Shown here in pieces: positions 1 through 64,000 of a stretch of DNA of 64,000 bases. The DNA is taken from assembly GCA_963718665.1 (NCBI GenBank), contig OY970359.1:1344001-1408000 (forward strand), read 5' to 3'. The stretch's first letter is position 1; the number at the start of each line of letters is the position of its first letter. The translations under genes and the position numbers were made by a program. This DNA is from an uncultured Phycisphaerales bacterium. Its GTDB lineage: Bacteria; Planctomycetota; Phycisphaerae; Sedimentisphaerales; Anaerobacaceae. The notes beneath the pieces were generated by a model. The model had not been told where the DNA came from and did not search any database. It saw only the letters and a program-made list of their open reading frames with translations.

Positions 1-78
1 CGGCGAACAGCCGGATATGACGTGCAGAATTCTTTCGCCCGGTTCAAGAAACGGCGCAAGGAAACTCAGTTTGGCTAA
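1..78 (+). CDS. 3' end of an unidentified CDS running in from the window edge (...RRTAGYDVQNSFARFKKRRKETQFG*)
   Basis: Frame 1 is open from base 1 to TAA at 76-78, then AT-rich intergenic DNA follows; too short to identify. Confidence 0.3.
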   Translation, partial: RRTAGYDVQNSFARFKKRRKETQFG

Positions 79-279
79 AAGTTTTCGCTGATGTTTTTCA
101 ATCCGTCGCCCGTAAACACCTTTATGGTCCGAAAATAAAACGGCTGTATCCACAGCAAGACCGTATAGTTTCTCCTTAGGAACCTTTCGGGTAAGATTTT
201 GAGCAATATCAATTGTCTGGGTAAACATTCTGTAACCCCTGATCGTTTGCCGCTATATCGACGAAAGGGGGATATGTAT

Positions 280-369
280 AATTGGTAATTGATGATTGAT
301 GATCTGAAAGCGACAACCGCAATCGATTTACCTGTGTATTTATCAATAATCAATCGTCGATAGTCAATT
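280..369. repeat. Imperfect inverted repeat built from 7-nt tandem units
   Basis: Left arm aattggt-aattgat-gattgat-gatctga (280-307); right arm atcaata-atcaatc-gtcgata-gtcaatt (342-369). Confidence 0.7.
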
Positions 370-400
370 AAGATATGGTTATTTTTGGACGGTGGTTAGT

Positions 401-850
401 ATGCGGGCTGTTATACAAAGGGTATCGAGTGCGACTGTCGAGGTGGACGGGAAAGTCGCAGGCCAAATCGGCAGGGGGCTGCTCGTGTATTTAGGCGTGG
501 GAAAACCCGACGGCCAAGCTGATGCTGAGTTTATGGCCGAAAAGATAATCAATCTGCGGATATTCGCGGACGATGCGGGTAAAATGAATCTCAGCATACA
601 GGAAATAAAAGGCCAGGTTCTATTGGTCAGCAATTTCACGCTTCAGGGCGATTGCCGCAAGGGTCGAAGGCCCGGATTTGACGGTGCCGCCGAACCGGCG
701 ATTGCCGAACAACTGTATGACAAAACGGCCAACCTGATTGCTGATAAGAGTTTGGGGGTCGCCAAAGGGGTTTTTGGCGCAAATATGCAGGTAAAGAGCA
801 TAAACGATGGCCCGGTAACTTTCATCCTGGATAGCACCCGTTTGTTTTAG
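401..850 (+). CDS. dtd: D-aminoacyl-tRNA deacylase
   Basis: MRAVIQRV start, SNFTL (SQFTL-type) motif, C-terminal NDGPVT motif. Confidence 0.95.
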   Translation: MRAVIQRVSSATVEVDGKVAGQIGRGLLVYLGVGKPDGQADAEFMAEKIINLRIFADDAGKMNLSIQEIKGQVLLVSNFTLQGDCRKGRRPGFDGAAEPAIAEQLYDKTANLIADKSLGVAKGVFGANMQVKSINDGPVTFILDSTRLF

Positions 851-1070
851 CAGGCGACAAAATCCTGACGAAAAACTCTTTTGGGCAAAGTAGGGGGGGT
901 ATTATTGTCGAAATAATTTGGGTTTGCCCGGCGGAATTTTAGTTGTGGAGCAGCGAAAGATTCATATAATCTTGCGCCCGACTCCAACGTAGGAATATCA
1001 GCGGAAAGGCCTTGGTCGGGTGAGCAACGCTGAGTTTGACTTATCATTGAAGAACGGACAGGTTAATAAA

Positions 1071-1628
1071 ATGGCAAAGCGAAAAACCAATAAGACAAAT
1101 AAAAGCAACAAGAACGGCCTGACGGCAGCGGAGATACAAAAATTCAGAGAACTGCTGCTCGCCAAGCGCGCTGAGCTGCTCGGCAACGTCTCCACTATGG
1201 AAGATGAAACTTTCAAAAAGGAGCGAAGCGAACTGTCGAGTATGCCTTTCCACATGGCCGACGCCGGCTCAGACAACTTCGAACAGGAATTCGCCCTGGA
1301 CCTGATGGACAGCGAAAAGAAGATGCTCAAGGAAATCAACGATGCGCTTGGCCGTATCGGCGAAGGGACATTCGGCGTTTGCGAAGGCAAGGGTGAGTCA
1401 ATTTCCAAGGCCCGGCTTAATGCCATACCCTGGGCGCGCTACTGCGTCGCCTGTGCGGAACTGAAAGAAAAAGGTCATCAGTTTGGCGGTGAAGCTGATG
1501 AAGCAGGCGAGATTCCGCCTTATGAAGCCGGCACCGAACCGGAATCCGACGAAGAAGAGGAAACCGAACCGGAAGTGGAACCTGACAGCAGCACAGAGTT
1601 CGAAGCTGAAAGCGACCACGAAGGGTAA
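1071..1628 (+). CDS. dksA: TraR/DksA family transcription factor with acidic C-terminal tail
   Basis: HMADAGSD coiled-coil tip; GTFGVCEGKG...RLNAIPWARYCVAC zinc-finger region. Confidence 0.8.
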   Translation: MAKRKTNKTNKSNKNGLTAAEIQKFRELLLAKRAELLGNVSTMEDETFKKERSELSSMPFHMADAGSDNFEQEFALDLMDSEKKMLKEINDALGRIGEGTFGVCEGKGESISKARLNAIPWARYCVACAELKEKGHQFGGEADEAGEIPPYEAGTEPESDEEEETEPEVEPDSSTEFEAESDHEG

Positions 1629-1701
1629 ACAATAACTGTCGGTAAACAGTCCCCTTAATACCCAATAAGTTCATATCTCCGTTTTGCCTGAGTCGTGCGA
1701 C

Positions 1702-2781
1702 TCAAACTTTTGCGGTCAGAGATTTTGGCTTGCCTTGTTTGGCCTCTATGGCCTTAATCTTTGTCTTGTGCGTCTTATCCCGCAGAACAGCCGTCGGCTC
1801 GCCGCCTATGGCCCGCAATTTGGCGTATCTGTTTTCCAGCAACGTTTCTATCTTTGTCCGCTTTAGAACAGCAAGTGTTCTTGTAATGTATTGTTCGACG
1901 TTATAAACAGTATCGTGGATATTTCTATGAGCTCCGCCCAATGGTTCGGCTATCGCTTCATCGACGAGCTTCAGCTTGAGCAAATCTTTGCTTGTCAGCT
2001 TAAGCGCTTCGGCCGCCTCGGGTGCCTGTGAGCCGTCACGCCACAAAATACCTGCACAGCCCTCAGGTGAAATCACCGAATAATACGCGAACTCCAGCAT
2101 CGCCAGCCGGTCTCCGACGCCTATGCCAAGCGCGCCGCCCGAACCGCCTTCGCCTATGCAGATACATATTACGGGCACCGGCAATCGGGACATCTCAAAC
2201 AAATTGACAGCTATCGCCTGTGCCTGGCCTCGTTCCTCGGCGCCGATTCCGGGATACGCGCCGGGAGTATCGATAAGCGTAACAATCGGTATGCCAAATT
2301 TCGCGGCGAATTTCATCTTGGCCATCGCCTTGCGATAACCTTCCGGGTTGGCGCAGCCAAAGTTGCACGCCATTTTTTCCTTCAGCCCGCGTCCCTTGTT
2401 TTGGCCCACAACAAGAACTTTTTCTCTGCCTATCTGACCGAACCCCGTAACTATCGCCCGGTCATCGCCGAAACACCTGTCACCGTGAAGCTCGCGGAAA
2501 TCCTTTACCATCAGATTCAGATAATCCGGCAGCAGGGGCCTTTTGGGATGTCGCGCCACCTGCACCGTCTGCCAGGCGTTGAGCTGCGAATAAATGCGCT
2601 TTAACTCCGCTACCTGGTCAAGCTGAAGCTGGCGAATCTCCACGGAGTAATCAATTCCCTTTATCGAGCTTAGGCGGCGCAGCTCCTCCATCTGGCTGTC
2701 GAAGTCCGCCACTTTCTGCTCAAAATCGAGGTAGTCGCCGCTACCGATTTTTCCCTGATTTTTATCTTTATCCGTTGTCAT
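1702..2781 (-). CDS. accA: Acetyl-CoA carboxylase carboxyltransferase alpha subunit
   Basis: VARHPKRP, PEGYRKA, IDTPGAYPG, GEGGSGGALGIG, YSVISPEGCAGILW. Confidence 0.95.
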   Translation of the reverse strand: MTTDKDKNQGKIGSGDYLDFEQKVADFDSQMEELRRLSSIKGIDYSVEIRQLQLDQVAELKRIYSQLNAWQTVQVARHPKRPLLPDYLNLMVKDFRELHGDRCFGDDRAIVTGFGQIGREKVLVVGQNKGRGLKEKMACNFGCANPEGYRKAMAKMKFAAKFGIPIVTLIDTPGAYPGIGAEERGQAQAIAVNLFEMSRLPVPVICICIGEGGSGGALGIGVGDRLAMLEFAYYSVISPEGCAGILWRDGSQAPEAAEALKLTSKDLLKLKLVDEAIAEPLGGAHRNIHDTVYNVEQYITRTLAVLKRTKIETLLENRYAKLRAIGGEPTAVLRDKTHKTKIKAIEAKQGKPKSLTAKV

Positions 2782-2902
2782 TCATTCTTAACCAATCGCC
2801 ATCCGTAAACAGGCGCACAGACAGCGCACTTGTTTATCTACCCAGTATTTATTGAACGGACAACCATATTAGCATTAACCCTGCCAAAATTAAAGAAAAA
2901 AA

Positions 2903-2931
2903 TTGACATTGCCTCTGGCTTGTTATAGCTT
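2903..2931 (+). promoter_or_regulatory. Putative sigma70 promoter for tyrA (TTGACA-N17-TAGCTT)
   Basis: Perfect -35 at 2903-2908, 17-nt spacer, partial -10 at 2926-2931. Confidence 0.5.
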
Positions 2932-2976
2932 TTATCGGCGACCTGTTTCGCGTCTATTTTCTGTAAGGTCTTGATT

Positions 2977-3849
2977 ATGCAGCACTTAAGAAAAATAACG
3001 GTAATTGGACTGGGTTTATTAGGTGGTTCCGTGGGCTTAGCCGTATCGCAATCGCTCTCCGGCGTGAAAACTGCGGGATTTTCCCACAGGGCAAGCACCC
3101 GCGCAAAGGCACGCCGGCTAAAGGTCGTCGATGAGGTCTTCGACGACATAAAAGCAAGCGTCAAAGATGCCGATTTAGTCATCCTCGCGACGCCTATAGG
3201 CAACTTTGAGGACACATTTTGCCAAATCGCCGATGCACTGCCCGCGGGCTGCATAGTCACCGACGTCGGCTCAACCAAACTAATGCCGCATCACTGGGCC
3301 GCCAAATGCCTGCCAAAAAATGTTCACTACGTTGGCTCGCATCCAATCGCCGGCTCCGAACAAAGGGGCGTCGAGTTTTGCAGAGATGACCTTTTCTATA
3401 AGGCGCTTTGCATTCTCACAACAACAAAGACCACAAACAAGCGCTCGCTGCAAATCGTGAAAGAGTTCTGGTCTGCGCTGGGTTGTTTCATTAAAATAAT
3501 GACACCCGCCCAGCACGACCGCATCTTCGCGGACGTCAGCCACCTGCCTCATATCACCGCAGCAGCGCTGGTCAACGCCAGTAACGCCGAAGAATTGAAA
3601 TTCGCGGGCAAGGGCTTTATGGATAGCTCGCGAATCGCATCAGGCCCCGCTAATATCTGGGCCGATGTCCTGCTGACCAACGCTCAAAATGCCGTTCGCG
3701 GAATTGACCACTTGACCGCCGAACTCACCAAACTCAAAAAAGCAATCCGCGCCGGCAACAGAAAAAAAATCGAAACCCTCCTCGATGCCGCAAGAGAAAA
3801 ACGTAGCTCGCTCGTAAAATACAAAATGAACAGAAAGGAACTGATCTGA
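2977..3849 (+). CDS. tyrA: Prephenate/arogenate dehydrogenase
   Basis: GLGLLGGS Rossmann motif, TDVGSTK, GSHPIAGSE, HD...VSHLPH. Confidence 0.92.
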   Translation: MQHLRKITVIGLGLLGGSVGLAVSQSLSGVKTAGFSHRASTRAKARRLKVVDEVFDDIKASVKDADLVILATPIGNFEDTFCQIADALPAGCIVTDVGSTKLMPHHWAAKCLPKNVHYVGSHPIAGSEQRGVEFCRDDLFYKALCILTTTKTTNKRSLQIVKEFWSALGCFIKIMTPAQHDRIFADVSHLPHITAAALVNASNAEELKFAGKGFMDSSRIASGPANIWADVLLTNAQNAVRGIDHLTAELTKLKKAIRAGNRKKIETLLDAAREKRSSLVKYKMNRKELI

Positions 3850-3856
3850 AAAGGCA

Positions 3857-5146
3857 ATGACCGATTTCCACGACAATATCTTCTATTACTATCGAGGCCC
3901 TGAACAATCACAACAGAAACAGATCAGTCGGCAGTTAGAGAACAACACCACTAAGGCGTTGGTCAACACACTTAAACATTGCGAATCTACCGTCGCAATA
4001 AAATTCTTAAAGTGGTTGGGGATTACAGCGACCGGGAAAGTCGAGACTGAATTACAGAAGACGACCATTGGCAAAGAAAGAATATATCGCGCATCGCAGC
4101 GATTATTGCTTGGCCTTAAAGCTACAGATTCTACCAGTACCAAATCGAAAGAATCTATAAGCGTAAATAGTTGCCCTGATGCTTGGCTCTATGGGAAGGA
4201 CTTTGTTGTTCTGATAGAAAGTAAAGTGGGGAATGATTCATTCAAATCAGACCAGATGCAAAATCACCTTGATAAATTAAAAGTGGACGCTCTGCAAGAA
4301 CCAAGATGTGAGGTGCGAAGATGGGGCCAGGTGCGTAAATTCTTTGTTACGATCTTACCTGAATTGAAGGATGAGAAGAATAAATTTATAGTGGAACAGC
4401 TTACACAATATTTGAGGTGGATAGATATGACCGAGTTCACTGGTTTTGAAGAGAATATATTTGAGTTTTTTGTTAGCAGCAAAAAAGATGAGTATTATAA
4501 AAAATTGGTACGTGACACAATGAAGTGTTTTGCCAAAAGGATTCTGGATGGCCCAACTGGGTTACACGCCTTCAAACCATCATTTTACGAAAAGGACAAG
4601 GATGAGGATAAGGTCGGATATTACCATCCTGAGTATAACCATTTTTGGGTTGCCTTTGGGCCTACAAACTTTAAAAAAATAGCTCATCAAACTATATCGC
4701 TCTCTGATTTTGGGCTTGAAGTTTTTGTCAATGTGGAACGAAAGTCTGCGGTTGATATGCTTAAAGAGAAAACTCGGTCTGATAAGAAAACATTCGCAAA
4801 AATTGTCGCAGATTTACCTGAACCCTTCAGTGTTAGGATAGAAGAACGCAAGAATAAACAAGCCAGTCTTCATGATTACTATCCCATTGTAACGCTGGAA
4901 GCGGGTACTTATCGACCACCCCATTCGGGACCCTATGGACTTAAAGACCCCAAGTCGAGTGGATTCGACTACATTGAGGGAATCTTGGAACAAATGCCAT
5001 CGCCGTATTTTTCTTTGAGGAAGCGCATTGATAGAAAACAGGTGCTGGATATGTCCAAAGGAAACGGAGATGCTTTGGTTGAAACAGTAGTATGCCTTAT
5101 GAAAGCGTTTCATCCGCTGGTGGAATTCATTAACAAGAAACAATAG
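3857..5146 (+). CDS. Hypothetical protein with PD-(D/E)XK-like nuclease motif (probably horizontally acquired)
   Basis: 429-aa ORF; PDAWLYGKDFVVLIESK...Q..NH motif; visibly more AT-rich than flanking tyrA/purL. Confidence 0.65.
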   Translation: MTDFHDNIFYYYRGPEQSQQKQISRQLENNTTKALVNTLKHCESTVAIKFLKWLGITATGKVETELQKTTIGKERIYRASQRLLLGLKATDSTSTKSKESISVNSCPDAWLYGKDFVVLIESKVGNDSFKSDQMQNHLDKLKVDALQEPRCEVRRWGQVRKFFVTILPELKDEKNKFIVEQLTQYLRWIDMTEFTGFEENIFEFFVSSKKDEYYKKLVRDTMKCFAKRILDGPTGLHAFKPSFYEKDKDEDKVGYYHPEYNHFWVAFGPTNFKKIAHQTISLSDFGLEVFVNVERKSAVDMLKEKTRSDKKTFAKIVADLPEPFSVRIEERKNKQASLHDYYPIVTLEAGTYRPPHSGPYGLKDPKSSGFDYIEGILEQMPSPYFSLRKRIDRKQVLDMSKGNGDALVETVVCLMKAFHPLVEFINKKQ

Positions 5147-5203
5147 TAATTGTAGGGCGGGGCTTACGCCGCCGAACAAAACTAATGTGATACTTTACGT
5201 TTC

Positions 5204-5232
5204 TTGACGCCCCAATCGCTTCGCCGTATAAT
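5204..5232 (+). promoter_or_regulatory. Sigma70 promoter for purL (TTGACG-N17-TATAAT)
   Basis: -35 at 5204-5209, perfect -10 at 5227-5232, 47 nt before the GTG start. Confidence 0.75.
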
Positions 5233-5279
5233 CCGCTGGACTTTCAAACCTTATCATTAAATTGTGAGGTAACATCACT

Positions 5280-8174
5280 GTGAAACAATGGCGATTTGAG
5301 GTGTGCAACAAGGCGGGTTTTCCTGATGTGCAGGGAGCCAGCGTTCTTACTGATATAAAAGAATTCGGTATAAACGCCGTTGAGGCGGTGCAGTTCGCCC
5401 GTGTTTACCTTATTGAGGCGGATTTCGAAAAGGATTTCGCCGACCGGCTTGCAAAAGAGCTTCTGGCAGACCCCGTTTGTGAAGAGTATTACATAGGCAG
5501 AAGCGGCGCGCCGGCGGGATTGGCAAAAGCAACTTTGATGGAAGTGCATCTCAAAAGCGGCGTTACTGACCCCGTGGCGGAATCCGTAACCAGCGCAATG
5601 AACGATATGGGTATAAAACCCGACAGCGTCCGCACCGCCAGAAAATACGTCCTTCTCGGAGAATTGAACGGCAAACAAATCGACACAATCGCCAGAAAAA
5701 TTTTGGCTAACGATTGTATCGAGGTCTGCGTTGTCGGCAACGATACCGAACCGCCAAGCCCACACATAAAACCTTATGAATTGAATCTCGTCCACCTTCC
5801 GATACGAGACCTTGATGAGCAGGGGCTTGTTAATCTCAGCAAAGAAAAAGACCTGTTCCTCAACGCGGTGGAAATGAAAACGATTCAGGATTACTTCAAA
5901 CGAATCGGCAGGGAGCCGACTGATATCGAGCTTGAAGCAGTCGCGCAAACCTGGAGCGAACACTGCGTCCACAAAACACTCAAAAGCAAAGTCGATATGG
6001 ACCTCGACGGCCAACACATCCAGTTCGACAACCTGCTCAAGCAAACTGTTTTTAAAGCCACAAAGGACTTGAACAAGCCCTGGTGCATAAGCGTCTTTGC
6101 CGATAACGCGGGCGTAATCGAATTCGACGATGAATCAGCGGTTTGCTTCAAAGTCGAAACACACAATCACCCATCCGCGCTCGACCCTTATGGCGGCGCG
6201 GCCACAGGCATAGGCGGCGTCATACGCGACCCGATGGGCACGGGAATGGGCGCAAGACCAATCGCCAACACGGATATTTTCTGTTTCGGCGACCCGAATA
6301 TGAAGCTCGAAGATGTCCCCAAGGGCGTCCTGCACCCCAGACGAATTATGAAGGGCGTCGTATCAGGCGTCCGCGATTATGGCAACAGGATGGGAATCCC
6401 CACCGTCAACGGCGCAATCTATTTCGACGACAGGTACATCGCAAACCCGCTCGTCTTCTGTGGCAACATAGGCATAATGGATAAAAATAAATGCTTCAAA
6501 CATCAGCAGGCAGGTAATCTCATTATCGTCGTCGGAGGCAGAACAGGCAGAGACGGAATCCACGGGGCGACGTTCTCATCGGGCGAAATGACCCACGAGC
6601 ACGAAACGATTTTCTCGCACGCCGTGCAAATCGGCAACGCCATCACAGAAAAGAAAATGTTGGATGTTCTTGTGCAAGCCAACGGACAGGGCTTGTATGA
6701 GGCAATCACCGACTGCGGTGCGGGCGGACTTTCCAGCGCGGTAGGCGAAATGGGTCAGGAGCTGGGCGCGGAAGTTGACCTCGACAAAGTCCCGCTTAAA
6801 TACGCGGGCCTCAATTATACCGAAATCTGGATTAGCGAAGCGCAGGAACGAATGGTCATCGCCGTAAAGCCGGAGAACCTCGACGCGATAATGAAAATCT
6901 TCGCAGGCGAAAACGTCGAGGCCACCGTAATCGGCACATTCACAGGCGATAAAAAATTGAAGCTCCGCTATAAAGGAACTCTTGTCGGCGAACTCGATAT
7001 GGAGTTCCTCCACGATGGTGTCCCCAAATATTCCAGAAAGGCCGTCTGGGCTTCTCGTTCATCATCGAGCATCGAGCATCGAGTATCGAGTATCGAAAAA
7101 GATAACTACAATGACGAACTATTGGCTATCCTGTCGAGTTACAACGTCGCGAGCAAAGAATGGGTAATTCGTCAGTATGACCACGAGGTGCAGGGCGCAT
7201 CGGTAGTCAAACCGTTGACAGGCGTTACCAACGACGGCCCCGCCGACGCAGCCGTCATAAGACCAAAATATAATTCCGACCGCGGCGTCGCGATAAGCTG
7301 CGGAATGAATCCATGCTATGGGGACATCGACCCGTATTGGATGGCTCTTTCCGGGATAGACGAAGCAATCAGGAATCTCGTCTGCGTCGGCGCAAAGACA
7401 GACCGCATCGCGCTGCTGGATAATTTCTGCTGGGGCGACTGCACAAAACCGGAAACGCTCGGCACATTAGTGCGCGCGGCCCAGGCCTGCTACGACGGAG
7501 CAATAGCATTCGATGCGCCGTTCATTTCAGGCAAGGATTCTCTCAACAATGAATTCAGACGCGACGACGGCACACGAATCTCGATTCCTTCGACGCTGCT
7601 GGTCAGCGCGATATCCTTAGTCGATGACGTCGGCAAGTGCGTAACAATGGACGTCAAAAAACCGGGTAATCTGCTTTTCATTGCGGGCGAGACGAAAAAT
7701 GAACTTGCCGGCTCACATTACGCATCGCTTAATAAAAACAATCAGGGCGAAGCGCCAAAGGTTGATCTGAAAATTGCGCCGAAGATAGCCCGCAAAGTCG
7801 CCGAGGCGATAGCAAAAGGACTGGTCGCCAGTTGCCATGACTGTTCGGAAGGGGGGCTGGCGGTTGCGCTTGCCGAAATGGCGTTTGCGGGCGGACTGGG
7901 TATCGAAGCCGACCTGCGGGGACTGCCAAAAACCAAAGATTGCAGCCAAACCAGCGCCCAGTTGTTCAGTGAGTCGAACTCGCGATACATCGTAGAGGTC
8001 GAGCCGGAAAATTATAACTCCTTTGCCAAACTGATGTTAAATCTGCCATTTGGCCAAATTGCAAAGGTAACTGACACTAAAAACTTAGTAATAAAGGACC
8101 TTAGAGGCCAAAAAATCATTAACGCCGAGATTAATTCGCTCAAACAGGCCTGGCAAAAAACTTTTGCATGGTGA
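5280..8174 (+). CDS. purL: Phosphoribosylformylglycinamidine synthase subunit PurL with N-terminal PurS-like domains
   Basis: WSEHCVHK, KVETHNHPSA, DCGAGGLSS, QYDHEV, HDCSEGGL; N-terminal GFPDVQG / GVTDPVA PurS-like repeats. Confidence 0.95.
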   Translation: MKQWRFEVCNKAGFPDVQGASVLTDIKEFGINAVEAVQFARVYLIEADFEKDFADRLAKELLADPVCEEYYIGRSGAPAGLAKATLMEVHLKSGVTDPVAESVTSAMNDMGIKPDSVRTARKYVLLGELNGKQIDTIARKILANDCIEVCVVGNDTEPPSPHIKPYELNLVHLPIRDLDEQGLVNLSKEKDLFLNAVEMKTIQDYFKRIGREPTDIELEAVAQTWSEHCVHKTLKSKVDMDLDGQHIQFDNLLKQTVFKATKDLNKPWCISVFADNAGVIEFDDESAVCFKVETHNHPSALDPYGGAATGIGGVIRDPMGTGMGARPIANTDIFCFGDPNMKLEDVPKGVLHPRRIMKGVVSGVRDYGNRMGIPTVNGAIYFDDRYIANPLVFCGNIGIMDKNKCFKHQQAGNLIIVVGGRTGRDGIHGATFSSGEMTHEHETIFSHAVQIGNAITEKKMLDVLVQANGQGLYEAITDCGAGGLSSAVGEMGQELGAEVDLDKVPLKYAGLNYTEIWISEAQERMVIAVKPENLDAIMKIFAGENVEATVIGTFTGDKKLKLRYKGTLVGELDMEFLHDGVPKYSRKAVWASRSSSSIEHRVSSIEKDNYNDELLAILSSYNVASKEWVIRQYDHEVQGASVVKPLTGVTNDGPADAAVIRPKYNSDRGVAISCGMNPCYGDIDPYWMALSGIDEAIRNLVCVGAKTDRIALLDNFCWGDCTKPETLGTLVRAAQACYDGAIAFDAPFISGKDSLNNEFRRDDGTRISIPSTLLVSAISLVDDVGKCVTMDVKKPGNLLFIAGETKNELAGSHYASLNKNNQGEAPKVDLKIAPKIARKVAEAIAKGLVASCHDCSEGGLAVALAEMAFAGGLGIEADLRGLPKTKDCSQTSAQLFSESNSRYIVEVEPENYNSFAKLMLNLPFGQIAKVTDTKNLVIKDLRGQKIINAEINSLKQAWQKTFAW
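7064..7098 (+). repeat. 7-nt tandem repeat (atcgagY x4 + atcgaaa) inside purL
   Basis: atcgagc atcgagc atcgagt atcgagt atcgaaa, translated within SSIEHRVSSIE. Confidence 0.85.
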
Positions 8175-8243
8175 GCACATAAAACCATTAAATTTGATAA
8201 TTTTTTCGCTCTCGAAAATTTTTTTGTCCTGCCATTTCTCTCC

Positions 8244-8272
8244 TTGACGCAATTGCCCATTTTATCTATATT
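8244..8272 (+). promoter_or_regulatory. Putative sigma70 promoter of the EPS/exosortase operon (TTGACG-N17-TATATT)
   Basis: -35 at 8244-8249, -10 at 8267-8272; implies a 5' leader of about 360 nt. Confidence 0.55.
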
Positions 8273-8639
8273 ACCAAACCCCTTGTTATGGGACGCACCA
8301 AATGATAAAACAACAACGAACAAATGCCCGCTTTTAAGAGTAGATAGGGGTATTGTTCGATAGGTCCCGGTAAATCGGGGTTTGTAGTGTCAGGGAGGTC
8401 ATCTCGAGGCGAGATGAGCACACGCAACGCTTTGCTTTTGCCTCGGAACATTCAGGCAAAATATACGCGTAACTCTTTTCAATATAATAAGTTAGGTCTA
8501 TATATTGCTTTTTGCGGGCTTTGGTGTGCGTAGCTATTTTGAGGAGCGGTTTTTTAAGCCAAAATCGAAGCTATTCACACTTAGAATCTGGGCAAGACAG
8601 GTAAAGCTGTGTATGCCCTAAGCCGATAAATTTAAACAT

Positions 8640-10187
8640 ATGAAGAAAATAAAGACAGCATCTTGGGTCGTTTCCCTGCTTGCGCTATGCGTCTGCACGG
8701 TTGGTTGCGATGTCAAGTTCTGGGACCCCACCCAAGTTGGCAGATTTAAGCCAGTTCCGGCAGTGAACGTGATACTCGATTCACTGGGCGTGGCAGAGGA
8801 AACGTCCGCTGCCTGGGAAACCGGCGAGGATCCCAAACCCGCCGACGTCGTCGCATATGATACTGATTACGTCTTCGGCCCCGGCGATGCTGTCAACATA
8901 AGCATTTTCGAGCTGTTCCAGGAAGGCGTTTTGTATTCAAACCAGTTTGTTGTTACCGAAACAGGCAAATTATCTATTCCTGACGTCGGAGTGGTGAACG
9001 CGGGCGGGCTGACCGAATCACAACTGGAAGAGGAAATAAAGCAGATTCTCTCGCCCAACATCCTGAAATCGCCTTCGGTAACGGTAACCCTGTTCAAATC
9101 CCAAAGCCGGTTGTTTTCTGTTCTGGGCAACGGCGTTCCGAAGCCCGGCCTATATGAAATACCCCGTTACGATTATCGGCTGGCGGATGCACTGGCAATC
9201 GCGGGTGGTATAAGCCAGTTTAATATAAGCTACATATATATATCCAGACAAATTACGGGCAAAGAAACGTCGGCTGAACCGGCCCTGCCTCCTACAGAAA
9301 CACCCAAAGTAAATGTCGAGAAAGCCGCCCCCCCAACTGAGAAGCCGGATGAAATGCTGGAAATAATCGCCCCAATGGCAAATCGCGGCGCAGGTAGCAA
9401 CATTGTCATCGCCTCAACGGAAATGGCCACAGCCAACGAGCTTGATGAAACCGCATTACCGGAAACATTACAGGAATCCGAGGATAGCAATCAGAAAACA
9501 GATGGTCGTCCGTCTTCCGCCACCAGCCCTCCATCATCTGCAAGCGAAGGCCGGATTGAATGGACATTCCAGGATGGCCGATGGATTCCGGTCCAGATAG
9601 GCGAGTCCCAGCCCCAAAAACCTCAGGAACAGGTTGAGCAACCCAGGCAGCCACAAGCCGCCAAAGAACCCGCTGCAGCCGGCTGGGAACAAATCGGCTC
9701 CGGAGGCGCACAGAGACGAATCATAAGAGTTCCCGCAGACAAACTCCTTGGCGGAGACCCTCGTTATAATATCGTAATCAGACCAAGCGATACTATTCAC
9801 GTGCCTGTTGATATTATTGGCGAATTCTGTATTATGGGCAACGTAAATAATCAGGGGTTTGTCAACATAACAGGTCGTCCTATGACGCTGAAAATGGCGA
9901 TCGCTTCAGCGGGCGGTCTGGGACCTCTGGCGTGGCCAAAAAATTGTGAAGTCGTCAGAAGAATTGGTAAGAAACGCGAAGAAATCGTTATGGTGAACCT
10001 GGATAAAATCGCAACGGGCGAACAGCCGGACTTCTTTATCAAACCAAACGACTTAATCAATGTCGGGACGCATCCGGCAGCCAGATGGCTTGCGGTGCTG
10101 CGAAATGCCTTCAGGGCGACTTATGGCTTTGGGTTCGTTTATGACCGGAATTTCTATCTTAACCCGGCATCAACAACAAACTTTTAA
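8640..10187 (+). CDS. Polysaccharide biosynthesis/export lipoprotein (Wza-like, Poly_export + SLBB domains)
   Basis: Lipobox VGC; DYVFGPGDAVNISI...G.LSIPDVG Poly_export motif; two SLBB-type repeats (RLADALAIAGG, TLKMAIASAGG). Confidence 0.85.
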   Translation: MKKIKTASWVVSLLALCVCTVGCDVKFWDPTQVGRFKPVPAVNVILDSLGVAEETSAAWETGEDPKPADVVAYDTDYVFGPGDAVNISIFELFQEGVLYSNQFVVTETGKLSIPDVGVVNAGGLTESQLEEEIKQILSPNILKSPSVTVTLFKSQSRLFSVLGNGVPKPGLYEIPRYDYRLADALAIAGGISQFNISYIYISRQITGKETSAEPALPPTETPKVNVEKAAPPTEKPDEMLEIIAPMANRGAGSNIVIASTEMATANELDETALPETLQESEDSNQKTDGRPSSATSPPSSASEGRIEWTFQDGRWIPVQIGESQPQKPQEQVEQPRQPQAAKEPAAAGWEQIGSGGAQRRIIRVPADKLLGGDPRYNIVIRPSDTIHVPVDIIGEFCIMGNVNNQGFVNITGRPMTLKMAIASAGGLGPLAWPKNCEVVRRIGKKREEIVMVNLDKIATGEQPDFFIKPNDLINVGTHPAARWLAVLRNAFRATYGFGFVYDRNFYLNPASTTNF

Positions 10188-10282
10188 TGGGATGGCCATA
10201 CAAAGGTTGATTGTGTGTTAAGCACCTGGGTACGTAAAACTGCCCAAAATCGCCAACCAAATATCGCAGAAAATCGAATATT

Positions 10283-11251
10283 ATGGCGGATAACTTTACT
10301 GTATCTACTACCGATACTCAGGAAACCGCTTCGGCACCAAAAGAGCAGTGGCGGCAACTCGGAGTGCACACATATATCCGGATTGTGATAATCGGAACGC
10401 TACTTTACTGCCTGTTTAACAAGGAAGTAGGGAGCATCGTTCACCAGTGGCTGTTCGATCCCGGCTGGTCGCATGGACTCCTTATCCCGCTTTTCAGCTT
10501 ATACTTTCTGAACCAGTCCAAGCAGGAAATCCTCAATACCCGAACCAAACCAAACTATCTGGGGCTGCTTTTGCTGGTCGGCGTAATCTTGTTTTACGTT
10601 TTTAACACGATTACCCCAGCGGGGTATGGATACTTCCGACAGATATCCACAGTCGGAGCGCTTGGGGCCGTGGTATTGTTTCTTGGCGGCTGGGTTTTGC
10701 TGAAATATACGTGGCTGCCAATCGCATACCTTATATTCGCGATACCGCTGCCGGATGAAATATTAAGAAGCGCCACGATACCAATGCGCCTGTGGGCGGC
10801 TGCGGCTTCAACCGCGGTACTCAATCTGATACCAAAAATGGATGCTATGGCCAACGGGGTCGTAATAGATATCATTTACAAAGGCAAGGTCCTGGAGCCG
10901 CCCCTCGACGTGGCAGAGGCGTGCAGTGGTATGCGCCTGCTGATGACGTTTTTTGCCCTGGGCGTGGCAATGGCATATCTGCACTACAGGCCAGCATGGC
11001 AGCGACTCGTGCTTTTGGCCAGTACTATCCCAATAGCGATTCTCTGCAATATTATAAGGGTAACTATAACCGGTCTCATCTACGTGTTTTGTGACCCGCA
11101 ATATGCACAGGGAATTTACCACGACCTGCTGGGAATGGCTATGCTCCCGGTGGCGTTCGGGCTTTACGGGGCGATTGCCTGGTTTATGTCGAACCTGTTT
11201 GTCGAGGATGATGAGTCCAAAGTTTCGGACGTCATCGTCAGGCGCCGCTAA
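10283..11251 (+). CDS. Exosortase (EpsH family)
   Basis: Multi-TM; WSHGLLIP, catalytic Cys in VAEACSGMR, Arg in NIIRV, His in YHD. Confidence 0.9.
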   Translation: MADNFTVSTTDTQETASAPKEQWRQLGVHTYIRIVIIGTLLYCLFNKEVGSIVHQWLFDPGWSHGLLIPLFSLYFLNQSKQEILNTRTKPNYLGLLLLVGVILFYVFNTITPAGYGYFRQISTVGALGAVVLFLGGWVLLKYTWLPIAYLIFAIPLPDEILRSATIPMRLWAAAASTAVLNLIPKMDAMANGVVIDIIYKGKVLEPPLDVAEACSGMRLLMTFFALGVAMAYLHYRPAWQRLVLLASTIPIAILCNIIRVTITGLIYVFCDPQYAQGIYHDLLGMAMLPVAFGLYGAIAWFMSNLFVEDDESKVSDVIVRRR

Positions 11252-11291
11252 AGCATAGGAGTCCGAAACAATAAACGGAACTAAAATAACA

Positions 11292-12065
11292 ATGACAACG
11301 CCGAAGAATATACGAGAGACGATTAAAGCCAACTACCTGCAGCCGGCTTTTCTGATATGCGTCTGTCTGCTGGCAACAACAGCCGGTGGTATGTCGGCAG
11401 CAGTGAAAATGGCGGGAATATACCTGAAGAAGGAACCGCTACCCCTGAAAAAATCCCTAAGCGACCTCGACAAATCTAATCTTGCACCCTACAAAGTGAT
11501 CGAGAAATCAAAAATCGAGAACCAGGATATTCTTAACACCCTGGGGACCGAAGATTACATTCAGTGGACACTGGAAGACACAGGCGCCCCGGCGGAAAGC
11601 AAAACGCGGTTTTGCACATTATTCATAACTTACTATCCGCTGCCTGACATAGTGCCGCACAGGCCCGAAGAATGTTATATCGGGGGCGGCTTGCAGGGAA
11701 TAAAATTCGAAACAGTTACGCTCAGCGCCATGCAAGGTGTTTACGAGCGGGAAATAAAAACACGGTACCTCGTATTTGCCGACACAAAGGCGGAGTCGTC
11801 GTTTGGCGGGACATCCTTTCCGATCCTTTACACTTTCAACGCCAACGGCAAATATGGCGACAGGGACGATGTCCGAAAAGCGCTGAACAAAAATTTGTTC
11901 GGCAAATTCTCGTATTTTTCCAAGATCGAATGGAAATTCTATAATATCGCCTCTGGGCGGATAATTTATCCGAATAAACAAGAGGCGATTGCGGCAAGTG
12001 AAAAATTGATGTCGGTTATTTTACCGGTTCTGGAAAAAGATTATTGGCCCAATGGGCGCTGGTAA
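11292..12065 (+). CDS. Exosortase-associated EpsI family protein
   Basis: Single N-terminal TM, VPHRPEECYIGGG (H.PE.C...G) motif, adjacent to exosortase. Confidence 0.8.
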   Translation: MTTPKNIRETIKANYLQPAFLICVCLLATTAGGMSAAVKMAGIYLKKEPLPLKKSLSDLDKSNLAPYKVIEKSKIENQDILNTLGTEDYIQWTLEDTGAPAESKTRFCTLFITYYPLPDIVPHRPEECYIGGGLQGIKFETVTLSAMQGVYEREIKTRYLVFADTKAESSFGGTSFPILYTFNANGKYGDRDDVRKALNKNLFGKFSYFSKIEWKFYNIASGRIIYPNKQEAIAASEKLMSVILPVLEKDYWPNGRW

Positions 12066-12137
12066 TCAAAAACGTGTCTGCTTTACCGGTTTACCAGGCG
12101 ACATTAGCAATTTCAAAAATATAAGGAGCAAAATTCA

Positions 12138-15100
12138 ATGGCAAAAAAACGGCTAAACAAAAAATTGGCGATGATTGGTTCCGTACTTTTTGTGTTCGTG
12201 GCAATTACGGTCATTGTAGGGCTTATATATCTAAGCAGAAGAAACCCGCAGAAATTCCTAAAATACGGTGATGAGGCAATCGCAACGGCCCGCCAGACAA
12301 CGGACCAAGTGCATCGCAAGGAAATTTATAAAGAAGCCGAACGAAACTACAGAAAGGCCTACAGCTACTCCAAAACCGACGAGCTAAAAATTGTAGGCCT
12401 TCATCGCCTCGCGGATCTTTATATAGAAACAGAGGACTGGCGTAGCGTTATGGGATGCTGGACCCAGATTGTACGTCTCGACCCAAAGGACATAAAAGCA
12501 AGATATAACCGGCTGAAATATTTTTATATATTCGCGCAAACAGTTTCCGGGCAGGCGTGGCAAGAGGTAGCTGCGCAGGCCGGGGAGTTTATAGAAATGA
12601 TAGAAACGCCCGGCGCCACAGCGGAGCTTGCAACAGAAGATACATCGAAGCTGGAAATCGAAGCGTTTAAACAAAGCGGAGAGCCGGCGCATAAATTGGG
12701 GCCATATTTGCACCTGATGAGGGGACAGGCCAATTTACAGATTGCGATACTCGGAATGGTAACAAATAGAGAGGAAACGCTCAACCAAGCTATTGCCGAC
12801 CTTGAGAAAGTAAAACAGCTCGAGCCGGGAAACACTGATGTGTATCTATATCTTGCGCAGGCGACGGCTTTCAGAGGCGAGATGGAAGCATCGAAAGGAA
12901 ACCTAGAGGCGAGAGTTAAAAGCCAGGAAGAGGCAATCGAATTACTTAAGGAAGGGATAAAAGCAACAAATGACGACGTAAAAGCATACATTAATTTTCT
13001 CGATATGAAGCACAATTTCAGCTTTGCTCAGGCCGGCGTCGCGTCATCCGACCAGAAAAAGCAGCTTTTGGAAATGGAACCGGAGTACTTGTCGCTTACC
13101 GCTAAATTCGGTTCCAAAGCGGAAGTGTTTTCGGCGCTTGCCTCTTTCTATTCTGACTACCGTCTCGGCCCGGCTTATCTCGACAAGGCAATTGAAGCGG
13201 CAGAAAAAGCTGTCGAACTCGACAAAAATGACGTCGATTACGTTGCGATCGCCTCAAGTTTGCACTTAAGAAGGTTTCATATAAAAAACCAAAATACGGA
13301 CTTGAACAAGGCAATTGAGCTTACGCAAAACGCTCTTTTACTTCCTGACACACAGGAAACAACCGGCCCCAGGTCTGATGCGAAGAGGAATAATCGATTA
13401 CTAATGCTCAGTATACTCGCCAACATTTATATCGACCAGATAATGGATGCAAACGCGTCACCGAGAGAATCTGAGGGACAACAATTATTGACGAACGCCC
13501 AACAGACGGTAAGGCAGATTGAACAGTTTTATCGCAGCGGCGATGACCCGCAGGTAGTTAAATGGCAGGGTATGGTCGAGCTTGCCGCCGCTCGACTCAA
13601 ACAAAGCGATCCAGCGCCTGCCATCCAAAAATTATACAAAGCTTATACGCAGTTGAAGGCAGCGGGACGTTCAGACCCGCGCCTTTCATACCGGCTTGCA
13701 AAAACATTTGCTTATGGCATAGAAAACGGCGCGGTTAGCGAGTTTCTCGTCGACGCTCTACAAAATGGAATAGAGTCGGCCCTGCCGGAGTCGCGACTGG
13801 AATATGCCGAGCTTCTCCTCAAAGCCGCTATATGGAAGGCGGCCCTTGCCCATATCGATTTATTCGAGGAAAGATACGGAATCACAGACAGAAGCCGGAT
13901 ATTGCGAACGCGTGCATATATAATCGCCAGAGAATTCGCGGAGGCGGAGCGTTGTCTTGACCAAATACCGCAACAGGACCCTTCATGGCGGCAGCTTAAA
14001 GCCGCTATTCTCGAAACCAAGGGGACGGTATTACGCACAATTATCATTAGCCGAGAGGAAAAACCGCGAACCAGCACGGTTCTGATGAGTGCCCTTTCAC
14101 AAAAGCCGCAGCAACAAGAGGTTGACCAGCGTTCAACCGAACAGATTGCGACAGAGATGAAAACCATCGCATCCGCCTTTATCGAAAATATGGATGCTAT
14201 GCTCTCAGCAGACCCAAATTCGCTGGAAGTTACAACAGCCGGCTCGATGTGCGATGACGCAATAACAAGCGGGAACCTTGACCAGGCAAATTTGATAATT
14301 GAGAAGTATTTGAAATACCAGCCGGATAATGTAACTGCGTTGTTTTACAAACGGCTTCTCGCCGAGCCGACTCCGGCAAAAGTATCTCCCGAAAGAGTTA
14401 GCCAGCTTAAAGAGGATGTCCTGAACGGCATTGCAGACCCTCTTAGGCGAACACTCGCCCTAGGCACTTTTTACATAACTAACAACGATTCCAACAAGGC
14501 ATCGGAGCAACTCAGGAAGCTTGTCCCTCCACCCATAGGCACCGGCTCGCTCCAGGCAGACGATAACTCAAAACGTCGAGCGATAACATATTTGTTTGAC
14601 ATCGGGTTAGAAAAAAAGGACTGGGGCACTATCGACAAAATCCTGCAAATAGCCAAGCGAGAAAATTATGACGATTGCTCAGGGGACTTTTTCGCGGCTC
14701 GAGCCGCTCTTGCGAAAGAACAATATGAAACTGCTCTTGCAAGCATAGATAGCGCGTTGTCGCAAAGACCAGTTTTCGGGTATGGCTATCTGCTGCGGTC
14801 CCGCATCAACTCCGCAATGGGTAATGAGGCCGCCGCGCTTGCCGACATAAGCATGGCATCAAAAACCACCCCGCTGGACAAGACCGTCGCGAAAGAATAT
14901 GTCAATCGGCTGTACAAACGCAACCAAGCTCTCGGCGATAATGTATCGACATCGCAACTGGCCGAAACCAGGGGCGCTTTGGACTGGGCGATGTCGCTTA
15001 ATCAGGGCGACGTGCAACTGATGAGTTTCTATGCGGAATACATAAGCGAAAACGACCCGAATCGCGCACTTGCACTGCGGCAGAGCTTGCAGGAAAATAT

Positions 15101-17084
15101 GCCGAGTATGAAGAACGCACTATTGCTTGCCCGGCTCGCCACACGGCTTGGTCTGGACAACACTGATACCCAACGCCGGCAGTCGCTATTCGCAATGGCA
15201 TCCTCGGCCCTGGAACAGGCGAAAAGCTATGACCCCCAGAGCCCTGTCGTACTCGAGAGTTATGCAGAGTACTATCGAGAAACAGGCCAGCCGGAAAAGG
15301 CAGAGCAGTTATTGAAAGAAACGAAGGAATCGCAACTGTTGTGGCGGTTTTACATAAAGACGGGAAGATATAACGACGCCCGCAAATCTTTAGAGCAGTA
15401 CTATCAGACCAACCCCAGGGACGTAAACGTCCTAGAGGGATTGTTATTTATTGCGGGGGCAACCGGCGATAAAGCTGCTGCGACAAAATATGGCGAACAA
15501 CTGTTATCCGCCACGGAAACACCTGAAATTCATCTTTTGGTGATCCAAACTTATCTTGACATCGGATTGATCAAGGACGCCGAACAAAAACTGGCAAGTT
15601 TCAGGGAAAAATACCCCCAGGAAGGCAAAGGGTTACTGCTGAGCTCATGGCTTTCTATGAAACAGGGACGGTTAAAAGAGGCACTGGAGCTGGTAAACAA
15701 GCGGCTTGAGAGCAACCAGAGTGACGCGACCGCCTGGCAACTGCGCGGACAGATTGATAGTATGATGTCGGATTACGACCAGGCAATCACGGACCTTAAA
15801 CGAAGCAAGACCCTGCTTGACGCAGCAATGACTCGTATTATACTCGCGAAGGTTTATATGAGGGCAGGGCGCACCGATGACGCCGCTATCGAGCTTAAAA
15901 GCTTGGTCGAGGACCCGCAGGCGCCAGATGAGGCAAGGACGATGCTCGAACAAATTTACTCACAAGCCGGGCGAAAGGAAGCCCTTGAGGATTTCTACTC
16001 GAAAATTCTCAAACAATTGCCCGAAAGTGTTTACTGGTATAAGCACGCAGCCGGGTTTGCAGGCGGCGCAGGCGATTTTGCCGGGGCGGAACAATTATAT
16101 GAAACCGCACTGAGAAAAAGTATTGAACAGGGACAGCCGGACGCTGACGCTCTTGGCGGATATCTGCGAGCAATTACGACTGCCGGAAAAATGGAAAAGT
16201 TATTCGAAGAGGCCGGCAAATACATCGATGGAAACCTTGCCCCTGTCGCCTATCTAAAAATGGCGGAGGGCAAAATGAAGCTCGGCGACCGCATCACTGC
16301 TGTGCAGTATTGCAAAAAAGCTATCGAAAAAACAGGCGACAATGATGCTATGGTCGTGCAGATTCTGGGAAAAATTTACGGACTAATCGGCGAGCAAGAA
16401 ACAGAACAAATGTGCAGGCAAAAGCTCGATATGCAGCCGGAGTCGCTCTCGGCAAACTGGACTATGTATAACCTGTGCCGACTTAAAACCGACTACAATA
16501 AGGCACTTGAATATATCGATAAATGTCTCAAGGCAACCGGGCCTGACCAGCCACAACGGCTCAATTACACGATGCAGAAGGCCGAAATACTGATGCTCGC
16601 TTTCAGCAAAACTTCCGATAATAAATACCTTAAAGATGCTATCGGGGTCTATGAAAGTCTGCTGGAAAAAATGCCGAATAATACCAGTGTTCTGAATAAT
16701 ATCGCGTACATCCTTGCGGTTAACAACCAGGATTTAGACAAGGCGATTGAATACGCCAGACGAGCTCATGAGATGCAACCAGACGAACCGGAATACCTTG
16801 ATACTTATGCCGTTGTACTCTACAAAAAAGGTAAATATGCTGAGTCATTGCAGTTATCGCAGGCATCGATACAGCAGTATGAGGCGAGACGGCTATCGCC
16901 GCCCGTAGAGGCGTATGAGCACTTGGCACAGGCCCATGAGCAGCTCGGTGAATTGACACAGGCACGTGCGGCTTACGGGCAGGCACTGGATGCCGGCGGA
17001 GACAACATGCAGAAAGTGGACAAGGAACGAATAAATGCCGCAATCGAACGGCTCGGAAAAAACAAGGGCGATGACAAAAAGTAA
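12138..17084 (+). CDS. Very large membrane-anchored tetratricopeptide repeat protein
   Basis: 1648 aa; basic N-terminus + TM; many TPR-like units; C-terminal LNNIAY...YLDTYA typical of EPS/PEP-CTERM-associated TPR proteins. Confidence 0.85.
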   Translation: MAKKRLNKKLAMIGSVLFVFVAITVIVGLIYLSRRNPQKFLKYGDEAIATARQTTDQVHRKEIYKEAERNYRKAYSYSKTDELKIVGLHRLADLYIETEDWRSVMGCWTQIVRLDPKDIKARYNRLKYFYIFAQTVSGQAWQEVAAQAGEFIEMIETPGATAELATEDTSKLEIEAFKQSGEPAHKLGPYLHLMRGQANLQIAILGMVTNREETLNQAIADLEKVKQLEPGNTDVYLYLAQATAFRGEMEASKGNLEARVKSQEEAIELLKEGIKATNDDVKAYINFLDMKHNFSFAQAGVASSDQKKQLLEMEPEYLSLTAKFGSKAEVFSALASFYSDYRLGPAYLDKAIEAAEKAVELDKNDVDYVAIASSLHLRRFHIKNQNTDLNKAIELTQNALLLPDTQETTGPRSDAKRNNRLLMLSILANIYIDQIMDANASPRESEGQQLLTNAQQTVRQIEQFYRSGDDPQVVKWQGMVELAAARLKQSDPAPAIQKLYKAYTQLKAAGRSDPRLSYRLAKTFAYGIENGAVSEFLVDALQNGIESALPESRLEYAELLLKAAIWKAALAHIDLFEERYGITDRSRILRTRAYIIAREFAEAERCLDQIPQQDPSWRQLKAAILETKGTVLRTIIISREEKPRTSTVLMSALSQKPQQQEVDQRSTEQIATEMKTIASAFIENMDAMLSADPNSLEVTTAGSMCDDAITSGNLDQANLIIEKYLKYQPDNVTALFYKRLLAEPTPAKVSPERVSQLKEDVLNGIADPLRRTLALGTFYITNNDSNKASEQLRKLVPPPIGTGSLQADDNSKRRAITYLFDIGLEKKDWGTIDKILQIAKRENYDDCSGDFFAARAALAKEQYETALASIDSALSQRPVFGYGYLLRSRINSAMGNEAAALADISMASKTTPLDKTVAKEYVNRLYKRNQALGDNVSTSQLAETRGALDWAMSLNQGDVQLMSFYAEYISENDPNRALALRQSLQENMPSMKNALLLARLATRLGLDNTDTQRRQSLFAMASSALEQAKSYDPQSPVVLESYAEYYRETGQPEKAEQLLKETKESQLLWRFYIKTGRYNDARKSLEQYYQTNPRDVNVLEGLLFIAGATGDKAAATKYGEQLLSATETPEIHLLVIQTYLDIGLIKDAEQKLASFREKYPQEGKGLLLSSWLSMKQGRLKEALELVNKRLESNQSDATAWQLRGQIDSMMSDYDQAITDLKRSKTLLDAAMTRIILAKVYMRAGRTDDAAIELKSLVEDPQAPDEARTMLEQIYSQAGRKEALEDFYSKILKQLPESVYWYKHAAGFAGGAGDFAGAEQLYETALRKSIEQGQPDADALGGYLRAITTAGKMEKLFEEAGKYIDGNLAPVAYLKMAEGKMKLGDRITAVQYCKKAIEKTGDNDAMVVQILGKIYGLIGEQETEQMCRQKLDMQPESLSANWTMYNLCRLKTDYNKALEYIDKCLKATGPDQPQRLNYTMQKAEILMLAFSKTSDNKYLKDAIGVYESLLEKMPNNTSVLNNIAYILAVNNQDLDKAIEYARRAHEMQPDEPEYLDTYAVVLYKKGKYAESLQLSQASIQQYEARRLSPPVEAYEHLAQAHEQLGELTQARAAYGQALDAGGDNMQKVDKERINAAIERLGKNKGDDKK

Positions 17085-17224
17085 CAATAACGCCAGGACA
17101 ATGATTCGTTTTGATATTATGAGAATCTACTGACAAATGGCAGACGCAGGACAAAAACCGATTGTAGTGGAACCCAGGATGATGACTCCGAGGCCAGCTA
17201 TGGCTGCGCGGGGCCGCCGAAGGA

Positions 17225-19363
17225 ATGACGCCGCGAGAAATTCTTGCCACACTGCGCCGACACTGGCTTATGATTTTCCTGCTAACGATACTCGGCTTTG
17301 GGTGTGGCGGAGTGAGCTGGTTTTTGTTTTCAAGATACGGGCCAAGGTACACTGCGCAAACTTTCATAAAGGTGCTCCCACCCATCGAGAAAGACCCCAC
17401 TGCGATACAAGCCATTACTGTCGGACAGGACATCCAATACGGTTATCGACAGTCAATGGCTATGCAATTGACAAGCCAGAGTATGTTCCAACAGCTCATT
17501 GACAGGGACAAAATCCAACAGACCAAATGGTTTAAAGAGTTCGGCGACATAAAAGACGTCCGTATAAGAAAAGCCGTCAAGAATTTAAAGAGAAGCTTCG
17601 ACGCCAGCCCACAAAGAGACGGCGATTCAATCATAGTTTCGATGACCTGCGGGGACAAAGAAGAATCGGCGCTTATAGTCAATGAAATGGCATCTCTGTT
17701 TGTCGGCGGCCAGGGAGGAACAAAACGTAAAGAAGTGGCGGAAAAATTATCCCGGCTCGATGAAGAGCAGGCTCGTGTTCAAAAGGATTTGGATTCGGCT
17801 GATCGGTCGCTCGACGACGTTCGCCGCAGATACGGGTTTACCGATCTTGAAGAGCATGCATTCCAGCCGGTGGTAGAACAAAAGCTCAATGATCTGGAAA
17901 ACCAGGCAAATAAGCTGGAAATGGATATCAGCCAGACACGGGCCTCTATCGAAACTCTCGCGGTACAAGCACAAGGACCCGTTCAGGTGCAGGTTGAGCG
18001 GCAGACGGAAATTGACCCCGTGATGCTTGAATTATCGCAGCAACTGGCACTACAGGAATCTACGCTGGCAGGCGCGCTTGCGCGATTCGGTGAAGACCAC
18101 AGGGTAGTTCGACAAATCAAAGAATATATCGACTCTATACAACAGGAACGGCTCCGTCGACAGGCAACAATAGCCGAACAAGTGAGGCAATCAAACTTGA
18201 AAAACGCCCAGGATCAGCTTACAACGCTTGAGGGCCAACTCGACCAGCTCGAAAAAATGCGCGACGCAGCCGCAAAACAAAAAGAAGAGCTTGACCTGGC
18301 GAGGGTACAGTTCACACAACGCATGAAAATAAGAGACGAAAGAAGGGCGATGCTCGATACAATTAAAACCCAGACGGAAAAACTTAAGATAATTCACGAC
18401 GACCCTGAAACGCCTACAGTTCAAGTTATGGGCCTCGCACCTGAACCACTTGAAGTAAGTTTTCCAAAATGGCAAATCTTTTTCCCCGGCGGAACATTTT
18501 TAGGGCTGTTACTTGGTATCGGATTGGCATTCTTAATAGAAATGCTCAATGACCTTGTTCGAACGCCGAAAGATGTGACGACGCATTTGCATATTCCGCT
18601 GCTTGGGATTATACCTGACACCGAAGAGGACGAACAAGTTGAAGGTATTGAGCCGGCGCTCGTGGTTCGTCAGGCGCCAAATAGCATCCTAAGCGAATCG
18701 TATAGAAGAACGAGAACGAATCTGAAATTGTCGGAACCCGGCGGAAAAGCCAAAACAATATTAATCACCAGTGGTAGTGCCAAAGACGGCAAAACCACCG
18801 TGGCGGTAAATCTTGCCACAACACTCATCGCCGAGGGCAAAAAAGTTCTGCTGATAGACACCAATCTCCGGCGACCGGGCATAAACGCCATATTTGCCGG
18901 CGAACAAGCCACAACCCAGACAAACGCAGGACTGAGCAATTTGCTGGCGGGACAATGTGACCTGCAGCAAGCGGTACGCCCCAGCGGGATGGAAGGGTTG
19001 ACCGTAATTGGATCCGGGCCGATGCCGACCAACCCGGCGGAAGTGCTGGGAAGCGAAGCAATGCAGCGGTTAATCGGACAATTACGCGACAGTTACGATT
19101 ATGTGATAATTGACGGGCCGCCCGTACTGCTGGCAAGTGAAGCAAAATTACTGGCAAAATATGTCGATGGCACTATACTGGTATTTAATGCGGCAGTAAC
19201 CAGACGAGGCACAGGCGTGCGAACTATCAGCGAACTAAAACAGGTAAATGCCACAATACTCGGCTGTGTGCTGCTTGGAGTCAAAACGCTAAAAGGCGGC
19301 TACTTCCGGGAAATGTTCCGCTCGTATCAGGAATATCAGGCATTTGAGCCGGCAAAGGTATAA
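17225..19363 (+). CDS. Polysaccharide chain-length regulator / tyrosine autokinase (Wzc/GumC-like)
   Basis: Two TMs around a coiled coil; ESYRRTRTNL, Walker A' SGSAKDGKTT, LLIDTNLRRP, YDYVIIDGPP; true start may be 17137 via a frameshift. Confidence 0.9.
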   Translation: MTPREILATLRRHWLMIFLLTILGFGCGGVSWFLFSRYGPRYTAQTFIKVLPPIEKDPTAIQAITVGQDIQYGYRQSMAMQLTSQSMFQQLIDRDKIQQTKWFKEFGDIKDVRIRKAVKNLKRSFDASPQRDGDSIIVSMTCGDKEESALIVNEMASLFVGGQGGTKRKEVAEKLSRLDEEQARVQKDLDSADRSLDDVRRRYGFTDLEEHAFQPVVEQKLNDLENQANKLEMDISQTRASIETLAVQAQGPVQVQVERQTEIDPVMLELSQQLALQESTLAGALARFGEDHRVVRQIKEYIDSIQQERLRRQATIAEQVRQSNLKNAQDQLTTLEGQLDQLEKMRDAAAKQKEELDLARVQFTQRMKIRDERRAMLDTIKTQTEKLKIIHDDPETPTVQVMGLAPEPLEVSFPKWQIFFPGGTFLGLLLGIGLAFLIEMLNDLVRTPKDVTTHLHIPLLGIIPDTEEDEQVEGIEPALVVRQAPNSILSESYRRTRTNLKLSEPGGKAKTILITSGSAKDGKTTVAVNLATTLIAEGKKVLLIDTNLRRPGINAIFAGEQATTQTNAGLSNLLAGQCDLQQAVRPSGMEGLTVIGSGPMPTNPAEVLGSEAMQRLIGQLRDSYDYVIIDGPPVLLASEAKLLAKYVDGTILVFNAAVTRRGTGVRTISELKQVNATILGCVLLGVKTLKGGYFREMFRSYQEYQAFEPAKV

Positions 19364-19402
19364 CACATTACTCAACGACTATCGGGCATCGAAGGGTTTT
19401 AA

Positions 19403-20341
19403 ATGGATAAGTTTCTGGTCACCGGCGGAGCCGGCTTCATCGGTTCAAACATCTGCATCAAGCTCGTCTCGCAGGGTTGTTTTGTCCGCGTAATTGACAA
19501 CCTGCTCACCGGCAAGAAGAGTAACCTCGCTGGTATTGCAGACAAGATTGAGTTCATAGAAGCGGATATGGGCAATGCGGATGCTGCACGAGCCGCGATG
19601 AAAGGAATTGACGTGGTATTACATGAGGGGGCGTTACCATCGGTTCCCCGCAGCGTTGACGATCCCGCTGCCACACACAGACATTGCGTCGATGCCACTT
19701 TTACGCTGCTGATGGCCGCGCGGGACGCAAAAATAAAGCGTTTTGTTTATGCCGCCAGCTCTTCGGCATACGGCGACACGCCGATTTTGCCGAAGGTTGA
19801 AACAATGCCCGTCAATCCGCTCTCGCCCTATGCGGCAGCAAAACTGATGTGCGAATACTACTGTTCCGTCTTTTACAAGGTTTTCGGCCTTGAAACGATT
19901 TCACTTCGATACTTCAATGTCTTTGGCCCAAACCAAGACCCGACAAGCCAATACGCCGCGGCAATACCGGCATTCGTAACCTCAATCCTCAAAGACACGC
20001 CGCCTACTATTTACGGCGACGGGGAGCAAAGCAGGGATTTTACCTATGTCGATAATGTCGTGGAAGCAAACCTGCTTGCTGCCCGGGCAAAGCAGACCAA
20101 AGGCGAGGTCATTAATATCGCCTGCGGAGAAGCAATAACCGTCAACGCGATTATCGATATGATAAACAAAATCGTCGGCAAAAATGTCAAGCCGACGTAT
20201 GTCCCATCCCGCAAAGGCGACGTAAAACATTCGCTCGCCGATATCACTCTGGCAAAAAAACTGGTAGGTTTCAAGCCGGTTATTTCATTCAAAGACGGGC
20301 TGAAAAAAGCAATCGAATGGTACCGCGTAAACCTGGTATAA
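19403..20341 (+). CDS. NAD-dependent nucleotide-sugar epimerase (SDR, WbpP/GalE-like)
   Basis: TGGAGFIGS, PSVPRS, SPYAAAK, LRYFNVFGP, GDGEQSRDF. Confidence 0.9.
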   Translation: MDKFLVTGGAGFIGSNICIKLVSQGCFVRVIDNLLTGKKSNLAGIADKIEFIEADMGNADAARAAMKGIDVVLHEGALPSVPRSVDDPAATHRHCVDATFTLLMAARDAKIKRFVYAASSSAYGDTPILPKVETMPVNPLSPYAAAKLMCEYYCSVFYKVFGLETISLRYFNVFGPNQDPTSQYAAAIPAFVTSILKDTPPTIYGDGEQSRDFTYVDNVVEANLLAARAKQTKGEVINIACGEAITVNAIIDMINKIVGKNVKPTYVPSRKGDVKHSLADITLAKKLVGFKPVISFKDGLKKAIEWYRVNLV

Positions 20342-20358
20342 GGATTGATGATTGACTA

Positions 20359-20754
20359 TCAATTGCCTTGCTTGCTAAGCTGCTCCGCGGCTTGAATCAA
20401 TTCCTGTCTGCCGACTTCTTTCTGTGGTTTCAGGTCAAACGACCACTCATAGGAATCAACTATCCTGCCCGGGTAAAGGATTTGAGTTACGAAATCAAAG
20501 GGGAAAAAATCATGCCAAGGCGCCTGTAGCTTGCGATGCGCCTGGAGGGTTTCGCAGCCCTGCTTGCGGATAGTGATATTGTAATCGCCATACCAGTTAA
20601 ACGACGTTGTCACCGGCGAAACGCCTATCTCCTCGTCATTTAGGAAAATCTGTGCGCCGGCCGGGTTAGTATTGATAGTGAGTTTACGCTCAACACAACC
20701 GGCCACACCGACTATTAAAATGCAAAACAACAGCAATGATTTATTCATTCCCAT
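20359..20754 (-). CDS. PEGA domain lipoprotein
   Basis: Lipobox VAGC, then VERKLTINTNPAGAQIFLNDEEIG.SP, typical of the planctomycete PEGA family. Confidence 0.8.
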   Translation of the reverse strand: MGMNKSLLLFCILIVGVAGCVERKLTINTNPAGAQIFLNDEEIGVSPVTTSFNWYGDYNITIRKQGCETLQAHRKLQAPWHDFFPFDFVTQILYPGRIVDSYEWSFDLKPQKEVGRQELIQAAEQLSKQGN

Positions 20755-20985
20755 ATACGGCCCCATTATAACCCCGAATATCAAATGGGAAAAGACCAAA
20801 CTGCTCGAAAGTTTAAGGTCCTATAAGGACAGGCGTAGATTGGTATTTAAGATTGACCATCTGCAAAACAGGGCTATTTTGTATTTAGGCGAATGGGCGA
20901 ATTTGGCGATTATTATAAGAGCAAAAGGACCTGTTTCATAAGTGCGTAAGTCCTTTGTTTTTTTGCCATTGTACACAGAAACCCT

Positions 20986-21795
20986 ATGATAGGAACCGCA
21001 ATATATAAACTTGGCGAAGAGGTAGGCAACGTCGGGCAATTCAGCCGATTCGCCTGGCGTTCGGCCGTAACCAGCATACAAAGTATCGCCAAAAGCGACA
21101 CCTATCCGCTGATATGGGCACAAATGCTGCTGATAGGCGTTTACAGCGTGCCCGTCATTATGATAACGGGCGCCTTCGTTGGTATGACGCTGGCGCTTCA
21201 GGCCTACGACCAGTTGGCGGGAATAGGGCTTGAAGAACACCTCGGAGTCCTGATAAATATCTCGGTCGTTAAAGAGCTTGGGCCTGTTTTGGCGGCGGTT
21301 ATGCTTGCGGGCAGAGTTGGCGGCGCGCTCACCGCTGAATTAGGCACTATGAAAGTTACCGAGCAGATAGACGCCATAGAAAGTATGGGAACAGACCCTG
21401 TCAAATACTTAGTCGCACCTCGCGTGCTGGCATGCCTGCTCCTTACGCCGGCGCTCATCGTTTACGCGGACCTGCTCGGTATCATCGGCGGCTGGTTCGT
21501 AAGCGTCATTCACCTGCGTATCAACGCCACGGCATACTGGAGTTTCAGCGCATACGGCGTCGATTTGTGGGATGTCGGCTGCGGTATCATCAAGGGTTTC
21601 TTCTTCGGCGGAGCCATGGCCGTTATAAGCTGCTACAAGGGTTTTAACTGCAAGGAAGGAGCACGGGGTGTGGGGCAGGCCTGCACAGATGCGTTTGTAA
21701 TGAGTTTTATCTCGATACTGGCTCTTGACTTCGTCCTGGTTATAATTTTTAAGGCGCTTTACAGCACCTTCTGGCCTTTGAAGAGTTTGGTATAA
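20986..21795 (+). CDS. mlaE: ABC transporter permease, MlaE family
   Basis: KELGPVLAAVMLAGRVGGALTAELGTMKVTEQIDAIESMG.DP. Confidence 0.9.
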   Translation: MIGTAIYKLGEEVGNVGQFSRFAWRSAVTSIQSIAKSDTYPLIWAQMLLIGVYSVPVIMITGAFVGMTLALQAYDQLAGIGLEEHLGVLINISVVKELGPVLAAVMLAGRVGGALTAELGTMKVTEQIDAIESMGTDPVKYLVAPRVLACLLLTPALIVYADLLGIIGGWFVSVIHLRINATAYWSFSAYGVDLWDVGCGIIKGFFFGGAMAVISCYKGFNCKEGARGVGQACTDAFVMSFISILALDFVLVIIFKALYSTFWPLKSLV

Positions 21796-21829
21796 TAATC
21801 AGTCATCAGGTGGCTCGCCAAAAAAGACA

Positions 21830-22693
21830 ATGAATACTGAACAACAAACAACCAACAACGGACAAACCGGCGTCAAGCCCGACGACGGGCTAATCGTTCT
21901 TAAAAATATCACCAAGAGATTCGGCAATAATGTCGTACTGGACGACATTTCGCTGGCGATAGAAAAAGGCAAAACCACCGTCGTAATCGGCCCAAGCGGC
22001 TGCGGTAAAAGCGTCCTGCTCAAGCACATGATAGTCCTGATGCGGCCTACTTCGGGCGAGGTATATTTCAAAAGCCAGCGAATCGACAACCTCGACGACC
22101 AGTTGCTGACCAGCGTGCGGGCGCACTTCGGGTACCTGTTTCAGGCAGGAGCCCTTTTCGACAGCTTAAGCGTTGCGGAAAACATAATGTTCCCCGTCAG
22201 GCAGCACTGCCAGATAACGCGTTTCAGCGCCGTCGAAGAGCTTGTGCGAAACAAGCTCAAAATGGTCGGCCTCGATGGGCTTCAGCACTTTTTCCCCGCC
22301 AACCTTTCCGGCGGCCAGCGAAAACGCGTCGCCCTTGCAAGGGCCATAGCTCTTGACCCGGAAGTTATATTGTATGACGAGCCGACAACCGGGCTTGACC
22401 CGATTCGGGCGGACGTGATAAACGAGCTTGTCCTGAAACTCCGAAAAGAGCTTGGCGTAACGAGCATCGCCGTAACGCACGATATGAAAAGCGCATATAA
22501 AATAGCCGACCGCATTGTTATGCTTCACCACGGCAAAATTATCGCCGACGGCGACGCCGATAACATCCGCAGCCATCCCGACCCCATCGTCCAGCAATTC
22601 ATAAAGGGCGAAATCAGCCAAAAGGAGCTTGAGCAGCTTCACAAAACAAGCGCCGGCTCTTCTGTCCGCCTGCCCTGCGATATAGAAGATTAA
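21830..22693 (+). CDS. mlaF: ABC transporter ATP-binding protein, MlaF/Mkl family
   Basis: GPSGCGKS, FQAGALFDS, LSGGQRKRVALARA, ILYDEPTTGLDP. Confidence 0.88.
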   Translation: MNTEQQTTNNGQTGVKPDDGLIVLKNITKRFGNNVVLDDISLAIEKGKTTVVIGPSGCGKSVLLKHMIVLMRPTSGEVYFKSQRIDNLDDQLLTSVRAHFGYLFQAGALFDSLSVAENIMFPVRQHCQITRFSAVEELVRNKLKMVGLDGLQHFFPANLSGGQRKRVALARAIALDPEVILYDEPTTGLDPIRADVINELVLKLRKELGVTSIAVTHDMKSAYKIADRIVMLHHGKIIADGDADNIRSHPDPIVQQFIKGEISQKELEQLHKTSAGSSVRLPCDIED

Positions 22694-22724
22694 CCATAAG
22701 CTATTGATTATTTTCTACTGATTA

Positions 22725-25622
22725 TTGATAATTGGACAAGTGAGCCCGCAAACATTCGATACTCAATGGGATGACCTTGCTCGCCTCGTCAAAGGAGAGG
22801 TGTTCACAGACGTTCTGCATCGTGCCGCTTACAGCAGCGACGCCAGCATTTACCAGATTGTGCCGACCTGCGTGGTATGCCCGCGCGACGCCCAGGATAT
22901 CGCCGAAGTCGTCAAATACGCCAAAGCCAAACAAATACCTGTTGCCGCTCGCGGGGCGGGCAGCGGAGTGGCGGGCGAATCGCTGACCAGCGGAATCCTG
23001 CTCGATGTAACCCGATATATGAACGGCATTATCAGTATTGAAAATGAAGGTGAGCTGGTAACTTGTGAGCCGGGCGTCGTCCTTGACGAATTAAATAACT
23101 ATCTCGCGAAATTCGGCAGGAAAATCGGGCCTGACCCGTCAACGGCTAATCGTGCGGTCATAGGCGGATGCGTTGCCAATAACGCAACAGGGGCACACTC
23201 GCTGCAATTCGGCTACACAGGCGATTATGTCGAAAAAGTCGAGGCGGTCCTCGCGGATGGTTCAATAGTCGAGTTGGTAAACGATTATCAACCAAAAGCC
23301 GAAAGCGATAGCCGTATCGATGAGATTGCCAAACAGTGTGTCTCGCTGCTGGCAGGCAAAAAAGATGCAATCACAAATGCGCTTCCCGCAACCAAACGCA
23401 ATCGCAGCGGATACAATATCGCGGGGACATATCACGATGGCAGGGTAAATCTTGCCCGCCTGATGGCCGGCTCGGAAGGCACGCTCGCCATATTCACCAA
23501 AATAACGCTTCGCACCGTACCATTGCCAAAAGCCAAAGGGTTATTGCAACTGGAGTTTGATACGCTGGAGAAAATGGCAAAGGCGGTGCCGATTATAGTA
23601 TCGACAGGCGCGTCTGCCTGCGAGCTGATGGATAACCGCCTTATTGCGATGGCGATTGAGCACCTGCCCGCATATCGGGACGTTCTTCCCGCCAACGCCA
23701 CTGCCGCATTGCTTGTCGAGCACGTCGGCGATACGCCCGAACAGGTAAGAATAAAAATCGGAAAGACCGATTCCGCCGTCGGCAATCTCGCGAGCAATCG
23801 AACGATTGTCTTAGATGAGCAGACACAAAAGCGGATTTGGAAGGTGCGCAAGGACGCCGTCCCGCTTTTAGACAGGGCAAAAGGCAGACAAAGACCCGTG
23901 CCGTTTATTGAGGATGTGTCCATCGAAAACAACAAACTGGCGGAGTATATCGTCGGCCTGCAAAAAATCGGCCAAAAATACAATATCGCGATGAGCTACT
24001 ATGGCCACGCGGGCGACGGCGAGCTGCATATCAGACCATATCTTGATTTGGGTGAGCAGGGCGATATCGATAAAATGACGCAAATCGCCAACGAGGTCTT
24101 CGCCCTTGCCTGGTCGCTTGGCGGGACAGTCAGCGGCGAGCACGCGGTCGGATTAGTCCGCGCAGCGTTTCTGCGAAAACAATATGGCGACGAATTTTAT
24201 AATCTGCTTTGCGGCATCAAAAAGATTTTCGACCCCGCCGGCTTGCTCAATCCCGGAAAAATAATCAACGATAACCCCAATATAATGGTCGAAAACTTAA
24301 AGGCCAGCCATCGGATAAAGAAAAATAAAACATTCTCGGAATCGGGTGTAATTTTCGCCGACGATGAAATATCGCTTGAGCTTGGGCAATGCAGCGGTTG
24401 CGGAGTATGCCGAAGCAAAGAACAACAATTTAGAATGTGTCCTGTGTTCAGGGCAATGGGCGATGAGCTGGCCGGCTCACGCGCCAAAATGAACGTGCTT
24501 AGGTTCTGGTCAAGCGGGCAGCTTAAAGATGAATATTTCGACTCTCCGGAATTTCGCCAGTTCCTCGATTTGTGCATCAACTGCAAGGCCTGCTCGATTG
24601 AGTGCCCGTCGGGCGTCGATGTCTCGAAAATTATCGTGGCTGCCCGCGCCGAATATGTCCGTCGAAAAGGACTGCGTCTAACCGAACGGCTTTTCGGCCA
24701 CAATCGATATCTCAGTATGCTGGCAAGCGCCTTCGCTCCAATATCAAATTCCGTAATGCGTCTGCCGATAACCCGACGGCTTCTTGAAAAGACAATAGGA
24801 CTCGACAGCAGACGCAGGATGCCCAAATTCGCCTTCGGCTCATTTTACCTTGCCGGCCGGCTCTACCTGGAAACCTGCAAACCGAGTGAAATGCCTATTG
24901 ATAAAGTCGCGTATTTTTTGGATACATACGTTAATTACAACGACCACGAACTGGGCTTTGCAGTTATCGACGTCCTGCGACACAACGCCGTCGAAGTTAT
25001 AATCCCCAGGCAAAGACCTGCGCCGTTGCCCGCGATTGTTTACGGCGACGTCAAAACCGCGAAAAAAGATTTGTCTTACAGCGTCAAATACCTCGCGGCA
25101 GCCGTAAGGGACGGCTACAAAATTATCTGCTCCGAACCAAGCGCAGCAATGTGTCTCAAGCAGGAACTTCGGCATTACGTTGACAGCGTGGACGCAAAAC
25201 TTGTTTCCGAAAACACCTATGAGCTGATGGAATACCTGCGTGAGCTGCTGCGACAGGGCAAATTGAATAAACCCAAAAGAACGCTCCTGCAGGAATACGT
25301 TTATCATACGCCCTGTCATTTATTCGCGACCGGGGCATACGGGGCAGGTATTGAACTATTGCAAAAATTGTGTAATATACCGGTGGCCGACCTAAATGCG
25401 GGCTGCTGTGGCCTCGCGGGGACATTCGGGATGCAGAAGAAAAATTACGAACTGTCGGAACAAATCGCCCAATCGCTCAAAAATACGCTCGAAAATACAG
25501 CTGCGCAGTCCGTTCTTACCGAATGCGCCGCCTGCGGTATGCAAATCGAACACATTAGCGGAAAACGTGCAATTCACCCGATAAAAGTTTTAGCAAAGGC
25601 ATACGGACCAATATACAAATAA
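22725..25622 (+). CDS. FAD-binding / 4Fe-4S oxidoreductase (GlcD-GlpC-like fusion)
   Basis: RGAGSGVAGES, GSEGTL, GHAGDGELH, SGEH; CSGCGVC and CINCKACSIECP clusters; C-terminal CCG domain. Confidence 0.9.
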   Translation: MIIGQVSPQTFDTQWDDLARLVKGEVFTDVLHRAAYSSDASIYQIVPTCVVCPRDAQDIAEVVKYAKAKQIPVAARGAGSGVAGESLTSGILLDVTRYMNGIISIENEGELVTCEPGVVLDELNNYLAKFGRKIGPDPSTANRAVIGGCVANNATGAHSLQFGYTGDYVEKVEAVLADGSIVELVNDYQPKAESDSRIDEIAKQCVSLLAGKKDAITNALPATKRNRSGYNIAGTYHDGRVNLARLMAGSEGTLAIFTKITLRTVPLPKAKGLLQLEFDTLEKMAKAVPIIVSTGASACELMDNRLIAMAIEHLPAYRDVLPANATAALLVEHVGDTPEQVRIKIGKTDSAVGNLASNRTIVLDEQTQKRIWKVRKDAVPLLDRAKGRQRPVPFIEDVSIENNKLAEYIVGLQKIGQKYNIAMSYYGHAGDGELHIRPYLDLGEQGDIDKMTQIANEVFALAWSLGGTVSGEHAVGLVRAAFLRKQYGDEFYNLLCGIKKIFDPAGLLNPGKIINDNPNIMVENLKASHRIKKNKTFSESGVIFADDEISLELGQCSGCGVCRSKEQQFRMCPVFRAMGDELAGSRAKMNVLRFWSSGQLKDEYFDSPEFRQFLDLCINCKACSIECPSGVDVSKIIVAARAEYVRRKGLRLTERLFGHNRYLSMLASAFAPISNSVMRLPITRRLLEKTIGLDSRRRMPKFAFGSFYLAGRLYLETCKPSEMPIDKVAYFLDTYVNYNDHELGFAVIDVLRHNAVEVIIPRQRPAPLPAIVYGDVKTAKKDLSYSVKYLAAAVRDGYKIICSEPSAAMCLKQELRHYVDSVDAKLVSENTYELMEYLRELLRQGKLNKPKRTLLQEYVYHTPCHLFATGAYGAGIELLQKLCNIPVADLNAGCCGLAGTFGMQKKNYELSEQIAQSLKNTLENTAAQSVLTECAACGMQIEHISGKRAIHPIKVLAKAYGPIYK

Positions 25623-25642
25623 AAACGGAAAGGAACGGGCAA

Positions 25643-26509
25643 ATGGTTGGTAAACAAACAAGAAGAGACGTTTTGAAATTGGCGGGAGTAGGGGTAATTG
25701 CAGCAGGGCTAAAACCGGCAATGGGTACGGAACAAACCGGAACATCAACGAGCCCTTCGATTTCAGCCGGGGCAGGCAGGGCGAAATTTAATCTGGGTAT
25801 GACATCTTATACGTTCAGGAAATTTCCCACTGAGCAGGCAATCGCGATGACCAAACGGCTGGGGTTAAAATACATCAGCTTTAAAGATGTTCACATGCCG
25901 TTAAACAGCACCCCTGAGCAAATCCAAAATACAGTGGCGAAGGTAAAAGAGGCGGGATTGTTTCTTTACACGTGCGGCGTAATTTATATGAAGACCGAAG
26001 CGGATGTGCAGCAGGCATTTGATTACGCAAAAGCCGCGGGAGTAAAAATGATTGTCGGCGTGCCCAATTACGAGCTGCTCGGCCTGGTCGAAAAGAAAGT
26101 AAAAGAATACAACATCAAAGTGGCGGTCCATAATCACGGAGCTGATTATAAGCTATACCCGTCGCCGGCAAGTGTCTATGAGAAGATAAAAGACCTCGAT
26201 AAACGAATCGGCCTTTGCATTGACATCGGCCATACACAGCGGTCAGGTATCGACCCGTCGGAGGCGGCAGAGAAATTCGCCGACCGGCTTCTCGACCTCC
26301 ACATAAAAGACGAAAGCTCGGCGACCACCGAAGGCACTACGGTTGAAATGGGCAGGGGCGTGATTGACCTTGTAAAGCTTATGCGGACGCTGGAGAAAAT
26401 CGGCTACTCAAACATCGCGGCGTTCGAATTCGAGAAGGACGAAAACGACCCGTTGGCGGGTGTCGCCGAATCCGTCGGCTATACGAGAGGTATTCTGGCC
26501 AGCATCTAA
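25643..26509 (+). CDS. Sugar phosphate isomerase/epimerase (xylose isomerase-like TIM barrel) with Tat signal
   Basis: TRRDVLK twin-arginine; AVHNHG, CIDIGH, LHIKD, FEFE. Confidence 0.85.
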   Translation: MVGKQTRRDVLKLAGVGVIAAGLKPAMGTEQTGTSTSPSISAGAGRAKFNLGMTSYTFRKFPTEQAIAMTKRLGLKYISFKDVHMPLNSTPEQIQNTVAKVKEAGLFLYTCGVIYMKTEADVQQAFDYAKAAGVKMIVGVPNYELLGLVEKKVKEYNIKVAVHNHGADYKLYPSPASVYEKIKDLDKRIGLCIDIGHTQRSGIDPSEAAEKFADRLLDLHIKDESSATTEGTTVEMGRGVIDLVKLMRTLEKIGYSNIAAFEFEKDENDPLAGVAESVGYTRGILASI

Positions 26510-26540
26510 AGTCGGGAACTATTTGTGAAAGGAAATTCGG

Positions 26541-27479
26541 ATGTCCAAGATGACGATTTTAGCCGGGTTGATTCTGTTTTTTGTATCGGCCTGCGCAGCG
26601 GGTGCGGATATCAAATTCGTCCAGGATACCAATAAAATCGACATCCTTATCGGGGGCAACCTGTTCACGACCTATCGATATGGCTCTGAACTGACCAAGC
26701 CGATTTTGTACCCGGTCAAAAGCCCTTCGGGTATTGTGCTGACTCGCGGCTTTCCGTTCGAGAAAATACCCGGCGAAAGCAACGACCATCCGCATCATAC
26801 AGGGATATTCTTTACTTATGACAAAGTTAATAACGATGGCTTCTGGAACAACACAACTTCGCCTCCGCAGATAAAGCACATAAAAACCACAAAGATGGAG
26901 AATGGTCAGATTTCCACAATATCGCACTGGGTCGGCAAATCAGGCAAAACACTGCTCGAAGAAAAAAGGGATATGGTTTTTTCTGCTGAGGCGAATCAAT
27001 ACGCTATCGATTTCAATATCACCCTGACCGCGCAGGATGAAAAAATTGTCTTCGGCGACACCAAAGAGGGTATGTTCGCGATTCGCGTGGCCGACTGGCT
27101 GAGCGAGGACAAAGGGACAGGCAAATATCTCGACTCAGACGGCAATATGGGCGAGCCGACTATCTGGGGCAAAAAAACCACCTGGGTTCGCTTGGAAGGA
27201 ATTAAAGATGGCAAAATAATCGGTATCGCGATTTTCAATCATCCGACAAGCGCATGTTTCCCAACCTATTGGCACGCAAGGGGTTACGGCCTGTTTTCCG
27301 CTAATCCCTTAGGCCAACTGGATTTCCTGAAAGGCCGAAACGTCAAAAACCCCCAGCCGTTAAATTTCACGCTTTACCCAAATAAAAGCGCACTTTTCAG
27401 ATTCCGTATGATTATCTACGAAGGCCAAAAATCCGCCGAGCAACTTGAGAAGGAATTTCAGGCCTTTGCGAGGCATTGA
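26541..27479 (+). CDS. Secreted DUF6807 ('PmoA'-named) family protein
   Basis: Signal peptide; KPILYPV, DHPHHTG, FGDTKEG, WHARGYGLF.ANP. Confidence 0.8.
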   Translation: MSKMTILAGLILFFVSACAAGADIKFVQDTNKIDILIGGNLFTTYRYGSELTKPILYPVKSPSGIVLTRGFPFEKIPGESNDHPHHTGIFFTYDKVNNDGFWNNTTSPPQIKHIKTTKMENGQISTISHWVGKSGKTLLEEKRDMVFSAEANQYAIDFNITLTAQDEKIVFGDTKEGMFAIRVADWLSEDKGTGKYLDSDGNMGEPTIWGKKTTWVRLEGIKDGKIIGIAIFNHPTSACFPTYWHARGYGLFSANPLGQLDFLKGRNVKNPQPLNFTLYPNKSALFRFRMIIYEGQKSAEQLEKEFQAFARH

Positions 27480-27498
27480 AAAACATTGGCAGGAATTT

Positions 27499-27981
27499 AT
27501 GCTGAGGATTCTTGAGGCAGAGGCAGGTGAAACTCTGGAGATTATTAGAAAACTCTTTGAGGAGTACGCAGAATCATTGGGCTTTGATTTGTCCTTCCAG
27601 AATTTCGACGAGGAGTTAGCGAATCTTCCGGGCGAATATGCGCTGCCGACAGGGTGTTTATTGCTTGCGATATATCAGAACGAGGCGGCGGGATGCATTG
27701 CGTTAAGGCGGATAGACAAAACGATTTGCGAAATGAAACGGCTGTTTGTCCGGCCGCAATTTCGGCGTAAGGGAATCGGGCGGGCATTGGCCGAAGCTGT
27801 AATTGAACGAGCCAAAACAGCCGGGTACAAACAAATGCGCCTCGATACTGCGCCAACAATGGACGCCGCCAGAAACCTGTATGAATCTTTGGGATTTGAG
27901 GAGATAGAAGCATACAGGTATAATCCGCTAAAAGGTGCGGTATTTATGGAACTGTCACTAAATAGAAAAAAAGGGGCCTGA
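27499..27981 (+). CDS. GNAT family N-acetyltransferase
   Basis: DLSFQNFDEELANLPGEY, CEMKRLFVRPQFRRKGIG, MRLDT, LYESLGF. Confidence 0.9.
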   Translation: MLRILEAEAGETLEIIRKLFEEYAESLGFDLSFQNFDEELANLPGEYALPTGCLLLAIYQNEAAGCIALRRIDKTICEMKRLFVRPQFRRKGIGRALAEAVIERAKTAGYKQMRLDTAPTMDAARNLYESLGFEEIEAYRYNPLKGAVFMELSLNRKKGA

Positions 27982-27993
27982 CCCCTTTTTCTT
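27968..27993 (+). repeat. 26-bp palindromic element (copy 1) containing the GNAT stop codon; likely bidirectional terminator
   Basis: aaaaaggggcctgacccctttttctt, the exact reverse complement of 34092-34117. Confidence 0.8.
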
Positions 27994-28080
27994 CGAATCG
28001 CAATCTCGGGTAACGTATGGCGGATAGCAACTCGATAAACATTACACACTACCCGCTACGCGCCAATTCGCGATAGTATC

Positions 28081-28752
28081 TTACTTTTCTTTTTTTCCGG
28101 CCGGCTTGCTTTTGCCTGCCGGTTTGGCTTTGCCTTTTGGTTTGCTTTCACCTTCCGGCTTAGCTTCGCCTTCTGGCTTTGCTTCGCCCTCCGGTTTGGA
28201 TTCCGCCTTGGGTTCCGCCACCTGCTCCTGGGCTTTCTGCTCAGCGGCCAGCTTCGCGGCCTCTTTGGCGGCTTCCTTTTGCTGGGCCTTGAATGCCTCC
28301 GCGTCAATGCCTTCAGGAACAACAACAACGCTCACCGAGGCGGTCAAATCGTCCGCAAACTCCAGCTTAACGCTGTATGTGCCGACCTCTTTGATATGCT
28401 CGTGGAGCATAACCACGTCATCGGCAACCTCAAAGCCCTGCTCTCGCAGGTTCTTGGCGATATCGTGCCTGAAAACCGAGCCGAACAGGTGACCAAGCTC
28501 GTTGACCGCCGCAGCGAGAACTGCCTCGGCGCCGTTGACGGCCTGGGCCGCTTTTTCGAGCTGCTTGCGTTCAAGATTACGCTCTTCGGCACGCGCCGCC
28601 TTGGCCTTTGCAATTGACTTTATGTTGTTATCCGTAGCGGCCTTGGCAAGCCCCTGCGGAAACAGGTAATTTCTCGCGTAGCCGTCGGCGACATCCACAA
28701 CATCCCCGAGCCAGCCCAGTTTACGAACGTCACTAACCAGTAATACTTTCAT
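28081..28752 (-). CDS. rplI: 50S ribosomal protein L9 with long repetitive C-terminal extension
   Basis: MKVLLVSDVRKLG.LGDVVDVADGYARNYLFP, GHLFGSV, IKEVG; tail of KP(E/K/A)G(E/K)(A/S) repeats. Confidence 0.95.
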   Translation of the reverse strand: MKVLLVSDVRKLGWLGDVVDVADGYARNYLFPQGLAKAATDNNIKSIAKAKAARAEERNLERKQLEKAAQAVNGAEAVLAAAVNELGHLFGSVFRHDIAKNLREQGFEVADDVVMLHEHIKEVGTYSVKLEFADDLTASVSVVVVPEGIDAEAFKAQQKEAAKEAAKLAAEQKAQEQVAEPKAESKPEGEAKPEGEAKPEGESKPKGKAKPAGKSKPAGKKEK

Positions 28753-28844
28753 TTACACATCTCCGCGTAAAAAATTTCGTTTATCGTCGCTCGTGACTCG
28801 TCGCTCGAACCACGGGGCACGGACAACGGGGCACGGATTCCAGG

Positions 28845-29147
28845 TTATGCGCAAAACGGCAGAAGCGCCATAAACCTTGCGCGTTTGATTGCGTTTTTGA
28901 CCTTGCGCTGACAGCCGGCACAATTGCCGCTGCGCTTGCGGGAATATATCTTGCCGCGATGCGTCAACAGCTTCTGCAGGGTCTCGATATCCTTGTAATC
29001 CACGTACTCCTCGCGTCGCCTGCAGAACCTGCACTGGGTCTGCTGCGGCGCGGCCAGCTTACGGGTGTTGTCCGACCTGTCGCCGCCTCTCCTGTCGTCT
29101 CTTCTTTCGCCTCTTCTATCATCTCTTCTTTCGCCATATTCCGCCAT
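28845..29147 (-). CDS. rpsR: 30S ribosomal protein S18 (zinc-binding type)
   Basis: CRFC...VDYKD...RGKI...GNCAGCQR...[13 protein letters not shown]. Confidence 0.92.
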
Positions 29148-29285
29148 ATTTTCACCTTTAAAAAACTTCGTACTTCGTCTATCGGTTACGCTGCTCGTTT
29201 CGTCCATCGTCTCACGGCTGCGTGTTAATCGACGATTCACGCAACCGACACGAGCTGCGTAACCGCAACCGTACAACTCAACCAT

Positions 29286-29741
29286 CTAAAATGGTATATC
29301 ATCTGCGGGAGGGTGCGCTCCCTTTACAGGCCCGGAGTTATCCGGCTCAACCTGGCTGTCAGACCCAGCTTCACCGCCTGCTGCTCCGGCCTCACCGCCG
29401 GCCCCGCCGGCCGGTCCGCCGAGAAACTGGAAATTCTCGACGACAACCCTGTGCCGGCTTCGCTTTGAGCCGTCCTGTGCCGTCCACTGTTCGAACGACA
29501 GCCGACCCTCCACAAAGAGTGGTCTGCCCTTGCGCATATACTTGTTGAGCGTCTCGGCGGGCCGACCGAAGGCACGGCAATCGACAAAGCACACTTCCTC
29601 TTTGCTCTCACCTTCCTTGCTGGTCCACTTGCGGTTTATCGCAAGGCCGAACTCAACAACGGGCGTCTGACTCGGCAGATACGACAACTGCGGGTCCCGC
29701 GTCAGGTTGCCCATCAACATTACCTTATTAAAATTCGCCAT
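29286..29741 (-). CDS. ssb: Single-stranded DNA-binding protein
   Basis: NKVMLMGNLTRDP, VEGRL, C-terminal DDIPF. Confidence 0.96.
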   Translation of the reverse strand: MANFNKVMLMGNLTRDPQLSYLPSQTPVVEFGLAINRKWTSKEGESKEEVCFVDCRAFGRPAETLNKYMRKGRPLFVEGRLSFEQWTAQDGSKRSRHRVVVENFQFLGGPAGGAGGEAGAAGGEAGSDSQVEPDNSGPVKGAHPPADDIPF

Positions 29742-29819
29742 CGATAACTCCTCTATTCTTCAGCGTCGCTCCTCAACAAGAGAAGCGGCCGCTTTCAGTC
29801 AATGCTCGCAGGCAGATTA

Positions 29820-30266
29820 CTAAACCTGCTGCTCAGGGTTATCCGTGACTTCCGCTTCGGCGGCTTCCGGCTCGTTCTGCGCCACAGTATTATCGGCAGC
29901 AACAGGGGCAGGGGCAGGAGCATGCACCGCGGCGGTCGCCTGCTTGATGATATCTTCCTCAGTGAGGTGCTCCACCCTGAGAATCAGCGCACGCATAATG
30001 CGTTCCGAGAGCAGCACATCCCGCTCTAATTCGTGGATTTTTAGCCCGTCGGCCTTAAAGTAAGCGAGGATGTAAGTCCCCCGGCTGCACCTTTTAACCG
30101 GATAAGCCAGCGGTCTTTCATCCCATTTTTTCAGCGACACGATTTGGGCATCAATTTTGTTCAGCATTTTCGTGACGAGCTCGATAATGCCGTCCCAGTC
30201 CTTGGCCGCCTCGGCCGAATCAATCAGGAACATCACTTCGTAAAGCTTCTTAACTCCAGTTTCCAA
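29820..30266 (-). CDS. rpsF: 30S ribosomal protein S6
   Basis: YEVMFLID, WDERPLAYPV; TTG start after GGAGG. Confidence 0.92.
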   Translation of the reverse strand: METGVKKLYEVMFLIDSAEAAKDWDGIIELVTKMLNKIDAQIVSLKKWDERPLAYPVKRCSRGTYILAYFKADGLKIHELERDVLLSERIMRALILRVEHLTEEDIIKQATAAVHAPAPAPVAADNTVAQNEPEAAEAEVTDNPEQQV

Positions 30267-30317
30267 CTTAGATACCTCCAGCAAAATTTTCCGACTCTAC
30301 GTTCGACATATTTCTAT

Positions 30318-30893
30318 TCATTCTTCAAACCGATTATGTTTTGTCATCGCCGACTGAATACCTTCTTCAAGCCAGCAAATTGCTGCGTCTTTGGCCCGGC
30401 CTATTCCCTGGTTTACCTGCTCGGTCTCAACCAGGCCGGGCTCGCCAAGCACGTATTCCACTGCTTCGCCCATTTTGCACTGGCCTATGCCGACTCTTAA
30501 TCGGGGTACGTCTTCGGTGCCGAGCTTTTCCACCACGTCTGTCAGACCGTTGTGCCCGCCGGCGGAACCTTTTGCCCTTAACCTTATCTGTCCCGGCTCA
30601 AGCCACATATCATCGAGCACTAACAGCACGTCATTCAAATCTATCTTGTAAAAACCCATCGCGTCAGCCACCGGCTGGCCGCTGCAATTCATATATTGCA
30701 TCGGTTTCAGCAGCAAAACCTGGTTGCCGGCATATTCGCCCTTGCCCAGATGGCCGCCGAAGCTGTTTTTGTTCACATCTATACCAAGCGCCCCGCCGAG
30801 CATATCAATCACCTTGAAGCCGACGTTGTGCCGCGTTTCGGCATACTTCTTACCCGGATTGCCAAGTCCAACTATCATCTTCATACCAGGCAT
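30318..30893 (-). CDS. pth: Peptidyl-tRNA hydrolase
   Basis: IVGLGNPG, TRHNVGF, KP..YMN.SG, GSAGGHNGL, RLRVGIG. Confidence 0.96.
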   Translation of the reverse strand: MPGMKMIVGLGNPGKKYAETRHNVGFKVIDMLGGALGIDVNKNSFGGHLGKGEYAGNQVLLLKPMQYMNCSGQPVADAMGFYKIDLNDVLLVLDDMWLEPGQIRLRAKGSAGGHNGLTDVVEKLGTEDVPRLRVGIGQCKMGEAVEYVLGEPGLVETEQVNQGIGRAKDAAICWLEEGIQSAMTKHNRFEE

Positions 30894-30917
30894 AGTGCCG
30901 GCTCGCTAAAAACAGCC

Positions 30918-31613
30918 CTACTTCTTCTCCTCTTTTTTCTCTTTCTTTTCCTTCGGCTCCTTCGCCTCGGCCGTCGCTTCGCCCTCTTCCGGCTCTTCCT
31001 TGGCCGCAGTTATAACCTCAGGAGCAGCAGGCATTTCGGCCTCAAGCTCTTCCGTGGTCTTAACCTCAACAACGATGTGGCAGGTCACGACGAGCAGTTC
31101 TGGCGAGCTTATCAGCTTGACCCCCTCGGGCAACTGAATATCCTTCGCGTGAATCGCGTCGCCCAAAGCCATTTCCTTGACGGATATAACAATACGCTCG
31201 GGTATTTGGGTAACACGGCACTCGACTTCGAGCTTGCCCGTGTGAACCTCGACCATTCCGCCTTCCTGAGCTCCCTTGGCTGTGCCTTTCGTCTCTATAG
31301 GCACGGTTACGCGAACCATCTCGGTAACATCCACGCGCATCAGGTCAACGTGAATGATGTCCGTCCCGACATAGTCGTACTGCACGTCCTTGACAAGCAG
31401 GGTCTCATTCTTTTTGTTTATCTCGACCTCCATCAGCCGATGTCCTTGCTGCAGCACCTCCCTGAAGCTTTTGGCATTCAGCGTGATTGTGGCTGGCTCT
31501 TGCTTGTGACCATAAACCACGGCCGGGATTTGTCCTTTCTTGCGCAACTTGATTGCGTCCTTCGAACCCACACCTTGACGAATCTCGGCTTTTAACACCT
31601 GTGCTTTATCCAT
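30918..31613 (-). CDS. rplY: 50S ribosomal protein L25 / general stress protein Ctc
   Basis: LRKKGQIPAVVYG, VKDVQYD...IIHVD, IPE.I.I.V. Confidence 0.93.
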   Translation of the reverse strand: MDKAQVLKAEIRQGVGSKDAIKLRKKGQIPAVVYGHKQEPATITLNAKSFREVLQQGHRLMEVEINKKNETLLVKDVQYDYVGTDIIHVDLMRVDVTEMVRVTVPIETKGTAKGAQEGGMVEVHTGKLEVECRVTQIPERIVISVKEMALGDAIHAKDIQLPEGVKLISSPELLVVTCHIVVEVKTTEELEAEMPAAPEVITAAKEEPEEGEATAEAKEPKEKKEKKEEKK

Positions 31614-31663
31614 AACATCCTCACAACAAACCAAACTTTCTATTTCAAAAAGCCAGCTATCAA

Positions 31664-32617
31664 CTAATGAGTGCTGAATAAGCTGCTGACCGATTCATTT
31701 CTGTGTATTCTCTTTATTGCCTCGCCGACCATTGCCGACACCGTCAGGACTTTGATTTTCTTCGATTTAGCCGCCTCGGCACTTAGGGGTATTGTGTCGG
31801 TAACAACAATCTCATCGACAGGCGCTTTGCTCAGTTTTTCGACCGCGCCCGGGGCGAACACTCCGTGCGTCGCGCCAACGCAGATATTGCGTGCTCCCCG
31901 CTCCTTGACCAACGCGGCGGCAGAACAAATAGTCCCCGCGGTGGTAATCATATCATCACACATCAGGACGTTTCTGCCCTCGACGTTACCTATAAGCTCC
32001 TGCGCCTGCACTTGGCTGCCGCTGACTCGCCTCTTATGAACAATCGCCAAATCGCCTCCGAGGAACGACGCGTATCGGGACGCTATCTTTATATTACCCA
32101 CGTCCGGCGACACGACCGTCAGGTTCTCCATTTTCTTATCGCGGAAATAATTGCTCAAAACAAGCGAGCCGGTCAGATGGTCAACAGGTATATCGAAGAA
32201 CCCCTGCAGCTGCTGTGCGTGCAGGTCAACGGCGAGAATCCGGTCTGCGCCCGCGGCGGTAATCACATTGGCGACGAGTTTCGCAGTAATAGGAACCCGC
32301 CCTTCGTCTTTGCGGTCCTGGCGGGCATAACCAAAATACGGGATAACGGCGGTAACTCTTTTTGCGCTCGCCCGTTTGAGGCAATCGAGATATATGAGCA
32401 GCTCGACGAGGTTTTCATCGACGGGGCTGCATGTGGATTGAAGCACGAAACAGTCCCTGCCCCGCACGTCGTCTTCGACGCGGATGATTTTTTCGCCGTC
32501 CGGAAATTTTTCTACCTTGGCTCCGCCCACCGGCAGCTCAAGATACTCGCACACGGCTTTTGCCAGCGGCTCATTGGAACAGCCGGAAAATACTTTTATG
32601 TTATCATTTAAAAACAT
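31664..32617 (-). CDS. prs: Ribose-phosphate pyrophosphokinase
   Basis: FPDGE, PYFGYARQDRK, DLHA.Q.QGFFD, VSPDVG, DDMITTAGT. Confidence 0.96.
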   Translation of the reverse strand: MFLNDNIKVFSGCSNEPLAKAVCEYLELPVGGAKVEKFPDGEKIIRVEDDVRGRDCFVLQSTCSPVDENLVELLIYLDCLKRASAKRVTAVIPYFGYARQDRKDEGRVPITAKLVANVITAAGADRILAVDLHAQQLQGFFDIPVDHLTGSLVLSNYFRDKKMENLTVVSPDVGNIKIASRYASFLGGDLAIVHKRRVSGSQVQAQELIGNVEGRNVLMCDDMITTAGTICSAAALVKERGARNICVGATHGVFAPGAVEKLSKAPVDEIVVTDTIPLSAEAAKSKKIKVLTVSAMVGEAIKRIHRNESVSSLFSTH

Positions 32618-32627
32618 CGTTCACTCC

Positions 32628-33623
32628 TTATCCCCGACACCCATTGCCTGCTTCGCGGCGCTCGATATTCGAGTACCCGGCCGCAAGCGTAACACCATCG
32701 CCGATTTTTTCGCCGTTTTGCAGGTGCACAAACGGCCCGATTCGACAGTTTCGACCGATTGAGACCTCGCCGAATATGCAGCAGAACGGCTCAACGACGG
32801 TATCCTGACCAATTTGCACTCTTGCGTCTATCCATGTATTAGGCGGGTCAACAATTGTTACGCCGGTTTCCATCAGTCGCTTTTGTATTCTTCGCTGCAT
32901 AATCTTGCCGGCATCACTCAACTGCTCCCGGCTGTTGACGCTGACCGCTTCTTCCGGGCGAACCGCCGTAACCGCCACAACCTTGTGCCCGTTTTCGATA
33001 ATCATCGCCAGGGCATCGGTAACATAAAACTCACCCTTAACCCTGTCCGGCTGAACCTGCTGGACGTACTCAAAAAGTATCTTATTGTCGAAAAGATAAT
33101 AGCTTGGGTTGACTTCCTGGATTTTCAACTGTTCGGGCGTGCAGTTTGCGTGTTCGACGATGCCCTCGATATTGCCGTAGGCGTCGCGGACAATGCGTCC
33201 GTAGCCGGTCGGGTCTTCGAGAATGGCGGTAGCCAGCGTCGCGGCAGCGTGTTCGGCCTCGTGTTTGGCGACAACCGTCTTGAGCGTCTCGGCCCGAATC
33301 AGCGGCCCGTCGCCGCAAAGCACCAGCGTCTGCCCCGCGAAATCCTTCAAATGTTCCCTGCAGCACATCACCGCGTGGGCTGTTCCTTTTTGCTGGGGCT
33401 GAATTACCCAGGTTATGTCGCCTGCGTCGCTGAAATACTCTTTCACCTGCTCGGAATTATAGCCCACAACGATGTATATTTTTTCGACGCCGACGCCCCG
33501 GCAGGCATCCAGCACATAAGAGAGCATAGGCCTTCCGCAGACCTCGTGGAGGACCTTTGGCATCTTCGTATTCATCCGCTTGCTTACGCCCGCGGCCAGA
33601 ATTATCGCAACTCTTTGCGCCAT
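32628..33623 (-). CDS. glmU: GlmU, uridylyltransferase domain with only a short left-handed beta-helix remnant
   Basis: ILAAGVSKRM, PKVLH, GTAHAV, PTGYGRIVR, GEFYVTD, GVTIVDP; ends after about 330 aa. Confidence 0.85.
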   Translation of the reverse strand: MAQRVAIILAAGVSKRMNTKMPKVLHEVCGRPMLSYVLDACRGVGVEKIYIVVGYNSEQVKEYFSDAGDITWVIQPQQKGTAHAVMCCREHLKDFAGQTLVLCGDGPLIRAETLKTVVAKHEAEHAAATLATAILEDPTGYGRIVRDAYGNIEGIVEHANCTPEQLKIQEVNPSYYLFDNKILFEYVQQVQPDRVKGEFYVTDALAMIIENGHKVVAVTAVRPEEAVSVNSREQLSDAGKIMQRRIQKRLMETGVTIVDPPNTWIDARVQIGQDTVVEPFCCIFGEVSIGRNCRIGPFVHLQNGEKIGDGVTLAAGYSNIERREAGNGCRG

Positions 33624-33662
33624 CACTGAACTCAACACTAAAAACTCAAAACTATCTTTAAT

Positions 33663-33734
33663 CTACCCGGCCAGGACTCGAACCTGGAATGGGAGGACCA
33701 AAACCTCCTGTGTTACCGATTACACCACCGGGTA
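33663..33734 (-). tRNA. tRNA-Gln (TTG)
   Basis: Minus strand TACCCGG...CCGGGTAG acceptor stem with U1-A72; anticodon arm GGAGG-tTTTGgt-CCTCC; T-loop GTTCGAGTC; CCA not encoded. Confidence 0.95.
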
Positions 33735-33938
33735 ATCTTTTAAATCTTAAAACGCAAAGCGAAAAACTCAAAAACCAAACCTGAAAATTCAAAGCTTGCC
33801 GGCTTTGTGCTTCAGTTTTGCACTTTACACTTTAAGTTCTAAACTTCCAAGTTGTCACGGAGGCCATTCTAAAGTCAGCCTGACTGGACGCCGCCGGAGG
33901 CCTGAATCAACTATGCCGTGATACTGTTGACCCGCTCG

Positions 33939-34003
33939 CCCCGTGAGATACTACTTTTTACTCAAAATCAACTATGAACACAAAATGTGCTTATCTCACG
34001 GGG
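33939..34003. mobile_element. Miniature inverted-repeat (MITE/palindromic) element
   Basis: Perfect 12-bp terminal inverted repeat ccccgtgagata ... tatctcacgggg; resembles the ccccgttagaaa termini in rlmN. Confidence 0.6.
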
Positions 34004-34034
34004 TAAACCCCATTCGACGGAGCTAATCGGCAGT

Positions 34035-34063
34035 AATATACCGTATCCGCCACGCCCCGGCAA
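34035..34063 (-). promoter_or_regulatory. Putative sigma70 promoter for the tRNA-Gln-glmU...rplI operon (TTGCCG-N17-TATATT)
   Basis: Minus-strand -35 at 34063-34058 and -10 at 34040-34035. Confidence 0.5.
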
Positions 34064-34091
34064 GGGATTTTTCGAAAAATGCGATAAAAAA

Positions 34092-34117
34092 AAGAAAAAG
34101 GGGTCAGGCCCCTTTTT
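34092..34117 (-). repeat. 26-bp palindromic element (copy 2) containing the stop codon of 34104..35270
   Basis: aagaaaaaggggtcaggccccttttt; identical to 27968-27993 in the opposite orientation. Confidence 0.8.
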
Positions 34118-35270
34118 CGTTGAGGTCTGCCGGCCGGGCGGGTTTACCCTCCGCTATTTTAGTCATTTGGAAAGTCGTAACCGTATGCGTGATAATGGGT
34201 TCCGGACCGGACGTTGGCCTAAGCATCTGGCTCTTGGTAGCCAATTTCACTCTTTCGACCATATCCTGCGTCATCTTATTGTTGATTATCCGGCCTGTGG
34301 CATTCTCGATTTCAATCTGGCCGGCACCATCGCCCGATATTTCTCTGCTTGCCTTCGTGGAAGTCCCCCCCGCTGCTTCGCTTTGCGAAGCAAGGCGGCG
34401 GGGGTCCGACGTTTGCGTATTGGCAACCTGGGTAACCTCGGGCCGAACAATTAAATTGACGTCCACAACAGAAATTCCGCCTTGTCGCCCCGCGTCTTGC
34501 TGTCGCACGCCGGCAGCGGGGGTATTCAGCCGGAAGGTCTTCTCAAAAACTATATTTACCTCCTCTATCCGCTCCGACTTGGCGGTATAGCCCACATCCG
34601 CGGAAGACAAAACCTCTTTGCGGGTCCATATCGTCCCTTCGTTATTTGAATCGGAAAAAACCGCAAATTGGTCTTCAAACATACGTCTTACCCCCGGTTC
34701 GTCAAATTGCCGGTCAACGTTTCGGCTGACCATGTCCGCGCCGGGAATATCACCTATTTTGGCTTTTGCGGATGTAATGAGTGCCTGCAAACCGTTGATT
34801 TTATCTATATGCCCCTGAGGCGTTATTCGCAAATAAATCTCTTCGCCTGTCGCCAGACACAACGGCATCGCCGGGATTGGCGTCTTAAATTCATTTGCAT
34901 CGGAATCAAAATCTAATTTCTGGTCTTTCGACCGCAGTTTCATAATAACTCGTCTATATGTGTATCTGACCCAGGCGGAGCCGTTTTCATCAACATCTTG
35001 CACATCCATGTCGCATTCGAGGTGTGTGGTTTGCTCCGCAGACCATTCATTGCCGTCTATCACTCGCGATATTTTCTGCTCAGTAACCGACACCAGCGAA
35101 TACTTATCGCCGGGCGCAAATTTAAACCTCAGCGAATCAGCCATCGCATTAGAGCAAAGCAGCAAACTTACGCAGCAAATTAAGAATTGAGAATTAAGAA
35201 TTGAGAATGGCTCGCCTGGTGTTATGCCACGCCAATTGCTCTTCTTTATTCTAAATTCTAAATTCTTCAT
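34104..35270 (-). CDS. Secreted hypothetical protein (DUF6263-like)
   Basis: Signal-like segment followed by LRFKFAPGDKY, DVDENGS, FDSD, ITPQG.I..I.G, IE..TG.I pattern. Confidence 0.65.
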   Translation of the reverse strand: MKNLEFRIKKSNWRGITPGEPFSILNSQFLICCVSLLLCSNAMADSLRFKFAPGDKYSLVSVTEQKISRVIDGNEWSAEQTTHLECDMDVQDVDENGSAWVRYTYRRVIMKLRSKDQKLDFDSDANEFKTPIPAMPLCLATGEEIYLRITPQGHIDKINGLQALITSAKAKIGDIPGADMVSRNVDRQFDEPGVRRMFEDQFAVFSDSNNEGTIWTRKEVLSSADVGYTAKSERIEEVNIVFEKTFRLNTPAAGVRQQDAGRQGGISVVDVNLIVRPEVTQVANTQTSDPRRLASQSEAAGGTSTKASREISGDGAGQIEIENATGRIINNKMTQDMVERVKLATKSQMLRPTSGPEPIITHTVTTFQMTKIAEGKPARPADLNEKGA

Positions 35271-35272
35271 TC
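35177..35272. repeat. 7-nt unit inverted repeat at the 5' end of the DUF6263-like gene
   Basis: aaattaa-gaattga-gaattaa-gaattga-gaat ... ttattct-aaattct-aaattct-tcattct. Confidence 0.75.
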
Positions 35273-35281
35273 TGAGGCCTC

Positions 35282-36424
35282 CTATCTTTTAGCGCCAAGC
35301 TGCCCGCAGGCGGCGTTTATTGTCTGGCCCATTTTCAGCCGGACGGTCGTCTCTATGCCGGCATCTTCCAGAACCCCGGCAAACCGCTCTATCGCCTCCC
35401 GGCCGCTCGGTTTCAAACCGCAGCCAAGATACGGATTATACTCTATCAGATTCACGTTGCACATCACCACGCGCCCTGTTAGAAACCTGCGATTTGTTGG
35501 AAAGTTCCGTGTTACGATTTTTTCTAACGGGGCGCGTAGCCGCCTAATCAGCATCTGTGCGTGAAGAACCGTGTCATTGACGCCCTTTATCAGGCAATAC
35601 TCGAAAGTTACGCGATTCCGCGTTTTGCGCTGATAAAGCTCGACTGCCGCGAAAAGCCGGCCCAGCGAATACTTTTTGGCAATCGGCATCAGCTTTTGCC
35701 GGATGGCGTCGGTAGGGGCATTCAGCGATATCGCCAATCGCGGCTGGATATCCTCGTCGGCTAAACGCTCAATGCCTTCCACAAGCCCGCACGTGCTTAT
35801 CGTCAAATGGCGAATGCCTATATGCCTGCCCGCCGAGTGATTCAGTATGCGAACCGCGTCGAGCGTCGCTTCGTAATTCGCCAACGGCTCGCCCATGCCC
35901 ATAAAGACGACGTTGCTGATACGAGCCCCGTTAGAAATCTGCGATTCGCTGGAAAGTTCCGTATCGGGATTTTTTCTTACGGGGCGAGTGTCCCCTCCGG
36001 CCACATTCACCTGGTCAACAATCTCGCCGGCGGTCAGGTTCCTCGCAAGGCCAAGTCGGCCGGTCGCGCAAAAGACGCATCCCATCCCGCAGCCGACCTG
36101 CGTTGAAACGCACAATGTTCGCCGGTCATCGTCAAACAAAAGCACTGATTCCACTCGACCGCCATCGGGCAATCCGAAGACATACTTCACCGTCCCGTCA
36201 GGGTCCGTCAATTTTTCGATGACCCGCAATGACGAAATATAGTAGCCCTCTTCGACAAGTTTGACGCGAAGGGGCTTGCTCAAGGTGGTGATTGCGGAAA
36301 TATCGGTTACGCTGTGCGCCTGAATCGCGCTGAAAATATACCCCGCCAGGTATTTGGCCTGGTCAAGCCCGACAACAAGGCGTTCAAGCCCCGCAACCGT
36401 CTTCGATTTAAGGTCTTTTCCCAC
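35282..36424 (-). CDS. rlmN: Radical SAM 23S rRNA m2A2503 / tRNA m2A37 methyltransferase carrying two peptide insertions
   Basis: DGTVKY, CVSTQVGCGMGCVFCATG, VVFMGMGEP, ISLNA, FEY.LI.GVND, NAACGQL. Confidence 0.9.
   Translation of the reverse strand: MGKDLKSKTVAGLERLVVGLDQAKYLAGYIFSAIQAHSVTDISAITTLSKPLRVKLVEEGYYISSLRVIEKLTDPDGTVKYVFGLPDGGRVESVLLFDDDRRTLCVSTQVGCGMGCVFCATGRLGLARNLTAGEIVDQVNVAGGDTRPVRKNPDTELSSESQISNGARISNVVFMGMGEPLANYEATLDAVRILNHSAGRHIGIRHLTISTCGLVEGIERLADEDIQPRLAISLNAPTDAIRQKLMPIAKKYSLGRLFAAVELYQRKTRNRVTFEYCLIKGVNDTVLHAQMLIRRLRAPLEKIVTRNFPTNRRFLTGRVVMCNVNLIEYNPYLGCGLKPSGREAIERFAGVLEDAGIETTVRLKMGQTINAACGQLGAKR
35469..35537. mobile_element. 69-bp palindromic element inserted in-frame in rlmN (copy A)
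   Basis: 17-bp terminal IR acgcgccctgttagaaa / tttctaacggggcgcgt (1 mismatch); 58/69 identical to copy B. Confidence 0.85.
35921..35989. mobile_element. 69-bp palindromic element inserted in-frame in rlmN (copy B)
   Basis: gccccgttagaaa ... tttcttacggggc termini; ungapped alignment with copy A. Confidence 0.85.
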
Positions 36425-36494
36425 AGGGGTATTCTACCATATTTGGGAAATGGCACGAGCTTCAAGCCCGTGAAAATACGGCCAAGATGTGTTA

Positions 36495-38915
36495 CTATTC
36501 TTCCTCTTTATCGACGGCGGCGTAGCCCTGCTGGCCCTCGCTAACATAGGCCGAATCGCTGCTCTTCTGCCCGCCCGCTTCCGAGACCCTCTGTTTTTCC
36601 AGCTCGTCTCGCAACTGCTCCCAGTCCTCGACGCCCATCATCACCTCGCGTGCCTGGCTACCCTTGTATTCGCCAAGTATGCCCAGCGCCGCCATTTGCT
36701 CAATCATACGCGACGCACGGGCATAGCCAACGCCTAAGCGACGCTGCAACAGCGATACGCTGCCTCGCTTGCTGTCCAGAACAGTCCGCACGGCATCGTC
36801 AAACAGCTCGTCTTCTATCATTTCGGTTGTGTCCGCCTGGCCAAGCTGCGTAAGCTCGGGATGGAACTGCGGCTCGGCGACTTCCTTGAGGTGCTTGACT
36901 ATCCGCCGAACCTCGTCGTCGCTGACAAATGTACCCTGGGCGCGAATCAGGTCGCTTGTCCCCGGCTTCAAAAACAGCATATCGCCCTGACCCAGCAGCG
37001 TTTCCGCGCCGTTCTGGTCGAGGATAATACGGCTGTCCATTCGGGCGGCAACTCTGAAACCGATACGCGTAGGCATATTCGCCTTAATCAGGCCCGTAAC
37101 AACCGTCGCCTGCGGTCTCTGCGTCGCGAGCACAATGTGAATCCCGACCGCCCGGCTTTTCTGCGCCAGCCGAACTATATGCGCCTCGATTTCCTTGGCC
37201 GCGGTCATCATCAGGTCCGCAAGCTCATCGATAACTATCACAACATAAGGCAGCTTCTTGGGAATCTTGGCCTCTTCCTCGGGGCTTGTCGGCTCAAATC
37301 GCCTTATGACTTCCTCGGTCCCAAGGGCATTGTATTCGCTGATATTCTTGACGCGGGCCTCAGCAAGAAGGGCATATCGCTCGTCCATCTTGATTGTCGC
37401 CCATTCCAGAATCTGAACCGCACGCCTGGTCTCCGTAACAATCGGCGTCATCAAATGCGGTATGGTATTGAACGCCGTCATCTCGACCATTTTCGGGTCG
37501 ATAAGAATCATCTTAACATCGTCGGGCCTGCGAGTCAGCAAAATACCAGCGATAATAGTATTGATACACACGCTTTTGCCCGACCCGGTAGTGCCCGCGA
37601 TAAGCAGATGAGGCATACTCGTCAGATCCGAAACCAGCGCCTCGCCCGACGAATCCTTGCCCAAAAACAACGGTATCGCCATACTTTCGGGCTTGTTTCC
37701 CGCCAGCCGGAGCAGGTCTTTTATGCGCACTTTCTCTTTTTCACTGTTGGGAACCTCGACGCCGATTGTGTGCTTGCCCGGCAGGGGAGCGACTATGCGA
37801 ACCGCGCCTACGCCCAGCGCACGGGCAATATCATTTGAAAGCGAACTAATCTGGCTGACCTTTACGCCCGCCGCAAGCTGCAATTCGAACATCGTAACGA
37901 CGGGCCCGGTCTCAGCCGCCACAACCCTCGCCGAGACATCGAATTCATTAAGCAGGCCCTCCAGCGCGACCGCCTTGGCCTTGACGACCTTTTCCTGAAT
38001 CGACGTGAAGTTATGCTCCGGCTCATCGAGCAGGTCCATACCAGGCATCGTGTAATCGGCATAACTTGGCGGCTCGTATGGCTCCGTGGTTTTTTTAGTA
38101 GTAACCGGCTGCAATCGCATCTGGGCGCCCGCGGGAGCCGGCGCGCTTTCGATTACCGGCGTGCCGTGAAGGGCGGATTCAACGTCGGTGTCCCTGTCAG
38201 GCAGCTCGTGTGCATTCTTATCTGCCGCTGCCGATAACGATGGGCGCAACAGCATCTCCTGCTTTTTATCTTCCGTCTTCTGCTTCAAGCTCAGCCGACG
38301 CCATATCTGACCGAGAACCCTCGATTGCTCCGACCCCGTCAGCCACTTCGGCGCGGCAAAACCCAGCATCTTGCGAACCACAAACCCAAGCGCACCAAAA
38401 AATACCGCCACAACCTGGTCGGCCAGCAGCATCATCCCGACAACCCACAGGGTGCCAAGAAGTATAGCCGTGCCAAGTGTGGCAAAATGACTCCGCAAAA
38501 ACTCCGCCGCGGCAACCCCCAGCACTCCGCCCGAACCGGTCGGGAAACCGTAAATGCCGTGCTGCGTAAAGCAATAAAACGTCGTCGAGGCCGCAGTCGT
38601 TACAAGCACAAGGCCCACGCCTCGCAAAACCGGCTGGTCGATTTCGACCTCGGCAACCTCGGCAATGGCAAAGTAAAGGGCGGCTGCCAGCACAATAAAT
38701 ATGCCGGGGCCGATGTAATACAGCAAATAATACGCGAATAGCGCCCCCGCAGGGCCGCACCAGTTGGCCGCCGGCTTGTTATTCGGATATACAAATTTGC
38801 TGGGCCAGTCGCCTATATTAAAACTCAGACAACTGCAAAAAAGTACCAAAAGACCCGCAACTAAAAGGCATTGCAGGGCCTTTACCTTCATCCTCTTGTC
38901 TTTCACCCGGCTCAT
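36495..38915 (-). CDS. ftsK: DNA translocase FtsK
   Basis: N-terminal 4TM domain (NWCG..GA), PHLLIAGTTGSGKSV, IDPKMVE, IDELADLMM, LATQRP, gamma domain LLQRRLGVGYARASR. Confidence 0.95.
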   Translation of the reverse strand: MSRVKDKRMKVKALQCLLVAGLLVLFCSCLSFNIGDWPSKFVYPNNKPAANWCGPAGALFAYYLLYYIGPGIFIVLAAALYFAIAEVAEVEIDQPVLRGVGLVLVTTAASTTFYCFTQHGIYGFPTGSGGVLGVAAAEFLRSHFATLGTAILLGTLWVVGMMLLADQVVAVFFGALGFVVRKMLGFAAPKWLTGSEQSRVLGQIWRRLSLKQKTEDKKQEMLLRPSLSAAADKNAHELPDRDTDVESALHGTPVIESAPAPAGAQMRLQPVTTKKTTEPYEPPSYADYTMPGMDLLDEPEHNFTSIQEKVVKAKAVALEGLLNEFDVSARVVAAETGPVVTMFELQLAAGVKVSQISSLSNDIARALGVGAVRIVAPLPGKHTIGVEVPNSEKEKVRIKDLLRLAGNKPESMAIPLFLGKDSSGEALVSDLTSMPHLLIAGTTGSGKSVCINTIIAGILLTRRPDDVKMILIDPKMVEMTAFNTIPHLMTPIVTETRRAVQILEWATIKMDERYALLAEARVKNISEYNALGTEEVIRRFEPTSPEEEAKIPKKLPYVVIVIDELADLMMTAAKEIEAHIVRLAQKSRAVGIHIVLATQRPQATVVTGLIKANMPTRIGFRVAARMDSRIILDQNGAETLLGQGDMLFLKPGTSDLIRAQGTFVSDDEVRRIVKHLKEVAEPQFHPELTQLGQADTTEMIEDELFDDAVRTVLDSKRGSVSLLQRRLGVGYARASRMIEQMAALGILGEYKGSQAREVMMGVEDWEQLRDELEKQRVSEAGGQKSSDSAYVSEGQQGYAAVDKEEE

Positions 38916-39025
38916 ATATAATAGCGTCCGATAATAAATAACGTCCGTGAAAACAACTGCCACCTACACTGTAACACAGCTATTGATTTATCGGCAAGAA
39001 CCCTGATTTTCTGTTGATTATCAAT

Positions 39026-39062
39026 AAAAAAAGCCCCGCAGCAAATCCGTTCACCGCAGGGC
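39026..39062 (-). terminator. Rho-independent terminator after the TPR lipoprotein gene
   Basis: Minus strand gccctgcggtgaa-cgga-tttgctgcggggc followed by ttttttt. Confidence 0.65.
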
Positions 39063-39089
39063 ATAAAGACCTGTTTATTTTAACCTTTT

Positions 39090-39779
39090 TTATTTGGGCG
39101 GAGCGGGCTGAGTAACCGTCGTCGCGGGCGGCTTTGGCGGCGGCGCCGCCTCGGGAATCCGGACCGCTACTCCCAGCCGACCAAGCTCGCCGGCAACATC
39201 CGCCTGATTGGAGTTTAGCTGGAAGCTGCGAATAAAGTAATCCTTGGCCATGTCCTTTTTGTCCTTGTGCAGGTAGTAATAGCCAAGCTGCCGATTTACC
39301 GGCGCCGAATCGGGCGTCGCCTGGAGGGCGCTGGTGTAGCACTTCAGGGCATAATCATCAAGCCCCTGTTTCTCGAAGGCCGCACCCAGCGATAAAACCT
39401 GTTCCGGCATTGAGACCACCTGTGTCATATAATTGTTTGCAACCCAGTCGGCCTTTGTCTTGTCGCCTTTATCAAGCTGGAGCTTCACCATCGCGGCCTG
39501 AACTTCGCGATACGCGGCGTTAAAACCCAGCGCGAGATTATAATGCCACTCCGCCTTCGACCAGTCGCCTTGAGCGTGGTACAACTGGCCAAGCTCGTAA
39601 TGGGCCGTAGGATTTTCCCATTTCTGGTCCAGCTCCTTCTTCAGCTCCATCATCCGTATATCGGAAGCCATCCTGGCATTCTGGTCCACCCGGACCGTGC
39701 TGCCGTTTTTCTGGCAACCGGCAACAACCAATGCGCAGAGCGTAATCTCAAAAATCATTATTCGCACTTTAGCGTTCAT
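39090..39779 (-). CDS. TPR-repeat lipoprotein
   Basis: GGAGG RBS, lipobox VAGC, AHYELGQLY and LGYYYL TPR units, Pro-rich tail. Confidence 0.8.
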   Translation of the reverse strand: MNAKVRIMIFEITLCALVVAGCQKNGSTVRVDQNARMASDIRMMELKKELDQKWENPTAHYELGQLYHAQGDWSKAEWHYNLALGFNAAYREVQAAMVKLQLDKGDKTKADWVANNYMTQVVSMPEQVLSLGAAFEKQGLDDYALKCYTSALQATPDSAPVNRQLGYYYLHKDKKDMAKDYFIRSFQLNSNQADVAGELGRLGVAVRIPEAAPPPKPPATTVTQPAPPK

Positions 39780-39949
39780 TTTTTCGCCTCCATGACTTTT
39801 ATCTCTATGCCAAACACCCGACGCTCGACGCTCGACACTCACGAATTGAGCATTAAACGTCAATGGTATTTTGTGCAACTGTGTGTTGCTTTGCAAGAGA
39901 AAATTCTACTCGGAATGCTAAATTTTTTTCTCGTCCCCGCCAGGCAAAA

Positions 39950-42744
<2,795 letters not shown>

Positions 42745-42765
42745 TCGACAATCCCTTGTGAAGGC

Positions 42766-43872
42766 CTACGAAAGATTTATCGGCATCAGGACGTGCAGGA
42801 AATTAGCCCCTGCCTTAATAAGCCCCGGTGTGTCCGGCTGACCCAGCTCAAGCTCGAACTGCGGCTCTTTAATGACACGAATGGCCTCGGCCAAAAACTG
42901 GGGATTAAACCCGATTTCTATCGGCTCGCCCTTATAATCAACTACAACTTCTATTTCGGCGTCGCCCGTTTCCGGCGATTTGCCGGAGAATACCAGCTTA
43001 TCCCTGCTGACGGCTACTTTTATGCCCCTGGATTCCTCGCTGGTTAATAACGCCGCTCTTCTTACCGCGCTGAGCGCAACATCGGTTTGCAGTGTTATTT
43101 TCTTCTGGTAGTCGGCGGGAATAATATCCTCGTATTTCGGGAAATTGCCCTCGACAAGATTTGAACACACAACGACGTTCCCGCAGGCGAACATTATCTG
43201 GTTGTCAACCAATTTGACGGCAACCTTGTCTTTTTCACCCCCAGCGAGTTTTTCCAGTAATGACATTGTCTTGCCCGGCACGATTGGTTTTGCCGCTAGG
43301 ACCTTGTCGCTGGGGTTCGAGGCGAGATTAACCCTACTGCGCGCCAGCCGGCGGCCGTCGGTCGCGACCAAGGTCAATTTCTTTCCTTTCATTTCCCACA
43401 GCACGCCGTTGATTGCGTAGCGGGTGCTCTCTTTGGCGGTCGCAAAAAGGCATTGTGAAATACCAACTCGCAAGGCATCGAGGGACACTTCAGCGTCCGG
43501 CTCGCCCTTAAACGCCGGAACAGGCGGATATTGTGACGCCTCCTGACCGTAAATTGAGAAATGGCTGTCTGCCCCGCGAATCTCACAAAGACCTTCGGCG
43601 GATTTGAGCATCAGTGTTTCGTCGGTGCTCTCGCGCACTACCGCGGCAAGACGCGCGGCGGGTACAACAACCTGCCCCGGCTCCTTAACGTCAACCGCGG
43701 GCAGAAGGTAGTTGATTCCTACTTCCAAATCCGTGCCAAATATCCTTACGCCGTCTTTTGCAGCATCTATTTTGACGCAACGCAGAATCGGTTTTGGTGT
43801 CCGATCCGGAACAATTGTTGTCAGCAACGCGAGCGCCTGGCTCAATCCTTCTCTGTTAAATTGCACTTTCAT
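42766..43872 (-). CDS. dnaN: DNA polymerase III beta clamp
   Basis: PKPIL, GTDLEV, RYAINGV, LVATDGRRLA, LVEGNFPKY, IGFNP, VLMP. Confidence 0.96.
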   Translation of the reverse strand: MKVQFNREGLSQALALLTTIVPDRTPKPILRCVKIDAAKDGVRIFGTDLEVGINYLLPAVDVKEPGQVVVPAARLAAVVRESTDETLMLKSAEGLCEIRGADSHFSIYGQEASQYPPVPAFKGEPDAEVSLDALRVGISQCLFATAKESTRYAINGVLWEMKGKKLTLVATDGRRLARSRVNLASNPSDKVLAAKPIVPGKTMSLLEKLAGGEKDKVAVKLVDNQIMFACGNVVVCSNLVEGNFPKYEDIIPADYQKKITLQTDVALSAVRRAALLTSEESRGIKVAVSRDKLVFSGKSPETGDAEIEVVVDYKGEPIEIGFNPQFLAEAIRVIKEPQFELELGQPDTPGLIKAGANFLHVLMPINLS

Positions 43873-44220
43873 TTGAGTGCCCCTCTTTAAACTTGTTAAT
43901 CAATCCTTAATAGTTTTTAGTGATATTAGAGAATACAGGAAACGCTGTGGTTTCTCAATAAGTTTTAATGCGGAATTTATTCTATTTTTCTGAGTGTGTC
44001 TGTGTGGGGAAGCGTTTGTTATAGTTTTAATATAAGAAATCTTTTTAGTAGTAGAACTCATAAGGATGGTGAAATTGTCGGCCTTATTTGGCTGTGGTCA
44101 CGTTACCTGTTGTCTGGCCGGTAGATATGTGCTGGCAATGCCCTTCAGCGTGCGGTGGATAACCTATTACTTTTTGACCAGTCATTGCTCAGTTGTCCAC
44201 AGGCGTTGACTTGCGATGGC
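43873..44220. other. Probable chromosomal replication origin (oriC)
   Basis: AT-rich intergenic region upstream of dnaN; DnaA-box-like 9-mers ggtggataa (44154-44162), ttgtccaca (44193-44201), tgtggggaa (44003-44011); TAGTAGTAG trio-like run (44046-44054); gene orientation diverges around it. Confidence 0.6.
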
Positions 44221-45249
44221 TCACGGCTTCTGCGTATTGTTATTTATTTTGACCATTCTGTGGGTGATTTCGGCGACATTTTTACGCAGGACCACCGGCG
44301 ACAACACCTCAACTTGGTCACCGTAGCCGAGTATCCACCAGGTTATTTCGCCCAGACCATCAACGCGGAAATCGACGGTTGCTGAGCCGTCCGGGTTGTG
44401 CGTAACCTGCTGGCTTTTATGCCAATTCACCTCGGCGACATTGCTGGCGACCTTCGGGGCGAATTGCAGCCGCACATGGTACATTTTGCCTTCGGGTATC
44501 ATTGACCAGGCGCAACCGAGGTATTCGGCGAGGTCGAAACCGTCGTTGCCGCCAAACTGTTCATCAAGCATCTCGGTGCTGCGTATGCGGTTAAGTTTAA
44601 ATGTGTGTATGGCCTTATGAATCGACGACTGGCCCACGATATACCAAGCCCGCTCGTTATAGAGTAAATGATATGGCGATACCTCGCAGGAAATTATTTT
44701 GCCGTCGCAGAGGGAATCATATTTGACGCGCACCTTTTTTCGCTGTGCCGCTGCAGATTGCAGAATGGTAAATATATTATCTAATCCCGGCGTTGTTGGT
44801 GCAGGTGCCTGTGCGCTGGCTTTTATCGAGATTCGTGCAAGCGCGCTTTCGCAATAATTTCGCACCCGCGGGGGCAGGCAGCTTTCAATTTTCATCACCG
44901 CCAGCAGCGCAGAATGTTTGAATGGCATTTGAATCTGGTTACGCATTTTATGAACCAGCAGAAGCAATCCGAGCGCCTCCTGCAGGTTAAGATTTATGAG
45001 GGGCAAAAACTGCTCAGGCGGCAGGGCGTAGCCGCGACGAGAACATGAAAGGGTCGGCTGGATACCAATCCCCTGGATTTCCTTGAGGTCGCGGAAAAGC
45101 GTGCGTCTGCTTACGCCAAACAGTTTAGCCAGTTCGTCGGCGGTATAACCCTTGCCCGGTGACGTACCCGTTTTTGACAGCGTCGTCAAAAGCTGAACGA
45201 CCCTGCCTACCCTGCCCCGCGATTTTTCTTTGGGTGTGCCCGATTTCAT
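44221..45249 (-). CDS. HTH-WYL-WCX transcriptional regulator (PafC/YafY family)
   Basis: ELAKLFGVSRRTLFRDL HTH; VSPYHLLYNERAWYIVG...TFKLNRI WYL; WILGYGDQVEVLSP..LR WCX. Confidence 0.92.
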   Translation of the reverse strand: MKSGTPKEKSRGRVGRVVQLLTTLSKTGTSPGKGYTADELAKLFGVSRRTLFRDLKEIQGIGIQPTLSCSRRGYALPPEQFLPLINLNLQEALGLLLLVHKMRNQIQMPFKHSALLAVMKIESCLPPRVRNYCESALARISIKASAQAPAPTTPGLDNIFTILQSAAAQRKKVRVKYDSLCDGKIISCEVSPYHLLYNERAWYIVGQSSIHKAIHTFKLNRIRSTEMLDEQFGGNDGFDLAEYLGCAWSMIPEGKMYHVRLQFAPKVASNVAEVNWHKSQQVTHNPDGSATVDFRVDGLGEITWWILGYGDQVEVLSPVVLRKNVAEITHRMVKINNNTQKP

Positions 45250-45381
45250 AGTTCTTCTCTCAATTACCCAAATAAAACGACCACAGGGCCAATATACTTG
45301 TTTGGCCCTATAATCGTCAAGGTTTATATCAAAAAACGCCTCATAAGTCGCCCGTTTTACGTTATCTTGCCTATTTTGCCA

Positions 45382-45411
45382 TTGACAAAATGGCTTGTTG
45401 AATGATATAAT
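45382..45411 (+). promoter_or_regulatory. Sigma70 promoter (TTGACA-N18-TATAAT, with TG extended -10)
   Basis: Perfect -35 at 45382-45387 and -10 at 45406-45411 upstream of the lipoprotein-cdaA cluster. Confidence 0.75.
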
Positions 45412-45483
45412 GAACGTGAATCAGTAAACATTCTGGAATGGTCTCCCTTGGGGGGCTTGCCGGGTGGCAACGGAGAATATATA

Positions 45484-45708
45484 ATGAAAAACAGAATTGT
45501 TGTGAGTTTGCTTGGTGTTGCGCTTTTGACGCTGGCAACGATGTCAATGGGCTGTGGCCTCTTCGACCAGCAGGGCAAAACCGCTGATGAAGTCAACAGG
45601 GACCACATGCGTATGTTGCGAGTCAACCACGAACAAATGATGGAAGATATTGACCGAGCGCTCCTTCTGGATAAGCCCAGCACGCTCACAGAGAAACAGT
45701 TGCCGTAA
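45484..45708 (+). CDS. Small lipoprotein, unknown function
   Basis: GGAG RBS, signal peptide ending SMGC, C-terminal D.D..LLLDKPS.L. Confidence 0.75.
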   Translation: MKNRIVVSLLGVALLTLATMSMGCGLFDQQGKTADEVNRDHMRMLRVNHEQMMEDIDRALLLDKPSTLTEKQLP

Positions 45709-45771
45709 GCAAGGAACAAACACAGCGCAGGCGCTTAATGCCCTGTGCGCTTTGCAGGGAGTTCTGAAGGG

Positions 45772-46590
45772 ATGCAGACCCTCATCGATTATTTCAGGCG
45801 AGTCGCCAATTACGACTGGTGGGTCGTCTGCATCGAATTATTTCTCATAGGCCTGGTTGTTTACTGGGCGGTAGATTTTCTTGAAGGCACTCGCGGTGAG
45901 CGGCTTTTCCGCGGCGTCATATATGTCCTTATCGCGGGCGTTCTAATCCTCCATCTGATTTCAGCGCACTACCGGTTCGAGCGGCTCGAATATCTCTACA
46001 AAGGTTTTTTGGTTGCCGTTCTCGTCATCGCGGTCGCGGCATTTCAACCTGAGCTGCGACGCGCCCTTATGCGATTAGGGCAATCTGCCGGCGGCGGGTT
46101 TCTTATCGGCTCATCGCGACAGGTCGTCCGGACTGTCGAGGAAATCGTCAGCGCCGTTACCGAGTTGGCCGCGTCCAAAACAGGCGCAATCATCGTTATC
46201 GAGAGACGCGTCGCGCTCGGCGAGTTTATCGAAACGGGCGTCCGTCTGGAGGCCAACGTTACCGCCGAACTGCTCAAAACCATTTTTTATCCCGGTACCA
46301 TCCTGCATGATATGGCGGTCGTTATACGGGGCGACAAGGCAATCGCTGCGGGCGTGCAGCTGCCTTTGGCGGAGCCCGGCACGGTCAATGGCTTTGAGCT
46401 TGGGTCAAGGCATCGGGCCGCAATAGGCATAACCGCCGGCTCAGACGCCCTGTGCATAGTTGTAAGCGAAGAAACAGGAATTATCTCTCTGGCCAGCGAC
46501 GGCAAGCTCGTCCGCAAACTCACCGCTGATGAGCTTCGCGACGCACTAACCGGCGCAATAAGCTCACAGGCGACAAAAGTAAAATCCTGA
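45772..46590 (+). CDS. cdaA: Diadenylate cyclase (CdaA/DacA type) with variant motifs
   Basis: 3 TMs, FQPELRRALMRLG, TGAIIVIER, LHDMAV (canonical LHDGAV), LGSRHRAAIG, VVSEETG. Confidence 0.88.
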   Translation: MQTLIDYFRRVANYDWWVVCIELFLIGLVVYWAVDFLEGTRGERLFRGVIYVLIAGVLILHLISAHYRFERLEYLYKGFLVAVLVIAVAAFQPELRRALMRLGQSAGGGFLIGSSRQVVRTVEEIVSAVTELAASKTGAIIVIERRVALGEFIETGVRLEANVTAELLKTIFYPGTILHDMAVVIRGDKAIAAGVQLPLAEPGTVNGFELGSRHRAAIGITAGSDALCIVVSEETGIISLASDGKLVRKLTADELRDALTGAISSQATKVKS

Positions 46591-46601
46591 ACAGGTGAGG
46601 G

Positions 46602-47712
46602 TTGTCTGGTTATACAATGACTATAAAACGGCGAAGATTGAGAAAAATAGTGGCTACGGTGGTTTTCACCACGCTGATATGGGTCTTCGCGGACCTTGCG
46701 CTGGATGAGGAGCTTACCATTTCAAATCTCAAGCTCAGCGTTGCCAAGTCCGTAGACCCGGCGCTCTGGGTTACGTTCTCCGGCCAGTCATCCGTGCCGC
46801 TGGAAAAGGTTGTCCTGAAGGGTTCCGCGCAAGATAGCCGAGGCGCGACAGAGTATTAACGCCGGGCGATTTACACGCGAGTTTTACTTCGACCCGGAAC
46901 ACGAAAAAATGACAACCCCCGGCGACCACCTGCTTAATGTGGCGGAATTTCTCAAAGGAACAGACAGTATCCGGCAGCTCGGGCTTACCATTACCTCCGC
47001 CGACCCGAATACGCTGATGGTCAGTATTGTTGAACTGCAGAAAAAACAGGTTGTAGTCCGCTGCCTTGATGACAACCTGAATCCGCTCAAGGTCGTCAGT
47101 GTCGAGCCGGCACAGGTCGAGGCCTATGTGCCTGCCGAACGCGCAGGGGCGGCGCTTGAGGCAAAGGTATCGCTCAACAAAAGGGAAATCGAGCAGGCGA
47201 GGCTCGCCCCGATAGAGAAAACACCCATAGTTGAGCTTTCGCCCGGACAAACGAGGGAAGCTGCGTCGAGCGTCAAAATTACCCTGCCCAAAGAGCAGGA
47301 ACGCCTCCAGGAATACCTCGTTACCAGTGTCCGTCTCGGCGTATCGCTGAGCGTAAATCTCGAAGGCAAATACAAAGTCGAGCTTATCAATCCCGATGCG
47401 GTTATGGGTTCCGTTGCAATCAGGGCGACGCCTGAGGCCAAGCGGGCATACGAAAATATGCGGTACCACGTCATTCTTGAAATAGACGACAGCGACAAGG
47501 ACAACCGGCCCGACAAATCATCGCCGGCCGCTGGCGAGCCCGCCCTGGAAATCCGCAGAGACCTTGTCTATAACTTCCCGCCGGAATTTCTCCGCAAAGA
47601 CGAAATAGCTCTCAACCAGTCGCCGGTGCAGGCGAGATTCCGCCTTGTGCCGATTGCCGCCGGGACAACCACAGGCGCACCAGCGCCGATTACCCAGCCG
47701 GCACAGAATTGA
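46602..47712 (+). pseudogene. CdaR/YbbR-like membrane-anchored protein split by a frameshift near 46830 (ORFs 46602..46859 + 46909..47712)
   Basis: N-terminal TM (T.LIWVFAD) directly after cdaA; the second frame is already open from about 46831 (KIAEARQSINAGRF...EKM); may be a sequencing error. Confidence 0.6.
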
Positions 47713-47806
47713 TTTCCTGCCGCCTGATAAGCGGGAAAATCACTTCTATATTTGACCATACGCGGTTATCATTTAGCCCCAACAGGTTTTTTGGAGAGCC
47801 GTAACG

Positions 47807-49074
47807 ATGCGTAAAATCCGGGGTCTGCGATGGTACATAGCTATAATGCTGATGCTGGTTACGACCATCAATTATTTTGACCGCACGAGTTTGGGTGTTG
47901 TTTTTCCGATTTTTAAGGACCAGCTTCATATCGATAAACAGCATTTCTCATACATCATACTATCTTTCCAGTTCGCCTATTTTGTTATGCTGCCGCTTTC
48001 AGGTCGTTTCCTGGACTGGGTGGGGATAAAACTTGGATTCTCAATAGCTGTAACATTCTGGTCTATAGCCAAGATGCTTCACGCGCTGGCAAGGGGGGTT
48101 TTTTCGTTCAGTATTGTTCGCGTGCTGTTGGGAGTCGGCGAGGCGGCGAATTTTCCCGGTATAGCCAAGGTCGCGTCGGAATGGTTCCACGCTAAAGAAC
48201 GCACAATGGCAACCGGCATTGCCAATATGGGCGCAGGACTGGGAGCGCTTTTGCGCCGCCGATAATGATATGGCTTTCACTGGAGTTTGGCTGGCAGCAG
48301 GCATTTGTCATAACCGGTGTTATCGGCTGTTTCTGGGTTGTGCCCTGGCTGCTTTTTTATAAGCCGCCCGAACAAAATCCGATGATAACACCTGAAGAGT
48401 TGAAGTATATAACTGAGGGCCGCAAAGAGCTGCAGGCGGAGGAAAAAAACGCCGGCCCCCAAAAGAATGTCTGGAAACTGATTATGGGTCAGCGTAATTT
48501 CTGGGGCATTGCCCTGGCAAGATTTCTTTCTGAGCCGTCATGGGCATTTTTTTCTTATTGGATACCAATCTACTTTACAGAGCGAGGCGTGAATCTCAAG
48601 GATTTTGCTCTTTTCGGGTGGCTGCCGTTTCTCGCTGCCGACGTGGGCAGTTTTGTGGGAGGGGTTTTGTCGCCGTTTTACCATAAGCTCGGCTTTAAGG
48701 TGCTGACCTCCCGCAAGTTATCTATGACCACCGCCGCCTGTATGATGCCCTTCGCGTTCTTCATTACCAAGGCGCCGGTTGGCTGGGCTATACTATGGTT
48801 CTGCGTTGCCGCCTTTGGTCATCAATGTATATCAGCCACGCTGATGACGCTGCCCGCGGATTTGTTCCCGAAACGCACCGTCGGCACAGCCAACGGCCTG
48901 TCGGGCAGCGCCGCGCTTGCGGGGGCAATGTTGTTTACCTTCGCAGTCGGCTGGCTCGTAACGCATGTTGGTTACGCCCCGGTGTTTGTTACAATCGCGT
49001 TTCTCGATTTGATAGGCGCAGTGCTTCTCTGGACTCTCATACGCGAGCCGAAAGCAGAAACGTCTTCGATATAA
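47807..49074 (+). pseudogene. MFS transporter (ExuT/ACS family) with a 1-nt frameshift at about 48253
   Basis: RWYI...TINYFDR, GEAANFP...EWF..KER..ATGI; ttgcgccgccgataatg restores L-A-P-P-I-M if one G is added; both halves are otherwise intact. Confidence 0.75.
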
Positions 49075-49087
49075 CAGCGCAGGTCGG

Positions 49088-49116
49088 TTGACTTTTCTGT
49101 CTTTTTGCGGCATAAT
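49088..49116 (+). promoter_or_regulatory. Sigma70 promoter for cstA (TTGACT-N17-CATAAT)
   Basis: -35 at 49088-49093, -10 at 49111-49116. Confidence 0.6.
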
Positions 49117-49133
49117 TAGTCGTAGATAAAGCT

Positions 49134-50969
49134 ATGCACGCATTAACGCTGATAATTGTAACTTTATTGCTTTTTGCCATGGCATACAGATTCTATGCCA
49201 AGTTCATCATCACCAAAGTCCTCGTATTCGACGCCAATCGCCCCACGCCTGCTCATACGCTTCGAGACAGGAAAGATTATGACCCCACAAACCGGTATGT
49301 TTTGTTCGGGCACCACTTCGCGGCCATAGCCGGCGCAGGCCCTCTTGTCGGCCCGGTTCTTGCTGCTCAATTCGGATACCTGCCGGGAGTCCTGTGGATA
49401 CTTATCGGCGCAACCCTCGGCGGCGCGGTTCATGATATGGTTATTCTCTTTGCCTCCGTCCGAATGAATGGCTTATCGCTTACGCAGTTAGCCAGAGAGC
49501 ATATCAGCCGACCGGCCGGCATTGCCACGGCGTTTGCGGTTCTGTTTGTCATAATTACCACTCTTTCCGGCCTTGCCCTCGTGGTGGTCAATGCGCTTAA
49601 CGAAAGCAGCTGGGCGACCTTTACCATAGTTGTAACGCTGCCGGCTGCGCTTCTTGTCGGCCTGTATATGTATAAAATTCGCCCCGGCAAAATAGTTGAG
49701 GCCTCCCTCGTCGGCGTTGTGATTGTGGTTCTCGGCGTCGTATTCGGCGAGCCGTTATCTCACACAAGCTTCGGCTCGCTGTTTGTTTTTTCCAAGCCGT
49801 CGCTGTCGATAATCCTGCCGGTTTATGGATTCATCGCCTCCGTGCTTCCCGTGTGGCTATTGTTGTGTCCCCGCGATTATCTCAGCTCATATATGAAAAT
49901 CGGCACAATCGGACTTCTTATCGTCGGCATATTCATTGTTAATCCGGTTATACGAATGCCCGCGCTTACGGAATATATCCACGGCGGCGGACCAATCATA
50001 CCCGGCAAGGTCTGGCCTTTCGTCTGTATTACAATCGCCTGCGGGGCCATCAGCGGCTTTCACTCACTTATAAGCTCGGGCACTACGCCCAAAATGATAA
50101 ACACCGAAGCTGACATCTGCTTTATCAGCTATGGGGCGATGCTGGCGGAATCGGTGATTTCGATTATGGCGATTATTGCTGCGACGGTGATGATTCCGGG
50201 CGATTATTTCGCGATAAACGTCTCGCCAGCGGTATTCGCCAAACTTGGGCTGGCTACCGAAAAGCTGGCTGATATCGAAAGAATGACGGGCGAATCGCTT
50301 GTCGGAAGGTCAGGCGGGGCGGTCTCGCTGGCGGCTGGTATGTCGCTGATTCTTTCTGCGATACCGGGAATGAAGCATCTGGTTGGTTACTGGTATCACT
50401 TCGCCATTATGTTCGAGGCGTTGTTTATTCTGACGACCGTTGACGCTGGGACACGCGTGGCAAGATACATCCTGCAGGAAATACTCAAGGTCGTTCACCC
50501 CAGATTAGGCAGCTCCACCTGGATGCCGGCGGTGCTGCTCAGCGGCGGCGCAATCAGTTTTCTCTGGGGATACCTCGTTTATCACGGCGACATATCCACC
50601 ATCTGGCCCCTGTTCGGCGTCGCAAACCAGCTTCTGGCGACGCTGGCGCTTTGCATAGGCACGGTTTTTATTCTCAGGCATTCCCGCGTGTGGGCTTATG
50701 GCCTCATCACGTTTATACCGGCGCTGTTTATGGCGGCGACCACCTTTGTCGCCGGTATAGATAATATCTTCAATAATTACCTGCCCAAGCATGACTTCCA
50801 GGGAAACCTCAAAGCCGTGATTTCGATTGTGATGCTTGTGCTTGTGGTAATTATTTTCTTTGAGGCGATGAGGAAAATCTGGGGATTCTGGAAGAACGGC
50901 TTACAAAACGCGACAGAGACCTCGCCGACCAACACCGCGGCTGGACCTTCTCTGGATATCCCGGATTAG
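49134..50969 (+). CDS. cstA: Carbon starvation protein A (peptide/pyruvate transporter family)
   Basis: LFGHHFAAIAGAGPLVGP, LPVWLLL.PRDYLS, ACGAISGFH, FEALFILTTVDAGTRV, IWPLFG.ANQ. Confidence 0.95.
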   Translation: MHALTLIIVTLLLFAMAYRFYAKFIITKVLVFDANRPTPAHTLRDRKDYDPTNRYVLFGHHFAAIAGAGPLVGPVLAAQFGYLPGVLWILIGATLGGAVHDMVILFASVRMNGLSLTQLAREHISRPAGIATAFAVLFVIITTLSGLALVVVNALNESSWATFTIVVTLPAALLVGLYMYKIRPGKIVEASLVGVVIVVLGVVFGEPLSHTSFGSLFVFSKPSLSIILPVYGFIASVLPVWLLLCPRDYLSSYMKIGTIGLLIVGIFIVNPVIRMPALTEYIHGGGPIIPGKVWPFVCITIACGAISGFHSLISSGTTPKMINTEADICFISYGAMLAESVISIMAIIAATVMIPGDYFAINVSPAVFAKLGLATEKLADIERMTGESLVGRSGGAVSLAAGMSLILSAIPGMKHLVGYWYHFAIMFEALFILTTVDAGTRVARYILQEILKVVHPRLGSSTWMPAVLLSGGAISFLWGYLVYHGDISTIWPLFGVANQLLATLALCIGTVFILRHSRVWAYGLITFIPALFMAATTFVAGIDNIFNNYLPKHDFQGNLKAVISIVMLVLVVIIFFEAMRKIWGFWKNGLQNATETSPTNTAAGPSLDIPD

Positions 50970-51066
50970 CCCTTCTCGAAAAAGACGACAAAACGTGGAG
51001 AACGATAAATGGCAGGCGTACCCATTATTGCCCTTGGATATGAACTTATTATGAAAGGTAACCGCT

Positions 51067-51393
51067 ATGTATAATCTGTTTAGTATGCACCCTGTTATAG
51101 AGGCCCTCGCAGACGATGCCGCAAGTGCTGAGAGTAAGGCTACATCGCTCGAATTGAGAGTCCGTATGCTTGAAGCCCATCTTACCAAGGCCATGATGAT
51201 TAACGAAACTTTGTGGGAAATCATGAAAGAAAAATTGAACCTTACTGATGACATTCTTGAAGACCAGCTCAGTAAGGTTGACCTTCGTGAAAGCACGTCA
51301 AAGGAATGTCCCAAATGCCACCATATGATTGCCCCGCATCACCCGATTTGTATCTATTGCGGTCAAGTCATTGATAACTCAATTTTTACATAA
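51067..51393 (+). CDS. Small hypothetical protein with C-terminal zinc ribbon
   Basis: Coiled coil, ETLWE, CPKC...CIYCG. Confidence 0.7.
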   Translation: MYNLFSMHPVIEALADDAASAESKATSLELRVRMLEAHLTKAMMINETLWEIMKEKLNLTDDILEDQLSKVDLRESTSKECPKCHHMIAPHHPICIYCGQVIDNSIFT

Positions 51394-51454
51394 GAAGATA
51401 AGGCAATAATGGGGACAGCTACCGTTCGTATCGAGTTGCGTAACCACAACCCGT

Positions 51455-52834
51455 TTAACGTTTACGCGGCGGGCGGTGCTTACCTTTGCCCTTGGGTTTT
51501 TTAACGGGTTCCTGCGTCGGTTCGGATTCCCTGTGTGACCGGACGAACAATCGAATAGGCACTTCGGCTACGGGCAGCAATTCACTTAATTGCCCAACGA
51601 CGAACCGGCGATAGCTCTCGTCGAAAAGGTTCGGCTTATTGACGAACATAAGGATTGTTACGGGATTGATGGCGACCTGTGTGGCATAATAGATTTTCGG
51701 TCTGCCGAGTTTCGCTCCGCCTGGCTGTGTTTCTTTTATAATCTCGAAGGCGCCGTTTAGCTTTGATGTCGATATCCATGTCGTCGCCTGCTTGAAAAGC
51801 TCGGCAGCCAAATCGAGGACGCTTTTGACGTTTTTGCCCTTGTTGGCGGTTGTGAAGGCAATCGGCGCGTGGCTCAAGCCGGGCAAAAGCTTTGTAAGGT
51901 AATCTTCATATTGGCCGGTATCTGCGACATCCTTCGCCAGGTCCCATTTGTTGACGACGATGATGCAGGCCCTGCTTTCTTCGGCGATTGCCTGTGCGAG
52001 TTTTTTGTCGGGCACCGATACGGGCGTGGTCGCGTCAATCATCAGCAACACCACGTCAGCCCTGCGAACCGAGCTTGTCGCGCGGACGAAACTGTAAAAT
52101 TCGATATTGTTGGCGAGCTTGCCTTTTTTCTTTACGCCGGGGGTATCGATAACGACGATTGTTTTGCCGTCTTTTTCGAACCGGATGTCAATCGCGTCGC
52201 GGGTTGTGCCGGGTTTTTCGCTGACAATAACTCTTGTGTCATCGACCATTGCGTTGACAATCGAGCTTTTGCCCGCGTTTCGTTTGCCGACGATTGCGAT
52301 TTTCATAACTGGTTCGACCGGCTTGGTCGATTCGAGATTTTTCACCCGGTCGAGAATTGCGTCCAACAGTTCCTCTTTGTTGACGTTGTTTTTGGCGGAG
52401 ATGCACATAAATTCGCCGAAGCCCAGTCGGCCGAATTCGCCCGCCTCCGGAAATTTGCTCGCGACATCGGCCTTATTCGCGACCCCCATCACCTTGAGAT
52501 TATGCTTGCGAAGAAGCCCCGCGATTATCTGGTCGAGAGCCATAATCCCTTCGCGGACATCGACCACAAACAGGACCAGGTCCGCCAAATCGATTGCCCG
52601 CTGGATTTGCCCGTGGACGTGGCTTTCGAGGTGGTCTGCGTCAACGATGCCGTAGCCGCCCGTATCGACAAGCTCGAAATATTTGCCGTCTTTTTCGATG
52701 ATTGTGCTGACGCGGTCGCGCGTAACGCCGGGCGTCGGCTCGACGATGCTTATCATTCTGCCCGCCAGCCAGTTAAATAAGCTGGATTTGCCCACGTTGG
52801 GCCTTCCAATTATCGCGACTACCGGTAATGACAT
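51455..52834 (-). CDS. der: Ribosome biogenesis GTPase Der (EngA)
   Basis: Two G domains: GRPNVGKS/DTGG/NKAD and GKRNAGKS/DTPG/NKWD. Confidence 0.96.
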   Translation of the reverse strand: MSLPVVAIIGRPNVGKSSLFNWLAGRMISIVEPTPGVTRDRVSTIIEKDGKYFELVDTGGYGIVDADHLESHVHGQIQRAIDLADLVLFVVDVREGIMALDQIIAGLLRKHNLKVMGVANKADVASKFPEAGEFGRLGFGEFMCISAKNNVNKEELLDAILDRVKNLESTKPVEPVMKIAIVGKRNAGKSSIVNAMVDDTRVIVSEKPGTTRDAIDIRFEKDGKTIVVIDTPGVKKKGKLANNIEFYSFVRATSSVRRADVVLLMIDATTPVSVPDKKLAQAIAEESRACIIVVNKWDLAKDVADTGQYEDYLTKLLPGLSHAPIAFTTANKGKNVKSVLDLAAELFKQATTWISTSKLNGAFEIIKETQPGGAKLGRPKIYYATQVAINPVTILMFVNKPNLFDESYRRFVVGQLSELLPVAEVPIRLFVRSHRESEPTQEPVKKPKGKGKHRPPRKR

Positions 52835-52960
52835 ATCTACTCGCTCAGTATAAACAAGAATCGGACTTGTGGAAACAAACGGGGGATTTATCCGCCGTTG
52901 TCGCGGATTATAACAGAAAACGCGGACGTTTACACCGAAGAAACCTTTTAGGAGTTTTCT

Positions 52961-55333
52961 TTATTGCAGACGGATTTCGAAGTCCTGCGTCGTTATCGTC
53001 TCAGCGCCAACCTGCAATTTTTTCCAGGTTGTTGTCTTGGCCGGGTCTTTTACCGTTACCTTATCGATTACGCTGGCCGTCAGTCCGAAGGGCGTGCCGT
53101 TATTGGAATACTTCGGAAATGCCAGGTAAGCGCTGCCGATATGTTTGGCCGTTACGTTGCTGTTTATTATGCCGAACGGCTCTCCGACAATACCTGTTAT
53201 TTTCAACGTTTTCAGAAGTCCGCTTGCGGCGGTGAAGTTGCAATCAGCAAGTTGGCCGGCGGTTATTGTGTTTGCGGATTTAACCTGCCAGCTTCCCGAC
53301 AACGTTGCATCAATACTCATCGGTTTATTGCCGATTGCCTTCAGTGTCCCGATATTACCCGTGATATTGGCGTCGAAACCTTGAGACGAACTTGCCGTCT
53401 CGATGGTCCCGCAGTTGCCGACAATATTCCAATTTGAATCACCAAGCTGGCCCGCAATATTCGCTTTATTTAATGATACGCCTTTTGGGCTGCCGGCGCC
53501 GCTAAGGTTCACATCTGCGCCGAAATCACCTGCTATACCGCTTACTGCGTTGCCGTCGATTGCCAGCGATGAAATCCAGGGCGCGCTTAACGAGCCGCTC
53601 TTCCACTCTGTCGCCTGCAATGTCTTAATCGGCGTTCCGCTTGTCAGGGCCAGGTTGTTTATCCGCCCGAGCTTCAGGGAGCAGGCGGCTTTCGTCGATA
53701 AGGAAGAGCCGATATTTATATTACTGCTGCCCGATATGTCATTGAGGGTAATCATAGCGCAGCTGCCGTTAATAGTAATGTCCCCGGTCAAATCGACGTT
53801 GCCGGCGTTTATTGCTTTGATTGGGCCGTCGGCCTCGATATTACCGACGCTTGTTTTGGCGTTAGGTTCCGGCGTGATAGTCAATACTGATTTCTCGGTG
53901 GTGCCGCTCAGGATAATATTCGCAAAACTACAGTCGCCCTGCACATTGCTGTCGCTTTCCACAACGGCGGACCCGCCGCCCGTCAGCGAGAATGTTACCA
54001 TGTTGTTGTTGCAGTCCGGGGCTTGCAGTTGATGATTTTTTAGTCCGCCGAGTGTGCCGAATCCTGTGGTTATATCAAATGCGGTATGACGCCTGCTGGC
54101 CTTGCCTACTTCTATTGCTATATCGTTGTCATTCTGAACCTGGTACCAGCGCCCGAAATCAAGCTCGGCAAACCATGTGCCGGGGTTAAGGTTTAAGGCA
54201 TTTGCCTCGACAGTATTTTCCCTGTAGTCCTGTTCTGTCAGGTTGCTGTCGGAAGGATTGTCGAAACCGAGCCGGATAGAATTCACATTCGAGTCGCTGC
54301 ATTTTGTCCAGGCAAATTGAAGTGGGCTTACCACGCCTTCGGTGTCCAGTGGGTATTTTATTTCAGGTCTTTGTGTCGGCTGTGCAATCGACCCCGGCTG
54401 GTCTGGAATCCCGAAATTAACTACTGTTTCATCCGGATTGTTGTCTGTATAGGTTATGTTGATTGTGTATCTGCCGTCCGGGTAACGATTCAGCCCATTG
54501 GCCTCGTAGAACCATTCCTGATATTGCCAGTAAGTTATCCCATTCTGTGTATTGCGTGCCCCTGTGATGTGTCTTGAGGGGTCTTGGTTGCCGTCCGGGT
54601 AAGTGAGGCCGTCCGGCGTTGTGAAGCTTATATCGGAGATCGTACTGTCTGTCTCGATAGCAAAGCGAAAGTCATACGTTTCGCCTATCCTGCCGTCCTT
54701 GAGCCAGTTCGTGCAAAATACGCTAAGGTCATTTGTGTCAACCGAACCGTCTTTGTTAGCAGGGGAGATATCCGCCCTCATATCGCTTCCGGTTTGTCCC
54801 CACTGCTGGGCAAAAATGGCAAAGTCAACGAAATCGACGAAGCCGTCGCAGTCCAAATCGCCTGCCAGTCCAAGGCCGTCGCAATTCCCGGTTACGGCGT
54901 TTTCATCGCTTGCGCCGGGGATATAGTCGATGCCCTCCTCTATTTTTATAAATTGGATATGCCTGGTGGGGACGTCCTGCGCGGTCAAATTGATGTATTT
55001 CGGCGAATTAACGTCCGCGGCGTTTACTATTCCTATCTGCCCGGTTACAGTCGTCCCATGCGGCATTACATTAAAATCAGCAGTAACCGTGCATATCCCT
55101 GCCGCCCCGCGGGAGGTCCCGCTGGCCGGAGTGATCTGGAAGTACGTTGACCCCTGGATGACGAATAAGTAGTAATACAGCGTGCCGTTTCCGCTATTCC
55201 AAACCTTGAAGGTCTTTGACGTGCTGTCCTTATCGAAGACGATTTCCCCTGTGCTCACGCCTATCGAAGCTTTAGCCAGCACTATCGCCGAAGACGCAAG
55301 GATAACGCTCAAAATGACCGCAGTCGTTTTCGT
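52961..55333 (-). CDS. Large secreted protein: N-terminal Ig/BACON-like domain, dockerin/EF-hand-like duplicate, repetitive beta-rich C-terminus
   Basis: GDLDCDGFVDFVDFAIFAQQW...DISPANKDGSVDTNDLSVFCTNWL; signal peptide is complete only from ACG at 55333 (track start 55312). Confidence 0.75.
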   Translation of the reverse strand, partial: TKTTAVILSVILASSAIVLAKASIGVSTGEIVFDKDSTSKTFKVWNSGNGTLYYYLFVIQGSTYFQITPASGTSRGAAGICTVTADFNVMPHGTTVTGQIGIVNAADVNSPKYINLTAQDVPTRHIQFIKIEEGIDYIPGASDENAVTGNCDGLGLAGDLDCDGFVDFVDFAIFAQQWGQTGSDMRADISPANKDGSVDTNDLSVFCTNWLKDGRIGETYDFRFAIETDSTISDISFTTPDGLTYPDGNQDPSRHITGARNTQNGITYWQYQEWFYEANGLNRYPDGRYTINITYTDNNPDETVVNFGIPDQPGSIAQPTQRPEIKYPLDTEGVVSPLQFAWTKCSDSNVNSIRLGFDNPSDSNLTEQDYRENTVEANALNLNPGTWFAELDFGRWYQVQNDNDIAIEVGKASRRHTAFDITTGFGTLGGLKNHQLQAPDCNNNMVTFSLTGGGSAVVESDSNVQGDCSFANIILSGTTEKSVLTITPEPNAKTSVGNIEADGPIKAINAGNVDLTGDITINGSCAMITLNDISGSSNINIGSSLSTKAACSLKLGRINNLALTSGTPIKTLQATEWKSGSLSAPWISSLAIDGNAVSGIAGDFGADVNLSGAGSPKGVSLNKANIAGQLGDSNWNIVGNCGTIETASSSQGFDANITGNIGTLKAIGNKPMSIDATLSGSWQVKSANTITAGQLADCNFTAASGLLKTLKITGIVGEPFGIINSNVTAKHIGSAYLAFPKYSNNGTPFGLTASVIDKVTVKDPAKTTTWKKLQVGAETITTQDFEIRLQ

Positions 55334-55520
55334 GTTTTTCTCCTTCCGATTTAACTAATCAAGTGCAAAACAGCCCTTTACCGCCTCCTTTCGGCTGTGT
55401 AGTATAAACGGGGAAATCCTTTTCATCTCCTTCTCTCGCACCTAAAAGCCCGATACGAGATTTAAGTTATTGTATCTAATGACGCAGGAAAAGTCAAGGC
55501 AAAAAGGGGGTTTTGTGGGA

Positions 55521-55754
55521 TTAGGCGCCCTTCAATGGGCTTGTTTCCGTGAATTCGAACACCTGCTCTATGCCTACCCCGAATGCTTTAGCGATGCGGA
55601 AGGCCAAAGGCAGCGAAGGCGCGTATTTGCCCTGTTCCATCGCGATTATCGTCTGTCGGGTTACGCCCGCGAGGTCGGCCAATTGCTGCTGGGTCATTTC
55701 GCCTTTTTCAAATCGCAGCCGGCGAATGTTGTTTTTCAGTTCATTTGTCTCCAT
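55521..55754 (-). CDS. XRE-family helix-turn-helix transcriptional regulator
   Basis: NNIRRLR...[36 protein letters not shown]. Confidence 0.92.
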
Positions 55755-56190
55755 CGCCCCTCCTGAAAAAGTATTGAGCCAGAACCGCTGTCGAATAGAT
55801 CATCATAAGGATTAATAGAGCGCCAAAGATAATAAGCGGAAGCGACCAAGCAGGGACGCAGCCATCGTCGCCGAAAATAGTTTGCGGGATTACGCTGACG
55901 GCAGGGAGCACTATCCAGGCCGATATAAAGGCAGCCATTGCCGCCCTGGTTGTAATCAGCTTATCGCGTTCGTCGGCCTCTGGTTCTTTAGGGCTTTGTC
56001 GCTTTAACGACCAGACAATCAGTGAACCATACAGCAGAAACAAAAGAATCAAAACTGTCAGCTTCAGGAACCGACCGCCTTCGGGTGTCTTCTTTAGGAC
56101 AAAAAGCTGAAAAAATATGTAGGCAAGCATTGCGAGAGTTAATAATACTACCACCAGATGGCACAGCGCCGTTTTTTGAGTTCTATTCAT
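55741..56190 (-). CDS. 4-TM membrane protein, DUF2178-like (paralog 3)
   Basis: MNRTQK..., loop motif DERD, four hydrophobic segments, ..AQY. Confidence 0.75.
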
Positions 56191-56644
56191 TTTCTTTTGC
56201 CCTCCAGCCGTACTGAATCAGTACCGCAACGGAATAAACAAGAACAATAAGAATGGCGGCGCCACTGAAGCACAAAGGTAAGATATAAAAAGGAATAGTT
56301 TTAAGGCCTATGGTGCTTGGAATAACTATAGATCCTATTGTAAAAACCGTGCAGAGCGCATAAAACACATATAACAGGGCTCTGTAATGGACTAACTGAT
56401 CCCGTTCGTCATAGGGATAAATTCCCTTCCATTGTTTAGGTTTGCGAACAACATGTAAAGCATTCATGCCCAGAGGCAAAAAAATGGCCATTGTGCAAGG
56501 TGCAAAAACTTGTGTGGCCAATGTTATAGAAAATGGTATTCCGTGAACTTTTACACACATAAGGATTGTCAAGACGGTCAGGAGAGGACAAACCACGAAG
56601 ATCATAAATAAACTGAACCATGCTTGTTTTTGTAATTTCGTCAT
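56183..56644 (-). CDS. 4-TM membrane protein, DUF2178-like (paralog 2)
   Basis: MTKLQKQAWFSL, YDERD, ..IQYGW. Confidence 0.75.
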   Translation of the reverse strand: MTKLQKQAWFSLFMIFVVCPLLTVLTILMCVKVHGIPFSITLATQVFAPCTMAIFLPLGMNALHVVRKPKQWKGIYPYDERDQLVHYRALLYVFYALCTVFTIGSIVIPSTIGLKTIPFYILPLCFSGAAILIVLVYSVAVLIQYGWRAKENE

Positions 56645-57075
56645 GATCTTTCTCCTTTCCAGCCGTATTCATTGAGGATTACTATCGATTGCAGGAGCAT
56701 CACAACGAACATCCCGCCAAATACCATCCACGGCAGATAGTTGGTTGTGATGGTACCATTCGGCCCGATGATGAACCACGGAACCATCGCCGCCGCAACG
56801 AACAGCAGCCAGAAGATAGAGTATGCAACAATCACGGCTTTGCGTTGAATTGCTGTGTCGCGTTCATCGAACTGCACCTTGTTTTTATCCTTCCTGAATA
56901 AAACAGGGCTCAAACCACAAAAGCCCATAATCCCTATGAACCCGAAACCAGCAGCCGCATGACGAGCGGGCGCCCCAAAAACAAAGTAGCCGATACTAAA
57001 TGCAATCACGCTCAGCCCCAGGGCGAGGGAAATCACGATTAGATTAAACCATGCTATTTTCTGCATTCTGTTCAT
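56641..57075 (-). CDS. 4-TM membrane protein, DUF2178-like (paralog 1)
   Basis: MNRMQKIAWFNL, FDERD, ..NEYGW; AAGGAG RBS. Confidence 0.78.
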   Translation of the reverse strand: MNRMQKIAWFNLIVISLALGLSVIAFSIGYFVFGAPARHAAAGFGFIGIMGFCGLSPVLFRKDKNKVQFDERDTAIQRKAVIVAYSIFWLLFVAAAMVPWFIIGPNGTITTNYLPWMVFGGMFVVMLLQSIVILNEYGWKGERS

Positions 57076-57094
57076 ACCTGATTCTCCTTAAATA

Positions 57095-57142
57095 TGTAAC
57101 ATATATCGTACATAATGTAAGATAAACATTACACTATGTCAA
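57095..57142 (-). promoter_or_regulatory. Promoter TTGACA-N17-TACATT overlapped by two TGTAA-N8-(T/G)TACA operators
   Basis: -35 at 57142-57137, -10 at 57119-57114; palindromes tgtaagataaacattaca (57116-57133) and tgtaacatatatcgtaca (57095-57112). Confidence 0.7.
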
Positions 57143-57250
57143 GGCAATTTTACAATTTTTGCAAAAATTTTTCGCACAGGGTAACAGGGGAGGCATTTTA
57201 GGGTTATTTAACACTGGGCAATTTGAGAGGGGTTTTCCGATATATGGGAT

Positions 57251-57967
57251 ATGCAGCTAACAACATCACAGACAAAGGTATGCCCATTTTGTGCCGAGAC
57301 GATACTGGCGGCGGCGATTAAGTGCCGGCATTGCGGCGAGTTTCTCAATACCGCGCGTGCAAAGGCGATGCTGACTCAGCCCGGCGGGCAGGGCGGTTCA
57401 GGCGATTCCCAGCAAACCGAGGGCGAGGATGCATCGAAAGAGCAGCCGAACAAGGTAGTTTACTCGGGCAACCCGACTTTGTGGGTGATGACAGGGGATT
57501 TTGTCAAAGGCGGGGCAATACTGCTTGCGGCGATTCTGATAATTGCCTGGCATATCGAAAGCATTTCCTGGCTGCACCTTTCCTTTCACAGCATGGCGGT
57601 TGTCGGCAAGTACCGGGTGCTGCTGGGGCTGGGCGTGATTTTTGTCGTTGGCCTGATTCTTTTTTACAAGGCGTGGAAAATCAGGATGACTCATTACGAG
57701 GTCAGCCCCGACCGGATTGAATACGGCGAAGGCATATTTGACCGCAAAATTGATAATCTCGATATGTTCCGCGTGGTCGATATCAAGCTCCGCAGGAATG
57801 CCCTCGATTTGGTTGTCGGCGTGGGGACGGTGTTATTGACGACAACGGACAAGAGCCATCCGGAGTTTGAGTTCAAAAAAATCAAAAATTCCCGCGAGCT
57901 TTACGACACCATCAAAAAGGCGAGTCTTTCCGCCGACCGCAGAACAAATGTAGTTCACATGGAATAA
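57251..57967 (+). CDS. Zinc-ribbon + 2TM + bacterial PH domain protein
   Basis: CPFCAE...IKCRHCGE; Y.V..DRI....GIF.R....L.M.RV.DI...G.GTV...T.D.S.P. Confidence 0.8.
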   Translation: MQLTTSQTKVCPFCAETILAAAIKCRHCGEFLNTARAKAMLTQPGGQGGSGDSQQTEGEDASKEQPNKVVYSGNPTLWVMTGDFVKGGAILLAAILIIAWHIESISWLHLSFHSMAVVGKYRVLLGLGVIFVVGLILFYKAWKIRMTHYEVSPDRIEYGEGIFDRKIDNLDMFRVVDIKLRRNALDLVVGVGTVLLTTTDKSHPEFEFKKIKNSRELYDTIKKASLSADRRTNVVHME

Positions 57968-58149
57968 CCTTTAGCCCAAGAGGGCTGAGGAAAGGATTAG
58001 TCGCATTTCTCCCAACCGCGGGGCAAAAAAATCTAATGGAATGGTGCCCATAGACAAAGTCACATTTTTTGTTTATAATAATCGCCCGGGTTTCGAGTAG
58101 CGTAGAAACAGGAAACAATAAATGGACAATAACGAAGGAGGCAAAGAGC

Positions 58150-58836
58150 ATGAACGTGAATTTGATGAGCCGTATCAGGATTAGTGGTTTTATATGTCTT
58201 GCTATAACGCTGGGGCTGGCCGGCATAAGCTATGCGGGTTTGCCCCAGGTGATAGGCAACTGGGAAGACAGCAATGATGGCTGGGCGGTGCATTCTGAAG
58301 CTGCCGATGGAACGACTGCGAAGGCAGTCCGGGAAAACGCGACGTTAGGCAATTATAGTTACAAGGTGTTTGTGCCTTCCGGCTGGCAGAAAACAATAGT
58401 GCGGGATTTGTCGGGCGATGCGAATCTGCTGGCGGCCCTCGGCAAAGCCACACAGTTAAAGGTAGATGTAACTTTGAAAGCCAAGGAGTGGAACATCGGC
58501 ACCGGCTGGGTCAAGCCAATCGAATGTATCGTGATACAGGATGATTTTGGCGGTTGGCAGCAAATAGACCCGGCGGCAAGCCAGGAAGATACTTCGTGGA
58601 ACGGTTCAGCCGATAAAACGGTTACGGTCACTTTTGATATTCCTCCTCAAACCCCGCCGGACCTGACACACGGAAGCGTCACTATCATTACAAACTATGA
58701 TGGCGTGACCACTGCCGGCAATTTCTATTTCGACAACGTGCGATTGTTAGGAGCGAGCGAGCCGAATCAGCCCAAAGAAGCCGTTAAGGCCGTCGAACCA
58801 AATAAACCTAAAGAGCCGAATAAACCGGCAAAGTAA
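58150..58836 (+). CDS. Secreted protein, carbohydrate-binding-module-like, with EPN-repeat tail
   Basis: AAGGAGG RBS, signal peptide, IGNWE...DGW start and FYFDNVRL end typical of beta-sandwich CBM-like folds. Confidence 0.7.
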   Translation: MNVNLMSRIRISGFICLAITLGLAGISYAGLPQVIGNWEDSNDGWAVHSEAADGTTAKAVRENATLGNYSYKVFVPSGWQKTIVRDLSGDANLLAALGKATQLKVDVTLKAKEWNIGTGWVKPIECIVIQDDFGGWQQIDPAASQEDTSWNGSADKTVTVTFDIPPQTPPDLTHGSVTIITNYDGVTTAGNFYFDNVRLLGASEPNQPKEAVKAVEPNKPKEPNKPAK

Positions 58837-58874
58837 AAAAGAATACAAGGACACAAAAACACAGGTGCACAAGC

Positions 58875-59396
58875 TCACAAGGGCTTGTGCACTTTTGTTT
58901 CAAGGGCGAGCAATTTCTTTTTGGTGCCCGTGCCGCCGAATGCGCTGAAGTTGCCGAGTGAGCCATCGGCGTGGATGACGCGGTGGCAGGGAATAATCAG
59001 GGGGATAGGATTTCTCGCTAATGCGCTGCCGACTGCTCTGCTTGCGCGGGGCTTGCCAATCATACCTGCTAACTGGGAATAAGACACTGTCTTGCCGGTG
59101 GGTATTTTTTCACAGGCGGCCAACACTTTGCGGGCGAAGGGTGGAAACTTGTCGAGGACAAGAGAGGTATTGAATCTTGCCGGTTTGCCTTCAAAATAGG
59201 CGATTATTTGTTTTTGCAGGGGTTTCAGGAGATTTTTGTCAAATTGGGGTTTGTCGAGACCAGCGAGGAGGTGTTTTTCGATGATTTTGCGGTTTTCGCA
59301 GGGCAGAATCGTTCGGCGAAGCCCCTTCTTGTCGGCAGCCAAGCCAAAATACCCCCAGGCAGTACTGAAAATCGTATATTTCATTTGCGCAGCCAT
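58875..59396 (-). CDS. ogt: Methylated-DNA--protein-cysteine methyltransferase
   Basis: IPTGKTVSY, P.ASRAVG.A...NP..LIIPCHRVI. Confidence 0.92.
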   Translation of the reverse strand: MAAQMKYTIFSTAWGYFGLAADKKGLRRTILPCENRKIIEKHLLAGLDKPQFDKNLLKPLQKQIIAYFEGKPARFNTSLVLDKFPPFARKVLAACEKIPTGKTVSYSQLAGMIGKPRASRAVGSALARNPIPLIIPCHRVIHADGSLGNFSAFGGTGTKKKLLALETKVHKPL

Positions 59397-59535
59397 ACCA
59401 CGAAAAATCATATTAAACGAGGCAAAGTCGTTGACGCAAGGGGGAAATTATGTTAGAAAAGCGGGTTTGTAAATCTGTATAGGTAAAAGGTTTGACGCCC
59501 CCGCGTTTTCTTATCAAAAACAAGTAAGGGGGCAG

Positions 59536-60618
59536 GTGGGAATTTTGTCTTTAGACGACCTTAGAAAACAGATTGACGAGATTGACCGCAAGCTTGTCGA
59601 GTTGCTCAACGAGCGTGCCAATGTTGTGATAGAAATTGGCAAGCTCAAGAACGAGACGGGCAAGCCCGTGTATGCGCCGGACCGTGAGAAGGAAGTGCTT
59701 GAGAAGGTAGCCGGTCACAACAATGGGCCGCTGCCGAACAAATGTTTGCAGGCGATATGGCGCGAGCTTATGAGCGGGTCGTTTGTTCTGGAAAGGCCGT
59801 TGCGGGTGGGTTACTTAGGCCCCGGCGGCAGCTACAGTCATACGGCGGCGATTTGCAAGTTCGGGCAAGGCGCGGATTATGAGCCGCTTGCGGACATTCG
59901 CAGTGTTCTGGATGAGGTAAGCAAGGGGCATTGCGATTTGGGCATCGTGCCGATAGAGAATACCCTGGGCGGCGGTGTGATTGAAACGCTTGACGCGCTA
60001 GTGGATTCGGATGTGAAGGTTTGCTCGGAGATTTTGATGGCGATTCATCATAATCTTTTGGCTAATTGCAACATAGACCAGATTGAGAAGATTTACTCGA
60101 AGCCGGAAGTTTTTACGCAGTGTCGCAACTGGCTTGCCGCGACGTTCAAAGAGGCGAAAACCGTCGCGGAGCCGTCAACTGCGAAAGCGGCGCAGAAGGC
60201 CGCCAAAGAAGCGAAGTCGGCGGCAATTGGTTCGACGGTGGCGGCGGAACTGTATGGGTTGAAAATCGTGTGCGAAAGCATCGAGGACACGCCTAACAAC
60301 GTAACGAGGTTTTTTGTGGTCGGGCGCGAAGATGCCAGGCCCACCGGCGAAGACAAGACCGCGGCGATATTCAGCACGGCCCACAAGGCAGGCGCCCTGG
60401 TCGATGTGCTCGAAGTTTTCAAGAAGTATGGTGTAAACCTGACTAATATAGAATCGAGACCCAGCAAAAAGAGGCAGTGGGAATATTACTTCTTTGTGGA
60501 TTTTATGGGTCATCGCGGCGACGAAAATGTTCAGAAGGCCTTCGACGAGGCGAAAAAGCACTGTTTGCAGCTTTCGGTGCTGGGCAGCTTCCCGCGAGCG
60601 ACGGAAGTTTTGGGATAA
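59536..60618 (+). CDS. pheA: Chorismate mutase / prephenate dehydratase
   Basis: LR.QIDEID...LLNER, YLGPGGSYS, VPIEN, NVTRF, NLTNIESRPS. Confidence 0.95.
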   Translation: MGILSLDDLRKQIDEIDRKLVELLNERANVVIEIGKLKNETGKPVYAPDREKEVLEKVAGHNNGPLPNKCLQAIWRELMSGSFVLERPLRVGYLGPGGSYSHTAAICKFGQGADYEPLADIRSVLDEVSKGHCDLGIVPIENTLGGGVIETLDALVDSDVKVCSEILMAIHHNLLANCNIDQIEKIYSKPEVFTQCRNWLAATFKEAKTVAEPSTAKAAQKAAKEAKSAAIGSTVAAELYGLKIVCESIEDTPNNVTRFFVVGREDARPTGEDKTAAIFSTAHKAGALVDVLEVFKKYGVNLTNIESRPSKKRQWEYYFFVDFMGHRGDENVQKAFDEAKKHCLQLSVLGSFPRATEVLG

Positions 60619-60633
60619 ATTTAGGAGAGTAGG

Positions 60634-61395
60634 ATGCGAAAGTCATTTATAGCGGGCAACTGGAAAATGAACACCGACGTTCACAGCTCAGTCAAACTGG
60701 CTGAGGGCGTTGTTTTGGGTTGTAAAGACGTGGCGGGCAGCAAAGTTGACGTAGCCGTGTGCCCGCCATTTGTTTATCTTCAGCAGGTGGGCAAGGCCCT
60801 TCAATCGTCGCATATCGGGCTTGGCTCGCAGGATATTTACTTCGAGCGGAAAGGCGCGTTCACGGGCGAGATTAGCTCGGCGATGCTTAAGGACGTCGGC
60901 TGTGCTTACGCGTTATGCGGTCATTCCGAGAGACGGCACGTTATCGGCGAGACCGATGAGCTGATAAACAAAAAGGTTCACGCGGCCATATTGGGCGGGC
61001 TTTTGCCGATTTTGTGCGTCGGCGAGCTGCTCGATGAGCGAAAGGCGAACAAAACCGACGAAGTAGTAACGCGGCAGATGGAAAAGGGCCTGGCGGGATT
61101 AATCGCAGAAAAAATGTCGGCTGTTACGATTGCGTATGAGCCCGTATGGGCGATAGGGACAGGGTTGACTGCGACTCCTCAGCAGGCACAGGAAGTGCAT
61201 GCGTTGATTCGGAAATTGGTCGCCCAAATGTATGACAGGAAGATTGCCGACGCGATTCGCATTCAGTATGGCGGGTCGGTAAAGCCGGATAACGCGGGCG
61301 AGCTGATGAGCCAGGAAGACGTTGACGGCTTATTGGTAGGCGGGGCAAGTTTGAAAGCAGAAGATTTTGTGGCGATTGTTAAAGCGTCGGTTTGA
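60634..61395 (+). CDS. tpiA: Triosephosphate isomerase
   Basis: AGNWKMN, GHSERR, AYEPVWAIGTG, YGGSV, LVGGASL. Confidence 0.97.
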   Translation: MRKSFIAGNWKMNTDVHSSVKLAEGVVLGCKDVAGSKVDVAVCPPFVYLQQVGKALQSSHIGLGSQDIYFERKGAFTGEISSAMLKDVGCAYALCGHSERRHVIGETDELINKKVHAAILGGLLPILCVGELLDERKANKTDEVVTRQMEKGLAGLIAEKMSAVTIAYEPVWAIGTGLTATPQQAQEVHALIRKLVAQMYDRKIADAIRIQYGGSVKPDNAGELMSQEDVDGLLVGGASLKAEDFVAIVKASV

Positions 61396-61429
61396 TTATA
61401 AAAAAATTAAACGAAATAAGGGACATATT

Positions 61430-61816
61430 ATGGCATTGAATCCGGTATTGGCGGCAGGTTTCATAACGAACATTCTCGCGGTGTTTTTTGTGATTGGTTC
61501 GGTAGTGCTTATCTTGGTGGTATTGATTCAAAAAGGCAAAGGCGGCGGACTTAGCGGCGCTTTTGCCGGCGGTATGGCCAGCGGCATACTGGGCAGCAAG
61601 ACGGGCGACGTCCTGACCTGGCTTACTATCAGCGTGGCCAGCTTATTTATAATTGTTGCTCTTGTGCTTGACAGGTGGTGGCGTCCGTCAACGAGCGGGC
61701 CGACATTGAAAACTCCAGCCCCGATAACCAGCAATGATACCGGCAGGGGCGCAGAACAGCCGGCGGCTCCGGCTGCGCCTGCACCGGCAGACCAGCAGGG
61801 TCAGACCCAGCAATAA
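61430..61816 (+). CDS. secG: Preprotein translocase subunit SecG
   Basis: LVVLIQKGKGGGLSGAF...G...GDVLTWLT; follows tpiA. Confidence 0.9.
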   Translation: MALNPVLAAGFITNILAVFFVIGSVVLILVVLIQKGKGGGLSGAFAGGMASGILGSKTGDVLTWLTISVASLFIIVALVLDRWWRPSTSGPTLKTPAPITSNDTGRGAEQPAAPAAPAPADQQGQTQQ

Positions 61817-61885
61817 ATGTGCGTATCGCCGTTTGGGGTAAAGTGTTTTCCCGTCGGCGATATATGTAATGAGGGCTGAATCTCT

Positions 61886-62776
61886 ATGATAAACAGTATG
61901 ACCGGATACGGGAACGCGGATGGCCGGCTGAGCGGCACGACTTATATTGTCGAAATCAGCACGGTCAACAACCGCTATTTCAAGCCGACAATTCGGCTGC
62001 CGGAAACGCTTGGGTTTCTGGAAAGCGACGTCGAAAAAGAGCTGCGCCGGGAGGTGTCGCGCGGCACGGCCAACTATACACTCAGGCAAAAAGGCGCGCC
62101 GGCAGAGGCGCTTTTCGAGATAAACGAAAAGGCGCTGACGACGCTGCTTAAACGACTCGGCAAAATTTCACCGTCGGCTGGTCTGGAACGTGAGCTTGAT
62201 TTGAGCGGATTACTGGCGTTGCCGGGAATTTTGTCGCCCGCGGTGCCGAGCAGCAAGGAGGCCGACAGGATTCGGCGAAAGGTGCTGGCGATTACGAAAC
62301 AAGCGCTGAGGGGGCTTAAGTCGATGCGTGCTGCGGAAGGTGAAGCCCTGTCGGCAGACCTCGAAAAGCATTGCAGGGCGATAAAAACCTCGCTTGAGCA
62401 GATACAAACTCGCAGCGCCGCCGGGCCTAAGCAATACGCTGAAAAACTCAAAAGAAGAATCGAAGAGCTGCTCTCGGTTGCTAAATTAAAATTGAATGAC
62501 GAGACATTGGCTCGCGAGGTCGCGATTTTCGCGGACAGGGCGGACATATCGGAAGAAATCGCCCGGCTCGATTCGCACTTAGTGCAGTTTACGAAGGGTT
62601 TGAAGAGCAGTGCCGGACAAAGCGAAGGCCGCAAGCTCGATTTTATCTGTCAGGAGATGCTCAGAGAGGCCAACACTATCGGCAGCAAGGCAGGCGACTC
62701 CGAGATTGTGCATTTAGTTGTGGATATCAAGTGCCGGATAGACCGAATCAAGGAACAGGTCCAGAACGTGGAATAA
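61886..62776 (+). CDS. yicC: YicC/YloC family endoribonuclease
   Basis: SMTGYG, VNNRY, DISEEI.RL.SH, GRKLDFICQEM.REANTIGSK, KEQVQNVE. Confidence 0.93.
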   Translation: MINSMTGYGNADGRLSGTTYIVEISTVNNRYFKPTIRLPETLGFLESDVEKELRREVSRGTANYTLRQKGAPAEALFEINEKALTTLLKRLGKISPSAGLERELDLSGLLALPGILSPAVPSSKEADRIRRKVLAITKQALRGLKSMRAAEGEALSADLEKHCRAIKTSLEQIQTRSAAGPKQYAEKLKRRIEELLSVAKLKLNDETLAREVAIFADRADISEEIARLDSHLVQFTKGLKSSAGQSEGRKLDFICQEMLREANTIGSKAGDSEIVHLVVDIKCRIDRIKEQVQNVE

Positions 62777-62786
62777 CGAATCGCCG

Positions 62787-63368
62787 ATGAGTAAGTCGCA
62801 GGCGTCAAAGGGAATTATTGTCGTAATAAGCGGCCCCAGCGGCGTAGGCAAGGGGACGATTTGCAAAGAGCTAGTCAAACGGCTGGACGATGCGTGCCTG
62901 AGCGTTTCGGTAACTACGCGACAAAGAACGCCGAAAGAAGTTGACGGCAAAGATTACTGGTTTGTCGGCAGGGACGAGTTTCAGCGGCGAATCGAAAAAG
63001 GCCTGCTGCTGGAGCACGCTGAGGTCTTCGGCAATTTTTACGGCACGCCGAAAGACAAGGTTGATGAGGCAATTGCCGCCGGCAAAGTGGTGATACTGGA
63101 AATAGACGTTCAGGGCGGCAAACAGGTTAAGAAGCTGTATCCGGATACCGTGATGGTATTTATCCTCGCCCCGACGCCAAAGGAGCTTGCGGGCCGATTG
63201 CACGGCAGGGGCAGAGACGGTGAGGAAACGGCGAAGCGCCGCCTCAGCCAGGCGTCAAACGAGATTGCGGTCGCCCGGCAGGATTATCAGTATATGGTTG
63301 TAAATGACAAGCTGGACGTGGCAGTAAATGAAATAATAGGAATAATCGAAACGATACGGAAGAAATAA
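62787..63368 (+). CDS. gmk: Guanylate kinase
   Basis: SGPSGVGKGT, SVTTR, DGKDY, YGTP, LEIDVQG. Confidence 0.96.
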   Translation: MSKSQASKGIIVVISGPSGVGKGTICKELVKRLDDACLSVSVTTRQRTPKEVDGKDYWFVGRDEFQRRIEKGLLLEHAEVFGNFYGTPKDKVDEAIAAGKVVILEIDVQGGKQVKKLYPDTVMVFILAPTPKELAGRLHGRGRDGEETAKRRLSQASNEIAVARQDYQYMVVNDKLDVAVNEIIGIIETIRKK

Positions 63369-63401
63369 GCGGCATAGGCAATTAATTGTGGAGTCGAATA
63401 A

Positions 63402-63632
63402 ATGATTGAAGACCTGAAAAATATCGAGTTGGTAAGAAAAGTCGGCGGGCGGTTCAAGTTGACGGCCCTGATTCAGAAACGGCTGATGGAATTGATGCAG
63501 GGCGCGCGGCCTTTGATTGAAGACGCCGAGGGTATGGGCCAGCTTCAAATCGTCGTCGAGGAAATCAAACGCGACAAGATTGCTATCGACTACGAAAACA
63601 GCGACATCGACAAACCAGGCAGCGTTGGGTAA
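63402..63632 (+). CDS. rpoZ: RNA polymerase omega subunit
   Basis: GGRFKLTALIQKR..EL..G, EI...KI; located between gmk and coaBC. Confidence 0.85.
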   Translation: MIEDLKNIELVRKVGGRFKLTALIQKRLMELMQGARPLIEDAEGMGQLQIVVEEIKRDKIAIDYENSDIDKPGSVG

Positions 63633-63665
63633 ACGGTGCCGGGAATTGCTCAAAGGCGGGCATAT

Positions 63666-64000
63666 ATGGCCAAACAAGAATCAAAACTTGATGGCGTTAA
63701 AATTGTGCTGGGGGTCAGCGGAGGCATCGCCGCGTATAAGGCGATTGACCTTGCCAGCAAACTGACGGCCAATGGTGCCGAGGTGAGGACGGTCCTGACC
63801 GAAAACGCCCTTCACTTAGTGGGCGCTGAGAGTTTCGAAGCCGTTACCGGCGGGCCTGTTCATATGAGCATGTGGGAGCAGGAAGAGTTCAGAATCGGGC
63901 ATATTAATCTGGCTGACTGGGCGGACGTAGTTATTGTTGCGCCCGCTACGGCGAACATCTTAGGCAAATTCGCCAACGGCATCTGCGATGACCTGCTCAG
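63666..64000 (+). CDS. coaBC: Phosphopantothenoylcysteine decarboxylase (CoaBC/CoaC), 5' part, runs off the window
   Basis: Own translation: KIVLGVSGGIAAYKA...HINLADWADVVIVAPATANILGKFANGICDDLL. Confidence 0.92.
   Translation, partial: MAKQESKLDGVKIVLGVSGGIAAYKAIDLASKLTANGAEVRTVLTENALHLVGAESFEAVTGGPVHMSMWEQEEFRIGHINLADWADVVIVAPATANILGKFANGICDDLL

What the first reader, a model, noticed from the sequence alone, without database searches (positions are those of the whole stretch)
35469..35989. Same 69-bp palindromic element inserted twice, in different frames, inside rlmN
Seen: two ungapped 69-bp copies (35469-35537 and 35921-35989), 58/69 identical. Each is bounded by CCC(C/T)GTTAGAAA...TTTCT(A/T)ACGGGG inverted repeats, and 69 is a multiple of 3. 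They are 452 bp apart, so they are read in different frames (RPVRKNPDTELSSESQISNGAR and RAPLEKIVTRNFPTNRRFLTGRV), yet RlmN stays open with CX3CX2C, MGMGEP and AACGQL intact. One sits just before NVVFMGMGEP, the other just before NVNLIEYN. Established: this behaviour parallels Rickettsia palindromic elements (RPEs). Inference: a non-autonomous mobile element that adds peptides to proteins at tolerant loops; its mobiliser is not in this window.
Basis: partly seen in the sequence, partly recalled or inferred. Interest (0 to 1): 0.8.

Follow-up and report, generated by a model that had tools for sequence, protein, structure and literature searches.

The report
Frame-neutral mini-transposon copies inside rlmN
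Two copies of a 59-base mobile hairpin element sit in frame inside the ribosome-modifying gene rlmN of a sediment bacterium, each adding 21 amino acids in a loop predicted to be floppy, and the element is likely a gene-less miniature of a tiny jumping element whose only gene is a small DNA-cutting enzyme.

Summary
Both copies are real (58/69 identical) and lie in frame inside an intact rlmN. The true unit is 59 nt (CCCCGTTAGAAA…TTTCTAACGGGG) plus a 4-nt target duplication, so each insertion adds 63 nt, or 21 codons.

Congeners carry empty sites, and each insert is present in only some relatives. The genome holds about 11 copies, five of them well inside genes (rlmN twice, DUF2344, HAD hydrolase, AIR-synthase-like).

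The same termini occur in more than 122 loci across Planctomycetota, Patescibacteria, Omnitrophota and other phyla. Their flanks show 4-nt duplications (YNNR), and their lengths favour multiples of three (52 of 70 clusters).

New here: small GIY-YIG nuclease genes of one clade are framed by the same termini (57 of 80 metagenome loci, three with the exact terminus). This genome has one such element, with diverged ends, 307 kb upstream of the window. The 59-mer is therefore most likely its gene-less derivative. Mobilisation by that nuclease is inferred, not shown.

The scan had already noted the GIY-YIG element in this genome and similar coding palindromes in a CPR genome.

It works like Rickettsia palindromic elements but is not one of them.

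The parts
35282..36424 (-). rlmN (23S rRNA/tRNA adenine-C2 methyltransferase, radical SAM), 380 aa, intact, carrying both inserts
   Evidence: ORF. Pfam Radical_SAM. phmmer to solved RlmN 6fz6 at E 1.9e-71. Foldseek TM 0.78-0.86 to RlmN structures. Catalytic Cys and MGMGEP/AACGQL columns invariant or nearly so.
35474..35532 (.). Element copy B, 59 nt (CCCTGTTAGAAA...TTTCTAACGGGG on the + strand). The gene reads its reverse complement as PLEKIVTRNFPTNRRFLTG (RlmN residues ~298-318).
   Evidence: The site is empty in G006, G007, G008 and G015. The same insert is in G032 with flanks identical to the empty site. pLDDT <50 at 300-318.
35470..35473 (.). Target-site duplication of copy B, one side (CGCG)
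   Evidence: Filled/empty alignment. G032 flanks read CTG-CGCG-[element]-CGCG-GGG.
35533..35536 (.). Target-site duplication of copy B, other side (CGCG)
35926..35984 (.). Element copy A, 59 nt (CCCCGTTAGAAA...TTTCTTACGGGG on the + strand). The gene reads its reverse complement as PVRKNPDTELSSESQISNG (RlmN residues ~147-167).
   Evidence: The insert is identical in G006. G015 has the empty site GGGGAC-G-CTCG-CAT. pLDDT <50 at 146-166.
35922..35925 (.). Target-site duplication of copy A, one side (CGAG on +, CTCG on the coding strand)
35985..35988 (.). Target-site duplication of copy A, other side (CGAG)

Best explanation
The two repeats are copies of a 59-nt miniature inverted-repeat transposable element inserted in frame in rlmN, and the element is likely the gene-less derivative of a ~270-300-nt element whose single gene is a small GIY-YIG nuclease that would mobilise it in trans.

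Shown:
- The element has 12-nt terminal inverted repeats (CCCCGTTAGAAA / TTTCTAACGGGG).
- Insertion duplicates 4 nt of target (YNNR; CGCG and CTCG in rlmN).
- 59 + 4 = 63 nt, or 21 codons, so the frame is always kept.
- The only stop triplets in the termini (TAG at element positions 7-9, TAA at 52-54) share one frame. Two of three phases in either orientation are therefore read through the termini, giving peptides PVR(K/N)...ISNG or PLE...FLTG.
- Relatives have empty sites.
- Other copies lie in other genes and between genes.
- Small GIY-YIG genes of one clade are framed by the same termini and show similar flank repeats.

Predicted: both RlmN inserts lie in disordered loops, away from the conserved motifs.

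Inferred:
- The nuclease recognises and cuts the hairpin formed by the ends. This is by analogy with Ssn nucleases, which cut single-stranded DNA beside their hairpin repeats.
- Host repair completes integration.
- The rlmN copies are old and probably no longer mobile in this genome. Its only related nuclease element has diverged ends.
- The inserted peptides are translated and tolerated.

The confidence of 0.72 is a composite. I put about 0.95 on the in-frame mobile-element reading and about 0.55-0.6 on the GIY-YIG nuclease being the mobiliser.
For: Element and insertion:
- 58/69 repeat.
- Net +63 nt with 4-nt duplications against empty sites. G032 has clean flanks.
- 9 strong and 2 weak genomic copies. 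The pattern matches 11 places in G000 and the reversed control none.

Other coding copies:
- DUF2344: a 21-aa insert in 4 of 23 congeners with the gene.
- HAD hydrolase and AIRS_C domain: domain spans longer than their Pfam profiles, with open frames spanning the copies.

Polymorphism: A-type in 4 and B-type in 7 of 117 RlmN homologs.

Cross-phylum family:
- In 121 distinct copies the 4-nt flank is an exact direct repeat in 74 and an exact inverted repeat in 5. The first base is Y in 111 and the last base is R in 117.
- Core length is divisible by 3 in 76 of 121 copies and 52 of 70 clusters, against 4/13 expected. For gene-bearing elements the figure is only 13 of 57.

Structure: pLDDT <50 at exactly 146-166 and 300-318. 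The solved RlmN alignment gaps or splits at both inserts.

Nuclease link:
- G000 has a 304-nt element, A-TGAA-[TCCAGTTAGACC...GGTCTAACTGGA]-TGAA. Its ORF MNPVR...GGLTG* runs from end to end.
- The same architecture occurs in G036, G037 and G039, which is 4 of 25 small GIY-YIG genes examined.
- Of 80 metagenome loci encoding this clade, 57 have both termini (<=1 mismatch in 9), 11 have one and 12 have none.
- L344, L349 and L303 carry the terminus CCCCGTTAGAAA(T/C).
- Exact 4-nt flank repeats occur in 24 of 57.

Literature: Ssn nucleases cut ssDNA beside their hairpin repeats, and 'NTS-ssnA-NTS' is called IS-like (PMC11893778: sections 6, 7 and 10 read, plus passages of the discussion).
Against: - No GIY-YIG enzyme is known to catalyse transposition, and a ~95-aa hydrolytic nuclease cannot by itself explain strand joining or a 4-nt duplication.
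- The nuclease ORF could be cargo of an element moved by an unidentified transposase.
- No gene-bearing element with the exact GTTAGAAAT terminus was found in the 24 genus genomes or among 401 genomes of the order. There the exact 10-nt terminal pattern at cassette spacing matched 5 genomes, only one of which was a real cassette.
- G000's own nuclease element differs from the 59-mer at 4 of 12 terminal positions.
- Only 24 of 57 gene-bearing elements have an exact flank repeat, against 74 of 121 for the miniatures.
- The copies are only 84-88% alike and most are shared between species, so there is no evidence of current activity.
- An apparent orientation bias (the four well-supported internal copies of this subfamily are all read in the same orientation) is not significant, and other copies in open frames are read the other way.
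- Translation of the inserts is untested.
- The termini of the gene-bearing element are also coding sequence (PVR..., ...LTG), so part of their conservation may be protein-level.
Confidence: 0.72

Rival explanations
1. It is an ordinary MITE moved by a classical DDE transposase that was not found (for example the IS1380/piggyBac type, whose ends begin CC(C) and which duplicate 4 bp; those properties are recalled from memory). The small GIY-YIG ORF would then be a passenger in longer versions of the same vehicle.
For: Terminal inverted repeats plus a fixed 4-nt duplication are the classic signature of cut-and-paste DDE transposition (established knowledge). Flank repeats are cleaner for the miniatures (74/121) than for gene-bearing copies (24/57). 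No GIY-YIG transposase is known, and search returned no such paper.
Against: No PF13701 (IS1380-type) match in G000. The one complete copy in G036 has no matching ends. The only DDE_Tnp_1 element of G000 (7 identical copies) has other ends and an 8-bp duplication. Distant pairs of termini in G036 and G038 enclose ordinary genes, not transposases. In contrast, 57 of 80 loci of one GIY-YIG clade carry both termini. My search for long elements was limited, because gaps over ~600 nt could not be scanned.
Confidence: 0.2
2. The hairpins are host-domesticated Ssn-related repeats, or regulatory RNA or DNA structures, kept for a cellular function such as control of transformation, recombination or mRNA stability. 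On this reading the inserted peptides are selected features of RlmN and not tolerated baggage.
For: Ssn/NTS pairs modulate natural transformation in Neisseria (PMC11893778, abstract and sections read). The orthologous nuclease elements of G000, G006 and G033 show a compensatory change in both arms. Site A of RlmN carries an insert of 8 aa or more in 59 of 117 homologs.
Against: The inserts are patchy even among close relatives, and most orthologs lack them. Different unrelated elements occupy site A in different species. The interiors of the family are free to vary and mostly unstructured. There is no Rfam match. Copy number in this genus is low, 0-11 per genome.
Confidence: 0.08
3. Nothing is mobile. 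On this reading the repeats come from gene conversion or duplication between two variable loops of rlmN, or from misassembly.
For: Both copies lie in one gene, and site A is a hypervariable loop.
Against: Copies occur in unrelated genes and in intergenic DNA. Both sites show exact 4-nt duplications against empty sites. The same termini occur in many phyla. Contigs from three runs cover the inserts without differences or gaps.
Confidence: 0.02

Closest known systems
Rickettsia palindromic elements (RPE; Ogata et al. 2000, 2002, seen only as summarised in passages of PMC10969869 and PMC2229807)
   Same: Palindromic non-coding repeat with ~12-bp terminal inverted repeats. It is found both between genes and in frame inside conserved housekeeping genes, where it adds a peptide and the enzyme stays intact. 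No transposase was identified with it.
   Different: RPEs are 105-146 bp, specific to Rickettsia, and their target duplication is listed as unknown (PMC2229807, Table 1). This element is 59 nt with a defined 4-nt duplication. Its host is a Sedimentisphaerales-like sediment bacterium, its termini are shared across several phyla, and it has gene-bearing relatives. No sequence comparison with RPEs was made.
Ssn nucleases with NTS/SRM hairpin repeats (Chenal et al. 2025, PMC11893778)
   Same: A small single-domain GIY-YIG nuclease gene is framed on both sides by copies of a hairpin-forming repeat that is also scattered through the genome. The authors themselves note that this architecture looks like an insertion sequence.
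   Different: The repeat here has no likeness to the NTS motif (CGTCATTCCCGCG...GCGGGAATC). The two arms of one stem frame the gene as terminal inverted repeats and are part of its reading frame. There are 4-nt target duplications and in-frame coding insertions, neither of which came up in the parts of the paper I read. The proteins are only ~33% identical to neighbours that do carry NTS-like flanks. cd10448 membership was not tested.
Bacterial MITEs found in coding sequences (Correia 107-bp form, ERIC, Coxiella QMITE1; PMC2229807 passages, PMC10969869 passages, PMC5896051 listing and abstract only)
   Same: Short, with terminal inverted repeats and target duplication. Non-autonomous, with open frames that fuse to host ORFs.
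   Different: Those are ~100-200 bp, mostly TA-targeting, and linked to DDE transposases where a partner is known. This one is about half that size, and its length classes (57/60/63 nt core) keep the reading frame. Its candidate partner is a nuclease, not a transposase.

Membership tests
Bacterial MITE (generic definition) | Terminal inverted repeats | tested here: met
   12-nt arms CCCCGTTAGAAA/TTTCTAACGGGG in the copies. DNA folds give z = -2.8 to -5.3.
Bacterial MITE (generic definition) | Target-site duplication shown against an empty site | tested here: met
   CGCG and CTCG duplicated, net +63 nt. 74 of 121 cross-phylum copies have an exact 4-nt direct flank repeat.
Bacterial MITE (generic definition) | Small, no gene of its own, several copies per genome | tested here: met
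   59 nt. 9 strong and 2 weak copies in G000. 25-50 termini in each of G036-G038.
Bacterial MITE (generic definition) | A longer gene-bearing element with the same ends | tested here: met
   L344, L349, L303 and L265 carry the same 10-13-nt ends around a GIY-YIG ORF. The encoded protein is not a known transposase.
Rickettsia palindromic elements | Sequence membership in one of the RPE families of Rickettsia | not tested
   No RPE sequence was fetched. Size (59 nt against 105-146 bp) and host phylum differ (PMC2229807 passages).
Rickettsia palindromic elements | In-frame insertion in conserved protein genes with the host protein kept intact | tested here: met
   rlmN twice, DUF2344, HAD and AIRS. 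The RlmN fold and motifs are kept.
Ssn / SRM system | Repeat matches the NTS/SRM motif | tested here: not met
   The termini and interiors contain no ATTCCC...GGGAAT core. NTS-like hairpins do flank other GIY-YIG genes in G036 and G037 (L257, L260). The SRM search motif itself was not available to me; it may be in supplements I did not open.
Ssn / SRM system | Small single-domain GIY-YIG gene flanked on both sides by the repeat | tested here: met
   57 of 80 loci have both termini, 11 have one. Pfam GIY-YIG hits.
Ssn / SRM system | Nuclease belongs to CDD family cd10448 and cuts ssDNA site-specifically | not testable with these tools
   No CDD library is held here. NCBIfam gives only weak sub-threshold hits. 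About 33% identity to NTS-like-flanked homologs.
IS1380 / piggyBac-type DDE elements | DDE transposase gene between the same ends | tested here: not met
   No PF13701 match in G000. The G036 copy lacks matching ends. The search was limited to 6 genomes.

The most novel reading that the evidence does not exclude
A pan-bacterial class of minimal transposons exists whose only protein is a ~95-residue GIY-YIG nuclease read from one terminal repeat to the other. Its 59-nt gene-less offspring are length-tuned to multiples of three, so they survive inside coding sequences. In this way they graft 21-residue loops onto essential enzymes in Planctomycetota, Patescibacteria, Omnitrophota and other phyla. 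That would make the 'Rickettsia' phenomenon general and give it an enzyme.
Probability: 0.45. Interest if true: 0.85.

Novelty: new variant of a known kind. Interest (0 to 1): 0.68.

Why it matters
Selfish DNA that lives inside protein-coding genes has been treated as a curiosity of Rickettsia and a few other host-restricted bacteria, and no enzyme has been tied to it. Three things are different here.

- **Host range.** The behaviour appears in a sediment bacterium, with exact insertion boundaries, and in a family that crosses phyla.
- **Frame-neutral design.** Element plus duplication is 63 nt and both terminal stop triplets share one frame, so most insertions are not frame-breaking. The three-fold periodicity of lengths across 70 sequence clusters points to selection for this.
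- **A testable mobiliser.** The link to GIY-YIG-only elements makes two open questions testable: what moves coding palindromes, and whether Ssn-type nucleases with flanking hairpins are transposons.

There are practical consequences too. Gene callers and homology tools will see unexplained 21-residue loops in Sedimentisphaerales and CPR proteins. RlmN lengths run from 333 to 453 aa at over 60% identity. The insertion sites also mark permissive loops in enzymes.

Tried and rejected
- **IS1380/piggyBac partner.** No PF13701 match in G000. The G036 copy has no matching ends.
- **The 7-copy DDE_Tnp_1 IS of G000 as partner.** Its ends are TGCTCTGTAGAAAAG and it duplicates 8 bp, so I rejected it.
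- **Y1 (IS200/RAYT) partner.** Two weak hits, neither near any copy.
- **Distant pairs of termini as full-length elements.** They enclose ordinary genes such as aminotransferases, sulfatase, RtcB and pilin-like proteins.
- **Known RNA family.** No Rfam match to the element in 14 loci at E <= 1.
- **attC-like or ribozyme-like reading.** Considered from sequence and dropped. The core motifs are in the wrong order for attC. Only about 8-10 of 122 copies have structured interiors.
- **Prepilin G-F-T codons as the main target.** A first script found 0 of 122 because of a frame error. The corrected look found pilin-like N-termini after about 6-7 of 34 copies with GTTTAC- or GTTCAC-type flanks. It is one target among many.
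- **Orientation bias of coding copies.** Not significant, and counter-examples exist.
- **Expression.** No RNA holder was listed among the sequencing runs, so nothing can be said about transcripts or retention of the inserts.
- **Insert-less variants in runs X1-X4.** None seen, but cover is by contigs and patchy.
- **Earlier scan notes by sequence.** Nothing found.
- **Literature.** Searches returned no paper on MITEs in Planctomycetota, Sedimentisphaerales, Patescibacteria or Omnitrophota, and none on a bacterial inverted-repeat element with a GIY-YIG-only gene. Subscription journals and supplements were not covered.
Full report
**1. Observation**

The window is G000:C1:1344001-1408000 of a single-contig 2.61-Mb genome with 49% G+C. 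The repeat finder returns two 69-nt copies at 35469-35537 and 35921-35989. They are 84% identical (58/69) and 452 nt apart start to start.

Both lie in one 380-aa ORF, 35282-36424 on the minus strand. That ORF:
- is a radical SAM protein;
- matches solved RlmN proteins by sequence (6fz6, E 1.9e-71);
- has the RlmN fold (TM 0.78-0.86 to 6fz6, 3rfa and 5hr7).

The cluster cysteines C112, C116 and C119, the MGMGEP motif and the AACGQL motif are invariant or nearly so in 117 homologs. The two copies are read in different frames, as PVRKNPDTELSSESQISNG and PLEKIVTRNFPTNRRFLTG.

Contigs assembled from three public runs of one study cover the inserts without differences:
- X1 covers 35199-36600 and may be the source sample.
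- X2 covers 35100-35640.
- X3 covers 35792-35993.

**2. Exact boundaries**

I collected rlmN from 23 other genomes (17 congeners and 6 from other families of the order) and aligned protein and DNA.

Insert B is absent from all 23, including G006 (94% protein identity). Insert A is shared only with G006, where it is identical in sequence.

Against the empty sites each insert is a net +63 nt. On the coding strand:

| Site | State | Sequence |
|---|---|---|
| B | empty | ...TTG-CGCG-GGGTG |
| B | filled | ...CTA-CGCG-[59 nt]-CGCG-TGGTG |
| A | empty | GGGGAC-G-CTCG-CAT |
| A | filled | GGGGAC-A-CTCG-[59 nt]-CTCG-TAT |

The unit is therefore a 59-nt element, CCCCGTTAGAAA...TTTCTAACGGGG, with a 4-nt target duplication. 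The 69-mer includes flank.

G032 was examined later. It carries insert B with flanks identical to the empty site (CTG-CGCG-[element]-CGCG-GGG). The two flank differences in G000 are therefore later substitutions.

TAG (element positions 7-9) and TAA (52-54) lie in the same frame. Two of three phases in each orientation can therefore read through the termini. One search shows 4 of 6 frames open across copy B and 3 of 6 across copy A.

**3. Other copies in the genome**

An nhmmer profile finds 9 strong and 2 weak copies. The terminal pattern with up to 2 mismatches finds 11 places, and the reversed control finds none.

Internal to ORFs with Pfam domains:
- rlmN, twice;
- a DUF2344 protein;
- a HAD hydrolase;
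- the AIRS_C domain of an AIR-synthase-related protein (a diverged 62-nt copy, +66 nt).

At or near gene starts, coding status unresolved:
- an ABC ATPase, where the element abuts ATGAA;
- dnaB, where the copy lies before the N-terminal domain and the corresponding copies in G008, G014 and G006 are not in long frames.

Intergenic: four places, one a head-to-tail fusion of two copies and one nested in a second pair of termini.

The DUF2344 insert is exactly 21 aa. It occurs in 4 of the 23 congeners that have the gene (G000, G032, G015, G016). Those four do not group together by flanking sequence.

**4. Polymorphism in the wider clade**

Among the 117 closest RlmN homologs that I aligned (of the 120 listed; several are labelled Sedimentisphaerales by their sources):
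- A-type inserts occur in 4 and B-type in 7, and only this genome has both.
- All four combinations of A and B exist. This needs recombination, repeated insertion at one site, or precise loss.
- Site A (after residue 147) carries some insert of 8 aa or more in 59 of 117, of unrelated sequence in different species.
- Inserts of 21, 42 or 63 aa recur at several other positions.

In this lineage RlmN varies from 333 to 453 aa at over 60% identity.

**5. Structure**

An AlphaFold2 model built on the 117-sequence alignment has mean pLDDT 79.4. Its two long low-confidence segments (<50) are residues 146-166 and 300-318, which are the two inserts. The alignment to solved RlmN gaps at A and splits at B. 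That the inserts are exposed, disordered loops is a prediction. Whether they are translated was not testable, because no RNA run was listed.

**6. A family across phyla**

I scanned one genome per species for CCCGTTAGAAA-N(30-42)-TTTCTAACGGG. By my estimate fewer than one match is expected by chance. By record title these are in:
- Phycisphaerae/Sedimentisphaerales and MAGs labelled 'Pirellulales';
- many Patescibacteria lineages;
- Omnitrophota, Desulfobacteria, Nitrospirae, Nitrospinota, Clostridia and Gammaproteobacteria.

Interiors differ widely and the termini are constant.

In 121 distinct copies:
- The 4 nt outside the outer C/G are an exact direct repeat in 74 and an exact inverted repeat in 5.
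- The duplicated tetramer is YNNR (first base Y in 111, last base R in 117).
- Core length is a multiple of three in 76.

At cluster level, 52 of 70 interior-sequence clusters have a modal core length that is a multiple of three (binomial p about 1e-13 against 4/13). With the two outer bases and the duplication, these add whole codons.

At least 19 of 122 lie deep inside long open frames. The flanks available were short, so this is a floor. Some copies sit in prepilin leaders, between G-F-T and the duplicated F-T-L-I-E-L-L.

Within the genus, 14 of 24 genomes have copies, 1-6 each apart from G000's 11.

**7. Search for a mobiliser**

Classical candidates failed:
- G000 has no IS1380-type gene.
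- The G036 copy of that type has no matching ends.
- G000's only DDE_Tnp_1 element (7 identical copies, 1044 bp) has other ends and an 8-bp duplication.
- The two Y1 hits are not near any copy.
- Distant pairs of termini enclose ordinary genes.

Two earlier notes of this scan then gave the lead. One describes a GIY-YIG-only element in this genome. The other describes gene-less versions of an Ssn-type cassette in a CPR genome. I checked the lead myself.

At G000 1036797-1037100 there is a 304-nt element, A-TGAA-[TCCAGTTAGACC...GGTCTAACTGGA]-TGAA. Its one ORF (MNPVR...GGLTG, stop supplied by the duplication) runs from one arm to the other and has the GIY-YIG domain. A solitary CCCGTTAGAAA I had found earlier lies inside it.

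The same architecture, with ends CCCCGTTAGAAC, CCCCGTTAGACC and TCCCGTTAGACC, occurs in G036, G037 and G039. That is 4 of 25 small GIY-YIG genes examined in six genomes. The four proteins are 45-60% identical to the G000 protein. They are about 33% identical to neighbours flanked by Neisseria-NTS-like hairpins.

A profile of the four (A2) retrieved 80 metagenome loci through peptide words not encoded by the termini. Of these:
- 57 have both termini (<=1 mismatch in 9 nt) at 266-325 nt; 11 have one (several are cut by contig ends); 12 have none.
- L344, L349 and L303 have the terminus CCCCGTTAGAAA(T/C) of the rlmN element.
- Among 57 with usable flanks, the 4-nt flank is an exact direct repeat in 24 (TGAA in 16) and inverted in 2.
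- 20 sit on an ATGAA start.
- Only 13 of 57 have a length divisible by three, unlike the miniatures.

In the genus the G000-type nuclease element is orthologous in G000, G006 and G033. A compensatory change has occurred in both arms (GTTAGACC/GGTCTAAC to GTTAAACC/GGTTTAAC). The flanks are contiguous in G032, G007 and G002. None of the 24 genus genomes has a nuclease element with the exact GTTAGAAAT ends.

**8. Reading**

Firmly supported: a non-autonomous inverted-repeat element with a 4-nt duplication, frame-neutral by design, is inserted twice in rlmN and in other genes, and is polymorphic among relatives.

Probable, about 0.55-0.6 in my estimate: it is the miniature of the GIY-YIG-only element and depends on such a nuclease.

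The mechanism is inferred by analogy with Ssn nucleases. These cut single-stranded DNA next to their hairpin repeats, and the authors call the 'NTS-ssnA-NTS' layout IS-like (PMC11893778: sections 6, 7 and 10 and passages of the discussion read). How a hydrolytic nuclease would yield a 4-nt duplication is unexplained. The main rival is an unidentified transposase with the nuclease gene as cargo.

The copies in this genome are old. They are 84-88% alike and shared between species. The resident nuclease element has diverged ends. Current mobility here is therefore unlikely.

**9. Comparison and novelty**

The behaviour matches Rickettsia palindromic elements: 105-146 bp, 12-bp inverted repeats, duplication unknown, 19 ORF fusions in R. 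conorii, and an insert-bearing guanylate kinase that is translated and active (PMC2229807 passages; PMC10969869 passages). This is not an RPE by size or host, and sequence was not compared.

Generic MITE criteria are all met. The SRM sequence criterion is not met.

My literature searches returned no description of MITEs in these phyla or of a GIY-YIG-only inverted-repeat element. Subscription journals and supplements were not covered.

The scan itself had already noted the nuclease element in this genome and similar coding palindromes elsewhere.
- the exact insertion rule;
- the cross-phylum family with three-fold length periodicity;
- the quantified link between the miniature and the nuclease elements.

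Noticed in passing
window 35170-35280: Between the rlmN stop and the start of the next gene lies a tandem 14-nt repeat (AATTAAGAATTGAG x2, 35178-35205), followed by TTCTAAATTCTAAATTCTTCATTCTGAGG. Peptides encoded by similar simple repeats (KSEIRN, NRKSEIENQK) appear as inserts in RlmN of congeners G007 and G012.
   Followed up: no
L008 (G007), L012 (G009), L228 (G032), L009 (G017): rlmN site A and other loops: Other, unrelated palindromic inserts occupy the same RlmN loop in congeners. One is VVRDAS...AIRNTHDAG. G017 has SEQRTA(D/N)SGQ... twice in one rlmN, mirroring the double insertion studied here with a different element.
   Followed up: partly
L009 (G017:C1:473359-477468): In G017 the rlmN frame stays open for 774 aa and runs into the downstream lipoprotein-like gene, with no stop codon between them.
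   Followed up: no
G000:C1:501100-502150 and six other places (L206-L212): Seven identical copies of a 1044-bp insertion sequence: DDE_Tnp_1 transposase, 331-aa frame, ends TGCTCTGTAGAAAAG / TGCTTTGTAGAAACC, 8-bp duplications. It looks recently active. The GTAGAAA in its ends resembles the GTTAGAAA of the miniature, probably by chance.
   Followed up: partly
L053, L067, L079, L126, L035, L070 (positions 601-663 of each): A 62-63-nt subfamily from different phyla has the same termini around two internal 7-bp hairpins. The hairpin sequences differ but their pairing is kept, giving a three-way-junction shape. Most other copies have unstructured interiors.
   Followed up: partly
L172 (G036:C97:1-3000) 330-480 and 1290-1400; L173 (G038:C6) 560-700 and 1640-1780: Copies sit in frame in prepilin-type leader peptides: KGFT-PLEI...FLTG-FTLIELLVV. 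The G-F-T codons are duplicated, so the insert would be cut off with the leader.
   Followed up: partly
L257 (G037:C84) and L260 (G036:C16), around 1445-1850: Other small GIY-YIG genes in Sedimentisphaerales-like genomes are flanked by hairpins GTCATTCCCGCG...CGCAGGAATGAC, very like the Neisseria NTS motif of Chenal et al. 2025. Still others have different inverted ends (CCCTCACACC, TCCCGCCCCTC).
   Followed up: no
L369/L370/L371 (G000, G033, G006 nuclease element); L402 (G032:C3:6300-6500): The orthologous nuclease elements differ by a mirrored change in both arms. G032 lacks the element but keeps a stretch identical to its right end (AAAGGAGGTCTAACTGG) in front of the host gene's ATG. This looks like a deletion that left the element's ribosome-binding site in place.
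   Followed up: partly
G000:C1:54058-54120; G014:C8:96938-97000; G017:C1:1925843-1925905: A variant family has termini CCCGTTGGAAA / TTTCCAACGGG and a 63-nt core, conserved at what may be one site in three congeners. A further variant, CCCCGTGAAAT..., is suggested by the PREIDL...NISRG insert in RlmN of G014 and G004.
   Followed up: no
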